Positions 1 to 64,000 of a DNA stretch of 64,000 nt are shown piece by piece. This DNA comes from Selaginella moellendorffii (lineage: Eukaryota; Plantae; Lycopodiophyta). The DNA lies in assembly GCF_000143415.4 (NCBI RefSeq), contig NW_003314266.1:2885964-2949963 (forward strand). The letters run 5' to 3'. The first letter of the stretch is position 1. Each line of letters opens with the position of its first letter. Made by a program: the position numbers and the translations under genes. The notes under the pieces were generated by a model. The model worked only from the letters and a program-made list of their open reading frames with translations, did no database searches and was not told where the DNA came from.

Positions 1-689
1 TGGCGTAATGGTCCAACAGTAATAATATGTATTGTTGCCTCAAACATTACGTTTCGAATATCTATTGTATTTGGGAAACTATTTAAAGGTAAGGTGAAAC
101 CACCAGTAGGAAAACTATTTCTCATTAAGAATCTTAGTGTACTAAACATATCTGTAAAATAGCTCCTATGTATTCTTCTTCCACCATATTCATAATTAAT
201 TATAGTTGATTGCATATATATAGATTCCCATATTAATACAAATACTATACTCAAAAGAAATAATTTTGCCATTTTAAGTAATACCACATGTCTTGATATT
301 TATAATGTTACATAAGGACAAGCATAACTAAACTCCGAATGGTATAAATACAAATAGCAACATTAAGATTTGCCAGTGTGTTTGACGCGTGGGGACAGAC
401 ACAACAACGAACTTTGATTTGCCTTATTTGGATAACCTAAACTGTTCCTCCCCTCATGAATACAAGACTATATCATACAAAAATATAGGCAGTCCCTGGG
501 TGTCATGCTTCTTAGGGGGTGCCACAGGACCTCATCAGACAAAGCATTTGGAGATTACGCAATCATATATCACAAAAGTAATCAGGAATGTGAAATCTGG
601 ACCAAGTTAGTGAGAAAGTATAAAAATTAATCTTTTTTTATTAATTTTGTCGGTGTGTCCACGACAAACTTTCATCCACAGAAAAAGAT

Positions 690-2100
690 CACCTTGACTG
701 TCTTCAAAGAGCCATGCCGACAAAGGAATTGATTCTCCGCGATATCATGCTCGAGAATAACAGATGAATAATCTCCAATTCTCCCCTGAACGCTCTCATC
801 TAAGAGACTGATAGGATGATTCATCTTTCGACACCTAGAAAGAAAGAAAGATGGATCGTCAAGTAGCTCAGTAAAAGTGTAAACCCGGGCTTCACTCCAT
901 CAAATCCAAATTCCCAGTCATGGAATGGACGAGGCCTCCTCAAACACATCAATGGATCTGCGACCTACGCTTATCCTCTCTCCAATCCTCGCCACCTTGA
1001 TAGTCATAACGTGAAGAACTCTAGGCACACACGCTAATCTCTCTCTCCTCCAAATACTTGAAAAGCTCCACAGCCATCGAGACGGCATCCCGGACCCCAG
1101 CTTCCTCGTTGAGCTGACTCGCCAGGAGAACTCATCCTTGCTAATCACCCAGCGAGGAGAAGCCGATCTTTCAGTGTCCCAGCAGCGGCTCAGGCCATCC
1201 AGAAGTAGATCCAAAGAGAAGTGGCCTTTTGGCTTCTTTGGCTCGCTGATGTTGTCCCAGTCGGCTACCACCAGCACGAAGTTGGCTAGCTCCACAAACG
1301 CTCGCATGTCCGGCTCCAAGAGAGGCAGCTCCAGGAAGCGCATGTAGTGCTGACACACCAAGCTGTCAAAGACTAAAGCATGGAGCTTTTGCGTGGTCGC
1401 GTAGTAGAGGCTTTCTTGCACCACCACGTCGATCATAGATGGAACCATAGTCAACCTTGGCTTTCAGAAGCTCACGTATGAAGAAGCGATTGGAGCGCCA
1501 GTGAAAGCCTCGTAGAACAGCCTCAGAAACACTGCGATCTCAACCTTCTCGAGCAGGAGCTCAGCGTCACTGGATTCATTCTCACTACTGTCATACGGCT
1601 GCGCCAGCAAGAGATGGACCTTGTCAAAGTAGTGATCAAGCTCGCTGGCTGAAATTCTAAGCCGGCTCAACACGAACGTCCAAGGCCCAGGACCACGACT
1701 GCTCACGCCACAACGTTGTCGCCCGTGTTGACGATGAAGCTGGCCGTGTCGAGATAAGTGTACTCGATAGGACCGGATGCCCGAGGAGCAAACAAATGAC
1801 TTGGAAGTGCACAGGAGAAAGGCGAGCTCAAGTTCACTCTCTCCTGGGAACCGGCAACTTTGTCCAGTGGAAACACCTTGTTCTCAAACTGCGAAGAAAA
1901 AGGAGATCTTTTACACACAACTGGCGTGAGAGAAAGGAAATCTCACCTCGAATACCACTGTCAGGAGTTTCAAGAACTGGACATTCTCAGTGATTGAAGA
2001 TGCAGTAATAGACACCTTTAAAGCTCTAGCTGAAAAGGATAAACTCTTGTGCTTTCAGCTTATGTGTGACCTGGTGCCCATGCTGCGATCGAAGTGGACT
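690..2100 (-). CDS. Uncharacterised multi-exon gene or gene relic downstream of strumpellin
   Basis: Consecutive minus-strand ORFs (918-1454, 1464-1706, 1703-1918) with coding-like composition and plausible GT/AG sites. No family recognised and boundaries are approximate. Confidence 0.3.
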
Positions 2101-2134
2101 GTGAACAAACCAGAGATCATGGACGACGACCACT

Positions 2135-5100
2135 CTACCTTGTCCCAAAGCTTTCCAGAACCAAGGGAGGCACACTAGTCTCGAGGACCTCGTGAGACAC
2201 TCGCGCGTACTTCGCGAAGTCTAGTATCCATGCAACAGTGTTCGCAACCTGTGTGAACTTCTTGTGTAAATCTTGCTACTTCAGCTTGAATAGAATGCGA
2301 GCCTACCTCCCACTGCGGTGCTGTTGATGATTCCGAGCTCTTCCCGATGTGCGCTTGTGCAAATTGTGCCAGGTACTGCAACATGAGCCGGTAAGAATCA
2401 AGTAAGAAGTAGTGTGGAGTTCTTGCCTGTATGTACAAGATTGAATGGGAGGGGTGAAACTGATGGAGCAGTGTAGCGAAGCCAGCCACCTGGAAAAATA
2501 AGCAATGGAAGTTCGAGTTTGTTCTTCAAAGTTTTCTAGTCATTACCAGAGGGCAGCAATCCAGCGCGGTCTTTTTGGCTTTGCTCACGAGTGTTCCCAA
2601 GTGCTTGTCAAGCACAAAGCGTGTAAGCTGCGAGCACAAAAAGCCTGAGCATGGAGTAAGCTAAAGGATTCGGACCTGATTGATGGTGATGAGGAACAAG
2701 AAGAGGCTAATGTGAGCAGGGGGTTTCGCTGTGATGTAGGTAGTTTTCATTGGCGAAAACATGCCGCATGCTTGAAGCTGCCTCGCTAGCTCCTTCAAAA
2801 CTCCGTTGCTTTTCCCATTTGTACGCTGCGAAGAAAAGTGTTTGGTGAATGGAAAAGGTGTTAATCGGACGATCACCTCGCTATTAGTTTCCATGGTAGA
2901 AAATAGAGCAGTACCGAGACCTTCCAACGCGAAAGAGACCATGCCCGACTCCAACTGTACCAAAACCATCAGATACAAAAGTAAAAAATAAAAATGCCAG
3001 AGACCTGAGATGCTGCACGTAATTGCGATGAAAGAAGGCATCGAATGAGTTGTAGCTGTCCAATGTGCGCTAATGACTCCACCCATGTTACGCACTCGGT
3101 GCTTGTTGATATCAACGCAATACACTGCAACGCATTCGTAGTCAATGGGAAAAATCAGCCAGCCATCAGTGATAAACATCTGCCAGCCATCTGGTTTACC
3201 TCAGCGTATACAGCTCCATTGGGGGTAACAGAAAGTGGTCTAACCGCACCTTCCAACGCCTGTAAGTGATCTAGCAGCTTGACTTCAATCTGTAAGGCTC
3301 CAAAGGCTCTCTTTTTCCTCTGAAAAATATGGAGCAAACCTCGGAGCGGAAACTAGAGATACACTTCCCGAGCACTCTCGCAGCATGAGAAGAAACGATC
3401 GAATCAATACCAGATACTCCGACAGGTCCGAGACTGTTGCAGGGAGCTATACAGTATATCCGATTGTTTTTGTTTTCTAGAAAAAGTACCTCTCTTGCAA
3501 GGTGATGAAGGTTCTCAAACCCACAAGCTCTTGGCCTTCCGCATTGAACCTGATTACAAGGCACGATCAAGAAGAAGTCACGAACTTTACTTTAAAGCAC
3601 TTGGAAAAGTTACCAGCCGGTCATTGGGGCGAGGTACATAGATTTCGAAGGATTTGTAAGGTTGAGCAGTTTTAGCACAACTCGATCTGAAAGAGAAGGA
3701 GAAGAAAGGTAAACGCACAAACATAGGTGAGAATACTCACTCATAAAATTATCATCATTGACGCTCCCTGAATCAAGTATGGACGTCGGCTGCTTGTGAA
3801 CTTTCGTCAGAAAGTGTTTACATCCCTGTTGAATATTTTAGCTTTCGGTTTAATAATAATAATAATAAAAATACCAGTTCAGTATTATGATTTACTATGT
3901 TTGTATATTCTTCTTGCCAAAGCTTTAGGCCGTGAACGTGAGCGTAATCCTGCAATACTGGTGTTCATAGCAACCAAAAGAGCACTGAGAAAATACCTGG
4001 AAATATTCCATTGACTGGCGTTGCGAGGATAATGAGGCGGATAATGCTTCTAGTTTGTCTTCAAGATCTTCAGTTCGACCTGCAAAATAGCAAGTGATGG
4101 ACAGGCTTTTTCATTTTCTACGAAAAAAACCTGTAGAAAAGACCAATGCTTTTTTCAAAGCCAAGTCGATCTCCTCTGCTAGTTTTCTACGTATTCCTTC
4201 TTCAAGAAGTTGCCTTGGATCCTGCAATGCGGAAAGCCATCGGAAAACAATTTGGATAGACAATCAAAGTGGTTACCAGCTCAATCGCGCCAATGAAAGT
4301 TCTTTTCATTGACATTATTCCCTATAATCAACATATGTTACTAGACAGCGAGAGACCTCAAATGTACCTGCGTAAATACAGCAACTCTTTGAGTTGCCTT
4401 TGCCAACGCGTAACGCTCATCCAGCTGCGACTCTCGTTTATCAGCAAAATGAGAAACAAGAGATCTTAACCTTCGCGTAGTCTTTCAAGGAATCTTTCTC
4501 AAACCGCCCTGGTATCTCGCTTAAGTTCATCATTTGCTCCTTGATTACCCCGTTGAGAATCGTAAACATGCTGGCCTGAGAATATATGTAAAGAGTGGAT
4601 TACGGACATAGCGGTATGCACAAACTTACAGGGACAATTTCCAAAACATTTCGCACGTAGTTTATAAGCTCAGATGAGTAGTATTCTGAGACAGAGTCGA
4701 GGTCCGCACTGCAAAAGCAGTAGTGTTATGTGTAGAGTTAACAAATTCTTTGTAGGTACCTTTGGCTCTGATATAGCCTCAAGAGTGGTATATCCATAAC
4801 AGAGCGCAGCTTGAGAAACAAACACTGTAATTTCGATACAGTGAATGGATCATTTTGGATTTGAGATTGAATAAGAAGAGTAAATTCTCCTATCAAGCCC
4901 CATGAGTAAGAGCAGTCGCTGATCTGTGCGCCAGTTTGATTTCACATAAAGAATTTTTGATAGAAGTTCTTACCACTGATATAGTAGCAAGGGTACTTTC
5001 TTGCACGTTGAGTGTCCTAATCATTTCTTGCAATTGCATTCGCGCCTCTGACAAGTATTGCTTAGTCTGAAGACTTCCTTGTATCTGATCAGAAACAAAC

Positions 5101-7049
5101 GCCCGAGTCAAAGACATAAAAAGAAAAGAAAAAGAAAAAAATCGAGATCAAACGTACTTGATGAAAATGTTCAACTTCTTCAAGCGCCGTAATTATGTGT
5201 TGAATTTTCCTACCTGCAGTTACTGCCTCGGAATAGTCTAAAGAATTAACCTGAGACATTCCATAAGTCCATATACTTATAAAGGTACGATATTGACCTC
5301 AGAACACATTTGAGAGAACCATTGTTGCAAGTTCTCATCTCTGATAGTCCTCGACAGAACCTGTATGTTATACATCACTATGAGAAATTTATGATAATAT
5401 TAAGGCCGTACCTTAACCCCCGAAAAGAACGCAGAGAGGTCATTCATGCATTCAGCGACGATCGTCTTGGATTCAGCCCAACGGGATTCTTTTTTCTTCA
5501 AAAGTTCACCGTAGACATTCTTAAGCTCGAACTCCAGCTAAAAGAACAGTCATTAAAAACAGAAAGTGGACAAAGCGCAAACATACCCGTGAAGTGTCCA
5601 GCAATAAAGTCAGCAAAGCCATATCTTGGTTCGATACCAATTCTCGAAGTTTACGGCTGGTGGTCTGAAATTAAGCATCGCCAGCGTGAACATTTCACAA
5701 GGAAAAAAACGTACGATCTTATGAAGCAGCAGCCATCGTAATGTCGCATTACAGTCCCGGGCACAAGACAGTAGAGTTGAGATATTGTTGAGCACGAAAT
5801 CCTGATTCAGAACTCCTTCCGATAAGAAGGCAGAGAGATCTGACAAGAGTGTCTGGACCTGCCGTCACGACGGTTCTTCAGAAAAATAACCAGCAAAACT
5901 GAAACTTCTCACCTTGGAGATTTGTTCCTGGCTCACAACACGCACAGCAGAAAGCGTAATGCTCGATGAAATTGCGTTCTTTGCCGCTTTGAATCGACTC
6001 CATGCACTGAGAAGGTCCACGGTGAATCCCATAAAGACTGGAAAGTACCCAGTAAACTCTGAAAAACTTGTCCACAATCTCCCGCATCATCACACTATCG
6101 GAGTGAAGAATGGTTGGAGCGAAGTAGAGTAGCACGTAAAGGCTGGCAGCTTGACCAAGAAGAGCTGTAGTTCTGTGATCCGGACTAGGATAGTGCCCGA
6201 CTTGATTGTACAGGTCGTGAGACTTCAGCCTTCCAATTACCGTTTTCACCAGAGAACTCGGCAAAGGAAAGCGTGAAAACGATTCCTCTGGCCTGTGCAG
6301 GTTGAGCATCGTTGCCGGGACTGGTGGCGGGGAACTTTGAAGAAACGCTGTCACAGCCACCACGGGCGAAGATGTTGGCTGAGGATAGTGCCGGCAAAGC
6401 GTAGAAATGGAGTCGAAGTTTGGGACGTCAAACGTGCCTTTACAGCGAAAGTATGAAACCAAAAGGTTCTCTCGGAGTGTTCCATCGAGACGATGTTCAA
6501 GGAGAATGAGCACGACGCCTAGAAGCACCAATGCTTCTACTAGCAGTTGACAACCATCCTCGTTGTGGAGAACGCTTTCGACAGTGCTCTGGATGTAAAC
6601 ACCTTCCTACAAACCGAGCAAAGAACTGCTAGAACTTAGTCTAAAAAAAACTTGATATAGTTACCTGAAGATCTTCCAGATACCGTGTAAGATCGACATA
6701 GTAGTTTACAATGCCATTGAAGAGCTGGAAGAACCGTTCTAACAAGTAAGAATACTTGTCTCGAAACTCGTCGTCCAGGGAAGATAGCTCAGCATTTGAT
6801 TCTATACGCTCCTCGAAAACATCAGGCGACTTGAAGTACCTGCGCATTAATCCACGTTGCATAAATCCAAACTCCAAAGCAAAAAACACACCTGAAATCG
6901 AACAGCAGAGGCGCGAAGATGGATCCGGGCGACTTAAACTCCTCCGGAACACGATCTGAGAGCCGCAAAAGCTCTGCAATAAGCGCCTGTGCTCGGCTTA
7001 CCAGCTGAAGAAGCGCTACACCCACACTCTGCTCGCAGAAATCCAGCAT
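2135..7049 (-). CDS. WASHC5: WASH complex subunit strumpellin (WASHC5/KIAA0196) homologue, multi-exon
   Basis: Exon peptides match strumpellin from end to end: MLDFCEQSVGVALLQLVSRAQALIAELLRLSDRVP; YFKSPDVFEERIESNAELSSLDDEFRDKYSYLLERFFQLF; YPSPDHRTTALLGQAASLYVLLYFAP...MMREIVDKFF; FVLNNISTLLSCARDCNATLRWLLLH; GFATLLHQFHP; final exon VANTVAWILDFAKYARVSHEVLETSVPPLVLESFGTR with TAG at 2135-2137. Confidence 0.9.
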
Positions 7050-7076
7050 AGCTTTAGAACCCTAAATAGTGTCGCG

Positions 7077-8166
7077 TCAATTTTTTTGAAAAAAAAATGC
7101 CAAGCTTGCATCGATTCCACAAAGCCTGGAGCTTGGCGTCTTATTTGACCGAGCCTCATTTGAGCTCATTCCACCTGCATAGAGCATTCTTGATTGTATA
7201 AGAACCAGCAAGCAGTGATCACACTCATTTAAGCTTACCTGTCTTGCCTTCTCGCAATTTACGTTCTTGTTTTGCAAGCTCGCGTTTTGCAACTTGAAGT
7301 CGTCAAGCTCCTTTTCCTTGAAAGACGAGTTTAGCTTCTCCAGAAGAATCGCGAAAAATCCTGAGAAGATTACCTTCAATCTTCAGTTTTTCTGGGCTTT
7401 TCTTCGTTCTCTTTGAGTTTCATTTCATCCCCTTCGAATCTTTGACCACCTTTCGCCAAGTGTCTGTGAAATCAAACAAGCAGTCACGAGTAGTTCATTC
7501 CAATCCAAAGCGAAAAAAAAAAAAAAAAAACGCATGCACCTGCTTGTCCAGCGCGTCCATCATATCTAGAAATCTTTGCCCCTTTCCTTTAGCCTGTATC
7601 ACACCATAAAAATGTGAAACGCACAAGGAAACGGAAATAACATACTTTTGCAAGTGTCTCGCTTCCATTTGACGACATGTTGGCTCTTCTGCCTCCAAGC
7701 ACCTTCTAGAGTAGCAAAAGCATTAAACTGACAGTAAAACACGATCTTTCATAGCTTACCCGAAGCTTGTTGGTACATTGCATAATCTGTATTCGTAGCT
7801 GAAATTCTTCTTGCGGATTGAGAGGTTTTTCACTTTTCACAACCTAGAGATCGAAGTAAAGATCGCGTCACATGTTGGATGGTAGACTTCGTACCTTGTC
7901 AGTCAGCTCATCCAGCTTCTCTTAAATGCTGCACGTTACAACGCAGCTAGTTGTTTGGAGTTCTTTCACCTCCACGGACAGCTTTTGGACTTGGGGCCCT
8001 GCAGCTTTTCTCCCTGCCTCGATTTGAAAAATCGAGCTTTGAAGAATCGAGTTTCGAAGCTGAACAAGGAAAGTTCTTAGTAAGCTCTTCACAGCGAAAG
8101 AAACCTTTCTACCTGTAGTTGCTGGGACTTATCCACAAGCGCAGTCTCGGTATCCGGAAGTTCCAT
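7077..8166 (-). CDS. Uncharacterised small-exon coiled-coil protein
   Basis: Short minus-strand exons with GT/AG boundaries encode charged helical peptides (MELPDTETALVDKSQQLQ; FLDMMDALDKQ; EKLNSSFKEKELDDFKLQNASLQNKN). Boundaries are uncertain. Confidence 0.4.
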
Positions 8167-8566
8167 CTCCGCTCTAAAAAGAAGTTTGCATTCATGATCG
8201 AAACAGCAAAAGAAAGAGAAGAGCGCACCTGGAGTAAGCAAAAATATCCAGTGCGTGAATGGTCCCAAATATCCAATCAGGAGATTATAAAACGCACGAA
8301 CTAATGACAAGCGTCAGTATAGAGATCCTGTAAGATTTAGCTGCTGGAGCGCAATCCTAAAGAGACGATCGATCGCGCTCGATCAATCGCCATACCTTGG
8401 AAATCCCACGAGATACAAGCTGGCTTGACATCAATGACGCCGATCTGCGGCGATGTCCCCAGCATAAACCCTAAGACGAAATTTTGGCGGGAAATATAAT
8501 TTAAACTTGCCCACGTTGGCATGCCACGTGGGTTTATCATCTGGTTGCCCTAAAAACAACAAAAGA

Positions 8567-9109
8567 ATGAGCTCGGCTATGGCTGCCATTCCAGTGACCG
8601 CCCGCGCATTGGGATTGCGGAAGAATGCCTCGTCCACGCCGCGGCAATCGATCACAGGTGATAGATTCCTTAGATTTCCACACATCGATCGCTTCGCGCT
8701 TCCCGCGAGGTCTTCAAGCGACGAGGATCCTCCGGCTCCGCCGCAAGAAGCCTCCCCGGCCGACTCACAGATAGAAGCGCTGGAGGCGCGGCTCAAATCC
8801 AGGCGGCGCAAGCGGAGGAGCGATCCAGCGGCGAGCTCGTCGGCGAGGTCCGATCTTCCGACGCGTGAAATCAAGCCCTGGGATCAAATGTCGCTGGGAG
8901 AGAAGGCGTATGAGGTCTATGTTGGTGAGAAGGGGATTCTCTTCTGGCTCAACAAGCTCGCGTACGCATCCATCTTTGTAATCGCTGGAGGATGGATTGT
9001 TTTTAGATTTGTTGGGCCGGCTTTGGGGTGGTACCAGCTTGACAAGCCGCTCTTACCTCCAGACAAGCTCTTTTCAGGCAGTGGTGACGTGAAACCACCA
9101 TCGACTTAA
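8567..9109 (+). CDS. Probable plastid-targeted small membrane protein of unknown function
   Basis: Single-exon ORF with an S/A/R-rich transit-peptide-like N-terminus and a C-terminal TM segment (GEKGILFWLNKLAYASIFVIAGGWIVFRFVGPALG). Confidence 0.75.
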   Translation: MSSAMAAIPVTARALGLRKNASSTPRQSITGDRFLRFPHIDRFALPARSSSDEDPPAPPQEASPADSQIEALEARLKSRRRKRRSDPAASSSARSDLPTREIKPWDQMSLGEKAYEVYVGEKGILFWLNKLAYASIFVIAGGWIVFRFVGPALGWYQLDKPLLPPDKLFSGSGDVKPPST

Positions 9110-9581
9110 AAAGTGTAAGTGTAAGCTCCTGGGTGGGATTGTCTTTTTTTCTACCTTTTGTCTGCCTCACCACAATTGCGTTGTGTTGCTGCTCGTCTGG
9201 TTTTCCTTTAAATACTTCGTACTATGCAGGCGTTTAGGTGTGATCCCAGAGAGCATCAGTGGCAGCAGCGATGGTTTAATTCGTGATGTTGAGTTTGGTA
9301 TGTCCTGTGCTGGGTACTTCGTTTTTTTTTTTTCCTGAGAAAATTCATTGCTCGCATTCCAGGGATTGAAAACCTCCGAGTAGCAGCCAGAGAGATAGCC
9401 AGTTGAAATCTTATGAGATGAGATAGCATTAGAACAGAGCATCAATCCGGAGCAACAGCTCTAACAAGGTAACTACTTTCTCTTGTTTTTTTTACTCCTT
9501 GTTTCTATAGTTTTTCTTTTGCTTACCATGCACACGCTTTGTTTTGCAGCCGAAAAAAGCCATAGATTTGTGATAACTCAC

Positions 9582-11075
9582 TCAGTTGCACTGGTTAGCA
9601 CCGATTCCGACGCGGTTGCCAGTGCTATCGAACGACATCCGGAACGACTGCTGCTGGATGTTGCCGATGATCGAGAAGTTCTCGCTGTTTGGAGCAAAAG
9701 CCAGGCAGTAAGTCCCCGAGTTGTCCACCGGAACCATGATGTTCTGAGCAGGCAACGCCATGGTAGCACCTCCGTTGAACACAAAGCTCACTGCCGGCAA
9801 CATTATCGACGATCGCCCAGACAGGTCGTAGCAAGTGTCAAACAGAGAGAAGCCGCTCGTCATCTTCGCGTCCGACGGCATACCAGCTCGGAAAGCATCC
9901 CTCATCGGGTTGTAGGCCGAGGTGACGAGCCGGGTGACGGCAGTGCCCGAGTCGAGGATCACACCACCGTTTCCAGTCGACGAATCCAGCGAGAGTGAAC
10001 CCGCCGGGATGTTTACTGAGGTTCCGCCAACTTTGATGCCGACCATCTCAACATAGTAGAAGGTATCCAGCTTCGGGTTCGTGAGCAGGGTGGTGAACTG
10101 AGCATTGGATGCCACTGCCTGGTTGCCGAAGATGAGCGGCACACTTCCGGTGGACTCTCTAGTCGGCAGGCAGTACGAGAAAACACTGCCGTAGAGCTGG
10201 CCGACCTGTGACGGAAACGAGAGAAGTCCCTTGCCGAGTCCGAGAAGTCCAGCAGCGCCAGTGAAGAGGCCTTGATTGTTGTGGCCGCAGCCGATGGCAA
10301 CCGAGTTGACAGCGTTGGAACCGAAGGAAAGAGTCTCGGTGGAGAACTCACCGACAGTGAAGGAGCCATCGCCGTAAGAGACCTGGTACAGGCACTGGTT
10401 CCTCCGGCAGCCGCGGATCAAGAGCTGCTGGCACAGCGAGCTCCCGCAGGTGATGGACTGGAAAGTCGAGGAGAAGGAAGGATTGAACAGAGGGTCCGTC
10501 TGGCCGTAGCAGCTCTGGCAAGGCAGGCATTGGAGCCAGAGAACATCGCTTCCGGTGTCGGCAACCATGTTGACGGTTCGCGGAGGTGTTCCGACTCCGA
10601 GAGAGACGAAGTACTCGCCACTGCCGTCGGAGAGGCCGGATCGCAGCGGCGTCTCGAAGTCCTGCTGCAAGAAGGGGTTGGTGTTCTTGAGGGGATTCGT
10701 GAGGCTCGACTTTGGGATCCCGGCGACTCCGAGGCTGATCCGGGAGGAGATGGACAGGAGGCGGAGCTCGTCACGGTGGAGACGATTGCGGACGAGGCCG
10801 TGTACGGTGGCGTTGGCCGGGCGGTACGGTGAATCTGCCGAATCTCTGTGCATGAGACCGATTTGGAGACCACTGCTGACAGACTCTTCTTTTTCCTCCA
10901 GGCCTTGGGTGGAGGAGGAGGAGGAGCCGCGAGCTGGAGTCACGGGAGTGGGATTTCTTCCGAGGAAGAGAGCGTCGATGCTGATCTTGAGGTACTCTTT
11001 GTCGCTGCTGCTAGCTCTGGATTCCACCGAAGTGACCACCAGGCTGAGAATGCAGACGAGCGCAGCTAGAGCCAT
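9582..11075 (-). CDS. Secreted A1 aspartic protease, nepenthesin/ASPG-like (TAXi_N/TAXi_C)
   Basis: 497-aa intronless ORF with a signal peptide, GSGEYFVSLGVGTP, catalytic DTGS and DSGT motifs, and C-terminal IIGNIQQQ. Confidence 0.95.
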   Translation of the reverse strand: MALAALVCILSLVVTSVESRASSSDKEYLKISIDALFLGRNPTPVTPARGSSSSSTQGLEEKEESVSSGLQIGLMHRDSADSPYRPANATVHGLVRNRLHRDELRLLSISSRISLGVAGIPKSSLTNPLKNTNPFLQQDFETPLRSGLSDGSGEYFVSLGVGTPPRTVNMVADTGSDVLWLQCLPCQSCYGQTDPLFNPSFSSTFQSITCGSSLCQQLLIRGCRRNQCLYQVSYGDGSFTVGEFSTETLSFGSNAVNSVAIGCGHNNQGLFTGAAGLLGLGKGLLSFPSQVGQLYGSVFSYCLPTRESTGSVPLIFGNQAVASNAQFTTLLTNPKLDTFYYVEMVGIKVGGTSVNIPAGSLSLDSSTGNGGVILDSGTAVTRLVTSAYNPMRDAFRAGMPSDAKMTSGFSLFDTCYDLSGRSSIMLPAVSFVFNGGATMALPAQNIMVPVDNSGTYCLAFAPNSENFSIIGNIQQQSFRMSFDSTGNRVGIGANQCN

Positions 11076-12202
11076 CGTCGCCCCTGCGAGGCAAAGATCG
11101 ATCGATCAAAGAAAGACGAAGAAGAGCAAGAAGCAATGCCAGGCACGACGACCCAATCAAGAATCCGAGGCATTTGGCACCGACTTACCGGCTAGAGGAA
11201 GCTCCGCGACACGATGAAGCTGCCCAAGTCCTCCAAATCTCTCGCCGAGCTCACGGTGCCGCGAGCATTCCCCGGGAATTCGAGAAGAACGCGACCAGAA
11301 AAGCGAGCCAAGGCCAAAGAAAAGGAAATTCCTGACAAAAACTCTGGAGCACGGGCAAGGAGGTGGAAGGAAAACACAAGGATCGATCGGTCGAGAGATG
11401 GGCTATAACTCTCGCGAGAGTAAAAAAAAGAGCTCCTCCCTCTCAGAGATGGAGGAGATGGTGAAAGAAAGAAGCAAAGCAAGCTCGTGATACCTGTGAG
11501 CAAAGAGGCCACATTTATACCATATGGAACAAAAGAGAGAGGGAAAAGTGGGAGCACAGCAAAGTAGCCAGCAGCAGCAGGAACAAGGCAGGCGGGCGGA
11601 TTATTATAGTCAAATAAACTCGATAATTAAGACGCAAAGCTAATCTGCAAAGAAAAAAAAAAACAGAGGAAAACACGACTCTAGATGCTCTCTAAAGTTG
11701 AAAAGCGTTTGAGAAGTTAAACTCACTGTTCTTCGTCCCCAATTTGGATCACTTTCTTTACCACTGTGCATGGTAGAAAAGGTGGGATTTTTACATGCAG
11801 CCAACCCGCTTCTCACCTGCCTATAATTAAGAAGCACAACGAAGAAGAAGAACACGTCCAGTTTTAACCGATATATTAAATGATCGATGATCGATCTCTC
11901 CCCCTGTTTGGTAAGGTAGCTAAGGTTTTTCTTTTAATTCTCAGTGGCGCCCATGATTCGATCCAATCGAGAGCTAAACTTGGAACGCGGCTCGAGAGAC
12001 TCGCATCGCCAACCAAAGCTTTTTTTGGGCGGGCCAAAGTTTTCCAAGCTTCTTGGAAGGATCAAACAAGAGGGGATTTTCTTACTGCTCTTCCGTGAAT
12101 TTAGTTTGAAGCGTCACAGGAGATGTGTGATTCTTGTTAGTTGGAGTAGCGATCTTGCTATTTAGATCCGAGGATTCGTAAGTTTGGTGTTGGATCTTAA
12201 AC

Positions 12203-12287
12203 AAATGCGCCGCGTACGGCATTAGAATCAGAACAATGCGCCGCGTACGGCAGTAGACCCAAGTAAATGCCCGCGTACGGCATTAGA
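12203..12287. repeat. Three tandem ~31-bp imperfect palindromic units (core aatgc(g)ccgcgtacggcaNtaga) upstream of AGT2
   Basis: Copies begin at about 12203, 12235 and 12265 and each contains CGTACG. Confidence 0.85.
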
Positions 12288-12476
12288 CCTGGTTACGGTG
12301 TCAAAAGACAAGTGAATAAATGAAGGTGACAGGCCGTACGAGCATTTGTCTTCCATGTTCTTTCGCCAAACTCTCGTACGTAGCGATCCAATGGATATTC
12401 TCCCCGTCCACGTCAGCGCACGATATACTAATGAGCAAAGTTTTTGCTCTGGCCTAGGGCTTTGGCTGGAGCTGCG

Positions 12477-14369
12477 ATGGCGCTTTCGATCGGCCGGCAT
12501 TGCGCGCGCTCGCGATCGCTGCTCCGGAGGCTCTATTCGTCGTCGCCCGATGCCGCGCCGGATCTTCCAGCTCTTCAAATGCCGGCTTTCGATCACGTCC
12601 CGCGGCCCTACGCCGGCCCCAGCGCCGAGGAAGTTCTCGAGAAGCGGAGGAAGTTCATGAATCCCGCAATGTTTCTCTACTACAAGAAGCCTGTGAGTGA
12701 GAATTTGTGTCCTTTTGATGGATCGATCGATCGCGGGCGTCTTGCAGCTCAATATTGTGGAAGGGAAGATGCAATATCTTTACGATGAGAGTGGAAAGAG
12801 GTACTTGGATGCGTTTGCTGGGATTGTCACTGTTTCCGTGGGTCATTGCCACCCAGAGGTTGTCCAGGCCGTGATCAAGCAAACCGAGCTCTTGCAGCAC
12901 ACAACCACGATCTATCTACACCATGCTGTCGCCGATTATGCTGAAGCTCTCGCGGCAAAAATGCCTGGAAATCTCAAGGTTCTGTGAAAAGTTCTATGTT
13001 CTTCTGTAAACTTTTATCTTTCTTTCCAGGTGGTTTTCTTTGTGAATTCTGGATCAGAGGCTAACGATATGGCAATGCTTATGGCTCGGCTCTACACTAA
13101 GTCGTTTGATATTGTTGCTCTACGTAATGCCTATCACGGTATGAGCCCGTCTACCATGGGACTTACTGCCCATAGCACCTGGAAATATAGCGTCCCTCAG
13201 GTAAAATCTTTCGTGTCGGATCTAGAGCTGAATTTTTTCTTTCTTTTTTTTCTTTTTCTTTTCTTCTCTTCAGGGATTTGGAGTACACCATGTTTTGAAT
13301 CCGGATCCCTACAGAGGTCCTTTTGGAGCTGATGGAAAGCTCTATGCAAACGACATCGCAAATCTTATTGAATCAGCAACACCCGGAAAAGTGGCTGGAT
13401 TCTTTGCAGAAACAATTCAGGTTTTGCTTTTATATTCTGTGTGTCGTGAGCCTTTGTCTTTTTTTCTTTTCAGGGTGTTGGCGGCGCCGTGGAACTTGCG
13501 CCGGGCTACTTACCAGCAGCCTACGAAATAATTCGAAATGCTGGAGGTCTTTGCATCGCGGATGAGGTACAAACCGGGTTTGGCCGCACTGGAAGCCACT
13601 ATTGGGGATTTGAAACTCAAGATGTTCTGCCAGATATCGTGACGATGGCGAAGGTCGGTGTTTGTTTCTTCCTCTTTTTTGCTTGCCAGTGAAGTATATG
13701 CTAACTCCAATATCCAGGGAATTGGAAATGGTCTTCCTCTGGCTGCGGTGGTCACGACACCAGAGATAGCAAGTGTTCTCGCAGAAAGGCTCTTTTTTAA
13801 TACTTACGGCGGGAATCCCGTGTGCTCGGCAGCAGGCCATGCTGTGCTGAAGATTTTGGACAAGGAACAGCGTCAGCAGCACTGCGCTACTGTCGGAAAC
13901 CATCTTCTCGCGAGACTCCGGGCTTTGCAAGATAAATACGAGCGTACGTATATCCATGCTTTGGTTTAGTTCTAAGAACTCTCCAACTTGATCTTTGCAG
14001 TGATAGGAAACGTCAGAGGCAGAGGTTTGATGCTGGGAGTAGAATTTGTCACCGACAGAGTTGCCAAGACTCCCGCGAAGAATGAGACGATGATGGTGAT
14101 GGAAAGAATGAAAGGTGAGCTTTTCGGTTTCTTTGTTTACGCGTTGTCACGGTTTTCTGGGTTTTCTATCTTAGATCTTGGGGTGCTCGTCGGCAAAGGT
14201 GGGCGACATGGTAACGCGCTTAGAATCAAGCCGCCGATGTGCTTCACTCTCGAGGACGCTGGTAAGAACAAACTTGATCAATTAGATTGTCTTTGATAAG
14301 TATTCTTAACACTATTTCTTCACAGATTTCCTGGTTGATGCGTTGGATCATTCCCTCTCCACGTTTTAA
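12477..14369 (+). CDS. AGT2: Alanine:glyoxylate aminotransferase 2 (class III PLP aminotransferase), mitochondrial-type, multi-exon
   Basis: [71 protein letters not shown]|GIGNG (PLP lysine), [10 protein letters not shown]. Arg-rich presequence; TAA at 14367-14369. Confidence 0.93.
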
Positions 14370-14534
14370 ATCCTTGAGGTGAAAGATCACCTCTCTTTCA
14401 TATGTGGAAACGCAAAGACTATAAAAGCGATGATTTGATTCCCTACGGTGGGTATATTCCCGCATCTTTATCTAATTTGTCGAGAGGATATTCCAGGGTG
14501 AAATGGCAGGTGGAAGCTTGATCGTGTTCCATGG

Positions 14535-16865
14535 ATGGAGTATCTCGACGCGCTACAAACCCTAGCGTCTTGCTCGTCGCCAGCGCCTGCTAGTGCCATC
14601 GCGAGGCGTAACCTGAGGTGCGTATCCAGCAGGGGACGACGATCGCCGGCTTCGATCCGGCTCCATTTGGTGGAATTCCAGCAATCTCTCCAGCGATCTC
14701 GCATCGTAGCTGCGGTGTTCTTGTCATCTGAGGTGCGCGCTACTGCGCGGCCAAGGCGCGGCGGCCGCAGGAAGAAGGCGGAGTCGCAGGATGGAGATGT
14801 GGAGCTCGAGATTTTCAAGTTTATGGAGCAATCGGGAAAACCTAATACGTTCCCGACCAAGGAAGAACTCTTCGCTGCTGGTCGTGGCGATCTAGTGGAA
14901 GCTGCTGTTAGGAAAGGGGGCTGGCTGACAGTAGGATGGGATTTCCAAAGGCCATCCTCGTCTGGGAGCGATCTGACCCAAGAAAAATTCGAAATTCACG
15001 TCAATGGTTCGAGGAAAAAGAAGGATCGAGCTTCGAAAAATGGATCAAGGTGAGCGAGAGTATCAACTTGGAATACTTTTTTATTCATCTTTTGCTTTTC
15101 TCGTTTCAGTGATAGTGATGAGCAGCATTTGATGCGGTTGAATGGCCAAACCAGCCAAAGTTTTCCTGCAAAGGTGTGTTAGTGTTTATAATTCGTTGGT
15201 TGGCCGAGATTTTGATGTTCACCCTCGTCAGGGAATTTTAGTCCATGGAAGCAATCCGGTAGAATCAAGCTGCCCCGCAAATGATGGACCTTCTTACATA
15301 CGAAATGGAAAGGGTAGGAGACATCCCAGAAAAACAACGAGCACGCTGGCTGAAATTGACAAAGCTACTACCGATGGTAAGTACCGTTTCTTTTTATTTG
15401 TTCTGTGTATAAGTTGTTTTACTCTCAGGCCCAGAACTAAATGCCGAGGCCAGCCATGAGCGCTGGAGAAGAAAGCGCAGGAAAAAAACGACGTCCATCG
15501 CAGCTGATAATAGTACCAGCGTGAAGAATGCCTTGAGTTGGATACACGACATGGTTCAAAAAAGGGAGCAGTGGATTTTGGAATCAAGATCGAGACCTTC
15601 GAAACAAAGGTCATCGGAAACCCCTCCAGCTGATATTACTCCTGCAGAACGAGAGTCTTCGCCGCTATCAAGGAGCGATGACGGAAGCTCATCCAGCAGA
15701 GTATCGCGAAGCTCGTCTCGAATTTTTCCAGCGGAGTTACCAGCAAGGGGTTCTTTGAAAGGAAATTCGTTGAGACCATTTTCGACGGTACCGTCAAGCA
15801 CGACAGAAAGTCCTGAAACGTCCGACAGGTCACTCACTTCCAGCAGCCCATCAAAAACCGGACAGGACATACGAACTCCAGCTCCATTGACAAGAACTTC
15901 ATCTAGAGTATACTCAACTGGAGCTTCAGCTTTGTCCAAGAAATCTTCATCTTGTGCTGCAAGCTTTTCTTCTACCACAGAGACCGGCGGCTCAAATTCT
16001 TTCAACTCTCGATTGCAGAAGCTGGAAACAAAGCTACTTGCCACACGCGCAGCGCTAAAATCGGGGCGCGCCACATTGTTAAAAGGAGAAGACAAGCTTT
16101 TGCAGGTTGGTGAGTAGGCAACAATGTTTTCACGCCAAACATCTCACGTTGTCACTGCAGGTACAACGAAAAACTAGCGAAGATCTTGCAAAAGCCGCGG
16201 ACTCTTTGGAATTCAAGGAGACGGAGATCATGCAAACCCGTGCGGAGCTCCGGAGAACTCGTGCTCAAGTAACTGCAATGCAAGCGAAGATGGCTCTGGA
16301 GCTCTCGTAAGTTGCATTCCCTGTTAGCTTTCTCATGCTCAAAGTTTCGCGTTCCAGGGAAGCTCGCAGAGCAGCTGATGAGAAACAAGTGCTACTCGAC
16401 AGAGCAGAGAACGCGCTAAAGATGATGCGATTTGTACGCATTGTTTGGCCCAATGCTGCGTCGCACGTCCTCCTTACAGGCTCCTTCGACGGTTGGACAA
16501 ACAAGGTATCAAAGATCTTCTAGCGGTGACAAAGTAGTTCTTATTCTCTTTCTCTTGGCAGATCAAGATGGAAAAATCTGGTGCCGGAGTCTTCGTGACG
16601 GCTCTACATTTGTATCCTGGGCGCTACGAGGTAAGGGTCTTCGCAAATTTTTGATCGGGTTTTAGGAGAAGTAGACTGAGTTTCGCAGAAGTTTGGATTG
16701 GAGAGAAGTAGATTGAGTTTCCCAGAAGTGTGGAGAACTAAGAATCAAGTTGTTTATGTTTTTTTCCAGGTAAAGTTTATAGTGGATGGAACATGGCGAG
16801 TAGATCCATGCCGTCCAATCACATACGCCGACGGCATCGAGAACAACGTGTTAATGGTGTCCTGA
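14535..16865 (+). CDS. Protein targeting to starch (PTST2/PTST3/FLO6-like): coiled coil plus C-terminal CBM48
   Basis: N-terminal ELEIFKFMEQSGKPNTFPTKEELFAAGRGDLVEAAVRKGGW, coiled-coil exons, then CBM48 VRIVWPNAASHVLLTGSFDGW...LHLYPGRYE|VKFIVDGTWRVDP...IENNVLMVS*. Confidence 0.88.
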
Positions 16866-16993
16866 CGGTACACACAGAAAAAGAACACCACACTGGGCGA
16901 AAAGATTTCGACCGTCTAGAAATTGGACGGCTAGATATCAATGTAACGTTTGTATTCGTGTTAAGCCAATCAATTAGGGTTTATCGGAGGAGG

Positions 16994-17869
16994 ATGGGAG
17001 CCGAGGTTCACGCGGTTGCGCCCGTCGCCGGCGCCATGGACATCAACGCTGTGCGCGATCTCATTGCCGCGCGTCGATTCAACGAGATCGCTGCCTTCTG
17101 CGAATCGCTGGAGCTCGAGGTAATCGCGATTTTCTCTTCGGCGTGCTTGGCTCAGGGTTTACGTGTAGTACGCCGCGAGAGGATCAGAGCATGGCGAGGA
17201 TTGGCCTTACGCAATCCACATTCTTGGCCATATCTATAACTCGGATTTGTAAGTTCTTTGGCTATAGATTCTCCTCTTTCTTCTCTCTTGATCGATTTTT
17301 TGTTTCCTTCTCCAGGGACAGTGCTAGGTTTCTTTGGAAGCGGATCCCCGACTCGATCAAGCAGTCGCAAATGGAGCTCGCTCAAGTCTGGAAGATTGGT
17401 CAGTGCATGTGGACTCACGACTACGTCGCAGTGCACGAAGCCATCCGAGGATTCGACTGGACGCCAGACGTGAAACAAGTGGTCGCTGCTGTTGCGGGTA
17501 AAACACTCGTCGGTGATCTTTGCCTTCTTTTCTCATTGCTTACTTACACCACAGAGGACTTCTCGAGAAAAATCTTTCGGCTCCTGTCCACGGCATACTC
17601 GACTTTGAGCATACCCGATGCTGCGTCATTCTTTGGACTTACGGAGAGCGAGACCATCGCATGTAAGTTCTTTCCAAACTTTTGCAATGGTTGGAAAAAA
17701 GTTCTTAGTGTGTGTCTGTGTTCTTGCAGTGGCTGAGCAGCAAGGATGGATATTGGATCCCACATCGCAAATGTTCAACGTCCGGGCTATTCCACCGACG
17801 GCGGAGCAAAAGCTGGATACGAGCAACTTACAGAACCTGACGGAATACGTCTTCCATTTGGAGCATTGA
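16994..17869 (+). CDS. CSN8: COP9 signalosome subunit 8
   Basis: WPYAIHILGHIY, SARFLWKRIPDSIKQSQMELAQVWKIGQCMW, LLSTAYSTLS and the C-terminus EQKLDTSNLQNLTEYVFHLEH. The start codon is at 16994 or 17036. Confidence 0.93.
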
Positions 17870-18084
17870 GTACTCTCTCTTTACCTTTCTGCTTGTTTTT
17901 TTTTTTCTGAAAGTTCATATCGACATCTCTTTCAGATGCGCGCGCTCCGTTAAGATTCAATCTAATTGTACCCGCGCACCCGCAGTCAACTGCAAAAGTT
18001 GTGTCATGCGGAGTTCATGCTCAACCAAATTGCTCCGCTTTAGTCGAGCATTTAAGAAGTTTTGTTTGGCTTGAGACTCCGGTC

Positions 18085-18791
18085 ATGGCTTCCGTATTGA
18101 TTCTTCTGACTTGCTCGCTGTTGGTGTTCCAAGTTACAGGCTACTGCGGACCTCTGACGAGCTTCGAGACAGCTCCATGCTCGGTTTTCTCCAGAGAGCC
18201 TGGCTACGAGCTTCGCGAGTATCCTGGAGGCCAGGTAAATCAAACTTTGCTTCAAGGCCAGGATTGATATTTTCTCGTGCAGCTGGTGGAACTTTCGATT
18301 GAAAATTCCACATTCGAAGCTGCCACGTTTGCCGGATTCTTTCGCTTGGCCTCGTACTTGAATGGCGACAACCGGCACGACGTCCAAGTCCCAATCGTCC
18401 TTCCTTTTATGGTCCAGCCAGCCTCCAGTGTTGATGGCTACAGAGTTGGATTATACCTCCCGAGAAGGTGAGACTATTTTCGTTTCCTTGTTTTCCAACT
18501 TCTAAACTGTTTCGTGTGAAACTTTCCAGTGTTGGCGATGCTCCATCGCCGAGGGACAGGAGCATGCGCATCAGGGAAGCGCACCGTAGCATTCAAGCCG
18601 TGATCGGTCCATTCCCCGCCTTCGCCATCAACGAGACGAACTACTTGCACAACACGAGGCAGCTCATGCGGTTCCTCCAGCGCGACGGGCTTCGCTACAA
18701 TCCTTCCTCGGTGATCTACGCCGCGTACATCAATCCCGCGGACTTGCTCACCATCCACCAAGAAGTTCACCTCCAAGTTCTCTTTGATTGA
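18085..18791 (+). CDS. SOUL heme-binding family protein with signal peptide
   Basis: ETAPCSVFSREPGYELREY and SIENSTFEAATFAGFFRLASYLNGDN; three exons with short introns. Confidence 0.8.
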
Positions 18792-18857
18792 TAACGAGCT
18801 CAGGTAAGAACTCAAGAACTTTCTTTGAATGTATGATATTAACAAGTTTCTATATGA

Positions 18858-19638
18858 TCAGGCAGTAGCGTCTAGCTCCCCCTTGTCAAGCTTTTCCGCG
18901 AGAACTTTCACGGTTTTCTTCTCTTCTTCCACAGTGTCAAGGATTTCCTCGATCTCGTCGTGAATCTCCTCGGCTGTGGCTTCCACCTTCAAATCCAAGA
19001 GTAAATCTAGAGTTTGAGCCGTGGTTTGTTTTAACTTTGATTTTTTACCTTCTCTATAAGCTCCTCGACGCCGTCCGCCGCCTTATCGGCATACTCGGCG
19101 AGTTTTTCGACGGTGTTGGCCATCCCTTTGATCACCGCGGCGCTGTCTTTGATGCTCTCCTCGGCGCGATCCAGCTCCCCTGCGCAAGCAAAGCAAAGAC
19201 CCATCCATTTGATCGAGCGAGCGAGCGAGAATCACTTACTGTCTAGTTGCTGGAGGAAGAACTTCGCGGGAGTGTTTGCAGCGAACCTCACCACGGATTT
19301 TAGCCTGGAGGGAGTGGATCAAACGAAAGTTTCTAGGACGATCTCTTGAGAAGCTTGGAGAAACTTACACATCTTTGAATGTGGCCTCCACAGTGACACC
19401 GGGTGGAGCGGTTCTGGATCTGGAAAGCCAGTGAATGAGCGAGCAAAACGAAGATCAAGCTTGTGAATTTCCACCTCACTCGCAGCCTGGAGAAGTCGTG
19501 CGATCCAACGCGCAGCCTGTTGGTTTGACAGATTGCAGTCAAGCTCGAGCAGATCTGCTGGGAGCCGGTGATAAACTCTTTGGTGGCATTCTGGTGGCAC
19601 GATCCAGCTGCCAGAACAGCCGCGGAAGAGGCAGCCAT
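18858..19638 (-). CDS. Uncharacterised probably plastid-targeted protein with acidic amphipathic helices
   Basis: The spliced reading gives a transit-like N-terminus, then ELDRAEESIKDSAAVIKGMANTVEKLAEYADKAADGVEELIEK|VEATAEEIHDEIEEILD...DATA*. GT/AG sites are clean. Confidence 0.65.
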
Positions 19639-20206
19639 GGATAGATCCACCGCAAACTCCGGAAGAACACGAAAGAGGGAAGAAGGGAATGAGGCGAATA
19701 GACAAAGGTTTTTTCGTTCTAATCAGTGAAGGCAAAAAGGAAAAATTAGATAAAAAATCGCAGGAGCCATCGTCGTTCTAAAGGCTGGTGTTTGGTCGCA
19801 TCCACATGGTTCTCGTGGGTGGCTTTTTATCTGTTCTAATGCTTACACCATCCAGAACCTTTACAAAGGTTTTTCACGATCATTGGTCTGATAATCAATC
19901 ATTCATTCATTCATATGTTGTTTACACAAAAATAATTAATCCCAAGAACATAGAGTTTACCTCATTTTAAACAACTCGTTCTTTTCTGCCGATTGAATAG
20001 AAATTAACTAGATATTTGGAAACTAAATAAATTAACTATTCTTTGACAGCATTTGCCTTTAAATGGCATCTTGATAATTCGCCTTTTAGATGCTACATTT
20101 AAATTTGTTGGTCTCAAGACTGTATTCTTTTTCAAGATGCCCATTCTAGGCAAATGCCAAAAAATTTAACCAATGTAATTTCTAACGGACACTTGCCTAG
20201 GGTTCT

Positions 20207-21790
20207 ATGCGGCTTCTCTCAACAGAGTCTCTCCAATCATCCAGATCCGCCCTCCTTGCGCTCGTGAAATCGGCCGGGCAATCCAGAGATCTCGCCCAGG
20301 CGCGCCGCGCGCACCACCAGATCCTCGACACCGACTGCCGGAATGATCCCTACCTCGCCAATCTCCTGGTGGAGATGTATGGCAAATGCGGCAGCGTGGG
20401 CGACGCGCGATCCGTGTTTGACTCCATGCCCGCCCCCAATTCCTTCTCCTGGGCGCTCCTCCAATCGGCCTATGCCCACAACGGGCATCTCCACGCAGCG
20501 CGCGAGATCTTTGCCCAAATGCCCGAGCGAGGGATCGTTTGCTGGAATTCGCTCCTCGCGGGGCTCGCGCACCACGGCGATGTCCGAGAATCCAACGAGT
20601 TATTCACGAAAATGCCACAGCACGACAGATTCTCGTGGAAGGCGATGATCGCAGCATTTTCCCAGAACGGGCTTTTGGAGTCCGCGAAATTGTGCTTTGA
20701 TGCCGCACTGGAGCGCGATCTAGCCTCTTGGACAGTGATCTTGCAAGGATTTACGCGTAATGGATGCTTGGATCACGCAAGAGAATTTCTGGAAAAAATG
20801 CCACTGTGGGATGGAGTTTCTTGGACAGCTTTGCTTCAAGCATTTGCCCAGGATGGGCATTTGGATCAGGCAATGCATGTCTATAGCTTAATCCCTGAGA
20901 AGGATATAGTGGCATCCACGATCATGATGCAAAGCTACGCTCACCACGGTCGGCCCGACGCTGCCAAGCGGATTTTCGATGGGATCTTGCGAGACAAAAG
21001 AAGCATTGTGACTTGGAATGTGATGCTCGGTGCTTACACCCAGTCGGGAAAGCTGGAGCTCGCCAAGGAGATTTTTGATCAGATTCCGGTCGAGAAAGAT
21101 TCCGCGACTTGGTCGACGATGATCCAGGCGTATGCGCAAAGCGGATACATGACAAGAGCGAAGAATCTCTTCGATTTCTCGCCGAGAAAGTCTGTCATGA
21201 CTTGGAACTCGATGGTCACGGCGTTTTTCATCAACGGGCTGTTCGATCAAGGGAGAGAAGTCTTCAGCAAAATGCCGATGCAAGACACGATCTCCTGGAA
21301 CGCGCTTCTTGCAGCGAATGCCCAGAACGGGAATCTTGAAACCACAAGGATGATCTTCGACGGCCTCTGCGACAAGAACGTTGTGTCTTTCACGTCCATG
21401 ATCCAGGCGTATGCTCAAGGTGGTCATCACAAAGAGGCGCTAGAGCTCTTCTACGCGATGCTACTCGCGGGAGTGAGGCCAAACGAGATTACGTACGTTG
21501 GAGTCTTGAGCGGCTGCAACCACGCTGGGCTGGTCGACGCCGGAAGAGATCACTTCTTGTCAATGCAAGCTGACGAGGGGATTGATCCGGTGGTAGAGCA
21601 CTACTGCTGCATGGTGGACATTCTTGGCCGGGCTCGGAGACTGGCAGATGCCGAGGAGCTTATCAACAGCATGCCGCTGGAGCCGGACGTTGTTGCTTGG
21701 AAGTCTTTGCTCTCGGCTTGCAAGACTCACGGGGACGTCGATCGTGGAGCTCGGGCTGCCAGGTTTCTCTGCGAGCTTGAAGCTGGATAG
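20207..21790 (+). CDS. PLS-class pentatricopeptide repeat protein (partial E domain, no DYW)
   Basis: 527-aa intronless ORF with LVEMYGKCGS, repeated xxSWNxMxxAYAQxG units, HYCCMVDILGRA and PDVVAWKSLLSACKTHGD. Confidence 0.92.
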   Translation: MRLLSTESLQSSRSALLALVKSAGQSRDLAQARRAHHQILDTDCRNDPYLANLLVEMYGKCGSVGDARSVFDSMPAPNSFSWALLQSAYAHNGHLHAAREIFAQMPERGIVCWNSLLAGLAHHGDVRESNELFTKMPQHDRFSWKAMIAAFSQNGLLESAKLCFDAALERDLASWTVILQGFTRNGCLDHAREFLEKMPLWDGVSWTALLQAFAQDGHLDQAMHVYSLIPEKDIVASTIMMQSYAHHGRPDAAKRIFDGILRDKRSIVTWNVMLGAYTQSGKLELAKEIFDQIPVEKDSATWSTMIQAYAQSGYMTRAKNLFDFSPRKSVMTWNSMVTAFFINGLFDQGREVFSKMPMQDTISWNALLAANAQNGNLETTRMIFDGLCDKNVVSFTSMIQAYAQGGHHKEALELFYAMLLAGVRPNEITYVGVLSGCNHAGLVDAGRDHFLSMQADEGIDPVVEHYCCMVDILGRARRLADAEELINSMPLEPDVVAWKSLLSACKTHGDVDRGARAARFLCELEAG

Positions 21791-21799
21791 GAGATCTCG

Positions 21800-23640
21800 T
21801 GTTGAAAGTTATCATCTGAAACTCTTTGGCGCAAGATATACTCGGGCCCGAGAACAAGGTGGTTGTGACAGGAGCCTCGAACACTGTCATTCAAGGATAC
21901 CACAAGATTCTTCGACAGGCGGGGGCGGGCTATGGTGTCGTGGAACTCGTTGATTCTCGGCTACGCAGAGAGAGGCGAGGAAGAGCTCGCTCTGGGACTC
22001 TTCTGGTCCATGGAAGCTCAGGGCTTCTCCCCGGATGATAGACCGTTCTCAAAGCGTGTACCAAGCTTGCCGAGAAGGTCATCGGCCTCGACGGTAACTT
22101 GTTCGTTGCTAGCTCCCTTGGTCGACATGTACTCCGAGTGCGGCAGCATGCTCAGAGAGTCTTCGATACTTTTGGCCAGCCCTCATTCTCGGCTACGTTG
22201 AAAACGGTGACGAGAGGCTGGCTCTGGAAATCCTCGACTACTTAAGACCAGGAGGCCTACTCCATCGCCAACTCCCTCACCTTCGTGGCTGCTCTCAGCG
22301 CCCGCATTGCGTCGAGGGAACCGGATCGAGAACTCGATGGAAGGATTGTGAAGCTAGAATCGCTGTCCAGGGGCAAACGCATCCACGCACAAGCTGTAAG
22401 CTGCCGCTGCGACTCGGATACCATGGTGCACATGTACGCCAAGTGCGGTACCCTGGTCGACTGCATGCCTTGTAGAACAGTGGTGTCGTCGAACGTCCTG
22501 TTGCTCGGCTACGCAGAGAATAACGAGGTCGAGCTTGGCCTCGACTTGTTCTCTCGGATGATTGCTGGTGACGAAAGAATAGCACCAATCTTTTGTCACA
22601 GCTCCCACACCTTTCTAATTTGAAGACTTTTTTTTTATGAAGGATGCAGTGGCGCATTCACTCCCCGATTGGTTCAAGATATTCAGAGCTGGTGGGCGAC
22701 ACTTTTCATACATTGATAGCATTTTATCATGTATGCCAGGAGTCTGTTTAATCCTTTCTATGCTTCTTGACATAGAACTCTATTGTTCTAGCTATATTGT
22801 CCATAGCTCATCCTCTCAAACAGCTCCAAAGCCAGAATTATGTTGATCTAGCCACTTGAAAGCAATAAGGCCTGCACTCACATCGCGGTGAAAGAGGAAG
22901 GGCAAAAAGTCAACGGCAAGCTCGTCAAAGTGAAGGCAATGGAAGTAGGAATGGCGATCCACTCCCAGGCACTTTACACAGACGTTTTGTAGCCAGCACG
23001 TTCGTTCACATGTACGCCAAGCTGCAGGGCCTTCGACAAAATCCCTGCTCAAGCCCGGGACGTGGATCGTTGATCCTCGGCCACTCAGAGGATGACGAGC
23101 CCTAGCTGACACTGGAGCTCTTCTTGCAAATGCGGCACTTCCAGATGCTCCCAAACGCCCGGGCTGCTCTCAAGGCGTGCACAAAGTTGGTGGCGTTGGA
23201 ACAAGGCAGTGAAGTCGAGATCCATACTGGAAAGGTGGCGGTGGTGAAGCTGGAAGCTCTAGAGATTGGCCTCTATGTGAGTGAATCGGAGCTCTTTGTC
23301 TTCAACCTCACCATCGATATGTACTCCAACTCACCATCGATATGTACTCCAAATGTGGCTCCATGGACAATGCCTGGCGAGTGTTTGACACCATGGAAGC
23401 GAGAGACATGGTTTCCTGGACTGCCCTGATGCCCGGCTCCACAGCCCCAGCTAAGCCTCGAGCTCTTCTCATCTCTCAAGCTGTTATCCAACGAATGGTT
23501 CCCAAATGCTCGAGTATACATGACTGCTCAAATCCTGTAGGCTTGGCAGCTATGGCCTACTAAAGAATGACCACTAGCGAGGGTCCAAATCTGGATGAAA
23601 TTACCATTATCTGTTCTTGCCGCTTGCAGACACTGCGGCC
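21800..23640 (+). pseudogene. Degenerate PLS-class PPR fragments
   Basis: Frame-broken pieces VSWNSLILGYAERG, LVDMYSECGSM, MVHMYAKCG and [18 protein letters not shown], plus a ~23-bp tandem duplication near 23305-23352. Confidence 0.8.
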
Positions 23641-23779
23641 GAAGAGGATTTAAAAAATATGAACCATGTATCCCTTTAAAAGCGAATATTTTGTTAGATG
23701 AATCAAGTGAATTTTTTGTTAGGGCATACTAAAAGGTCCAAAAAAAATTCCATGGCTCTTTGGCTTTGAAGTAACGAGA

Positions 23780-26700
23780 GATGGTGATAATGGCAACAAC
23801 AATGGTTAGTATTGAAAATTTGTACACTTTTGAGGAAGTGTTAGGTCAACTTCAAAACACTGACAAGACAACAACTCAACTTCACCCACTACAGTCACAC
23901 TCCAATATACCTAATCAATAGTGGTGAAGGCAAACAACCCAAATTGTCCAATAGTCAAGCACTCCATGAAAAAGTCAACAACTTACACCGAGCTGACGAA
24001 CAGCTACAATCCTCCAACAACAATGAGGTCAGCAAAGCAATTGTTGATGACAACAATCTTCAACAGCAACCACAATCATGACACAACTATACACTTGAAG
24101 AACTCTTCGACAATCTAGAAGAACAACCACAACCAACACAACATAACTTTAACAAGTATGTCAACAACAATTTTGAACAACATCTTCTAGAAATTAACAC
24201 CAACAAGCAACCTGATGCAAACAATAATGTCGACAACACACCCGAAAAGAGTCCTAAGAAAGAAGAAAAAACAGAGAGTCCACTAAACAACAATAACAAT
24301 CCACCTATTTCCTCCTACACTGACTTTGCCGTCGACCCCAACAGCTCCAAATCAGCTTCAGACTCCATAGCGACAACTTGACAAAACAACCTCGATAATA
24401 CCAACATTACTACCAACCGCAAATGGCAGTCACTACTGCCATTGCCAACATACCTGTCAAAAGACATGTCTCCTATCCACTATTTCATGGTCTAAAGTCG
24501 GAAGACACCAAGAAACATATTGAACAATTCCGAGAAGCAATCTGCCAAACAACTGAACTCCCATACTACTTCTGGTGTACCCTTCAAAAGAGAGCCAACG
24601 AATGGGCTCAAACGCTTCCTCAAAATACAAGTTCTGACAACCTTACACTCAAGCTCATTGATTGATTCAAGTCTTCCCTCACTCAAAGCCAATTACTTCA
24701 CAAGATCCAAAAACTCAAGTAGAAGTCTGGTCAATCCATTAACGACTACACTCAAACCTTCACTCAACATGCCAGAAAAATGTGGCAACAGTGCCACCAA
24801 AACTTTACTTTACCAATGGTACATGCAAGGCCTCTGACAATCCCTCCAAGAAGCGGTGACATACATCAACATCACCACTTACCTTGAACTAGGAAGAGCA
24901 CTTCAAGATGTTCAAGCTCGATGAATGACAGCACAAGTCAACGACACTAACAACTCAGATTCCAACAGCAGTATAACACCTTTGACAATGAACTTGGAGA
25001 GAGCACCAAGTCAAAACTTTGGAAACTCAGGAAAACAGGTTGACAAGCTCAAGGGAAAAGCCAAGGCCAACATCAAAGAATTTCAATCTGGAATTTGGTG
25101 TATTAAGTGCAAGAAGGAAGGACATCCAGCAAGTGACTACAAACTCCAAATCTCCAAATGCCAGATCTGTGCCAAAGAAGGTCATGAAGCCAAGACTTGC
25201 AGATTTTGAAATTCTTTAGAAGTTCGACAAATCTTGAACTATCCCCAACAGCAGTTTTGACAACCATATCCGAATCAATACTTCGACAAATACCTGGCAC
25301 CACCTCCGACAAACTGGAGACCGCCGAGAAACAACTTCCAACAACAAAGTCGACAATGGAATGATCAACCTCACTACAACAACTATAACAAAAATTACAA
25401 CAACAACTACAACGATCAACAATACCCGCCAAACTGGAACTGCTTGGCAAACTGGGACAACTACAACCAAGGATACCAACAATACCCAAGATACCAGAAC
25501 TAATGATACCAAGGCCAAAGTTATCAAGACCAGGGCTACCAAGGCAACTACAACAACCGGCCATGGCAATCTTGACTTCAAAGCCAAGGAGGTCTGCCAA
25601 GACTTGGTCCACCACCTCCTCAACAACAAGATCAGAACCACCAACAACAAGGATGGTTGAGACCGACAAACTACCTTACGCTGACAATGATGACTATGAT
25701 CCTCAAGTTATGGCAGTACAGACTTGAGCACAAATTTTAGCAAAAAAACAATAACCGGACAGCGATTCCGAAGATAGTGAGGAGAAGGGCCCGGAAAGCC
25801 CAACAAAACTCCAGGAATGGAAAAAGAAGCAGAAGTTAGCCACCAAGGTACAACAGCAACTCGCTCTACAACCACCCGAATTAGTGATTTTAGACTCTGA
25901 CAATGAAGCTCAACCATCACCAGCTCGACAACAATGCCAAGACTCAATACTAGAAAACCGACAGACAAATTGTCCAATATCGACACCGACACTGACACTA
26001 GAACACAATCCTACAAACTTCGCAGAAATACAAGAAATAGCAGAGACTATCCTCAACCAAAAATATTCAAATCACCGTTGGCCAACTGCTGCAAATTGCA
26101 CGCTACCTCACCAAACAGCTCACCAATCTGACATCTGCAATGAACAATGCTCTGACAGACTCGCCCAAACTCAACCCGACACAGACAGCTGTTGACACAT
26201 TTTGAACCGAGATTCAACCAAGTGACTGCGACAATGATGTTTCGACAATTGACTTACGACTCAACAAACACCTTGTTCGAGGAGCCATAATTGATGGTGG
26301 CTCCAGCATCAATATTATTGAAGAAAGCCTTGTTCAACAACTCAACATCAGCCCAGTCCACCCGGCACCTTTCAATGTCCAAATGGCCGACCACCGATCT
26401 GTTCAACCCAAAGGCATCATTCGAAAAGTCAACACCAGCATTCAAGGCATCGAAATACCAGTCAACTATGTTGCCCTCAAACTACCAGAGCAGACCAATG
26501 GATACTCAATTCTCCTCAGTCGACCTTGGCTCCGAAGTGCCCAAGTTTATCAAGACTGGCCGAACAACAATCTTATCCTTCAAGGACTGAACGGACTGAC
26601 AACTGTGTAGACAAAAGCAACCAAATTGCTATCCAGCCACAACCAACCTATTGACTTGGAAGAATATAATCTCGAAGACGGCCTCAACAACTATGAAGAA

Positions 26701-28680
26701 CAACAAATCCTCAAACCCTACCCCAATCTCGAACCTTTGGCCAAGATCACCTTGTTCTGAATCGTCACTGACTTCCACCAAGAACAACCATCGATTACAT
26801 CAGCACTGAAACATCCAGTCACTTGAGATATGAAACTCAAAGCACCACCAGCATTCACAGTCGACAACCAGAACAAAGTTGCCTACATTCCAACAATTCT
26901 AGTAGACCAAAACTCGAAAAAGTCAGCCTTGTTGATGATAACGAACACTACATTGTACTTGCCACTGACATCTCGGCAAGTTTTTGAGACAAAGGCATCA
27001 AACTTCTCCAAAAGAAGAAACACTTGTTTGCTTGGAGTTATTGAGACCTTAAGGGAGTTTTGCCAAAACCTAGCCTTCACATCATCACCCTTCTTCCGAA
27101 CTCAAGACCAAGAAGACAAGCAGCCTGCCGGATGAATCTGAATCTGATGGAACAAGTCAAGAAAGAACTTGACAAGCTTCCCAAGTCGAGTACAGCTACC
27201 TAAATCAGAATCTGATCTGACTTTCACCACTGGTGGTTGTGCCAAAGAAAAATAGCAAGCTTTGAATCTGTGTCAACTATAAACAGCTCAATGACACCAC
27301 CAAAAAAGATATCTTCCCAATACCATTTACTGACGAAGTTCTTGATGCAATCGCCAGACACAAGATGTACTCCTTCCTTGATAGTTTCTCTGGCTATAAC
27401 CAAATCCACATTGCTAAAGAAGATTAGCACAAGACAGCATTCATTAGTCCATAGGGAGCTTATGCTTACCAATGAATGCCTTTCAAACTTTGCAACACCC
27501 ATTCACCTTCTAAAGGCTCGTCACCAACACTTTCCAAGACTACTTCACCAACCTCATGAGAGTCTTCATGGACGACTTCAACATCTTCAGCTTGGAAGAT
27601 TGACATCTCAAATGCCTCAAGAAATGCCTCGACAAGTGTGAAGAGAACAACATAGCTCTCAACCCTGACAAATGTGCTTTCTTCGTCAAATCTGGAGTAC
27701 TTCTTGGCCACATTGTCTGCAAGATGGCATTCTCATCAACAAGGACAAAGTCAATATCATCTCTAAACTCAAATTGCCAAAGAATTAGAAAGAACTTTGA
27801 TGCTTCCTTGGCAAAGTCGGATATCACTAACACTTCATCCACAAGTACGCTCACATTGCCAAACCACTCACTGATAGACTGAAGCAAGATGCCCAATGGA
27901 CATGGACATCTGAACAGCAACAAGCATTCAACAATCTCTGACTCAAACTCACAACAGCACTGATCCTTGCCAAGCCCGATTGGACACAAGAGTTTCACAT
28001 TCATGTTGACACTTCTGACATTGCCACTGGTGCAATTCTCAGCCAAACTCAGCATGACAACCGAGATCAACCAATTTACTATGCCAGCTGACTACTCAAC
28101 CCAGCTGAACGAAACTACACCACCACTGAGAAAGAAGCTCTTGGCATGGTCTACTCACTTTAGAAGTTTCGACACTACATACTGTCAACCAAAGTCGTCC
28201 TTTTCGTCAACCACAAGGCACTCCTTTACCTCATCAACAAGCTAATACTATCTGGTCGAATATCAAGATGGTCAACTTCAAAATCATCCACAAACCTGGC
28301 AAAAATAATGAGCAAGCTGACTATCTCAACCGAATCACCACCAACAACAAACCTGAAAGACAAACCGACGACTTACCCAACTCAAACTTGTTCTGAGTTT
28401 CAATACCGGCAACTTGGCTTGACGACGTTTTCAGTTACCTGAACTCAGCAAAAGTTCCGGACTGGTACACCATGTCCAAACAAAAGAAGACTTTTGTCAC
28501 TAAGACCCGCCGATACTCAGTCATCAGTGGCAATCTCTACAAACTCAGCATCGACAACATTCTTCGCCAATGCATCAAGCCACCAAGCACAACTCAAATC
28601 ATCGAGGAAGCTTGGCTGCCACTCTTGGCACGACACTGAAGAATTCTGCAAATGCTGCAACACATGTCAACGACACTGAT
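23780..28680 (+). mobile_element. Decayed Ty3/Gypsy LTR retrotransposon internal region (gag-PR-RT-RH-partial INT)
   Basis: Zinc knuckles CIKCKKEGH and CQICAKEGHEAKTC (~25100-25200); protease AIIDGGSSINII (~26285); RT YSFLDSFSGYNQI (~27370) and VFMDDF (~27565); RNase H FHIHVDTSDIATGAILSQ and NYTTTEKEALGMVY (~28000-28155); integrase zinc-finger remnant CNTCQRH (~28660). Many stops and frameshifts; no LTRs identified. Confidence 0.9.
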
Positions 28681-28743
28681 TACCGAGTTGTGAATCCCCA
28701 TTTCCATTCATTGTTTTCATATCAATACACAGCATTCATTCAC

Positions 28744-30100
28744 TCATCTTCCCCTCTCAGCCCCTGGAGATCGGAGTAGATATCCAGCGAAGAGGAATAT
28801 CCACACCTCTTCAGTGAGGATCTCCATGTAAGCGTGGGCGATGGCGTCCAAGGAGTTGACAAACAGCGACCTGGGAAGCAGCTTGCTGGCCAGGATCCCG
28901 TGCACAGCGTTCTTGCACAGCGTGGCATTGAAGAAGGCGTAGAAGTTTGGAAACATGGCAATTCCCTTGAGCCCCGGGTGGCTGAAGTCGACCAATGGCT
29001 GCCAGTCCTGCTGCACTGCGCTCTGGTTGCCCCCGTGAAGAACGTAGTTCAAGTGACTGCCATTGGGAAGGGCGACAAAGCCTCCTCTGTATCCCTTGTC
29101 TGGCATGAGCCTGGCATACTCGGCGATGAAGTCCCTCAGGCTGGAAGAATTGCTGGCTGAGACCTTGTGGTGGACGTTGGTGACAGCTGCCGGTGCAGGG
29201 TGAGTCCTGTAAGTGACGCTGAGAACCACCCCAAACGTTGCGGGGCCGCCACCCGGAGAGCCCAGAAGAGATCCTTGTTCTGGCACTCGTTGGCCACGAA
29301 GTAGGTCTCACCACGTTGAGTTGGCTGGGAGGCCATAAGTTGGTGCAAGAACGCTGTGTCCGCCACCTCCAACGTATCATCCCGCAGCACCAACACTGAT
29401 GATCCAACTTGAGCTTGTGATCCTCCCAAGAGAAAGAGAAATTATGAAGAGAGAGATAACTTACCTCGCACTGAAAGCACCGAAACTGGATGCCAGCACT
29501 GACAGTCACGGCTGACACTTGGCCGTCTTCGCTGTCGAATGGACACTAGAATCGTTCGAAGTTGTCCAAGAAGTCGATTGTATTGAGGTTGTGAGTCCAG
29601 ATGTTGAGAGCACCTCCCCGTCACTGCAACCAAGGTAGTCATGGCCGGTGTTTTTGGTAATCACATGGATGTTATGCTTGGCAGCAAAAGCAAATGCCTC
29701 GGAAACGCAATTGGCCTGGCACACGTCCACAGCATAGATTGGAACAGCACCCTGGTAGCAAGTGTCATTAGAATTGATGAGGCACTTCTGCTGCTTGAAC
29801 AAGTCCCACTGGGGATGCTGAGAAGTGCCAACTTGGTCCGACCTCCACAGCACTTCGTTTTGGCAACTTTGCAGGCTGCTTCGTCATAGTGTGGATCGTG
29901 GCACGGATACGCGGCTGGCCTGGAAGAGAAAGGAGAAAGAAGCGTGTGTTTCCAATGAATCAGAATGTTGAAGAGGACTCTTTACCTTGCTTGGATCAGT
30001 CGACCACCAATGTCCTTGCTGAAAGAAAAAAGAATACCAAGCTGGAGGAGGTGGGAAGCATCGTTGGTGAGGCAAGCAATAGCAGTGAGAGTGACTGCGA
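28744..30100 (-). pseudogene. Fungal-type FAD-linked oxidoreductase (VAO/BBE-like superfamily) pseudogene, 3'-truncated
   Basis: CLPHQRCFP...GGRLIQAR|PAAYPCHDPHYDEAAC, CYQGAVPIYAV, FAAKHNIHVITKNTGHDYLG, GGHSVLAPTYGL, VANECQNKDLFWALR and GGGPATFGVVLSVTYRTHP, spread over several frames. Confidence 0.82.
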
Positions 30101-30338
30101 CCTGAAGCTGCAAAACAGAATTAAGCTACAGCAATGAGGAACGAAATGCGGAGAAACCGGGAAGCAAATTCCATTTGAGACAGCGCGATAATTTGATAAG
30201 CCTCAAGCGATAATTTGAAACCGGTGAAATAACCTGTAATCGTGACACCTGATTTAGCTCTCCAGACATGAACATATGGACGTGTATCTGAATCTGGATG
30301 TGGATCGAAATATCTCAAAAACAATTTGATACATCGAG

Positions 30339-31702
30339 CTAACAATCTTTAATTTCCAAATGATGTTTCACCTGCTCGTGTGGATTTAGAATGTTGCAAC
30401 ATTGCCGCCTTGGAGCCTAAAGAGCATGGCCACAAAGCAAAGTCAGTTCCCAACGTTGGCACACTGGCTTACCCGGCTCGTCTCGAGCTTTGCTAGAGGA
30501 TCCTCAAGGAGACACTTGCTTGAACTGTTTCCTCTGAGGTATCTGCTGTAAAAACCATCCCTGCTTACGTTAACCATGAAATACCGTATGCTACGTCCAC
30601 AAGGATCGCCAGAAGGATTCCTGGTCCTAAAGTTGAAGCAAGGACGATAGCGGCACCCCAGCCAGTCGACGAAAGCAAGTCTCTAGGAGAAATGAAGCCC
30701 CTGCTCACTTGGACAACATACCCTCACGCGACTTTGAGGCTCCAGCGAAACTCCTGGTTGTAGCAGAACGACTGTTGAAGAACAGCTGATGGATTCGACT
30801 GGATTGCAGAGGAGAGATGGTCCAGCGCCTCCTTTCGACTCATCCCGGGAAATATTGGATTGAATCCGTCCATGTGATGCAGACTGACCAGCGGAGAGTG
30901 GGGATGTGAAGCCAAGAAACTTATAACATCTCCGTGCAAGTCCATCTAGGAGAAAGGAGAAATGAGTGAACTTAGGAATGAAGCGGATTTCTTACCTGAT
31001 GGAATCCTTTCTCAATTGTCAATGGCACACCGAGCTCTGCCATGCAAGCTTGCAGCTTCCCATCGACACCCCAGATATGATAGTTCCTTATGATCCAATC
31101 GTCCTGGATTTTCTCTAGTGCTTCCACCAGCGCGTAGCTCATTGCAATTCCTGCTCCCCCGAACGCCATGCTGGTTGAGAAGCCCAGCACACTCTGGTGA
31201 TGACTCTCAGATAAGCCACCTATGTAGTAAAACTCCCGGTGATCATACCTTGAGAGAACCTGGACAAGGTTGTCGAGCACAAAGAAGGTGTCGTCATCGG
31301 AGAGAACGAACCAATGCACCCGAGAGAAGTTCAACTGGAACAGCTCTGACGGAAGCCTTGTAATCCTAATGTGATCATGTCCTTCCCCCTGGTTCTACAC
31401 ATTGCTGATAGCTTCGCGTTGTCCGAAACTCAGACGGAGGTTAGGGCCCGTCTGTCCAGTGAAACAATACCTCGCGTCTCGTTTGGTCTCCACCAAAGCT
31501 TTATGTATCTTTTCCTGTGTTCCCAAGTACGAGAGCTGGCTCCTATTCCAAACACGATGTTTTCCAAACTTGTCACGCCACCTAAGCTGTCAGTCTCGAA
31601 ACTCCTTGGAAGAAGTGATTGCAAATGCTGAGTAATAATTGTGTAACAGCTTATAAGAGCTGTAATTCAAACTGCGCAAGAGAACACCTTTGTTACATCC
31701 AT
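30339..31702 (-). pseudogene. DUF604 / fringe-like (GT31) glycosyltransferase, copy 1, with nonsense mutations
   Basis: NIVFGIGAS...WEHRKRYIKLWWRP, WFVLSDDDTFF, MAFGGAGIAMS, EKGFHQ|MDLHGD, PLVSLHHMD and PRRQCC. In-frame TGA at 30724-30726 where Trp is expected (KVA*GYVVQV). Confidence 0.82.
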
Positions 31703-31858
31703 GGAGCCACAAAAACGACTCACTCGAAGTTACCTTACGAGTAGAGTCACACGTTTTCGACATGATCACACAACTACGTCACCTGCACATCAGAGTGACA
31801 TTTCGTAAGCGTACGGAAGTGATAATGAAAGTTAGCATGTTATGGAGTAAAAAACGTT

Positions 31859-33056
31859 TCAACAATCCTTGATCTCTACCTGTTTAGAAGGCTTGAGAAT
31901 GCTGCAGCATTGTCTTTTTAATTAAAGCATAAGTAAAAGACAAATAAGTAAACAGAAACACCAGAAAATTGCACTTACTCGGTACTGACAGCGTTGTTTT
32001 CTTACACGAATTATCTCGAGGCGTGACAAAGGATCTCTATCTTCGCAGCTGCCTGTGCCTGTTCTCTTGAAATAGTTACTGTCTAGACCATCCTGGCTCA
32101 CGTTGAGCATAAAGAATGAAACGGTGCTCAAGCAGGGATCGCTGCGATCGATGTCTCGTCTTAAAGTTAGGATCGACCGTATCCAAGTGGTGCAATGAAA
32201 CCAACGGAGTAGTCGGGTGAGAGTCGAGCAACCCGATAGCATCTCCACGAATGTCCATCTGCTAGAGCACGAAAGTTTTGAGAAGGAGCTCGAGCAGCCA
32301 GCCATTTACCTGATGAAATCCTCTGTCCAACGTCAGTGGCACGCCAAGTTCTGCCATGCAAGCTTGTAGCTTGCCGTCAACACGTGATCGTTCCTCCTAA
32401 TGCAGTCGTCCTGCATTTTCTCGAGCGCTTCCACAAGTGAGTAGCTCAGTGCAATCCCAGCACCCCCGAAAGCCATGTTTGTCGAGAACCCTGTAACACT
32501 CTGGTAATGGCTCTCCGAAAAAGCACCGATGTAGTATAAAACTGACCCGGACCCGGAGAGAACCCGGGCGAGATTGTCCACGACGAAGAAGGTGTCGTCG
32601 TCCGAAAGAACGAACCAATGCACCCCGAAAAACTTGAGCCGGAACAACTCCGAAGGAAGCCTCGAGACTCTAATCTGGTCCTTCATCTGCTGGCCCGTTA
32701 AGGTGAAGTTTCTCGAAAGCTCGTTGTTGTCGACGACTTGGAGCGGAGGCAGCGATCCATCTCGCACAGCACTGTCCAGCACTGTCCCCTCTCGTTTGAT
32801 TCGGCCGCCACCAAAGCCTCACGTAGTTCTTTCTCTGATCCCAAACCTGTGACCTGCTCCGATCCCAAACATTATATTCTGCACTTTGGTCGTCCTGGTG
32901 CTGCTGCCGCTCCCAAGATGGCGATCGCAAAAAATGACCACGGTAGAGCTTCTGTGAAGATAAGTTAGTTCCCAAGAAAACAAGGACGCAGATTGTAGCA
33001 AGAAGAATTATCGTTGCAAAGAACAAATGCCTGGCAGCCATGATGCTAGAGGCCAT
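31859..33056 (-). pseudogene. DUF604 glycosyltransferase, copy 2, frameshifted
   Basis: N-terminal TM anchor, NIMFGIGAG, WFVLSDDDTFFVVDNL, MAFGGAGIALS and MDIRGDAIGLLDSHPTTPLVSLHHLD, split across frames. Confidence 0.8.
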
Positions 33057-33499
33057 GGATCTTGATAGCGAAGTTTTGGGCGATTGATCGCTGGTAGGAG
33101 GCTGTTCTAGAGCACGATCCGATAGGGAGGGGATTTAGGCGATGGATCGCGCTCTAGAGCCGCGATTGGTGTTCTTGGGGTTTTGGAGTGATTCGAAGCT
33201 GCATTTTGCCGACCGGCACGATATTTCGAGATGGATCGCGATACAGAATCTCCGTTTTTGTTTTGCAGGAAAAAAGCAAGCTCGTTTTGGAAACTCTACA
33301 AGTTTCGAATTCTTGCGTAGAATGTTTTTGCTTGTTTGCTTGCGAGTTTTGGCCAGAGTGTTTCCGTCTCATCTCCTAAAGTAGCGTGGCAAAGAGTCTT
33401 TTTGAAAGTAGCTGATTTCTCTACTGGCCTCTCTTCCTTGTAGAATGGTTTCTAGCTTCCTGCCCATCCTTGCTGCCAGGCATTTGGTTCTTCCAGCGA

Positions 33500-34780
33500 T
33501 GGCTACAAATCTTTGCCTTTCTGGGTAGAATGTTTCGTCTCTCAACTCACAACGTTGCTCCCTAGGCGTCTGGTAAAACCAAACTTACTCAGAATTAAAA
33601 AGTAAAGTTAGCCATGAATCCGGAGTTACATCCTTGACCATGCGTACCATGGATAAATCCTTCTCCGAGCGTAAACACTTCCACCGTGTCCTCTCTTCCC
33701 GCGCATAGCTACTGCTTGACTTTCCGCCTTCCAGCCCCGTTGACCGGGTCATATAAAGTTGACCGGCCGGTCCACCGGGTTCTCTCTCGTCGTGAAGGCG
33801 ATTCCCACGCGATCGGACGACGAATCCCCAAGACAGTTTGATCGTCCCGTCCCGATTGGGATCGTAGCAGAAGGATTTCTGGAGCAAGCCCATGGGATCC
33901 ACCCCGTGCGCGCTCCCGATCAGATACTTCGATCCTCCCCATCCTTGGGAAGAATGGATCCAGGAGCGAGACGAGCGGCGTCGAGGAGAGCAAGCCAGAG
34001 GCGTCGTAGGACGTCAAACTGGTGGAATCCACGCTCCACCGTGGCGTAATCCAATTCCGCCACACAGGCGTGGATCCTAGCGTCCGCGCTATACAATCCA
34101 TGGTATCTCTCAAGGCAATCGTCCAAGACCTTGTCAAGCTCCTTGGCGAGCGCGTAGCTAATCACGAAACCGGTGCCTTTGTACGCCATGTTTGTCGAGA
34201 ATCCATCCACGTTTTGGAAGTGGCTCTCGGAGATTGATCCAGCTGCCGGTGGTTGTACTTTGCGAGAACTTTGGCCAAGTTTCCGGGGACAAACACCGTG
34301 TCATCGTCGCCCATGACGAACCAGCGAACGTCTTCCAGCCCTAGACGAAACATCTCCGAGACAATCCTCGCTATGCGGATGTGGGATTGTCTCGCTATGC
34401 GGATGTGGTGCCTTCCATTCGAAACTTGGAGGTGTCACTGGAAACATTGATCTCGGGTAGCGTGTCCTGGTCCGGTAGGAAATTCACTGCTTCGTCCAGC
34501 CAAACGAAGCCTCTCATTCGCTCCTCCGACCTCCACCATGCTTGACAAGTTCTTTGCCCGAATCCCACATTGCGGCTTTGGAGCTGATCCAAACACAATG
34601 TTCGTGAGATTGGTATCTCCCACGTCTTGTTTGATCGTATGCGATCGTGTTCTTGAGTTGAAATTCACGTAGTGCCTCACGGTCACAGCGTACACAAGAA
34701 GAACTCCATACGCTAGAACAAGGAGAACGATCATCCCAGAATATATCACCTATGGAAATACTATGGAAAGGTGGTGACAT
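33500..34780 (-). pseudogene. DUF604 glycosyltransferase, copy 3, frameshifted
   Basis: NLTNIVFG, WFVMGDDDTVF, MAYKGTGFVISYALA, ERGFHQFDV and LLQKSFCYD in different frames, plus a short tandem duplication at ~34367-34408. Confidence 0.78.
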
Positions 34781-34826
34781 TTTTATAGTTTAGCCGGTCC
34801 GAATCCCAGGAAGTACCCCTCTGTTT

Positions 34827-35321
34827 TTAGGGTTCTTTGCTTCCGTCAACGAAGAGGCCAAAGGAGAGGCCGACTTTCCAGTAATTGAGCATTTTCACCA
34901 GGAATCGCAATTTCTCCGTCACGGGTGGCATCTTATACATGAGAAATCCAATGCCTTCGATCACAGCCACGACGATTGCGCCCACCAGCACGTCCCAGTC
35001 CCCTGTTTGCCCCAGCACCGTGGCCAGGGCGTTGCCCGAGTAGAATCCCAGCAGCAGCAAGAACACTTTGAGCGGCAAATTGCGTCTGGTCTCCCGGAAT
35101 CGCTCCAGCAGATCGATCCTTCTCGCTTCCAGTAGCTGTCCGAGACGAGTGGAGATGGGATTATTGCCGCTCCCGCGTCTTCTCACTGGATCCTCGCTGA
35201 ATCCGTTGCTGCTACTGGCGCCATCGGTTCGTAGGGTTCTCGTGACGATGCTGGATCGCTGGTGTGGACGAATCGGGGGATTGTAGAGCAGGATTGGGGA
35301 AGAGCAGACAAATACCGCCAT
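34827..35321 (-). CDS. ycf20: Ycf20-like protein (DUF565)
   Basis: LPLKVFLLLLGFYSGNALATVLGQTGDWDVLVGAIVVAVIEGIG...LNYWKVGLSFGLFVD; transit-like N-terminus. Confidence 0.88.
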   Translation of the reverse strand: MAVFVCSSPILLYNPPIRPHQRSSIVTRTLRTDGASSSNGFSEDPVRRRGSGNNPISTRLGQLLEARRIDLLERFRETRRNLPLKVFLLLLGFYSGNALATVLGQTGDWDVLVGAIVVAVIEGIGFLMYKMPPVTEKLRFLVKMLNYWKVGLSFGLFVDGSKEP

Positions 35322-35370
35322 GCGATCCCAAAAACCCTAGCCAGGGAAGAACCCTAGCGAAGAATGTGCC

Positions 35371-36962
35371 ATGGCGCTGCTAGCCGGCGCCATTCCGGTG
35401 GCGATCGCGAGCTCATCCTCGACATCTTTGGCTCCGATTTCTTGCAGCGCGCAAGCCGTCGAGCAAAATGTGAGCTTCCGGAAGAATGCCAGTGCCACTG
35501 CTGCCGAGGAGCAAATATTTTCAGGCCAGGGACCAGGTAAGTCGCGGCAGTGGACGAAGAATCGGTGACAGAGATTTGCAAGTGTCTCGAATCGAGGCTG
35601 ATTCAGGTGGGGAGTCGAGCCGCATTCCAGGGCCTCCACTTTGCGGTGTGCAAGATCTTGCAAAAAACGAAAGATCCAGACGCTGCTCTCGCGTTCTTCC
35701 AGTGGCTGACTAGAGAAGCTTGCTACAATCCCAACACAGTGGCATACAATTGCCTTCTCAACACGCTCGTCAAGGCCGGGAGAATCTATCAAGTGAGAGA
35801 GATGTTGGATCGAAAAACTCTGGGGGAGTTCGTGCACAGCGAGTTCACGTATGGAACTCTCGTCCACGGCCACTGCCTTGCCGGGGAGTTCGACGAGGCA
35901 AAGAGGCTTGTGGAGGAGTTTAAGGATACAGGGATGAGCCCCGGGAGCTTGGTCGTCCTCCACAGCCTCATGCTCAAAGGTTTCTCCGAGGCTGGGCTGG
36001 TGGACGAGGCCAAGAGCTATCTCCACCGGATGGATTGCAAGCCCAGCAGCATCTCCTACAACACGCTCATCGATGCGCTGTGTAGCTTCGGGAGGATCTA
36101 AGAGGTCCGTGAAGAGCTCCAGGCCATGGCCAAGCGAGGCGTGGCTCCAAACCGGGTGGCTTACAACGCGATGGCCAGGGGCCTCAGCAAAGCTGGCCTG
36201 CTCGACGAGGCTTTCGATCTCATGGGAGTGATGGAAAGCGCTGGTTTTGCTCTGACGGCTGTGACTTTCAATCCGGTGGTGGAGTTTCTCTGCAAATCCG
36301 GGAGGCCGGACGAGGCATGCAAGGTGATGGAGACAATGCTTCTCAGGAACATCGAGCCCAACATTCTGACGCTCAACTTGATCCTCCAGGCGGCACGGCC
36401 CGAGGAAGCGCTCGGCATGACGGACGTAATGGTGGAGATGGGATTCTGCCCGACCATCGTCACCTTCAACGCGCTGCTGGAGCTGTTCTGCAACACCGAT
36501 CAGATGGACAGCGCCACCGAGCTCCTGGAAACGATGGCGCGCAGCAAGTGCAAGCCAAACTTCGTGACTTACAGCATCATGGTCCAGAAGTTTGCAGAGA
36601 TGGGGAGAATGGTGGAAGCTCGAGCGTTCCTGGAGCAGCTGGTGGTGTGTGGCTACGCTCCCAATCTCCTGGTGTGCAATGCCTACGTCGCGGGGCTTTG
36701 CAAAACCGGAGAGATGGATCTGGCTTCCAGATTTCTCACGGTGATGGCGGAGGAGGGGTGCCGAGCAAACACCGCGACTTACAACAGCCTTGTGGAGGGT
36801 TTTTGCAAGCTCGGCAGGATGGACGAGGCGGAGAGGGTCCTCGAGGAGATGATCGCTGAGGGAAGCCTTCCGGACTCGACCACTTACAACGTTTTGATCC
36901 AGGGGCTTTGCAGCGCTGGACAGATCGAGCACGCCTTCATGGCGGGCGGTGGAATCAGCTAG
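35371..36962 (+). pseudogene. P-class PPR gene with internal stop (pseudogene or sequence error)
   Basis: 35-aa P motifs (PNTVAYNCLLNTLVKAG, ANTATYNSLVEGFCKLGRMDEA). In-frame TAA at 36099-36101 and a frame discontinuity near 35540. Confidence 0.8.
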
Positions 36963-39847
36963 GCCGGATCCAGCCACCTTTGGTGAAAAGATCATACCTT
37001 TCCGGTTCTAATCCCAGTGCTGTGCAAATGAGTGCTCGAAGAATCGACTTGTGAGTTGATAGAGAAGCTGTGTGAATTGGAAGGGATGGACAGGGCCGCT
37101 AGAGAACGGGAGACGAACACGAAGAGTTTCGTGTATGCTCACCGCCCGAGTAACTTGGAGGAGCATCACCATGAACACTCATTCATTGTACTCAAAAAGA
37201 CCGCATCACAAACGAAAGGACTTAACCTTTATTTAAAGGTTTATTGACTAAGACAAAATGGATTAAGTAATTTATTAATTAAAAACAAATGAAATTTAAT
37301 TAATTAACACTTCCCATTGCTCATTTGTTGCTGCCATGTGCGCCATTATTAATGCACCACAATCGGCCAGACTTGCATGTTCTTATTTCTTGGCTAGGCC
37401 GGGAAGAAGAACAACTTAGAAATTATATTGTTAATAATGTAAATGAGAAGAAATTTTTAAACAAATTTCAAACCATTACTGAAATATTTGCTTGACATTT
37501 CTAAATTTGGGGAGGTGGATCTTTGCCAAATCAGCTACAAACTTTCGAGTAGCTATTATTCTCGCTCTCTCAAACCCCATAGCCCTACAAAAACATTTAA
37601 ACTTGTATATAATTATTTATATTTAAATTTAATATTTGCCATCCTATTATTATAATTAAAATGATAATTAAAATAATTAATGATAAATTATCTTTTTTAT
37701 TTTATTTTTTCAATTTAAAAGGTTTAAGTAATTTATAGTTAAATAAAACTTGAAAAATAGTTAATACATAAATATTTATTTTAATGTTTTATTAGGAAGA
37801 GAATTTTTATATTTTTTATGAAAAATTTGAAAAAGCAATAAAATACTTAGTCTTTTAGTTCTTTAATATTTATTTTAATTTATTATTATATGAATTTTTT
37901 ATTTTGCTATATATTTAATAATTAAAAATATTATATTAATACTAGTATTGGTACCTACAGCAATGAATTAAATTGCCACCAAATCTTTGAGTTACAATGT
38001 TATTTTTAGCTGAATCATTTTGCCTTTTATTGTGATAAGTTGGTAAATTTTTATTTTTATTTTATTATATATATATTTAAAAGTGCCCTTGATTTCAAAT
38101 TCAAGCATAGGACTTTAAATAATAAAGTGATAATTTAAATAATAATAAATTATTAAATTAATTAATTTATAAAAATTAAAATTTCTTTAAAGTTATACTT
38201 ATACAAAATATGGAAAAATAAGATACTTTTATTTTATTTTAGCAGTTAAATTATTTTTATTTCAAAGTCCATAAGTTATTTTTAAAACACATTGATATAA
38301 GTTATTAAAATCTCATAAAAACACTCATAATAATAAATAACTTTTATGATGATTTGTATAAATAGCTTCTAAATTCATTCAATCCTAAAAATTATGTATT
38401 TATTGCATATATTTTTAGTCTTTTATAGTTTAAATTTGATATCCTTGTCTAGCATTATATATAAGAGATTGAACTCACTCTAATTATCCTTCACATCCTC
38501 TTTATCCCCTATTCGAAGGATAAATTGTTTTGAAGATTTGGACTTATTACACTTGTCTTCATTTTGCCATTTATATTCAACCTCATTTCATTATTGCATT
38601 TGTTCGGATTTATTATGTCGAGGCCAGATATTCCATTTAAACTCACTATGCTCATCCTCATTCCATAATCCATATTGTTTGTCCTTACTCCACTACTATA
38701 TTATTCGTCCTCTCTTCATCGTCAAGGCCGGAGTCATCTATCCCCTCTCCCCCTCCTCCAAAGAAAAAAAGTTCGAAATATTAAAGCAAAAATGAGAAAA
38801 TAAGAAAAATTGAAGAAAAACAATTATGGAAGAAGAAAAATTGGATAAAGAAGCATTGAAAGAAAAATTTGTAACAACTAGAAATAGGAAAATCAACAAA
38901 AAGATATATGTTTAAAGCTTGGAAAATAAGGGATTTTCTATTATAAAATACTTCGGCCACCACAATATAAACACTACTCAACTTCCTTAATACACAACTC
39001 AATAATAGAGATGGGAAAATTAATAACAACGTCCGCACTCTCAAGGGAATACATAAACTTCTTCAACTTTTAAAACATAGGAATACTCAACATTAGAATT
39101 AATCATAAACTTTATCAATAAAACAAAAGTAAGATTCTCAACTTCATACACATACTTAACATCTAGATTAATATGAGGAGGACATAAAACACTCAATTTA
39201 ACACTGGACTAAAAATGAGAATCATAAATGATTGATGTGTTATGAAAAAGAAACACTTCAGATGAGGAAAAAATATTAAAAACATAATAAGGTGGCTCAA
39301 GCCAAGAAGGTCATATTGTTTTCCCATACTCAATCCTTGAACATTTTCAAAAAACCAAACTACATCATCCATAACTTGTCAATTGATATCAGAATCATAT
39401 TCCACATTAACAGGAGATGGCAAAACACCGAGAAAAAGATAAATTGTGTAATCACGTCTCATAAAAGTTGGAAACAGCAACATACTAAGGATGGGTGCAA
39501 CACTAATATGATCACACCTCATAGCATCAAAAGTTTGATTCAACAAAGTAATATTAGCTTTTGATCAATGATAGCATGGCATGGTAGAAGAAGAAAATGT
39601 AATAAAGATTAAAAAAAAGAGAGTAGATATAAGTATAATGATAATTAGAATTCCAAATCTTGCAAAAAGCTAATACAAATTTAGATCTAAGAGCAAAGCA
39701 TTACTTTAGGGACAAATTGCAATATCCTTCATTTCCATTAATGTGGGAATAAGTATATTAATTAGGGTTTAAACCCTTGAATAAATGGACCATATTTAAT
39801 CCCAAATATGCTATAGTACTATAATTAATGTATTACCTAGCAAGTGT

Positions 39848-40456
<609 letters not shown>

Positions 40457-40759
40457 TTATAAATCTTACATAATTTGATTAAACTAAACCAAGTTTTTTT
40501 TAAAGTAAATATGTAATGGTAGAGGATATACGATATTTCATCATCTAATGGTTATTATAATTTATAAACTTTCCTAAATGAATATTCCAAGGATCCTTAC
40601 CGAATATGCCCACCCACGCATTGACAACGAAGGTTGAAAGGTGGAAGGCGAGCTCCAAGATTTTCTTTCTCTGGTCTTCAATTTCTTCTTGGCCATTTAG
40701 ACCAAACTCTTGATGCTGTAATCTTTATCTGGAACACCTGGAACATTGTTGCCGCTGGG

Positions 40760-40870
40760 AACAGCATGCCGCTGGAGCCGGATGTTGTTGCCTGAAAGTC
40801 TTTGCTCTCAGCTTGCAAGACCCATGGGGACGTCAATCGTGGCTGCCATGTTTCTAGAAGCTGGCTGGAA
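40760..40870 (+). pseudogene. Orphan 3' fragment of a PLS PPR, paralogous to 21665-21790
   Basis: aacagcatgccgctggagccggatgttgttgcctgaaagtctttgctctcagcttgcaagacccatggggacgtc nearly matches the end of the 20207-21790 PPR, with a TGG>TGA change. Confidence 0.8.
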
Positions 40871-40896
40871 GATCTAGATCAAGATCTCTGAAAGTT

Positions 40897-42657
40897 TCAT
40901 CTGGAGCATAGCAAAACATATGGTGCTGACGTCTTCGGTGCGAGTTCGAGCGCGTGTTTCGATGCCCAGGAAGCACCATCGCAGTCATTCACGGATCTGG
41001 CAGCTCCAAGCAAGCAAACCCAGTCGTGAAAATCCGGCTCAAACGGCATACATGCCATCAAGATCTTGGCATCGTCGAGATATCCCGCTCTACACAGAAG
41101 ATCAAGCATGCAACCATAGTGCTGTTTGGATGGCGCCAAATTATAGTCCCGGATCATCGATGCAAAGTAGCTCCTGCCAATGCGGGCATTGCCGGCGTGG
41201 TTGCAGCACAGTAGAACGCAAGTGAAGGAGGAATCCATAGCCGAGAATCCTTCCACCTCCATGCTTGCGAGGATCCCGATGGTTTCCACTAGCTTCTTGC
41301 TTGCAGCGGCCAAGAGCGCAGTCCAGAGGATAGAATCACGCTCCAGAAGTCCATCAAAGAGAGATTTAGCCCTTTGGAAGCTCCCCTTCCGTGCGTAGCC
41401 GAGGATCAAGATCGTCCACGATCGTAAGTCCCGCTCCGGCATCTCTGAGAGGATGAAGCTCGCTCGCTCGATGCAGCCGCTCTGGACGAGTTCGGCCAGC
41501 ATGACGTTCCACGAGACTTTGTTTCGATCGGGCATGCACGAGAAGAGAGTCTCGCATTCTTCGATATGCCCGTGTTGCGCATACGCGGCCAGCACTGTGT
41601 TCCACGAAACCACGTCCCACTTGAGCATTCCATCGAAAAACTGGAGCGCTTCGTCAACCTTTCCCGCTTGAGCGTAGCAGTGAAGCATGGCATTTCTAGA
41701 TACCAGGTCCTGGCACGGCATCTCCTGAAAAAAAACCTTTACCCGCGAGAGGGATTCATTCTGAGCGATCAATGCAAGCATCAAAGTCCACGAGACCAAA
41801 TTCCTCTCTGGCATTTCCTCGTAGAAAATTCTTTTTACCCTTTCAAACCTCGCAAAGGTGGCGTCGGCGTTGTTATACGCAACCAACATTGCATTATAAG
41901 ACATCACGTCCCTGAACGGCAAAGCTTTCCACAAGTTCTCCACTTCCAATATATGCCCTCTTAGGGCATATGCCGTAAGCATGGCATTCCACGTCACTAT
42001 ATTCCGCTGAGGCGACTCCTCGAAAACACTTCTCGCGCCATCTACACTCCCGTACCGTCCGGACGCCGAAAGCATCGCGTTGAAAGATGCCATGTCACGC
42101 TCGGGCATATTCTCAAACACCTGTTTCGCCTTTGGGAAATGCCCGTGTTGGGCATATCCTACAAGCATCGTGGTCCACGATATAAGATTCCTCTCAGGCA
42201 TTTCTTCAAATAAAACTCTCGCGTTTTGTATAAATCCACTCTGCGAGTACACGGCAAGCATCGAGTTCCACGACACTAAGCTCCACTCCGGCATATTCTC
42301 AAACATTTCTATAGCATCTTCCAGATACCCGTTAAGGGCATATGCCGAAAGCACCGTGTTCCATGTCACAGCATCTCTGCCGGTGGTCATTTGATCAAAC
42401 AATTCTTTCGCAGAGCCGATATGCCCGCTTTGGGCATACGCAGCGATCATCAAGTTCCAGGAGAAAACGTTCTTCACGGCGAGACCATCAAAAACCCGCC
42501 GAGCTTCTTCCAAACTCCCACACCTCCCATACATTTGCACAAGCAAATTCGAGAGGTACTGCGCTTGGTGGTGGTGACTCGCGATCTTTGAGTGGACGTC
42601 TCTCACCTGGGACAAGCTCTTGCAAGATCTGATAAGCCCAACAAAGTCTTCCACCAT
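40897..42657 (-). CDS. PLS-class PPR protein (S-motif rich, partial E domain)
   Basis: 586-aa intronless ORF with LVQMYGRCGSL, repeated MPERNLxSWxxML, HYGCMLDLLCRAG and APYVLL. Confidence 0.92.
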   Translation of the reverse strand: MVEDFVGLIRSCKSLSQVRDVHSKIASHHHQAQYLSNLLVQMYGRCGSLEEARRVFDGLAVKNVFSWNLMIAAYAQSGHIGSAKELFDQMTTGRDAVTWNTVLSAYALNGYLEDAIEMFENMPEWSLVSWNSMLAVYSQSGFIQNARVLFEEMPERNLISWTTMLVGYAQHGHFPKAKQVFENMPERDMASFNAMLSASGRYGSVDGARSVFEESPQRNIVTWNAMLTAYALRGHILEVENLWKALPFRDVMSYNAMLVAYNNADATFARFERVKRIFYEEMPERNLVSWTLMLALIAQNESLSRVKVFFQEMPCQDLVSRNAMLHCYAQAGKVDEALQFFDGMLKWDVVSWNTVLAAYAQHGHIEECETLFSCMPDRNKVSWNVMLAELVQSGCIERASFILSEMPERDLRSWTILILGYARKGSFQRAKSLFDGLLERDSILWTALLAAASKKLVETIGILASMEVEGFSAMDSSFTCVLLCCNHAGNARIGRSYFASMIRDYNLAPSKQHYGCMLDLLCRAGYLDDAKILMACMPFEPDFHDWVCLLGAARSVNDCDGASWASKHALELAPKTSAPYVLLCSR

Positions 42658-42785
42658 TCCATAGACAAAAGAGAGAAAGTTCTCAACAGAGAGAAAGAAA
42701 CTAGCTTATATGCCCGAAGGAAAAAAACCAAAAAAGAGAAGCTCTAAGCTCTTGGAAAGCTCTCACCTTTGTTTATACTTAATAC

Positions 42786-44090
42786 TTACTTGACTCCCAC
42801 CACCGCCTTGAGAGCGCTCATAGCTTCCAAGAGCTTGCCATAGTCACTGCCGCTGCTACACCCGGATGGAAGCTCCACGCCCATGAAGCCGTAGAGCCGC
42901 TCCACTTGAACGCCCAAGGATCCACCAGCGGCGTCCCGGTAGCCGATCAACTTTTTAAGCGCAACAATCTCCTTGCGAAGGCGAGCGCGCTTTTCCTTTT
43001 CCGGGACCTGCTGGAAGTTTTCACCTTGAACACCATCACTTAAGAAGAAACTTAAAGCTCCAAACAAGTAAAAGAAAGCTCTCACCTCGGGCTTGGCGGC
43101 GGCGGCGGCAGCGGCAGCGTTTCGTGCCGAGGTGACGGATTCGTCCGAGCTCACTGCGTTGGGCTCCTCTGGAAAATCCTCGGTCATGGAAGCGTACTCG
43201 TCCACGGAAGATCTCGGCTCCTCCTTGCTGTGATCCTGTCCCTCGACGCTGGAGCCACCGTTTTCCACTGAAGCGGCATGGACTTCCTTGGTACTGTCAG
43301 GAGCAGCCGCGATCTTTTTCTTGGCTCCACCAGATTCTTCCTCGGGATTTTCTGGACTGGATCTTTTGTTTGTATCTTCCGGGATAACGCTCGATCCCAC
43401 TCCCTGATCCTTACTGCCACTGCCCTCCTTGTCTTTATCAGCATCAACCTTGACGCCACTCTCTTTGTCTTGCTCGCCATCGTGGTCATGAGCTTTAGCT
43501 CCAGTAGCGCCACCATCGTCATCGTCCGCGAGCTCAACTTCCACGCACTGATAAAAATCCGGAGATCCTTTGCACTGCGATTCGGCCTTTTCGATCTTGC
43601 TGCCATCTTCATCGTCCTCCTCTTTTTCCTCGAGCTCCACCGAAGTCTTTGGCTCCGAGGGAGGCTTCTCCACCACAATGTAGTCCTCGGAGGATTTCCC
43701 CGGCTCGCCGTGATCCTCTGGAGCCTCCTCGCAAGAAATCTCTCCAACAGCTGGCTCTGGGCGATCTTCTTTCTTCGATCCGGCTTCTAGGTTCTCCGAG
43801 CAAGCCGACGAAGAAGCCCCAACTTGATCCTCTTTCTCGGCCTCCCCATCATCCCGGACAGACCCCTGGCATTCCTCGGAGCTCCCAGGCGACCACTCGA
43901 GGTAGTGTTTGGGAGCCTGGAGGATCTTCTTGAGGAGAAGAAACCCCACAGCGGCCGATCCAACAGGCACCGCGAGGAGAGCGCCAGCAAACGCAAGAAC
44001 GACCGCGGATGGAACAAGAACCGGGAGCGAGATCACAACAAGCCCCCCAATGCTGGCTTTCTTGCCCAGCTCCCACAGCCGCGACGACAT
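42786..44090 (-). CDS. SLDP-like (seed lipid droplet protein family) protein
   Basis: N-terminal GKK followed by a long Pro-containing hydrophobic stretch (GGLVVISLPVLVPSAVVLAFAGALLAVPVG), an acidic disordered middle, and C-terminal IVALKKLIGYR...VERLYGFMGVELP. Probable in-frame intron at ~43025-43085. Confidence 0.65.
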   Translation of the reverse strand: MSSRLWELGKKASIGGLVVISLPVLVPSAVVLAFAGALLAVPVGSAAVGFLLLKKILQAPKHYLEWSPGSSEECQGSVRDDGEAEKEDQVGASSSACSENLEAGSKKEDRPEPAVGEISCEEAPEDHGEPGKSSEDYIVVEKPPSEPKTSVELEEKEEDDEDGSKIEKAESQCKGSPDFYQCVEVELADDDDGGATGAKAHDHDGEQDKESGVKVDADKDKEGSGSKDQGVGSSVIPEDTNKRSSPENPEEESGGAKKKIAAAPDSTKEVHAASVENGGSSVEGQDHSKEEPRSSVDEYASMTEDFPEEPNAVSSDESVTSARNAAAAAAAAKPEVRAFFYLFGALSFFLSDGVQGENFQQVPEKEKRARLRKEIVALKKLIGYRDAAGGSLGVQVERLYGFMGVELPSGCSSGSDYGKLLEAMSALKAVVGVK

Positions 44091-44339
44091 AGCGCTTGCA
44101 ATCTAGGATCTCCTACTCACCGATCGGCACCACGCTCACAAAGACAACACAAAGAGCTCGCTGGAGGAAGCGCTCGCCCTGGTCCGCCTCCATGAACCCT
44201 ATAATCACCGAGAAAGTCACTGTTATGTGGCGGCGTGGGAAAGCGACACGTGGAGCGCACTCATACGGTGTCACCTGACTCAGCGCTAGCGCGGGAAATT
44301 TAAAATTTGGGTTTTAGGGTTCTTGGCTAGGTTATGGAG

Positions 44340-46194
44340 AATGCGGGGATTTAGGGTTCTTGGGGCGAGTTACGTCCAGCGCAGGGGGATTTCCAAGTGG
44401 TTCCGTGCGCAGTGGTGCGATGTCCGCCTGGCCTGCGGTGGCCTCCCTCCCACACAAGTCCCAGTGGCCGCCATTCGCAATCCCGAGATCATCCGCAACT
44501 CTCCTCGCCGGGATGCGCTTCACGAGCGGCGGCTTCGCGGCCATGACGATGAGTGCCGCGCCGAGTACCTCGCCGCCAAGCGGATCTCCGGGGTGGGATT
44601 CCAGCACCACGGCTTCGATTGCAGCATCGACGACGTGCGCTGGATCGGCGATGGCCAGCAATCCGTGTCGCTCATCTGGGATCTCCACAACAAGCCCGAG
44701 GGGATGGATCCCTACACCGCTGCGAAGAGGGTGGTCGAGATCGCCGGTGTGTTTGGGAGCGTGGTGGAGAGGACAGCGTACGCGAGCCGCCGGATGCTGT
44801 GCTTCCTCCCGCTCTTCACGCGCGAGTATAACAAGGTGAGAGACTTCGAGGTGGTGGACGGAGAGGTGGTGGAGAGGAATCTCTCGTGCCCGCTTTGCGG
44901 CGATGGTGAAGCTCGAGCGCCGCACTGGGCGAATCTGGTGAAGCACTTCCGGCTCAAGCACGAGAGGGCCAGGACCAAGATGATCTATCGGATGCATCTG
45001 GCGTCCGGGGAGGAGAAGAAGTCGTGGAGGAAGATCTTGCTTCACCAGGAGACCAAATATCAGCGCGCTGCTAGAGCTGTGTTGACGCCTCGGGTGCTCT
45101 TGCCGGATGGATTGCCGCTGGCGCTCATCAAGGCCGGGTACTTTGTGAAGCAGATGCCTGATAAGCCCGCCAAGGCACCGGACATGGCTGTTTGGTCTCA
45201 CATCCTACAGGTACTGTTATTCTTGAAATGTTTCTCTTCATCGTTTCTTCTTCTTTTCTGCCAGTTCCATTCTGCCAGTTCCACATCAAAAAATTCTTTT
45301 TTTCTTGGTTTCGTTTGCTCCAACTTCTTTTCTTCCATCTTTGTTCCTCTCAAAGCTTAGGTCCAGTAACTCTGAATTTGTTTTTTTTCTTGTTTTTTAT
45401 TACATAGAGCTTTGATGGCTTCAACTTTTTCCTTCTTTGCGCTTTGATCCAATCAACTTCTTTTCTTCCACCTCCAAATCTTTGTTCCTCTCAGAGCTTT
45501 GATCCAGTAACTTATCTTTTTACTTGTCTTTGCGTGGAGCTTTGATGACTTCAACTTTTTCCTTCTTTGAGCTTTGGTCCAATCAACTCTTTCTCATTCT
45601 ATACTGTCTCTCTTCTTTGCTTGCATAACTTTTCATTTCATTCATTCATTCATTCATATACTGTTTACAAGGTCTCGCAGCGTCCCCCCAAGAAGCATGA
45701 GACTCTTTGCATATTTCTTTCCTCTTCTTTGCTTTGAGCTTCTCGCTTAGCACACAATGTTGTACTTCTCATTCGTCTTTCTCTTCTCTAACCATCTTGG
45801 AACTTTTTATCAGGTAGCCAACCTCGGGATCAGCTGCATCTGCCTCGTCTGCGACAACGTAAACTACACCGGCGCAATGGAGTTCGCGCGGCGGCAGAAC
45901 GTCCACACGGTCCTCATCGGCATCGGCGCGAGGCAGAAGATAAAAGAGAAAGCCAACCTCTACTTCTCGTGGGAGGAGGTGGTGACGGGCAAAGCCCTGG
46001 CCATGGCCGAGCAAGCCGCCGCGAGCTGGGCCACCAAGCAGACCGAACCAGGCAAGTCCAAGTCAAAGAAGAAAAAAAAGGAGCCTTTCGCAGTCCAGGA
46101 GGACGACATGTTCTTCGAGTACTACGAGAACTTGTACCCCTCCTCCTCCGGCTCGTCGGAGTTCGAGTGGAGCGATTCGGACGAGTCGGACTGA
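44340..46194 (+). CDS. Plant NYN-domain protein with inserted C2H2 zinc finger (two exons)
   Basis: SLIWDLHNKP, TAYASRR, CPLCG...LVKHFRLKHER, KYQRAARAVLTP, AGYFVKQMPDKP, then exon 2 ICLVCDNVNYTGAMEFARRQNVHTVLIG. Intron 45211-45813. Confidence 0.8.
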
Positions 46195-46241
46195 TCCGTG
46201 CTTCAAAATCTTCTCAGGGATCTTTGTTTCCTTCATTTGGA

Positions 46242-46382
46242 AAGTTTGCGAGGAACTTAGCAGGCTTTGATCTGCTTGTCGTGCTTCTCGCGACGTAAAT
46301 GGAAATCTTTGCTTCTTTCATTTGGAAGTAACAACGATCATTGTAAGTTTGCGAGGAACTTAGCAGGCTTTGATCTGCTTGT
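46242..46382. repeat. 38-bp perfect direct repeat duplicating the end of the isocyanide synthase ORF
   Basis: aagtttgcgaggaacttagcaggctttgatctgcttgt at 46242-46279 and 46345-46382. Confidence 0.9.
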
Positions 46383-47947
46383 AGTGGCTGGGTCGACCAT
46401 CTGGGAATCTCACAAGCTCTATCGTGTAGCCATCGCGCTTGAGCAGCAGCTGCTCGTTCGATCCCAGCTCCTCGCAAGCCAGCTTCCCCGATAGCTCCCC
46501 AGATCGAATGACTTTGGAGTGGAGCAGCATGAACTTCCCATCCGCGAGCTCCACCACCGCGTTGTGCCACGGCGTGGGGATGTGGAAGTTCTTCTCCTCG
46601 GACGAGCGCTGCGCGGCGAGCAGCGAGGTATGGATCACATTGATCCCATACTTGGGGCCGCGATTGGGATGCGGGTGGATCGAGACGCGCAGCGCGAGAG
46701 GGAAGAGCCACTCCACCATGGCCGAGTAGGCGCGGTTGCGCAAGAGCATGAGGAAGCCCACCTTGCTGCAAAGCTCCTCCTTTGCGGCGAGCGAGGGGAG
46801 ACCCTTGCAGCTCTTGTGTTCTTGGAGATCCTCGAGCATGAATCTGGAGAAGCCATGGTGTAAGTTGCGCGTCTCCACGCTCTCTTGGATGTCCTTGCGC
46901 ACGGAGGATTCGTCGTTGCCAAACAAGCACAGTAGCGCTCGTCTCGCGGTCTCTGCGCTGGAAGTGAGCTTCGTCTCGATCGGGTGCTCCAAGACCGTGT
47001 TGGAGATCAGCGCTGCGATGCTATCCTCGTCTTGGTTGTCCAGGAGGAAATCATCCAGGCGAAAGAAGTTGATCAATCCGGGATGTAGATCATGCGCCAT
47101 CTCGCGAAACATCCTTCCGTAGCTATCCACAGTAGCATCATCGGCTCCAACTGGAAGAAATCGCGTAAGACGATGGATCGAAGCAATCCAGCTCCAGGAA
47201 CTTACCCAGATCCGAGAAGACGTGGCCATCCGAGACGATGTTGTAGTGCACGCCCGGAGGATAGACCTCCTTGACGAGATCCGCGATGATCTTCATGGAG
47301 CGAATGGCGAGCTCCTCGGCCTTGTCCGGGAACTTCCCCAGCGTCTTGTCTGGATTGCACGACTTCACTGGAAACGCCGGCAGGATGAACTCGAGAGGAA
47401 CGTTTCTCGCGACGTGGTATCTCACTCTCTCGCCGAATCTCTGCTTGCCTCCGCTGGTAAACCACTGATCGTTGCTGGCAAAGTGGATGAAGTTCTTCTC
47501 GATGATCTCCAGCGCGCGAGCGGTGATCTCGTCCACCTCTTGATCGGCAGTGGAGGTGTCCAGGAGGCAAGATCTCGTCATGGCGCTGTTGTCCAGCAAG
47601 AGAGGGGCGAGGTAGTCGATCTCGCGCTCCAGCGTACCTGGATCGACGAACACCACGCCCTCGAAGCCATTGCCGAGGAATCTCTCGTAGATCGTGGCTG
47701 CCCAGGTGCTGGATTGGTCAGCTCCGAGCAGAGTGATGGTGTACTTGTTGATCGCTGGAGCGATGGTGCGCGAGGCTTGCTTGGCTGCCTCGAGATCTTG
47801 TGCCTTGCTCGCAACCACGGACTGGAAGGTGAAATCGCCCTTCTGGGCGACTGGGACACGGCGCGACGCGGACTGGGAGATGAAGGCGATCTCGCCGCTC
47901 TCCCTGTGAATGTACAAGAAAGCGATCTTGTCCTTGGGATAAGCCAT
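46360..47947 (-). CDS. DIT1: Isocyanide synthase, DIT1/PvcA family (PF05141), ~510 aa, two exons
   Basis: Exon 1 is 47947-47206, the 55-nt GT-AG intron is 47205-47151, and exon 2 is 47150-46360 (1533 nt, in frame). Family motifs: EFILPAFPVKSCNPDKTLGKFPDKAEELA, VYPPG..IVSDGHVFSDL|VGADD..VDSY, HGFSRFMLEDL, MLLRNRAYS, LRVSIHPHPNRGPKYGI, HIPTPWHNAVV. Confidence 0.93.
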
Positions 47948-48049
47948 GGCGTTCTAGCTAGATGGGAAGAATTGCTATAAAGTTTCTAGGAATTGCGATC
48001 ACTTACGTGTTTGTTCTCCTCTGTTAGGTCGAGGTCTCTTTGAAGTTCC

Positions 48050-48057
48050 TTTATATA
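48050..48057 (-). promoter_or_regulatory. Putative TATA box of the isocyanide synthase gene
   Basis: TATATAAA on the minus strand about 100 bp upstream of the ATG. Confidence 0.5.
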
Positions 48058-48337
48058 ATGGAGAGGTGTCTTGGTACATTTTAGACCCGCAATTTAGAAA
48101 CGTGAGAGGGTTGGGCCGCCTGTCCTGGCCGCCATGTGGAATTATATTGACCAAGCCAGTCAGAGTATTCCTAGAATGTTTTAAGCAAATAAAAATAAGC
48201 CTAATATACTAGGAATTGTTTAGTATAACTATTAACTCTATATCTGTTTAATATAATTAATTGATTCTTATTATCAAGATTTATTGGTACATTATCAACT
48301 GGTGGAATATCCTTGGCAGCGGGCCTAGGGTTTTGCA

Positions 48338-50195
48338 ATGCCTGACTCCGTAGGTCGCTTCCAACGCTTCCATGATTCCATGTTTGTGTCCTTTGAAGGT
48401 GGAACACATCGCGCTCTCGATCCAGTTAAGGACACTCTCGTCGGATCCTTCTTCCAAATCAAGCTCGGCGGAAGTATCAGGGACGTGCCCGAGAGTTTGC
48501 TCATGTACGTCCGGCAGGACTTGGTAGACTTGTACGATGCCCTGCTGACTGACATTGCCGACGGTGAAGACACCCGGAGGGTGTACATCGGCCACCCAGG
48601 AACCGGAAAATCCCTGACGGCCATCCAGCTCTTGTTCCTCTTGCTCAAGCAGCACAGCGCTAACCCAGTGGTGTACTACTCGCATACGGTGTCCCAGGGA
48701 GTTTACCACCTTTTCAAGGGGGGACAGTTCCACTCGCTTCTTAAGTTCGACGCGGTGGCGCGGTACTTAGAGGATCCAGACACGTTCTATATACATGATG
48801 GCAGTGAGGTTTCGGATTCAGGCGGCGTCGAGGCCCGAACCGTGCTAGTAACAAGTCCCAAGGCTAGTGTTTACAAGGAGTTCGCCAAGGCTTCTGGGGG
48901 CTACGACGCTTTTTATGGTCGCTTATGGACTGAAGAGGAGCTGAAAGCATGTCGGGAGCGTTCGTATTCCCGGATACCATGGCAGACAGTCGCGCGGCAT
49001 GTATATATGGCCGGCCCCATTCCCAGGCTCGTCTTCCAGACTGCGGAGAAGTTCAAAACCGTGGTGCGGACCCTGAAGAGCAAGCTAGCTCAGACATCAG
49101 ATCTGCTTTCGGTTTTTTCTTCGATACGCGACCACGACCTGGAGCAATCTTTCTCCCATGACGTAGTGCTTCACTTGGACAGGGGAAACGATTCGTCGGA
49201 AGGTTACACAAAGATTGCTTCGGACTATGTGAAAGAACAGTTGTTGCTACGCCTGGATAAAGAAAAGTGGCTGGAGATGATTGACAAATACACCAATTTG
49301 CAAGGTGTAGGTGGCCTTACTTGTTTCCGGGCCACCGTCCTAGAGCTGCTTATGCACATTACCTTCCCAAGGTTCCTGGGAAAGTGCGAGCGGATCTGCA
49401 GCAAAACGCATCGACATTCAACTGCTGCTCCTGCCAGGATGAATGTGGATGAAGCCGAGGACTTCAAGGTTGTCTTTTATGTGAACTATGAAGACCTGCA
49501 AGCCAAGATCGAAAAGTGCATCGGGGATAAGTGTGCAGCGGCTTACTTCTGGCCGCGTACTAGGTCTGAGGCGGCCATAGATAGCATCTACATCGACTGC
49601 AAACGGAAACAGGCGTATCTTCTCCAAGCCACTGTCTCTAAGAAGCATGTGGTCGTATGGCATCCTGTGAAGTTACTTATGGAGTTTCTGAGCAGCAAGG
49701 CGATCCGGATTGCAGGTCTTTACTTTGTGGTGTCGGACGCGATCTTTTCAGGATTCCGGACTCAAAGGTGGAGGAAAACTCGTGAAGTGAAAGGCGAGTA
49801 TCCTGAGGTGATCAACATCCCCAGCCTTTGTCAGTACAAGCTGGAGTTCTCGGTACTTGAGGACGACTGGAAGAACATCGAAACGCTGAGCGATACCTTG
49901 CGAAACATGGATGACAATTTCAAATTGACACTGGTAAGGTTTGAACTTTATTTTTTTTGCGATTGTCTTGACGGTCGTTGCTAGAGCCTGGAGAAGGATT
50001 TGCCAGAAGAGCATGTCCAGCGCAGGCGTTCTGCTGACAATTCCTCGTCCTCGTCTGTCACGTAAGCCAAGTGACGATTCTTGTTTGATACTCATTGAGG
50101 TGTTTCACAGGATCGAGCCAGAGTGCGAGCTTGACATCACAGAGATAGATGTGGCCGCAGGCGAGCTTTATGAGCAGGACTATGATGAGGAGTAA
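48338..50195 (+). CDS. Crinkler/RHS-type protein: P-loop NTPase plus C-terminal REase-fold domain
   Basis: Walker A YIGHPGTGKS, Walker B-like FYIHDG, TVLVTSP, LWTEEEL, AGPIPRLVF, IASDYV, and REase-like YFWP..SEAAIDSIYID...LLQATVSKKH. A long first exon to 49933 is followed by two small exons (49985-50061, 50111-50195). Confidence 0.8.
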
Positions 50196-50708
50196 CGTAA
50201 ACCTTAAACCCTCAAACTTTTTAAACTTTGCAACCAAATGTTCAAATATTTCATAATGGAATCTAATTAGGGCGTCTTTGAAGACGCTGTGATGAAGAAA
50301 GAGTGGATTCTTCCCGATGAAGACCCAGGAGCATGGTACAATGGTTAAAAATTACATCACATAAGTTTAACGTAATTTTAACTTTATCACCCTTGTGCAT
50401 GCAATTGGGCAGCTGTGAAACATGGTTTGAGAAAGTTTCATGATCCAAAATTTTCCCCAGCCGTAGCAATCCAAAGCTTCTGGAGGAGTTTATTATGACG
50501 TAATGGCTTCACGAACGGCTTTGAGATATCTTCAGTTGCTTTAATGCTAGAAAACACTACTTTGGCCTGCCAGCAGTTCCAGGACGGTCTATACCTCCCA
50601 TCGCTCCATCAGCGCATCGCATGATCCAGGTGGTGATATAAAAAACTGGATAAGAGAAACCCCGTAGCTGTAGCTTTGCATTCGTCCAATCTTCTTATCC
50701 GTTCAGAT

Positions 50709-52090
50709 ATGGTTTTCGTCGAGAGATCCACACTCGTCCGCCCAGCGTCAACAGTCCTCAATGGATTCGGTTTCGGCAACAACACCAAAACGCTGCTGTG
50801 CATCTTCAGCCACATGTACCAGGAGTTTCCATACCGGAACCGCCTCCTCTTCTTCAGGCCGCCTTCGCAACCGTTTTCGAAGATCATCACCCACATGAAA
50901 CAGTCTTTGGCGGCGGCGCTGTCCGAGTTCTACCCTGTCGCTGGCAGGATCTCCGTCCGCAAGGACATGCGAATGCAGCTCGAATGCAACAATCACGGCG
51001 TCATGTTCAGCGAGGCGTCGTGCGATCGCCCACTTCCCGAAGGCGACAAGTTTGATCTGGACCCCGAGTTCCTGCTGGAGCTGTCTCAAGCTCCTGGGCA
51101 CGAGAAGGATCTCAAGTGGCCGTGGCCGGAAGATGCTCCACTCCTTTTCATCCAGGTACACAAGATCTGACAAACTGTATTGAAAGACAATGTTATACTT
51201 TCAAGGTGACCGAGTTTTCGTGCGGAGGCGTCTGCGTGGCGATGAAGTACAGCCACGAGCTCATGGATGGTACAAGTTTCTGGCACTTTATTCAATCCTG
51301 GGCGGAGATCTCTTGTGGAAAACCAATCTCCCAGCCTCCTTATGTGGTTCTATTCCCGATTGGAATCCCACCTAGCGATGCTCCTCCTCCACCAGTTCCC
51401 AGCGGAGGAATGCTCACTCTACTCGATCGAAATGCGCCGGATCCGGGGCTTTTCGGCTACAAGTCCTTCCCGAGAACTCGGAGGTTCCGATTCGGGAAGC
51501 TGAAGATCCAGGCTCTCAATCAGAGAAACCCCGAGTACTCCACATTCCAGCTCCTATCATCGCACATCTGGTGGAAAGTTTGCTTAGCTCGCGGCTTGGG
51601 CGACAAAGACACCACCAAGCTGTTCTTCGCGGTGAATTGCCGAGGGCGATTCCCGCACCTCCCGAAAGAGTATCTCGGCACTCCCGCTGCATGGGCGATG
51701 GCGTCGGCGAAGTGTGGCGAGATGGAATCGCTGGGAATGATCTCCTCGCTCATCAAGAAGACGATCAGGGAGTTTAGCGAGGAGAGCTGGGGCGTGTCGG
51801 CGGGGTTTCTCGAGCACTACGCGGGTGGAGAGTCGAGCGACAAGGCGGTGCTTGATATGAGGCCGGACAGGGACTTGTACATTGGGAGCTCGTTCTATTT
51901 CCCGGTCTTCCACGAGTTCTCGTGGGGGACCCCGTGCGAGATGGCCATGGCGCAAGCTCCAGCGAATGGGCGAATGTATTACTTCCCGGGCAAAGAGAAA
52001 GGCAGCGTGGATCTCTACATCACGCTGCAACACCAGGCAATGGACAAGCTCGAGAACGACGCATCTTTCTGCGACATGCAGGCGAGCTAA
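50709..52090 (+). CDS. BAHD acyltransferase (PF02458), ~443 aa
   Basis: LSEFYPVAGRI, LECNNHGVMFSEA, PLLFIQ|VTEFSCGG with the typical Q-intron (51156-51205), catalytic HELMD (HxxxD), and the DFGWG variant EFSWG. TATA-like motif at ~50636. Confidence 0.92.
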
Positions 52091-52941
52091 GCAGTGACTT
52101 TGCAGATTCTTTTCTGGTAGTTAATAGTTATTGTGTCCAAACTGGATATATACCTTGTTCGTGAGCGTCTTCTCTTTTAATTTCATCTCCAGCTATTGGT
52201 CCCTGCAAAAAGGGAGCTTCTACAGTCTGGAGTAGAAACCATTAAGTTGCATACTTTTTTATACGTTTGTATAGGTATATCTTACGGTTCACAAATTGCG
52301 TATTGAATAAGTACTTCTCATCCATGGCTGGTCGAAGGGAAACATCATGAAGTTAATGAGAACCTGAAAGCAGCTCTTCAACTTATGGCACGAGTGGAAG
52401 TGCCAGGACCACAAGCTGTTTCATACGAAATCGATTACAAAGAGAGATTTATGTCTGAGCAAACACAGAAACCAACACAGTCTCTAGATAGCACCAAGAT
52501 CTTCTCCACCTTAATTGAAGCTTTGTAGATAAAGTTAAGATTTGCAGTTTTTCTTCTTGGAGAATGTAACTTAAAACCCACTAGCATATGCTGTGTATAC
52601 TACAATTCTTTCTTCAGATCCTTCTAAGGCTCTCTCCCCACTTAGTTTGCTTCTAAAATTTTTTTGGAAAGATTGAGTGCTTACTAACGTTCTACTTCAA
52701 GTATTTAGCAGTTTATAATCCATTTGAAGGGAACTAAATAACATCCAATCCATCAAAATCAACTATAACAACACTTAAGCCATCCGATGACTTTGATGTG
52801 TTTCTGTTTTTCAGTGAAGAGTTACTAGGGGTTGATCTTTTCCATGAAAACAAGACGATTAAGAGATCGCTTGCCCTAGCAGAGAATCTTCTAAAACTGA
52901 AGGCATCGCAAAGGTGAAATAAAATTCTGGCAGTTTGGAAT

Positions 52942-54744
52942 TTGGATTCATGGCGGCATCGCTTCTTTCTTCGGACGATGGTACATTGCTGTTTCCACAA
53001 ACGATCCAACACGACTGCCTTGTATCCCAACACTGGAATCATCCCCACCCGCCAGAGCCAAGGCAGGCAGCTCTTCGACAAGCAGCGCTCCTCGCTTGCC
53101 CCGCGCCAGCGCCATCTCGATCGATTCCTGCTCTCCCCACTCGAGGAGCAGCAGCAAAGCCTCCAAATCCATGAGCGCCTCGCCCACATTTCTCCCAATG
53201 GAGATATCTCGGCCTACATCTCGCTCCTGCAGGACTGCCGCTCGCTCGAGCAGGGCAGGGCAATCCACCGGCACATCGCCCACAGCAAGGTGGCGGGCGA
53301 GCCGTACGTGCACAATCTCCTGCTCAAAATGTACGGCAGGTGCCGCCGTCCCGGCGAGGCGCGACTCGTTTTTGATTCCATGCCCCTCAAGAACAGCTTC
53401 TCCTGGAATCTGATGCTCACCGCATATTCCCAGGCAGGGCATCTGGAGGAGGCGAGGACGCTCTTTGATTCCCTGCCTCACCCAGACACAGTGGCCTCGA
53501 ATATCATGCTGGCCATGTACGGTAAGTACGGCAGGACGAACGAGGCTGCGGAGCTGTTTTCTGAAATGCCCGTACGAGATGCCGTTGCATGGAACACTCT
53601 GATGACAGCATATGCCCAATCCGGGCATTTTGAAGAGGCACTTTCTCTGTACAGGAGCTCTTGCCTTGAAGGCTTGCGGCACGACCACATTGCGTTCATA
53701 AGCGTATTGGAGGCCTGTTCGCGGCTAAAAGCTCTTGAGGAGGGCAGGAGAATCCACCATGCTGCTGCAGCAATCGGCTGTGGTGCAAATCTCAAGGTCG
53801 TGACAGCAATCGTGAATTTCTACTCCAGGTGTGATCAACTTGATGAGGCCAGGAAAGCCTTTGATGGTGCCCCGGAGAAGGATGCCTTCTTGTGGACGGC
53901 CATGGTTACAGCATATGCCCAGGCAGGGCATCTGCAGGATTCTGAGGATCTCTTTGCTCAGATGCCTGACAAAGATGCCGTGTCGTGGACGGCGATGATG
54001 GCAGCATATTCCCGGAACGGGCATCCCACTCAAGCTCTACGAGTGTTCCGCCAGATGGATCTGGAAGGAATCCACCCAACCGGTATCACTTTCATCACGG
54101 CTTTGGATGCCTGCGCGATGATCCCATCGCTAGCGCTCGGCCGGATCATTGCCGCCACCATCTACTTTGTAGAGCCCAGGTTGGAGCCCGCGATCCAGAG
54201 CTGCTTGCTCCAGCTCTACGGCAGATGCGGCGCTCTGGGCGATGCCAAGGCCGTGTTTGATTCCATGCGCGACCGCAACGTCGTGACTTGGAGCTCGATC
54301 ATTGCCGCGAATGCCCAGAATGGACAGGGCCATCGTGCACTGGAGCTTTTCTACTCGATGCTCCTCGACGGTGTTCTTCCCGTGGAGATCACGCTGATCA
54401 GCGTTCTTCACGCCTGCTGCCACTCGGGACTCTCCGGGAACGCTCCGCAGTTTTTCCAGTCCATTGCCTCGGATTTCGAGCTGCAGCCCATTGCGGACCA
54501 CTTCGTTTGCGTGATCGACGTGTTTGGGCGATCCGGGGAGATCGAAAATGCCGCGGACTTGATCGCGAGCATGCCGTTTGAGCCCAATGCGGTGGCGTGG
54601 ACAATTCTTTTGAATGCTTGCAGGATGCACAAGGATGTGGAGAGGGCCAAGAGAATCACCGACAGGATCGTGAGGCTCGATGGGTCGTGGCAGTATGCTC
54701 TCCTCACGGGCATTCACGCCGATAACGAAAAGGTGGTAAATTAA
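52942..54744 (+). CDS. PLS-class PPR protein (partial E domain)
   Basis: 600-aa intronless ORF with LLKMYGRC, DAVSWTAMMAAYSRNG, HFVCVIDVFGRSG and PNAVAWTILLNACRMH. The true start may be a downstream ATG. Confidence 0.9.
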   Translation: MDSWRHRFFLRTMVHCCFHKRSNTTALYPNTGIIPTRQSQGRQLFDKQRSSLAPRQRHLDRFLLSPLEEQQQSLQIHERLAHISPNGDISAYISLLQDCRSLEQGRAIHRHIAHSKVAGEPYVHNLLLKMYGRCRRPGEARLVFDSMPLKNSFSWNLMLTAYSQAGHLEEARTLFDSLPHPDTVASNIMLAMYGKYGRTNEAAELFSEMPVRDAVAWNTLMTAYAQSGHFEEALSLYRSSCLEGLRHDHIAFISVLEACSRLKALEEGRRIHHAAAAIGCGANLKVVTAIVNFYSRCDQLDEARKAFDGAPEKDAFLWTAMVTAYAQAGHLQDSEDLFAQMPDKDAVSWTAMMAAYSRNGHPTQALRVFRQMDLEGIHPTGITFITALDACAMIPSLALGRIIAATIYFVEPRLEPAIQSCLLQLYGRCGALGDAKAVFDSMRDRNVVTWSSIIAANAQNGQGHRALELFYSMLLDGVLPVEITLISVLHACCHSGLSGNAPQFFQSIASDFELQPIADHFVCVIDVFGRSGEIENAADLIASMPFEPNAVAWTILLNACRMHKDVERAKRITDRIVRLDGSWQYALLTGIHADNEKVVN

Positions 54745-54967
54745 AACCCTGCATTCTTCCGTGGCAGGGAACTATTCTAGCAGTACATTGGGTTATGGAT
54801 ATTAGTTTAATTTCTCTTTAAAACAACAGAGAAATATTATTGCAACAACTTATTTTCGAATATGTACATAACTTTTTTAAATTATGAAAAAATTATGGGA
54901 GCTACAACAATGTAATGTTCGTAAATTTACACAAAAAATGCATATTGTTTTCTGCAAGATGGATCAT

Positions 54968-55824
54968 TCAGCGCTGCAAAATAATCTGATGCTCGCCATC
55001 CTGCCCGCAAAGAACATATTTTTTAGGAAACAGAGAAAGCAGAAATCTTAAAGATCAAAGAAAAGTCTCACCTTGGTATCCTCAAACAACGACGAGAAGT
55101 AAACCGGATCATAGATGGATCCAGCCAGGGTCTCGCTTTGCGAAGCTTGGCTCTCATCCGGCCAGAAGGGCTCCGATCCCGGGACCTCGCCGAGGGTGGC
55201 AAGGCGCGCATCGAAGTTAACTGGCTGATACGAGGCAACATCATACGACGAGAAGCCTTCCCGGATCAATGGAAACCAGATGAATGCCGAGATCACGCGG
55301 GCAATGGAGCTCGTGGCTTGGAGTCCCAGGAATATATACAGCGCCATAGCCGAGAGCTTTCCAGGAGCAATGTTCCTGATGAAACAAGCCGTAAAGCTCT
55401 GAGGAATGCGAGAAAAAACTTTTCTACCTGAGCTCATTGGCGACGAGGACGAACCAAGAAACGTCGAGGAGAAGGTTGCATCCCATGAGGACGAGATAGA
55501 TTCGAAGCAAAACTTGGATTCCACTCTCGATGGCTATGAGAGCGAAGAGGGCGATGGCCAATTCCGCCACGGGAACTCCAGTGTAGAGCTTGCTTAGCGA
55601 GCCGAGCAATGCGCACCCAATCTAGAAGCTCAAGGATGAATTTGAAAAAAAGAAATGGAGATCTCTCCCTCCTTGTCTTTGGTATCTACCTGGATGTAGA
55701 TTAGCGCTGTTCCAAGCGATTGCAGATGCTCCGGAACGAGCAGCCATTCGCGAATCCCTTGCAGCAGATTCCCACATTGCAGTGCCCCGGGACACTCACC
55801 TGGCCAATGCCGCCAACCACGCAT
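54968..55824 (-). CDS. Conserved plant multi-pass membrane protein of unknown function
   Basis: Spliced LQSLGTALIYIQ|IGCALLGSLSKLYTGV..LAIALFALIAIESG...LLLDVSWF and C-terminal LAGSIYDPVYFSSLFED, resembling an uncharacterised angiosperm TM family. Confidence 0.72.
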
Positions 55825-57655
55825 AGCCTCATCGTCTTCTCACACCATAGCCAAGCCCTAATACCAAGCAGTATATTCGCACATCATTTAGCTATTCTAA
55901 TAGTATTTCAACTAGCAAAGATCCCAGCTCCGCTGGGAGATATAGCATACCCAAGAAAAATAAATTTTCTTTTCTAATTTTACGCATTCAAAAAGCATTA
56001 AAACATTTTGAAAATTTTAATAATTTGCTATAAGATTGTCTATAGCAAAACAATTCAAATAATATACAGCTAAAAATCTAGAAAATTAAAATTTCAAAAT
56101 ACATATCTATTAAATTATTCAAGACTACTTACTATTCAGTAATTATATAAAAGGGAACATTATTATTGATTAATTTAGATTATTAAAATATAAACGTTTC
56201 AAATATAAAAATGGATCTAAGACATAACTATATATATATTAAGATTTTTTTTATATGATATATTATTTAACATTTTAAAACATACTATAAATATGTAAAT
56301 TTTTTATTTAAGTTTTTAATTTAGTATTAAAATTGCTGTATTAAGATTATCATTTGTCAGTAAAGTGTTACTAATGCATTATAATTCTCAATAGTTCTTC
56401 ATTTTCTTGTATCAAAACTTATATTATTGATACTTAAATTTTAATCAAAATAATAAAATTATTAAAATATTTAAATGAAAACTATAATAACAATTGACAT
56501 TTGTTAAAATTATAATAAAACATATCATTGACAACACATATATAAACAATTGTTAAAAAACATTATAGATAATATTTACAGCTATAACTTATATGAATTT
56601 TAGGAACAACATTTTAGTTAACTCTAAACATGAAACCTAATTATGATTCTGAAAAATGATTCATTAATAATGATTTCTTTTATAAATTTAGCATTGTGTA
56701 TTTTAAGCACTAAAATGGGTTTTTTTAGCACTAATTATTTCTCTAAAAAACTAAAATAATTTATTTTATAAATTAAATGCTAATTTATATTTCAAAACAA
56801 TAGCACTCTTATACTTTCTTTCTTTACTCAAATACTCCATTATATATTTTTTATTAAAAAAATGTAAGATCTAACGATTAATTATTATTTTAACATTCAA
56901 AATTACTATTTGCTATAGTATCATATATACCCTATATTTATCATCTGGAAAAACCCATTTAGCAATTTCATTTTATTAGCACTATCTACATCCCTTGGAG
57001 CTACAAAATGCAAAATCTAAGTAATACAAAATATTCAGAAGTCCCAAATCCACACCTTTCAAATTATCATTTGATTTATGTTTTTATGCACATATTTTAT
57101 AAGTGTTATTGATTTTGAAACTGCATTGGGCATATTTAAGAAAATCATATAAATTTTTTATAGAACTTGACTTAATCTATAATAATAATATTAAAAATAG
57201 ATTATAATACTATAGAATGAAATATGTGAATAATCATGGCAAAAAGTTTAAAGAGATTTTCTCCATAGTGGGTTTATTATTCTTCAGATTTGTTGAGAAG
57301 CTAATTGAGTTTTTTCACGGATGGAATTCTTGTTAATTAATATGACTGTTGATTACAATTAGTTATACAACACTACCAGTAATTAAATCCAGAAAGAAAT
57401 GTTAAGAACAAATATATGAAATAACATTATTATATTCATAGTAAGATCTAAACTTTTTAGCAGAAAATTGTATTAAAGATGAGATCTTTAAACCCATTGC
57501 TATCTATCAAAATGAATGTCCAAAGTTTATCACAGTAACTCACAAAAAAGTAGTGAAGTTAATGTATACAAAGAAATTGAGATTGTAGAGCTGAAGTTTG
57601 TTAATTCTTCAAGTGTCATTACAATTAGTTAGTGAATCTGAATAATAAATTACTG

Positions 57656-57944
57656 ATGCTTTATTTCGTTAAAGTGGGACTTTTCATTATCCCACTTATG
57701 GTGTGTGGCCACATGCCATTTTTATAACAACAATAAAAAATTAAAGTTTTAGCTATATAATTTATAAATTAAAAACTTTTCATATGATTTTATGTTATAA
57801 TATTGTGAAATATAAAAAAATAAATTAAAAAACAGATAGAAATATTAATAAATATTAATTAAGTACTAGGAAATGGCATGTGGACACATGCTAATTAATA
57901 TCCCACTTTTGCTGAATAAGTCCCACTTTAACGAAATAAAGCAT
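57656..57944. mobile_element. MITE-like element (289 bp) with 27-bp perfect TIRs and apparent 4-bp TSD ACTG
   Basis: atgctttatttcgttaaagtgggactt (57656-57682) has its exact reverse complement at 57918-57944. ACTG flanks both ends, and there is a second internal inverted repeat (ccacatgccattt / aaatggcatgtgg). Confidence 0.8.
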
Positions 57945-58399
57945 ACTGGCACTAAATAATATAATGAAATTTTAATAAACAATTATATACTCATCATGAT
58001 TAGATGTCATTGCTTTCAGTTTTACCTAGCTATTTAGTTTTCTTTTTCCTTTATTTCCTCATCTTTCAAATGCCAAAAGTCTTAGAGAAAACCTTATTAT
58101 GATAAATAACTCTTCAAAAGAGTAATTGCAAAAGGTATATTTTTTAACTTTTTAAATTAATGCATATAAAAGAAAATAAATTTGCAATATAAATCCATGA
58201 ATCCCTGTCAGGATTAAAGATTTTCATTAAAGAAAATAAGAGTTAATGAATTCTTTATGGTCACATCAACCAGTGCATTACACTAATAGTACAACATCTC
58301 ATACCATAATTTTCACATTAAATATAAATGTATAAATGTATAAAAATATTTAATGTGTATAAATAAGTGTATGAAAAACATAAAAATGCTCATAAAAGT

Positions 58400-58814
58400 T
58401 CTCATATAACTGTTTTCAAGCATGAAAAACTTTCAAACAATGAGGTCATATAAGTCTAAAATAATATGAAAACTGAACATCAATTATAAACATAATTACA
58501 TTTTTAAATTATTAACTTATTATTTAAAAACATAGATGTATATAATAGTATTAACATATTTTCTTTATGATAATATATTTATAGTAATATAATATCATTA
58601 CAGATATATTATATACATAAGGTTAATTTCTTTTGTATTTGCATTTCTAAAAAATAAACTTTTTTTTTATCAAACTTATCATTTTTAATTAAAGGGTTAT
58701 TATTTTCATTTTATTGACTCTACTTGATGATTCTCTTGTATTATCAATAAGATTGTTCAGCTCTAGATTTGAAAGAACATAAAACTAAAATTTATAAAAT
58801 TAGATCTAACATAC

Positions 58815-58877
<63 letters not shown>

Positions 58878-59420
58878 TAATTAAAATATATTCTATATTT
58901 CAAGAACCACTAAATTTTAAATTTTATTATTAATTGTAAGGAGAAAATTAAATTATTTTTCAAAGTTCTCTATATAGCTGTTTTTAAGCATGGAAAACTT
59001 TCAGAAAATGAGATCATGTGGAACATTGATTGTAAACATAATTAAATTATAATATTATTAAGTTATTAATTAAAAACATAGATTAGCAAATGACCATGTA
59101 CGTAATAATATTAATATACCTTATATATGATATTGTGTTTATGAAAATATTTTAATATTGTGAATATAAAAATATACATAATGTTAATTGTTTTGTATTT
59201 TCATTTCCAGAAAATATAATTTTTTGTATCAATCTTATCATTTATGAGTAAAGTGATTTTTTCACATCTTATCAACTCTACTTCATGATTGTCTTGTATT
59301 AGAAATTATATTTTTAAAACCTAGATATTAAAGAACATAAAACTAAAAATTATAAATTTAATCTAATATACTACGATATCCATGAATAGTTAAAAAGAAA
59401 TTCTATATTGCAAGAACTAC
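58400..59420. repeat. Diverged tandem duplication of a ~500-570 bp AT-rich unit, with (TA)n in copy 1
   Basis: ctgttttcaagcatgaaaaactttca (~58410) matches ctgtttttaagcatggaaaactttca (~58978), and aagaacataaaactaaaa occurs at ~58773 and ~59331. Confidence 0.75.
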
Positions 59421-59674
59421 TGCTTTCTTCTAGCTGTAAGAAATTTTTCACTTTATTAATACTATAGAATACTATTATCTAGATAAAATATAAAATCTAT
59501 TTCCAAGGTAAATTATAAAAGAAAAACATAATTTCAGCTGGGATTTATATTATATATAACATGGATGTTGTGGATAATGCTAATCTTGAAGACTAAAAAT
59601 TATTTTAAAATTATTCTGACTTATAAAGATATTTATATTTGAGATATCCTCGAGAATGTTTTTTTTCATTATTT

Positions 59675-59720
<46 letters not shown>

Positions 59721-61399
59721 ATTGATCTTTTTATTATTATTATTATATTATAAAATAGAAACCTGTATTGTCATAAAAGTGTGAAAATGTCATCATGCAT
59801 GACAAAATTCCATTTTGCTTTGTTACTGCTCTATTCCCAATTTCCAAAGCATATCATTAATATTACTGTAATAGTAATATAACTATTCAGTAGCTACATT
59901 ATCAATAATTAAAAAGCTGTATTATTTTAATTTATTAAGATTATTGTGAAAGTTTTTAAATTTTTTAATATCATCATTTAAATTTATCATGGGAGGACCC
60001 TAGCATAAATTCTAACTTTTTATTTTTTTAAGCTATCTACCATTTGTATGACATGTGGTTTGTCCTTTTTCTCTTTGGAACTGCAGAAGGTAGCTTGAGT
60101 TTTTCTTTCATCTCTGAGAAGAAGCTAACAAAGCTTTTGCTTGTAGTAACCCGAGCATAGATGGTGAAAACTGGTGGCAAGGCCATGCATATGCTACTCA
60201 ATTCCCAGCCAAGGCACTCTTAAAAGGATTGATTCACCAGGTTTAATATTTGTACCATCACAAGACTCCCTGCAAGCTGACTTGGTCACTCGGAGAAATT
60301 GAGAGACAGTCTACTTCATGATTGAGTTGAAGGAACTCAAGTTGGTTGTTTGGTTGTAGTTGCTGTTTGTGGGATTGAAACACCAGAGGATCTTCTCATA
60401 GATGGTCTGGGACATGAATGCATCCTTGCCAACACTGATTTTTAGGGGTTGTTCATGTAAGTAGTACTCATTTCCTACAAGTTTGGTACTCTACGCAGGT
60501 TGGGTCATTTGTTTGACACAGCGAGGCGTGAAATCTCATCGTTAACTCCTCACTATGGCCATGTCGATGTGGTGGCAGCAGCCAGAGAGCTTGCCTTCAA
60601 GCTAGACAGCCCGAGCTTCAGGTTTTGAAAGAAAAAAAACGCTTGCTCTTTGCTTTGGTTTTTTTTACTTCCATACTTGGTCCCAGTGGGAGTGTGAAAG
60701 CTTTTCTCTCAGATTTACCAGACACTTGCTGGGCGGGAATGATGGTACATATGCATGAGTTTTTCGTATATTGTTTTTCAATCTCTTTCTCTTTCTTGAG
60801 CAACTATGACAGTGCTTTCCAGAACTTACACACTCATGGCACTTCTTCTTTTAAGAAAAGAAACTCTACTATATCATTCACCACTATAGTGTTCAGAAAA
60901 TACTAATAATGTCACTAATAATCATGATTTTGAGAAGTAAGACCATTGTTATTACTCTCGTTACCACAGGCTGATGGTTCATTCAGATGAGATTGTCAGT
61001 AAATTTTCATGAGTTTATATGCCTAAGCAGACGTATTTGCTTATGGCAAGGTCAGTAAGGAATCTCTCGTGTTCTTTCATGGTCTAAATGTTTCTTTCTT
61101 TATATCCCCAAGGAACCTTGAGCAGAAGGTGTTCTGGATTATTTGATTCCTCATAGAGTAAGTTCCTGAAGGTTCTTTTTGCTGCACTCTACAGTTACCT
61201 TGTTCTTGCAGACTTTCACAGGAAACCGTCCATCCCTAAGTGTGCTGTATTATAGATCCAGATTACAAATGATCAAATCCAGATTTTGATTTGATATCAA
61301 GTGATGTTATCAAATTATCATCTATGTGCTGTTATCTTCAAAGATGTAGGCAATAACAGCATCAATGCAGGGAAGAATGCTGTATCCAGTGTCCGGTTC

Positions 61400-62225
61400 A
61401 TGAAGTGGGTACTTCAATGTCTACTTCAATGCCACAATTGCTTGCAAAGACATTTCTAGCAATGAAACTGTAACTTCGATATTATGTCCTGTAGAAATAA
61501 GTTTCTGTCTTGTCCGCAAAAAAATCCAGATTTTTTAAACAAGAAAACCGATGAATGACATGATCACCTGCGTCGCATTGAAGGCACGTTTTAAATATTT
61601 CAACGTCCAGGCAAGTATCAATAATCCCCATAGTTGAAGCTAGCAAGGAAAGAAAACCACAGTTTGTCTGACCTGATCAAAAAATTGGGCCAGTGCTAAA
61701 CCTCCTAGACGACCTTTGCCAGTCCCAACAGTAATGTGCAAAAGAACAACTTCCTCTCCAATCTGGAAGAAGCAAGTAATCAGATTTGAATGAAAGGATA
61801 TGAATTTCAGTACCTTCAAATCAGGGGTGATGATGAGTGTAATGTCTGGACAAGTCACATACGACTAATGACGAGATTCCCAGGTGCCTTGACAGTTTCA
61901 CCACCTGCTTGAGCAGCCATTGACAAGCTGTCCTTTCCACCTTCTATTGCAACCTCAAGCTCGATCATAGTGTCACGAAGAGCAACAGCAGGATTGTGCA
62001 TATATGTCGGAATCAAGTTCAACCTGCAAAGTTAAACAGATCATAAGGTGTGTAAACACAATTAAGATGAGAGTACCTTAGCCCAAACAAGATTCGTCAA
62101 AGCTTCTCCAAGTGCCAGCCTAGTCTTAGCTGCAGGATTCAGCAGTCCCTGCAAATTGTCTTCAGAAAAAAGTAAAGAATTTTTAATCTACCTTGATCGG
62201 TTGTTCACCAATAGCGCAAGCAGCA
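61400..62225 (-). pseudogene. purL: Phosphoribosylformylglycinamidine (FGAM) synthase fragment, degenerate
   Basis: ACAIGEQPIK|GLLNPAAKTRLALGEALTNLVWAK, LRDTMIELEVAIEGGKDSLSMAAQAGGETVKAPGNLVIS, TCPDITLIITPDLK, GKGRLGGLALAQFFDQ and LLEMSFASNCG. The 5' part of the gene is missing and frames are broken. Confidence 0.85.
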
Positions 62226-64000
62226 TGTTGCCCTTAGCAAGCTTGGACACATCCTTGACATGTCCTTGACACATCCTTGACACACACACACACACAGAGC
62301 GCTTACAATCTGCCCGATTGCCCTAAAGAAATTTCACTTGATTTGGAGCGTCATTAAAATCAAAATTGAAGCGTTGCCACCCTTTTGGCGATCTTTGCCA
62401 TCTATTTGAAGGTTTTGAATTTGAACAGTTAGATTATAAGCATATTCAGAAATAATATTCTAAAAATGGAATAAAAGACGCCAGATGCCATATGCCAATA
62501 GCACATTTAAATTAGGGAGTATGATACTAACATATAAAAGTGTTTATGACAGTATATAAATTATAAATATGTTTATAAATTATAAATATAATTTTTTTAA
62601 ATTAATAAAAACCGTTAAATGGTAAAATATTATAAAATATTTAAGTATATTCTAGGTATATTCCATGTATAAGGTTTGCTTAAGCAAACCAAAATTCTTG
62701 CTTCATAAAATAAAGTAATTGATTAGAAGGGAGGTTATTCCTTTTAACTAGTCATTAAAATTATGTAAAAATAATAGATGTTATAAATTACAAAAAATTA
62801 GAGAAAAATAAACAACTTGGCATTGGTTACCAAAAATGTTTCTAATCACTTTCTACTTGGAGGAAAGTTTGGAAGTTTCATGTCAATCTGATTAATTCCT
62901 TGCTATAATTTTTCTTTTCTTTTCATAAGAACTAAATTGAAAGTGTTGAAATACCAAGTGCTAGAGAATACCCTTTGCACTATTAGATGTCTTCACTACT
63001 TCCATAAGATTACCTAGGAAGGATAATTGACTGAGATATCAAAGCCTTCAAGCTCTAATATATTACTCTATCTTTTGAGTAATTTTGATCAAGTAAACAA
63101 CTTTTAATGAAAAAAACTTAAGAAGTAGAATAAATTGGTTTGAGAGTACCTCTACATATGCAATGTTGTGGAAATGTCAATCTCTACATATGCCTTATTG
63201 AAATCTCCTTGGCAACATAATATAGATGGATTGACTCTTAAATTAAACACATTGAAAATGTTGTATTTGTTACTATTCAACAATGTTGATGCAAGGCTAG
63301 GAAGCCTATAGGATCAAGCCTATGCAAACACTCACTCATTTTCATGACCAGTTGTCTTGTTGCACTTGGTTATGGTGTCTTATCACTAAGGCAATGCCAT
63401 ATTAGTGTATGGTAAATCTCACAGAACCTAGCATTAATTAAAAAATATATAAATAATTATATGATGTAGTTAAGAATGGTAAAAGTATTGAGAAATTTAT
63501 TGAACAAGTTGATTAATATTATTTTTAATTGCCCAAAGCAAATCATTTGTAAGCAACCCAAGAGAATGATTAAAAAGATGGTCTATAATGGTTTAAATAT
63601 AAAGGAAAAAGGCACATGAATAAAAAAATGTGAGCTCATATATTAAGGTTTGAGTAATATTGGGATAAGTGATATTTTTAATCGGTTAACAGTCTTGGGA
63701 TACTTAGAGTTAAGCATTATTTGATTTGAATAATATTGGGTTGAGTGACTTCCTGAGAAATTTAAATTTAGGAGTTTACATTTGGTATTAGAAGGATCTC
63801 AAGTCCAAATTCAAGAACTTACATTTAGTATTAAAAAAGTCTCAAATTTAACTGTTATTCAAAGTTTATATCACCATTATCCATCTCCTTATATCATGTC
63901 CTTAAATGTTTACATGTAAAACTGCTATTTAATCACTTTTGTCAAGATCCTTTATTAAATAGTTCATTTTCTAGTGATCCCAAAAAACTTGTGATCAAAT

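What the first reader, a model, noticed from the sequence alone, without database searches (positions are those of the whole stretch)
46360..47947. Intact isocyanide synthase (DIT1/PvcA family) embedded in a land-plant genome
Seen: a two-exon, ~510-aa gene with the full ICS motif set (PAFPxKS, PDxAEELA, SDGHVFSD, RNxAYS, RxSIH, KxGI, PTPWH), a host-sized 55-nt intron whose removal restores SDGHVFSDLVG, a TATA box, and plant genes on both sides, which argues against contamination. Known: ICS enzymes (PvcA, IsnA, XanB, CrmA, yeast Dit1) convert an amino-acid amine to an isocyanide using ribulose-5-phosphate, giving metal-chelating antimicrobials or the N-formyl-tyrosine precursor of the yeast spore wall. 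To my knowledge no such pathway is characterised in plants. Inference: the ~140-aa N-terminal extension, the DQW..GG...F..RV segment and the lack of a fused TauD domain resemble the fungal Dit1/CrmA type, suggesting horizontal acquisition. It could supply isocyanide defence or copper-binding chemistry, or a dityrosine-like spore-wall component.
Basis: partly seen in the sequence, partly recalled or inferred. Interest (0 to 1): 0.93.

Follow-up and report, generated by a model that had tools for sequence, protein, structure and literature searches.

The report
Fungal-type isocyanide synthase gene in Selaginella
The spikemoss Selaginella moellendorffii carries an intact, spliced and transcribed gene for a Dit1-type isocyanide synthase that it most likely took from a chytrid-like fungus; the gene is already in public databases, but what it makes in the plant is unknown.

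Summary
On the minus strand, 47947..46360 is a two-exon gene with a 55-nt GT-AG intron at 47205..47151. It encodes 510 aa, identical to the NCBI record [quoted passage not shown]. Both exons hit PF05141 far above cut-off. The model (pLDDT 90) matches the solved synthases PvcA and PIsnA at Z 33. Contigs from four studies skip exactly the intron, so the gene is transcribed and spliced.

PPR genes and a plant-type BAHD gene flank it on a 4.1-Mb scaffold, so it is not contamination. It is one of at least seven intact paralogs, with dN/dS of 0.14-0.20.

In maximum-likelihood trees the plant copies are monophyletic and sit inside a chytrid clade (99/97), itself inside fungal Dit1 (100/99).

New here:
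- The intron sits at the same codon and phase as in three chytrid genera and one ascomycete, so the gene arrived as fungal genomic DNA.
- The derived paralogs lost the intron, and this copy branches earliest.
- The N-terminal extension is predicted to be a PAS-like domain.

Known already: the annotation, and a 2018 paper (PMC5974471) that lists the Selaginella proteins. This scan also reported paralogs on other pieces of this genome. No Dit2-like P450 lies next to any copy, and the product is untested.

The parts
48050..48057 (-). TATA-like element (TATATAAA)
   Evidence: Sequence read. It lies 110 nt upstream of the ATG and 42-49 nt upstream of the furthest 5' contig end (48008). Its function is inferred, not shown.
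47948..48008 (-). 5' untranslated region (approximate)
   Evidence: Spliced contigs of four runs end at 47985-48008. In X1 the end at 48008 is followed by Illumina adapter sequence.
47206..47947 (-). Exon 1 coding part (codons 1-247 plus 1 nt)
   Evidence: Pfam PF05141 profile positions 1-73 match residues 175-247.
47151..47205 (-). 55-nt phase-1 GT-AG intron, at the same position as in fungal homologs
   Evidence: Contigs of X1, X2, X3 and X5 (four studies) skip exactly 47151-47205. Geranomyces, Phlyctochytrium, Zopfochytrium, Durotheca and Selaginella paralog P0003 have an intron at the same codon and phase.
46360..47150 (-). Exon 2 coding part, including the stop codon
   Evidence: Pfam PF05141 profile positions 76-267.
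47573..47947 (-). Predicted PAS-like N-terminal domain (residues about 1-125)
   Evidence: AlphaFold2 model, pLDDT 90. VIA-align gives Z 11-11.8 and rmsd 2.0-2.9 A over 94-120 residues to LOV2 and ARNT/HIF2a PAS-B domains. No Pfam hit on this part. Sequence homology to the N-termini of Geranomyces and protist homologs.
46372..47551 (-). Isocyanide synthase catalytic domain (residues about 133-507; the span includes the intron)
   Evidence: Z 33, rmsd 2.3-2.5 A over 302-310 residues to PvcA (3e59) and PIsnA (9dh4, 9dhm). phmmer E 1e-28 to 9dhm.
46202..46359 (-). 3' untranslated region, overlapping the end of the convergent neighbour and holding a direct repeat of about 103 nt that varies between samples
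   Evidence: The X1 contig skips 46242-46344. X5 replaces 46203-46345 by 17 other letters. Contigs run on into 46000-46241.

Best explanation
This is a functional nuclear gene of Selaginella moellendorffii for a single-domain, Dit1-type isocyanide synthase with a PAS-like N-terminal domain.

Shown here: the gene is intact, spliced, transcribed, under purifying selection and set among native plant genes. It belongs to a plant-specific paralog clade that nests within chytrid sequences inside the fungal Dit1 clade. It keeps an intron at the exact fungal position.

Inferred: one old transfer of genomic DNA from a chytrid-like fungus into the Selaginella lineage, followed by duplications. The derived paralog clade lost the intron once, and this copy is the earliest-branching survivor.

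Inferred from family chemistry (PvcA, IsnA, Dit1): the enzyme condenses the alpha-amino group of an aromatic amino acid, most likely tyrosine, with a carbon from ribulose-5-phosphate. That gives an alpha-isocyano acid, which may be hydrated to the N-formyl amino acid as proposed for yeast Dit1. Other plant enzymes encoded elsewhere would then elaborate it.
For: Gene model and identity:
- The spliced CDS equals P0001, named DIT1 by NCBI, on a 4.1-Mb scaffold.
- Contigs of four studies skip exactly the intron.
- Neighbours are PPR genes and a BAHD whose nearest relatives are plant BAHDs.

Family membership:
- PF05141 on both exons.
- Fold match of Z 33 to PvcA and PIsnA.
- The conserved PAFPxKS, PD..E, SDGH, R-SIH, K-GI and TPWH residues also align with PIsnA, which was crystallised with Tyr and with an isonitrile product.

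Selection:
- dN/dS 0.14-0.20 at dS 0.3-1.1 among six paralogs.

Origin:
- Careful ML tree: Selaginella clade 100/100, chytrid plus Selaginella 99/97, fungal Dit1 clade 100/99. The 132-row quick tree agrees.
- The AU test disfavours keeping the fungi together without Selaginella (dlnL 18.2, p 0.039).
- The phase-1 intron after SDGHVFSDL is shared with three chytrids and Durotheca.
- The N-terminus and the C-terminal YPDGRPSHY motif are shared with chytrids.
- Searches of 5.8 and 1.84 billion proteins found no other plant. The best non-Selaginella hits are at most 47% identical, and the named ones at the top are chytrids.
Against: - No enzyme activity or product is known for any plant member.
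- No Dit2-like P450 or TauD-type oxygenase lies within 10 kb of any of the seven loci inspected, so the pathway context is missing.
- Even yeast Dit1 has not been shown to release a free isocyanide (PMC5974471, PMC10153163).
- The AU p-value is only just under 0.05, and the clade was named after the tree had been seen.
- The branching order inside the chytrid plus Selaginella clade is unresolved.
- Absence from other plants rests on databases that may lack other lycophyte proteomes.
- The runs laid are recorded only as 'RNA?'. Their RNA nature is deduced from the exact removal of the intron.
Confidence: 0.85

Rival explanations
1. The gene is of fungal origin and is expressed, but in the plant it no longer makes an isocyanide. 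It might stop at the N-formyl amino acid, use another amine substrate, or have a regulatory or binding role through its PAS-like domain.
For: - Yeast Dit1's free isocyanide product has never been shown (PMC5974471). One study questioned whether dit encodes a true ICS (cited in PMC10153163).
- No Dit2-like P450 lies beside any plant copy.
- The stem branch of the plant clade is long, 0.57 changes per site.
Against: - Every invariant and nearly invariant residue of 62 eukaryotic homologs is kept.
- The core motifs align with PIsnA, which was solved with an isonitrile product.
- Purifying selection acts across all paralogs.
Confidence: 0.3
2. The gene was inherited vertically from an ancient eukaryotic ancestor. 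On this view a Dit1-type gene was present early in eukaryotes and was lost in nearly all plants except the Selaginella lineage.
For: Dit1-type proteins with the same N-terminal extension also occur in protists, for example the diplonemid Namystynia and MMETSP transcripts. The family is therefore wider than fungi.
Against: - The plant clade nests inside fungi next to chytrids, not beside the protist clade. The AU test gives p 0.039 against placing it outside fungi.
- No other plant was found in two very large protein searches.
- This reading needs many independent losses.
Confidence: 0.05
3. The gene is assembly contamination: a fungal contig or chimeric join in the Selaginella assembly.
For: The nearest relatives are fungal, and chytrids live on plants.
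Against: - The gene lies at about 2.93 Mb of a 4.1-Mb scaffold, between PPR genes and a plant-type BAHD.
- At least seven intact paralogs lie on six scaffolds.
- Identity to any fungus is only 34-47%.
- Spliced transcripts appear in runs of four studies.
- GC3 of 0.78 is within the range of neighbouring genes, 0.57-0.82.
Confidence: 0.01
4. The transfer went the other way, from a Selaginella-like plant into chytrids.
For: The branching order inside the 15-row clade is unresolved.
Against: - The clade's outgroups are Ustilaginomycotina and Ascomycota Dit1 (100/99).
- The intron is also present in an ascomycete.
- Several chytrid orders carry the gene, in fungal-type clusters with a P450, MFS or OPT transporter.
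Confidence: 0.02

Closest known systems
Yeast and fungal Dit1 (spore wall maturation protein, dit1/dit2 cluster)
   Same: - Single PF05141 domain with an N-terminal extension of about 130-170 aa and no TauD fusion.
- Similar length (510 aa here; fungal homologs about 450-610 aa).
- The plant clade sits inside the fungal Dit1 clade.
- NCBI names the protein DIT1.
   Different: - No Dit2-type P450 (CYP56) or Dtr1-like MFS gene lies next to any plant copy.
- The family is expanded to many copies.
- Identity to ascomycete Dit1 is only about 30-37%.
- The host is a vascular plant, whose spores have a sporopollenin wall (my own knowledge).
Chytrid Dit1-like genes (Geranomyces, Phlyctochytrium, Zopfochytrium, Cladochytrium)
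   Same: - Nearest relatives at 34-47% identity and the sister group in trees.
- Colinear over the full length, including the N-terminus and the YPDGRPSHY tail.
- Identical phase-1 intron position.
   Different: - Chytrid genes have one to three further introns.
- They sit in clusters with OPT plus AMP-binding genes, or with P450 plus MFS genes. In Cladochytrium the gene is fused to an MFS transporter.
Bacterial isonitrile synthases PvcA (3e59) and PIsnA/IsnA (9dh4, 9dhm)
   Same: - Same catalytic fold: Z 33, rmsd 2.3-2.5 A over about 305 residues.
- Same core motifs.
   Different: - The bacterial enzymes are about 310-330 aa and have no PAS-like N-terminal domain.
- They are paired or fused with a TauD-type Fe/2OG oxygenase (PvcB, IsnB).
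- Identity is about 24-29%.
Fungal XanB (ICS-dioxygenase) and CrmA (ICS-NRPS-like)
   Same: They share the PF05141 domain.
   Different: XanB carries PF02668. CrmA carries PF00501 and PF02458 domains (PMC5974471). The plant protein carries neither. A separate plant-type PF02458 gene lies 2.7 kb away, but it is not fused and not of fungal origin.

Membership tests
Isocyanide synthase family (Pfam PF05141 DIT1_PvcA) | Match to the family HMM above the curated cut-off | tested here: met
   97.7 bits (exon 1) and 147.7 bits (exon 2) against a cut-off of 26.4. Profile positions 1-73 and 76-267 of 273.
Isocyanide synthase family (Pfam PF05141 DIT1_PvcA) | PvcA/IsnA three-dimensional fold | tested here: met
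   Model pLDDT 90, pTM 0.90. Foldseek E 7e-22 and TMt 0.83-0.88. VIA-align Z 33 over 302-310 residues.
Isocyanide synthase family (Pfam PF05141 DIT1_PvcA) | Conserved core residues (PAFPxKS, PD..E, SDGH, R..SIH.H, K.GI, TPWH) | tested here: met
   All are present, invariant or nearly so in 62 homologs, and aligned with the same residues of PIsnA. Which of them are catalytic could not be checked, because no paper on the PIsnA structure was found.
Isocyanide synthase family (Pfam PF05141 DIT1_PvcA) | Converts an amino-acid amine plus ribulose-5-phosphate into an isonitrile | not testable with these tools
   Needs a recombinant enzyme assay.
Fungal Dit1 subfamily | Phylogenetic placement inside the Dit1 clade | tested here: met
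   46-row fungal clade at 100/99 that holds the plant clade. The 132-row tree agrees.
Fungal Dit1 subfamily | Single-domain architecture with a homologous N-terminal extension and no TauD or NRPS parts | tested here: met
   PF05141 only. The alignment with Geranomyces covers residues 3-505 and the N-terminal residues align.
Fungal Dit1 subfamily | Divergently transcribed or nearby Dit2-type cytochrome P450 partner | tested here: not met
   No PF00067 gene lies within 10 kb of the seven Selaginella loci inspected. A partner elsewhere in the genome was not searched for.
Horizontally acquired gene (fungus to plant) | Recipient sequences nest within the donor group with support | tested here: met
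   Chytrid plus Selaginella at 99/97. AU p 0.039 against fungi without Selaginella. The AU result is marginal and the test was defined after the tree was seen.
Horizontally acquired gene (fungus to plant) | Physical integration in the host genome, and expression | tested here: met
   Plant flanks. Spliced contigs in four studies.
Horizontally acquired gene (fungus to plant) | Absence from the recipient's relatives | tested here: inconclusive
   Hits that carry a name include no plant other than S. moellendorffii. In one search, all hits above 50% identity that carry a name are S. moellendorffii (P0123 and P0143 are unnamed). Genomes of other lycophytes could not be searched with these tools.

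The most novel reading that the evidence does not exclude
Selaginella runs a real plant isonitrile or N-formyl-amino-acid pathway. A family of PAS-ICS enzymes captured from a chytrid-like fungus would supply isocyano- or N-formyl-tyrosine units, and native plant enzymes (for example P450s, 2OG oxygenases or the nearby BAHD acyltransferases) would turn these into metal-binding, antimicrobial or spore-wall compounds. This would be the first isocyanide-synthase-based chemistry in a land plant.
Probability: 0.45. Interest if true: 0.8.

Novelty: new member of a known kind. Interest (0 to 1): 0.55.

Why it matters
Isocyanide synthases are backbone enzymes of microbial natural products: copper- and iron-binding compounds, antimicrobials and the yeast spore-wall dityrosine. 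I found no paper describing such chemistry in a land plant.

A spikemoss that keeps many expressed copies of a fungal-type synthase under selection is a clear, testable case of a fungus-to-plant transfer seeding plant specialised metabolism.

The shared intron gives unusually direct evidence that the transfer was of eukaryotic genomic DNA. The predicted PAS-like domain points to a regulatory or ligand-binding part of Dit1-type enzymes. I did not look for, and so do not know of, any earlier description of it.

The caveat is that the gene's existence is already recorded, in the NCBI annotation, in Lim et al. 2018 and in earlier reports of this scan. The open question is function, not discovery.

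Tried and rejected
- Paper searches for Selaginella with DIT1, PF05141, isocyanide, isonitrile or dityrosine found nothing relevant.
- A 2025 paper on horizontally acquired metallophore genes in plants concerns nicotianamine synthase, not ICS.
- A 2025 domain-evolution paper does not mention PF05141 in its main text; its supplements were not searched.
- Searches for a paper on the PIsnA or PvcA active site found none, so catalytic residues could only be judged by conservation.
- Conserved ICS-neighbour pair: the 548-aa ORF that lies head to head with the gene has no counterpart at the paralog loci.
- Co-transferred cluster: the BAHD neighbour is plant-type, and the BAHDs at two ICS loci are only 25-31% identical. 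So this is neither a duplicated block nor a fungal cluster.
- A whole-gene intron finder failed on Violaceomyces and Durotheca, probably because the gene ranges include untranslated ends. Reading the local sequence solved it.
- The sample that holds P0031, the closest unnamed homolog outside the chytrid clade, could not be identified.

Full report
**1. What is in the sequence**

The minus strand between 47947 and 46360 holds two open stretches. They join through a 55-nt intron at 47205..47151, which begins GTAAGT and ends TTCCAG.

The joined CDS is 1533 nt. Its 510-aa product is identical, residue for residue, to database protein P0001. NCBI calls P0001 [quoted passage not shown], and it lies on the 4.1-Mb scaffold GL377570.1. 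So the window is from the spikemoss S. moellendorffii.

Pfam PF05141 (DIT1_PvcA) matches exon 1 at 97.7 bits (profile 1-73) and exon 2 at 147.7 bits (profile 76-267), against a cut-off of 26.4. The profile therefore continues across the splice. No other Pfam domain is found.

**2. The gene is used**

I laid contigs of four public runs from four studies on 46000-48300. Each run has a contig that skips exactly 47151-47205 and is otherwise 99-100% identical.

DNA would keep the intron, so these contigs come from spliced RNA, even though the runs are recorded only as "RNA?". The contigs stop at 47985-48008, and in one run the end at 48008 is followed by adapter sequence. A TATATAAA lies 42-49 nt further upstream.

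At the 3' end the contigs run into the convergent neighbour. They also show that a direct repeat of about 103 nt (46242-46344) varies between samples.

**3. It sits in plant DNA**

- PPR genes lie at 40897-42657 (-) and 52942-54744 (+), and a BAHD acyltransferase at 50676-52090 (+).
- The nearest relatives of the BAHD are Selaginella and angiosperm BAHDs.
- GC3 of the gene is 0.78, within the range of its neighbours, 0.57-0.82.

Contamination is therefore excluded for practical purposes.

**4. It belongs to a family in this plant**

Searches returned at least 13 distinct S. moellendorffii PF05141 protein records. Some are fragments and some are probably the two haplotypes. I inspected seven intact genes on six scaffolds:

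- one head-to-head pair (L006);
- two identical copies 14 kb apart (L004 and L005);
- single genes elsewhere.

Pairwise dN/dS among six paralogs is 0.14-0.20 at dS 0.3-1.1. The duplications are therefore old and selection is purifying.

**5. Fold and active-site conservation**

An AlphaFold2 model built on 62 homologs has mean pLDDT 90 and pTM 0.90.

Residues 133-507 superpose on PvcA (3e59) and on PIsnA (9dh4 with L-tyrosine, 9dhm with an isonitrile product). The match is Z 33, rmsd 2.3-2.5 A, over 302-310 residues, which is nearly the whole of those chains.

The residues that are invariant or nearly so in 62 eukaryotic homologs are all present. The core motifs also align with PIsnA. I found no paper that assigns catalytic roles, so this is conservation, not a mechanistic test.

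**6. The N-terminal extension**

Residues 1 to about 125 have no Pfam match, but they are modelled with confidence. They superpose on PAS domains (LOV2, ARNT and HIF-2alpha PAS-B, BMAL1 PAS-B) at Z 11-11.8, rmsd 2.0-2.9 A, over 94-120 residues, covering whole PAS domains.

The same region is homologous in sequence to the N-termini of the Geranomyces protein (alignment 3-505) and of several protist homologs. JGI labels one of the protist proteins a PAS-domain protein.

The extension is thus an old, probably PAS-like part of eukaryotic Dit1-type enzymes. Its role is unknown.

**7. Origin**

An exhaustive HMMER search of 1.84 billion representative proteins gave 1323 relatives. None outside Selaginella exceeds 47% identity. 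The best named hits are chytrids: Phlyctochytrium, Cladochytrium, Geranomyces and Zopfochytrium. Sordariales, Xylariales and Ustilaginomycotina follow.

Among hits that carry a name, no other plant appears. Many hits are unnamed, and genomes of other lycophytes could not be searched.

A careful maximum-likelihood tree (71 rows, LG+C20+F+G4) gives these supports (ultrafast bootstrap / SH-aLRT):

| Clade | Support |
|---|---|
| Selaginella paralogs alone | 100/100 |
| Selaginella plus all chytrid rows | 99/97 |
| That clade plus Ustilaginomycotina and Ascomycota Dit1 | 100/99 |

A protist clade (the diplonemid Namystynia and metagenomic rows) and more distant sequences lie outside. A 132-row quick tree agrees.

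Holding all fungi together without Selaginella costs 18.2 log-likelihood units (AU p 0.039). This is a marginal rejection, and I defined the test after seeing the tree.

**8. The intron is the most telling detail**

The window gene's only intron interrupts the codon that follows SDGHVFSDL, after its first base (phase 1).

| Gene | Intron at this codon and phase |
|---|---|
| Window gene (P0001) | 55 nt |
| Selaginella paralog P0003 | 57 nt |
| Geranomyces variabilis | 77 nt |
| Phlyctochytrium | 60 nt |
| Zopfochytrium | 115 nt |
| Durotheca (ascomycete) | 57 nt |
| Violaceomyces (basidiomycete) | none |

A chance coincidence with one of two to four fungal intron sites in about 1500 nt is of the order of 0.3% (my estimate).

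It came with the gene, which points to transfer of fungal genomic DNA rather than of a bacterial gene or a cDNA.

In the tree the window copy branches first and P0003 second, and both keep the intron. The four derived paralogs (P0002, P0004, P0005, P0006) have none. This fits a single loss.

**9. What it probably does**

By homology the enzyme should join the amino group of an aromatic amino acid to a carbon from ribulose-5-phosphate. That gives an isocyano acid, possibly released or hydrated as the N-formyl acid, as proposed for yeast Dit1 (PMC5974471, PMC10153163).

This step is inferred, not shown. Several things count against a simple "plant dit pathway":

- No cytochrome P450 of any kind lies within 10 kb of any plant copy. 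One chytrid, by contrast, has a P450 plus an MFS gene next to the gene.
- BAHD genes lie near the ICS at two loci. They are only 25-31% identical to each other and are of plant type. Any functional link is speculative.

**10. What was already known**

- NCBI annotates the gene as DIT1.
- Lim et al. 2018 included the S. moellendorffii PF05141 proteins in their Table S1. They mention "one species of moss" and "outlier representation in ... plants".
- This scan had already reported paralogs on other pieces of the same genome and reached the same reading: Dit1 type, chytrid-like donor, already annotated.

New here are the confirmation for this particular copy, its position as the earliest-branching paralog, the intron shared with fungi, the single intron loss, and the PAS-like prediction.

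**11. Verdict**

The gene is a member of a known enzyme family in an unusual host. Its existence is on record; its chemistry in the plant is open and easy to test.

Noticed in passing
window 50676-52090 (+); L003 6346-8027: A BAHD acyltransferase gene (PF02458) lies within 3-4 kb of the ICS gene, both in the window and at the locus of paralog P0002. The two BAHDs are only 25-31% identical. The window's BAHD is plant-type, with nearest relatives Selaginella HCT-like and angiosperm BAHDs. Chance adjacency at two of seven loci seems unlikely, but no functional link is shown.
   Followed up: partly
window 48338-49984 (+): An intact 548-aa ORF (annotated as 573 aa) lies head to head with the ICS gene, about 390 nt from its ATG. 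It has no Pfam family, only a sub-threshold P-loop match to retrotransposon hot spot protein. It has no counterpart at the paralog loci.
   Followed up: partly
window 46202-46346: A direct repeat of about 103 nt in the shared 3' region of the ICS gene and its convergent neighbour (ORF 45757-46194) is absent from the contig of run X1. In run X5 it is replaced by 17 other letters. This is likely allelic or haplotype variation.
   Followed up: no
window 38001-40000 and 56001-60000: Very AT-rich blocks (GC 0.20-0.26) interrupt sequence that is otherwise 45-56% GC. I did not examine them.
   Followed up: no
L008, L009, L010 (chytrid loci): The chytrid Dit1 genes sit in different small clusters. Geranomyces and Phlyctochytrium have an OPT transporter plus an AMP-binding enzyme beside the gene. 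Zopfochytrium has a P450 upstream and an MFS transporter downstream, like the yeast dit cluster. The two Cladochytrium proteins (P0029, P0030) are ICS-MFS fusions.
   Followed up: partly
P0103, P0093, P0109, P0119, P0131 (no loci): Dit1-type proteins with the same N-terminal extension occur in protists (the diplonemid Namystynia karyoxenos, an MMETSP transcript) and in unnamed metagenomic rows. They form a clade outside the fungal one.
   Followed up: partly
L002 15331-16510 and 19821-20999: Two plant-type 2OG-Fe(II) oxygenase genes (DIOX_N plus 2OG-FeII_Oxy) lie 4-9 kb downstream of paralog P0003. Bacterial ICSs work with Fe/2OG oxygenases of a different family (TauD). This may be coincidence.
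   Followed up: no
L006 7324-9143 (-) and 10001-11497 (+); L004 and L005: Paralog arrangement: a head-to-head pair of ICS genes on GL377587, and two copies encoding identical proteins 14 kb apart on GL377593.
   Followed up: partly
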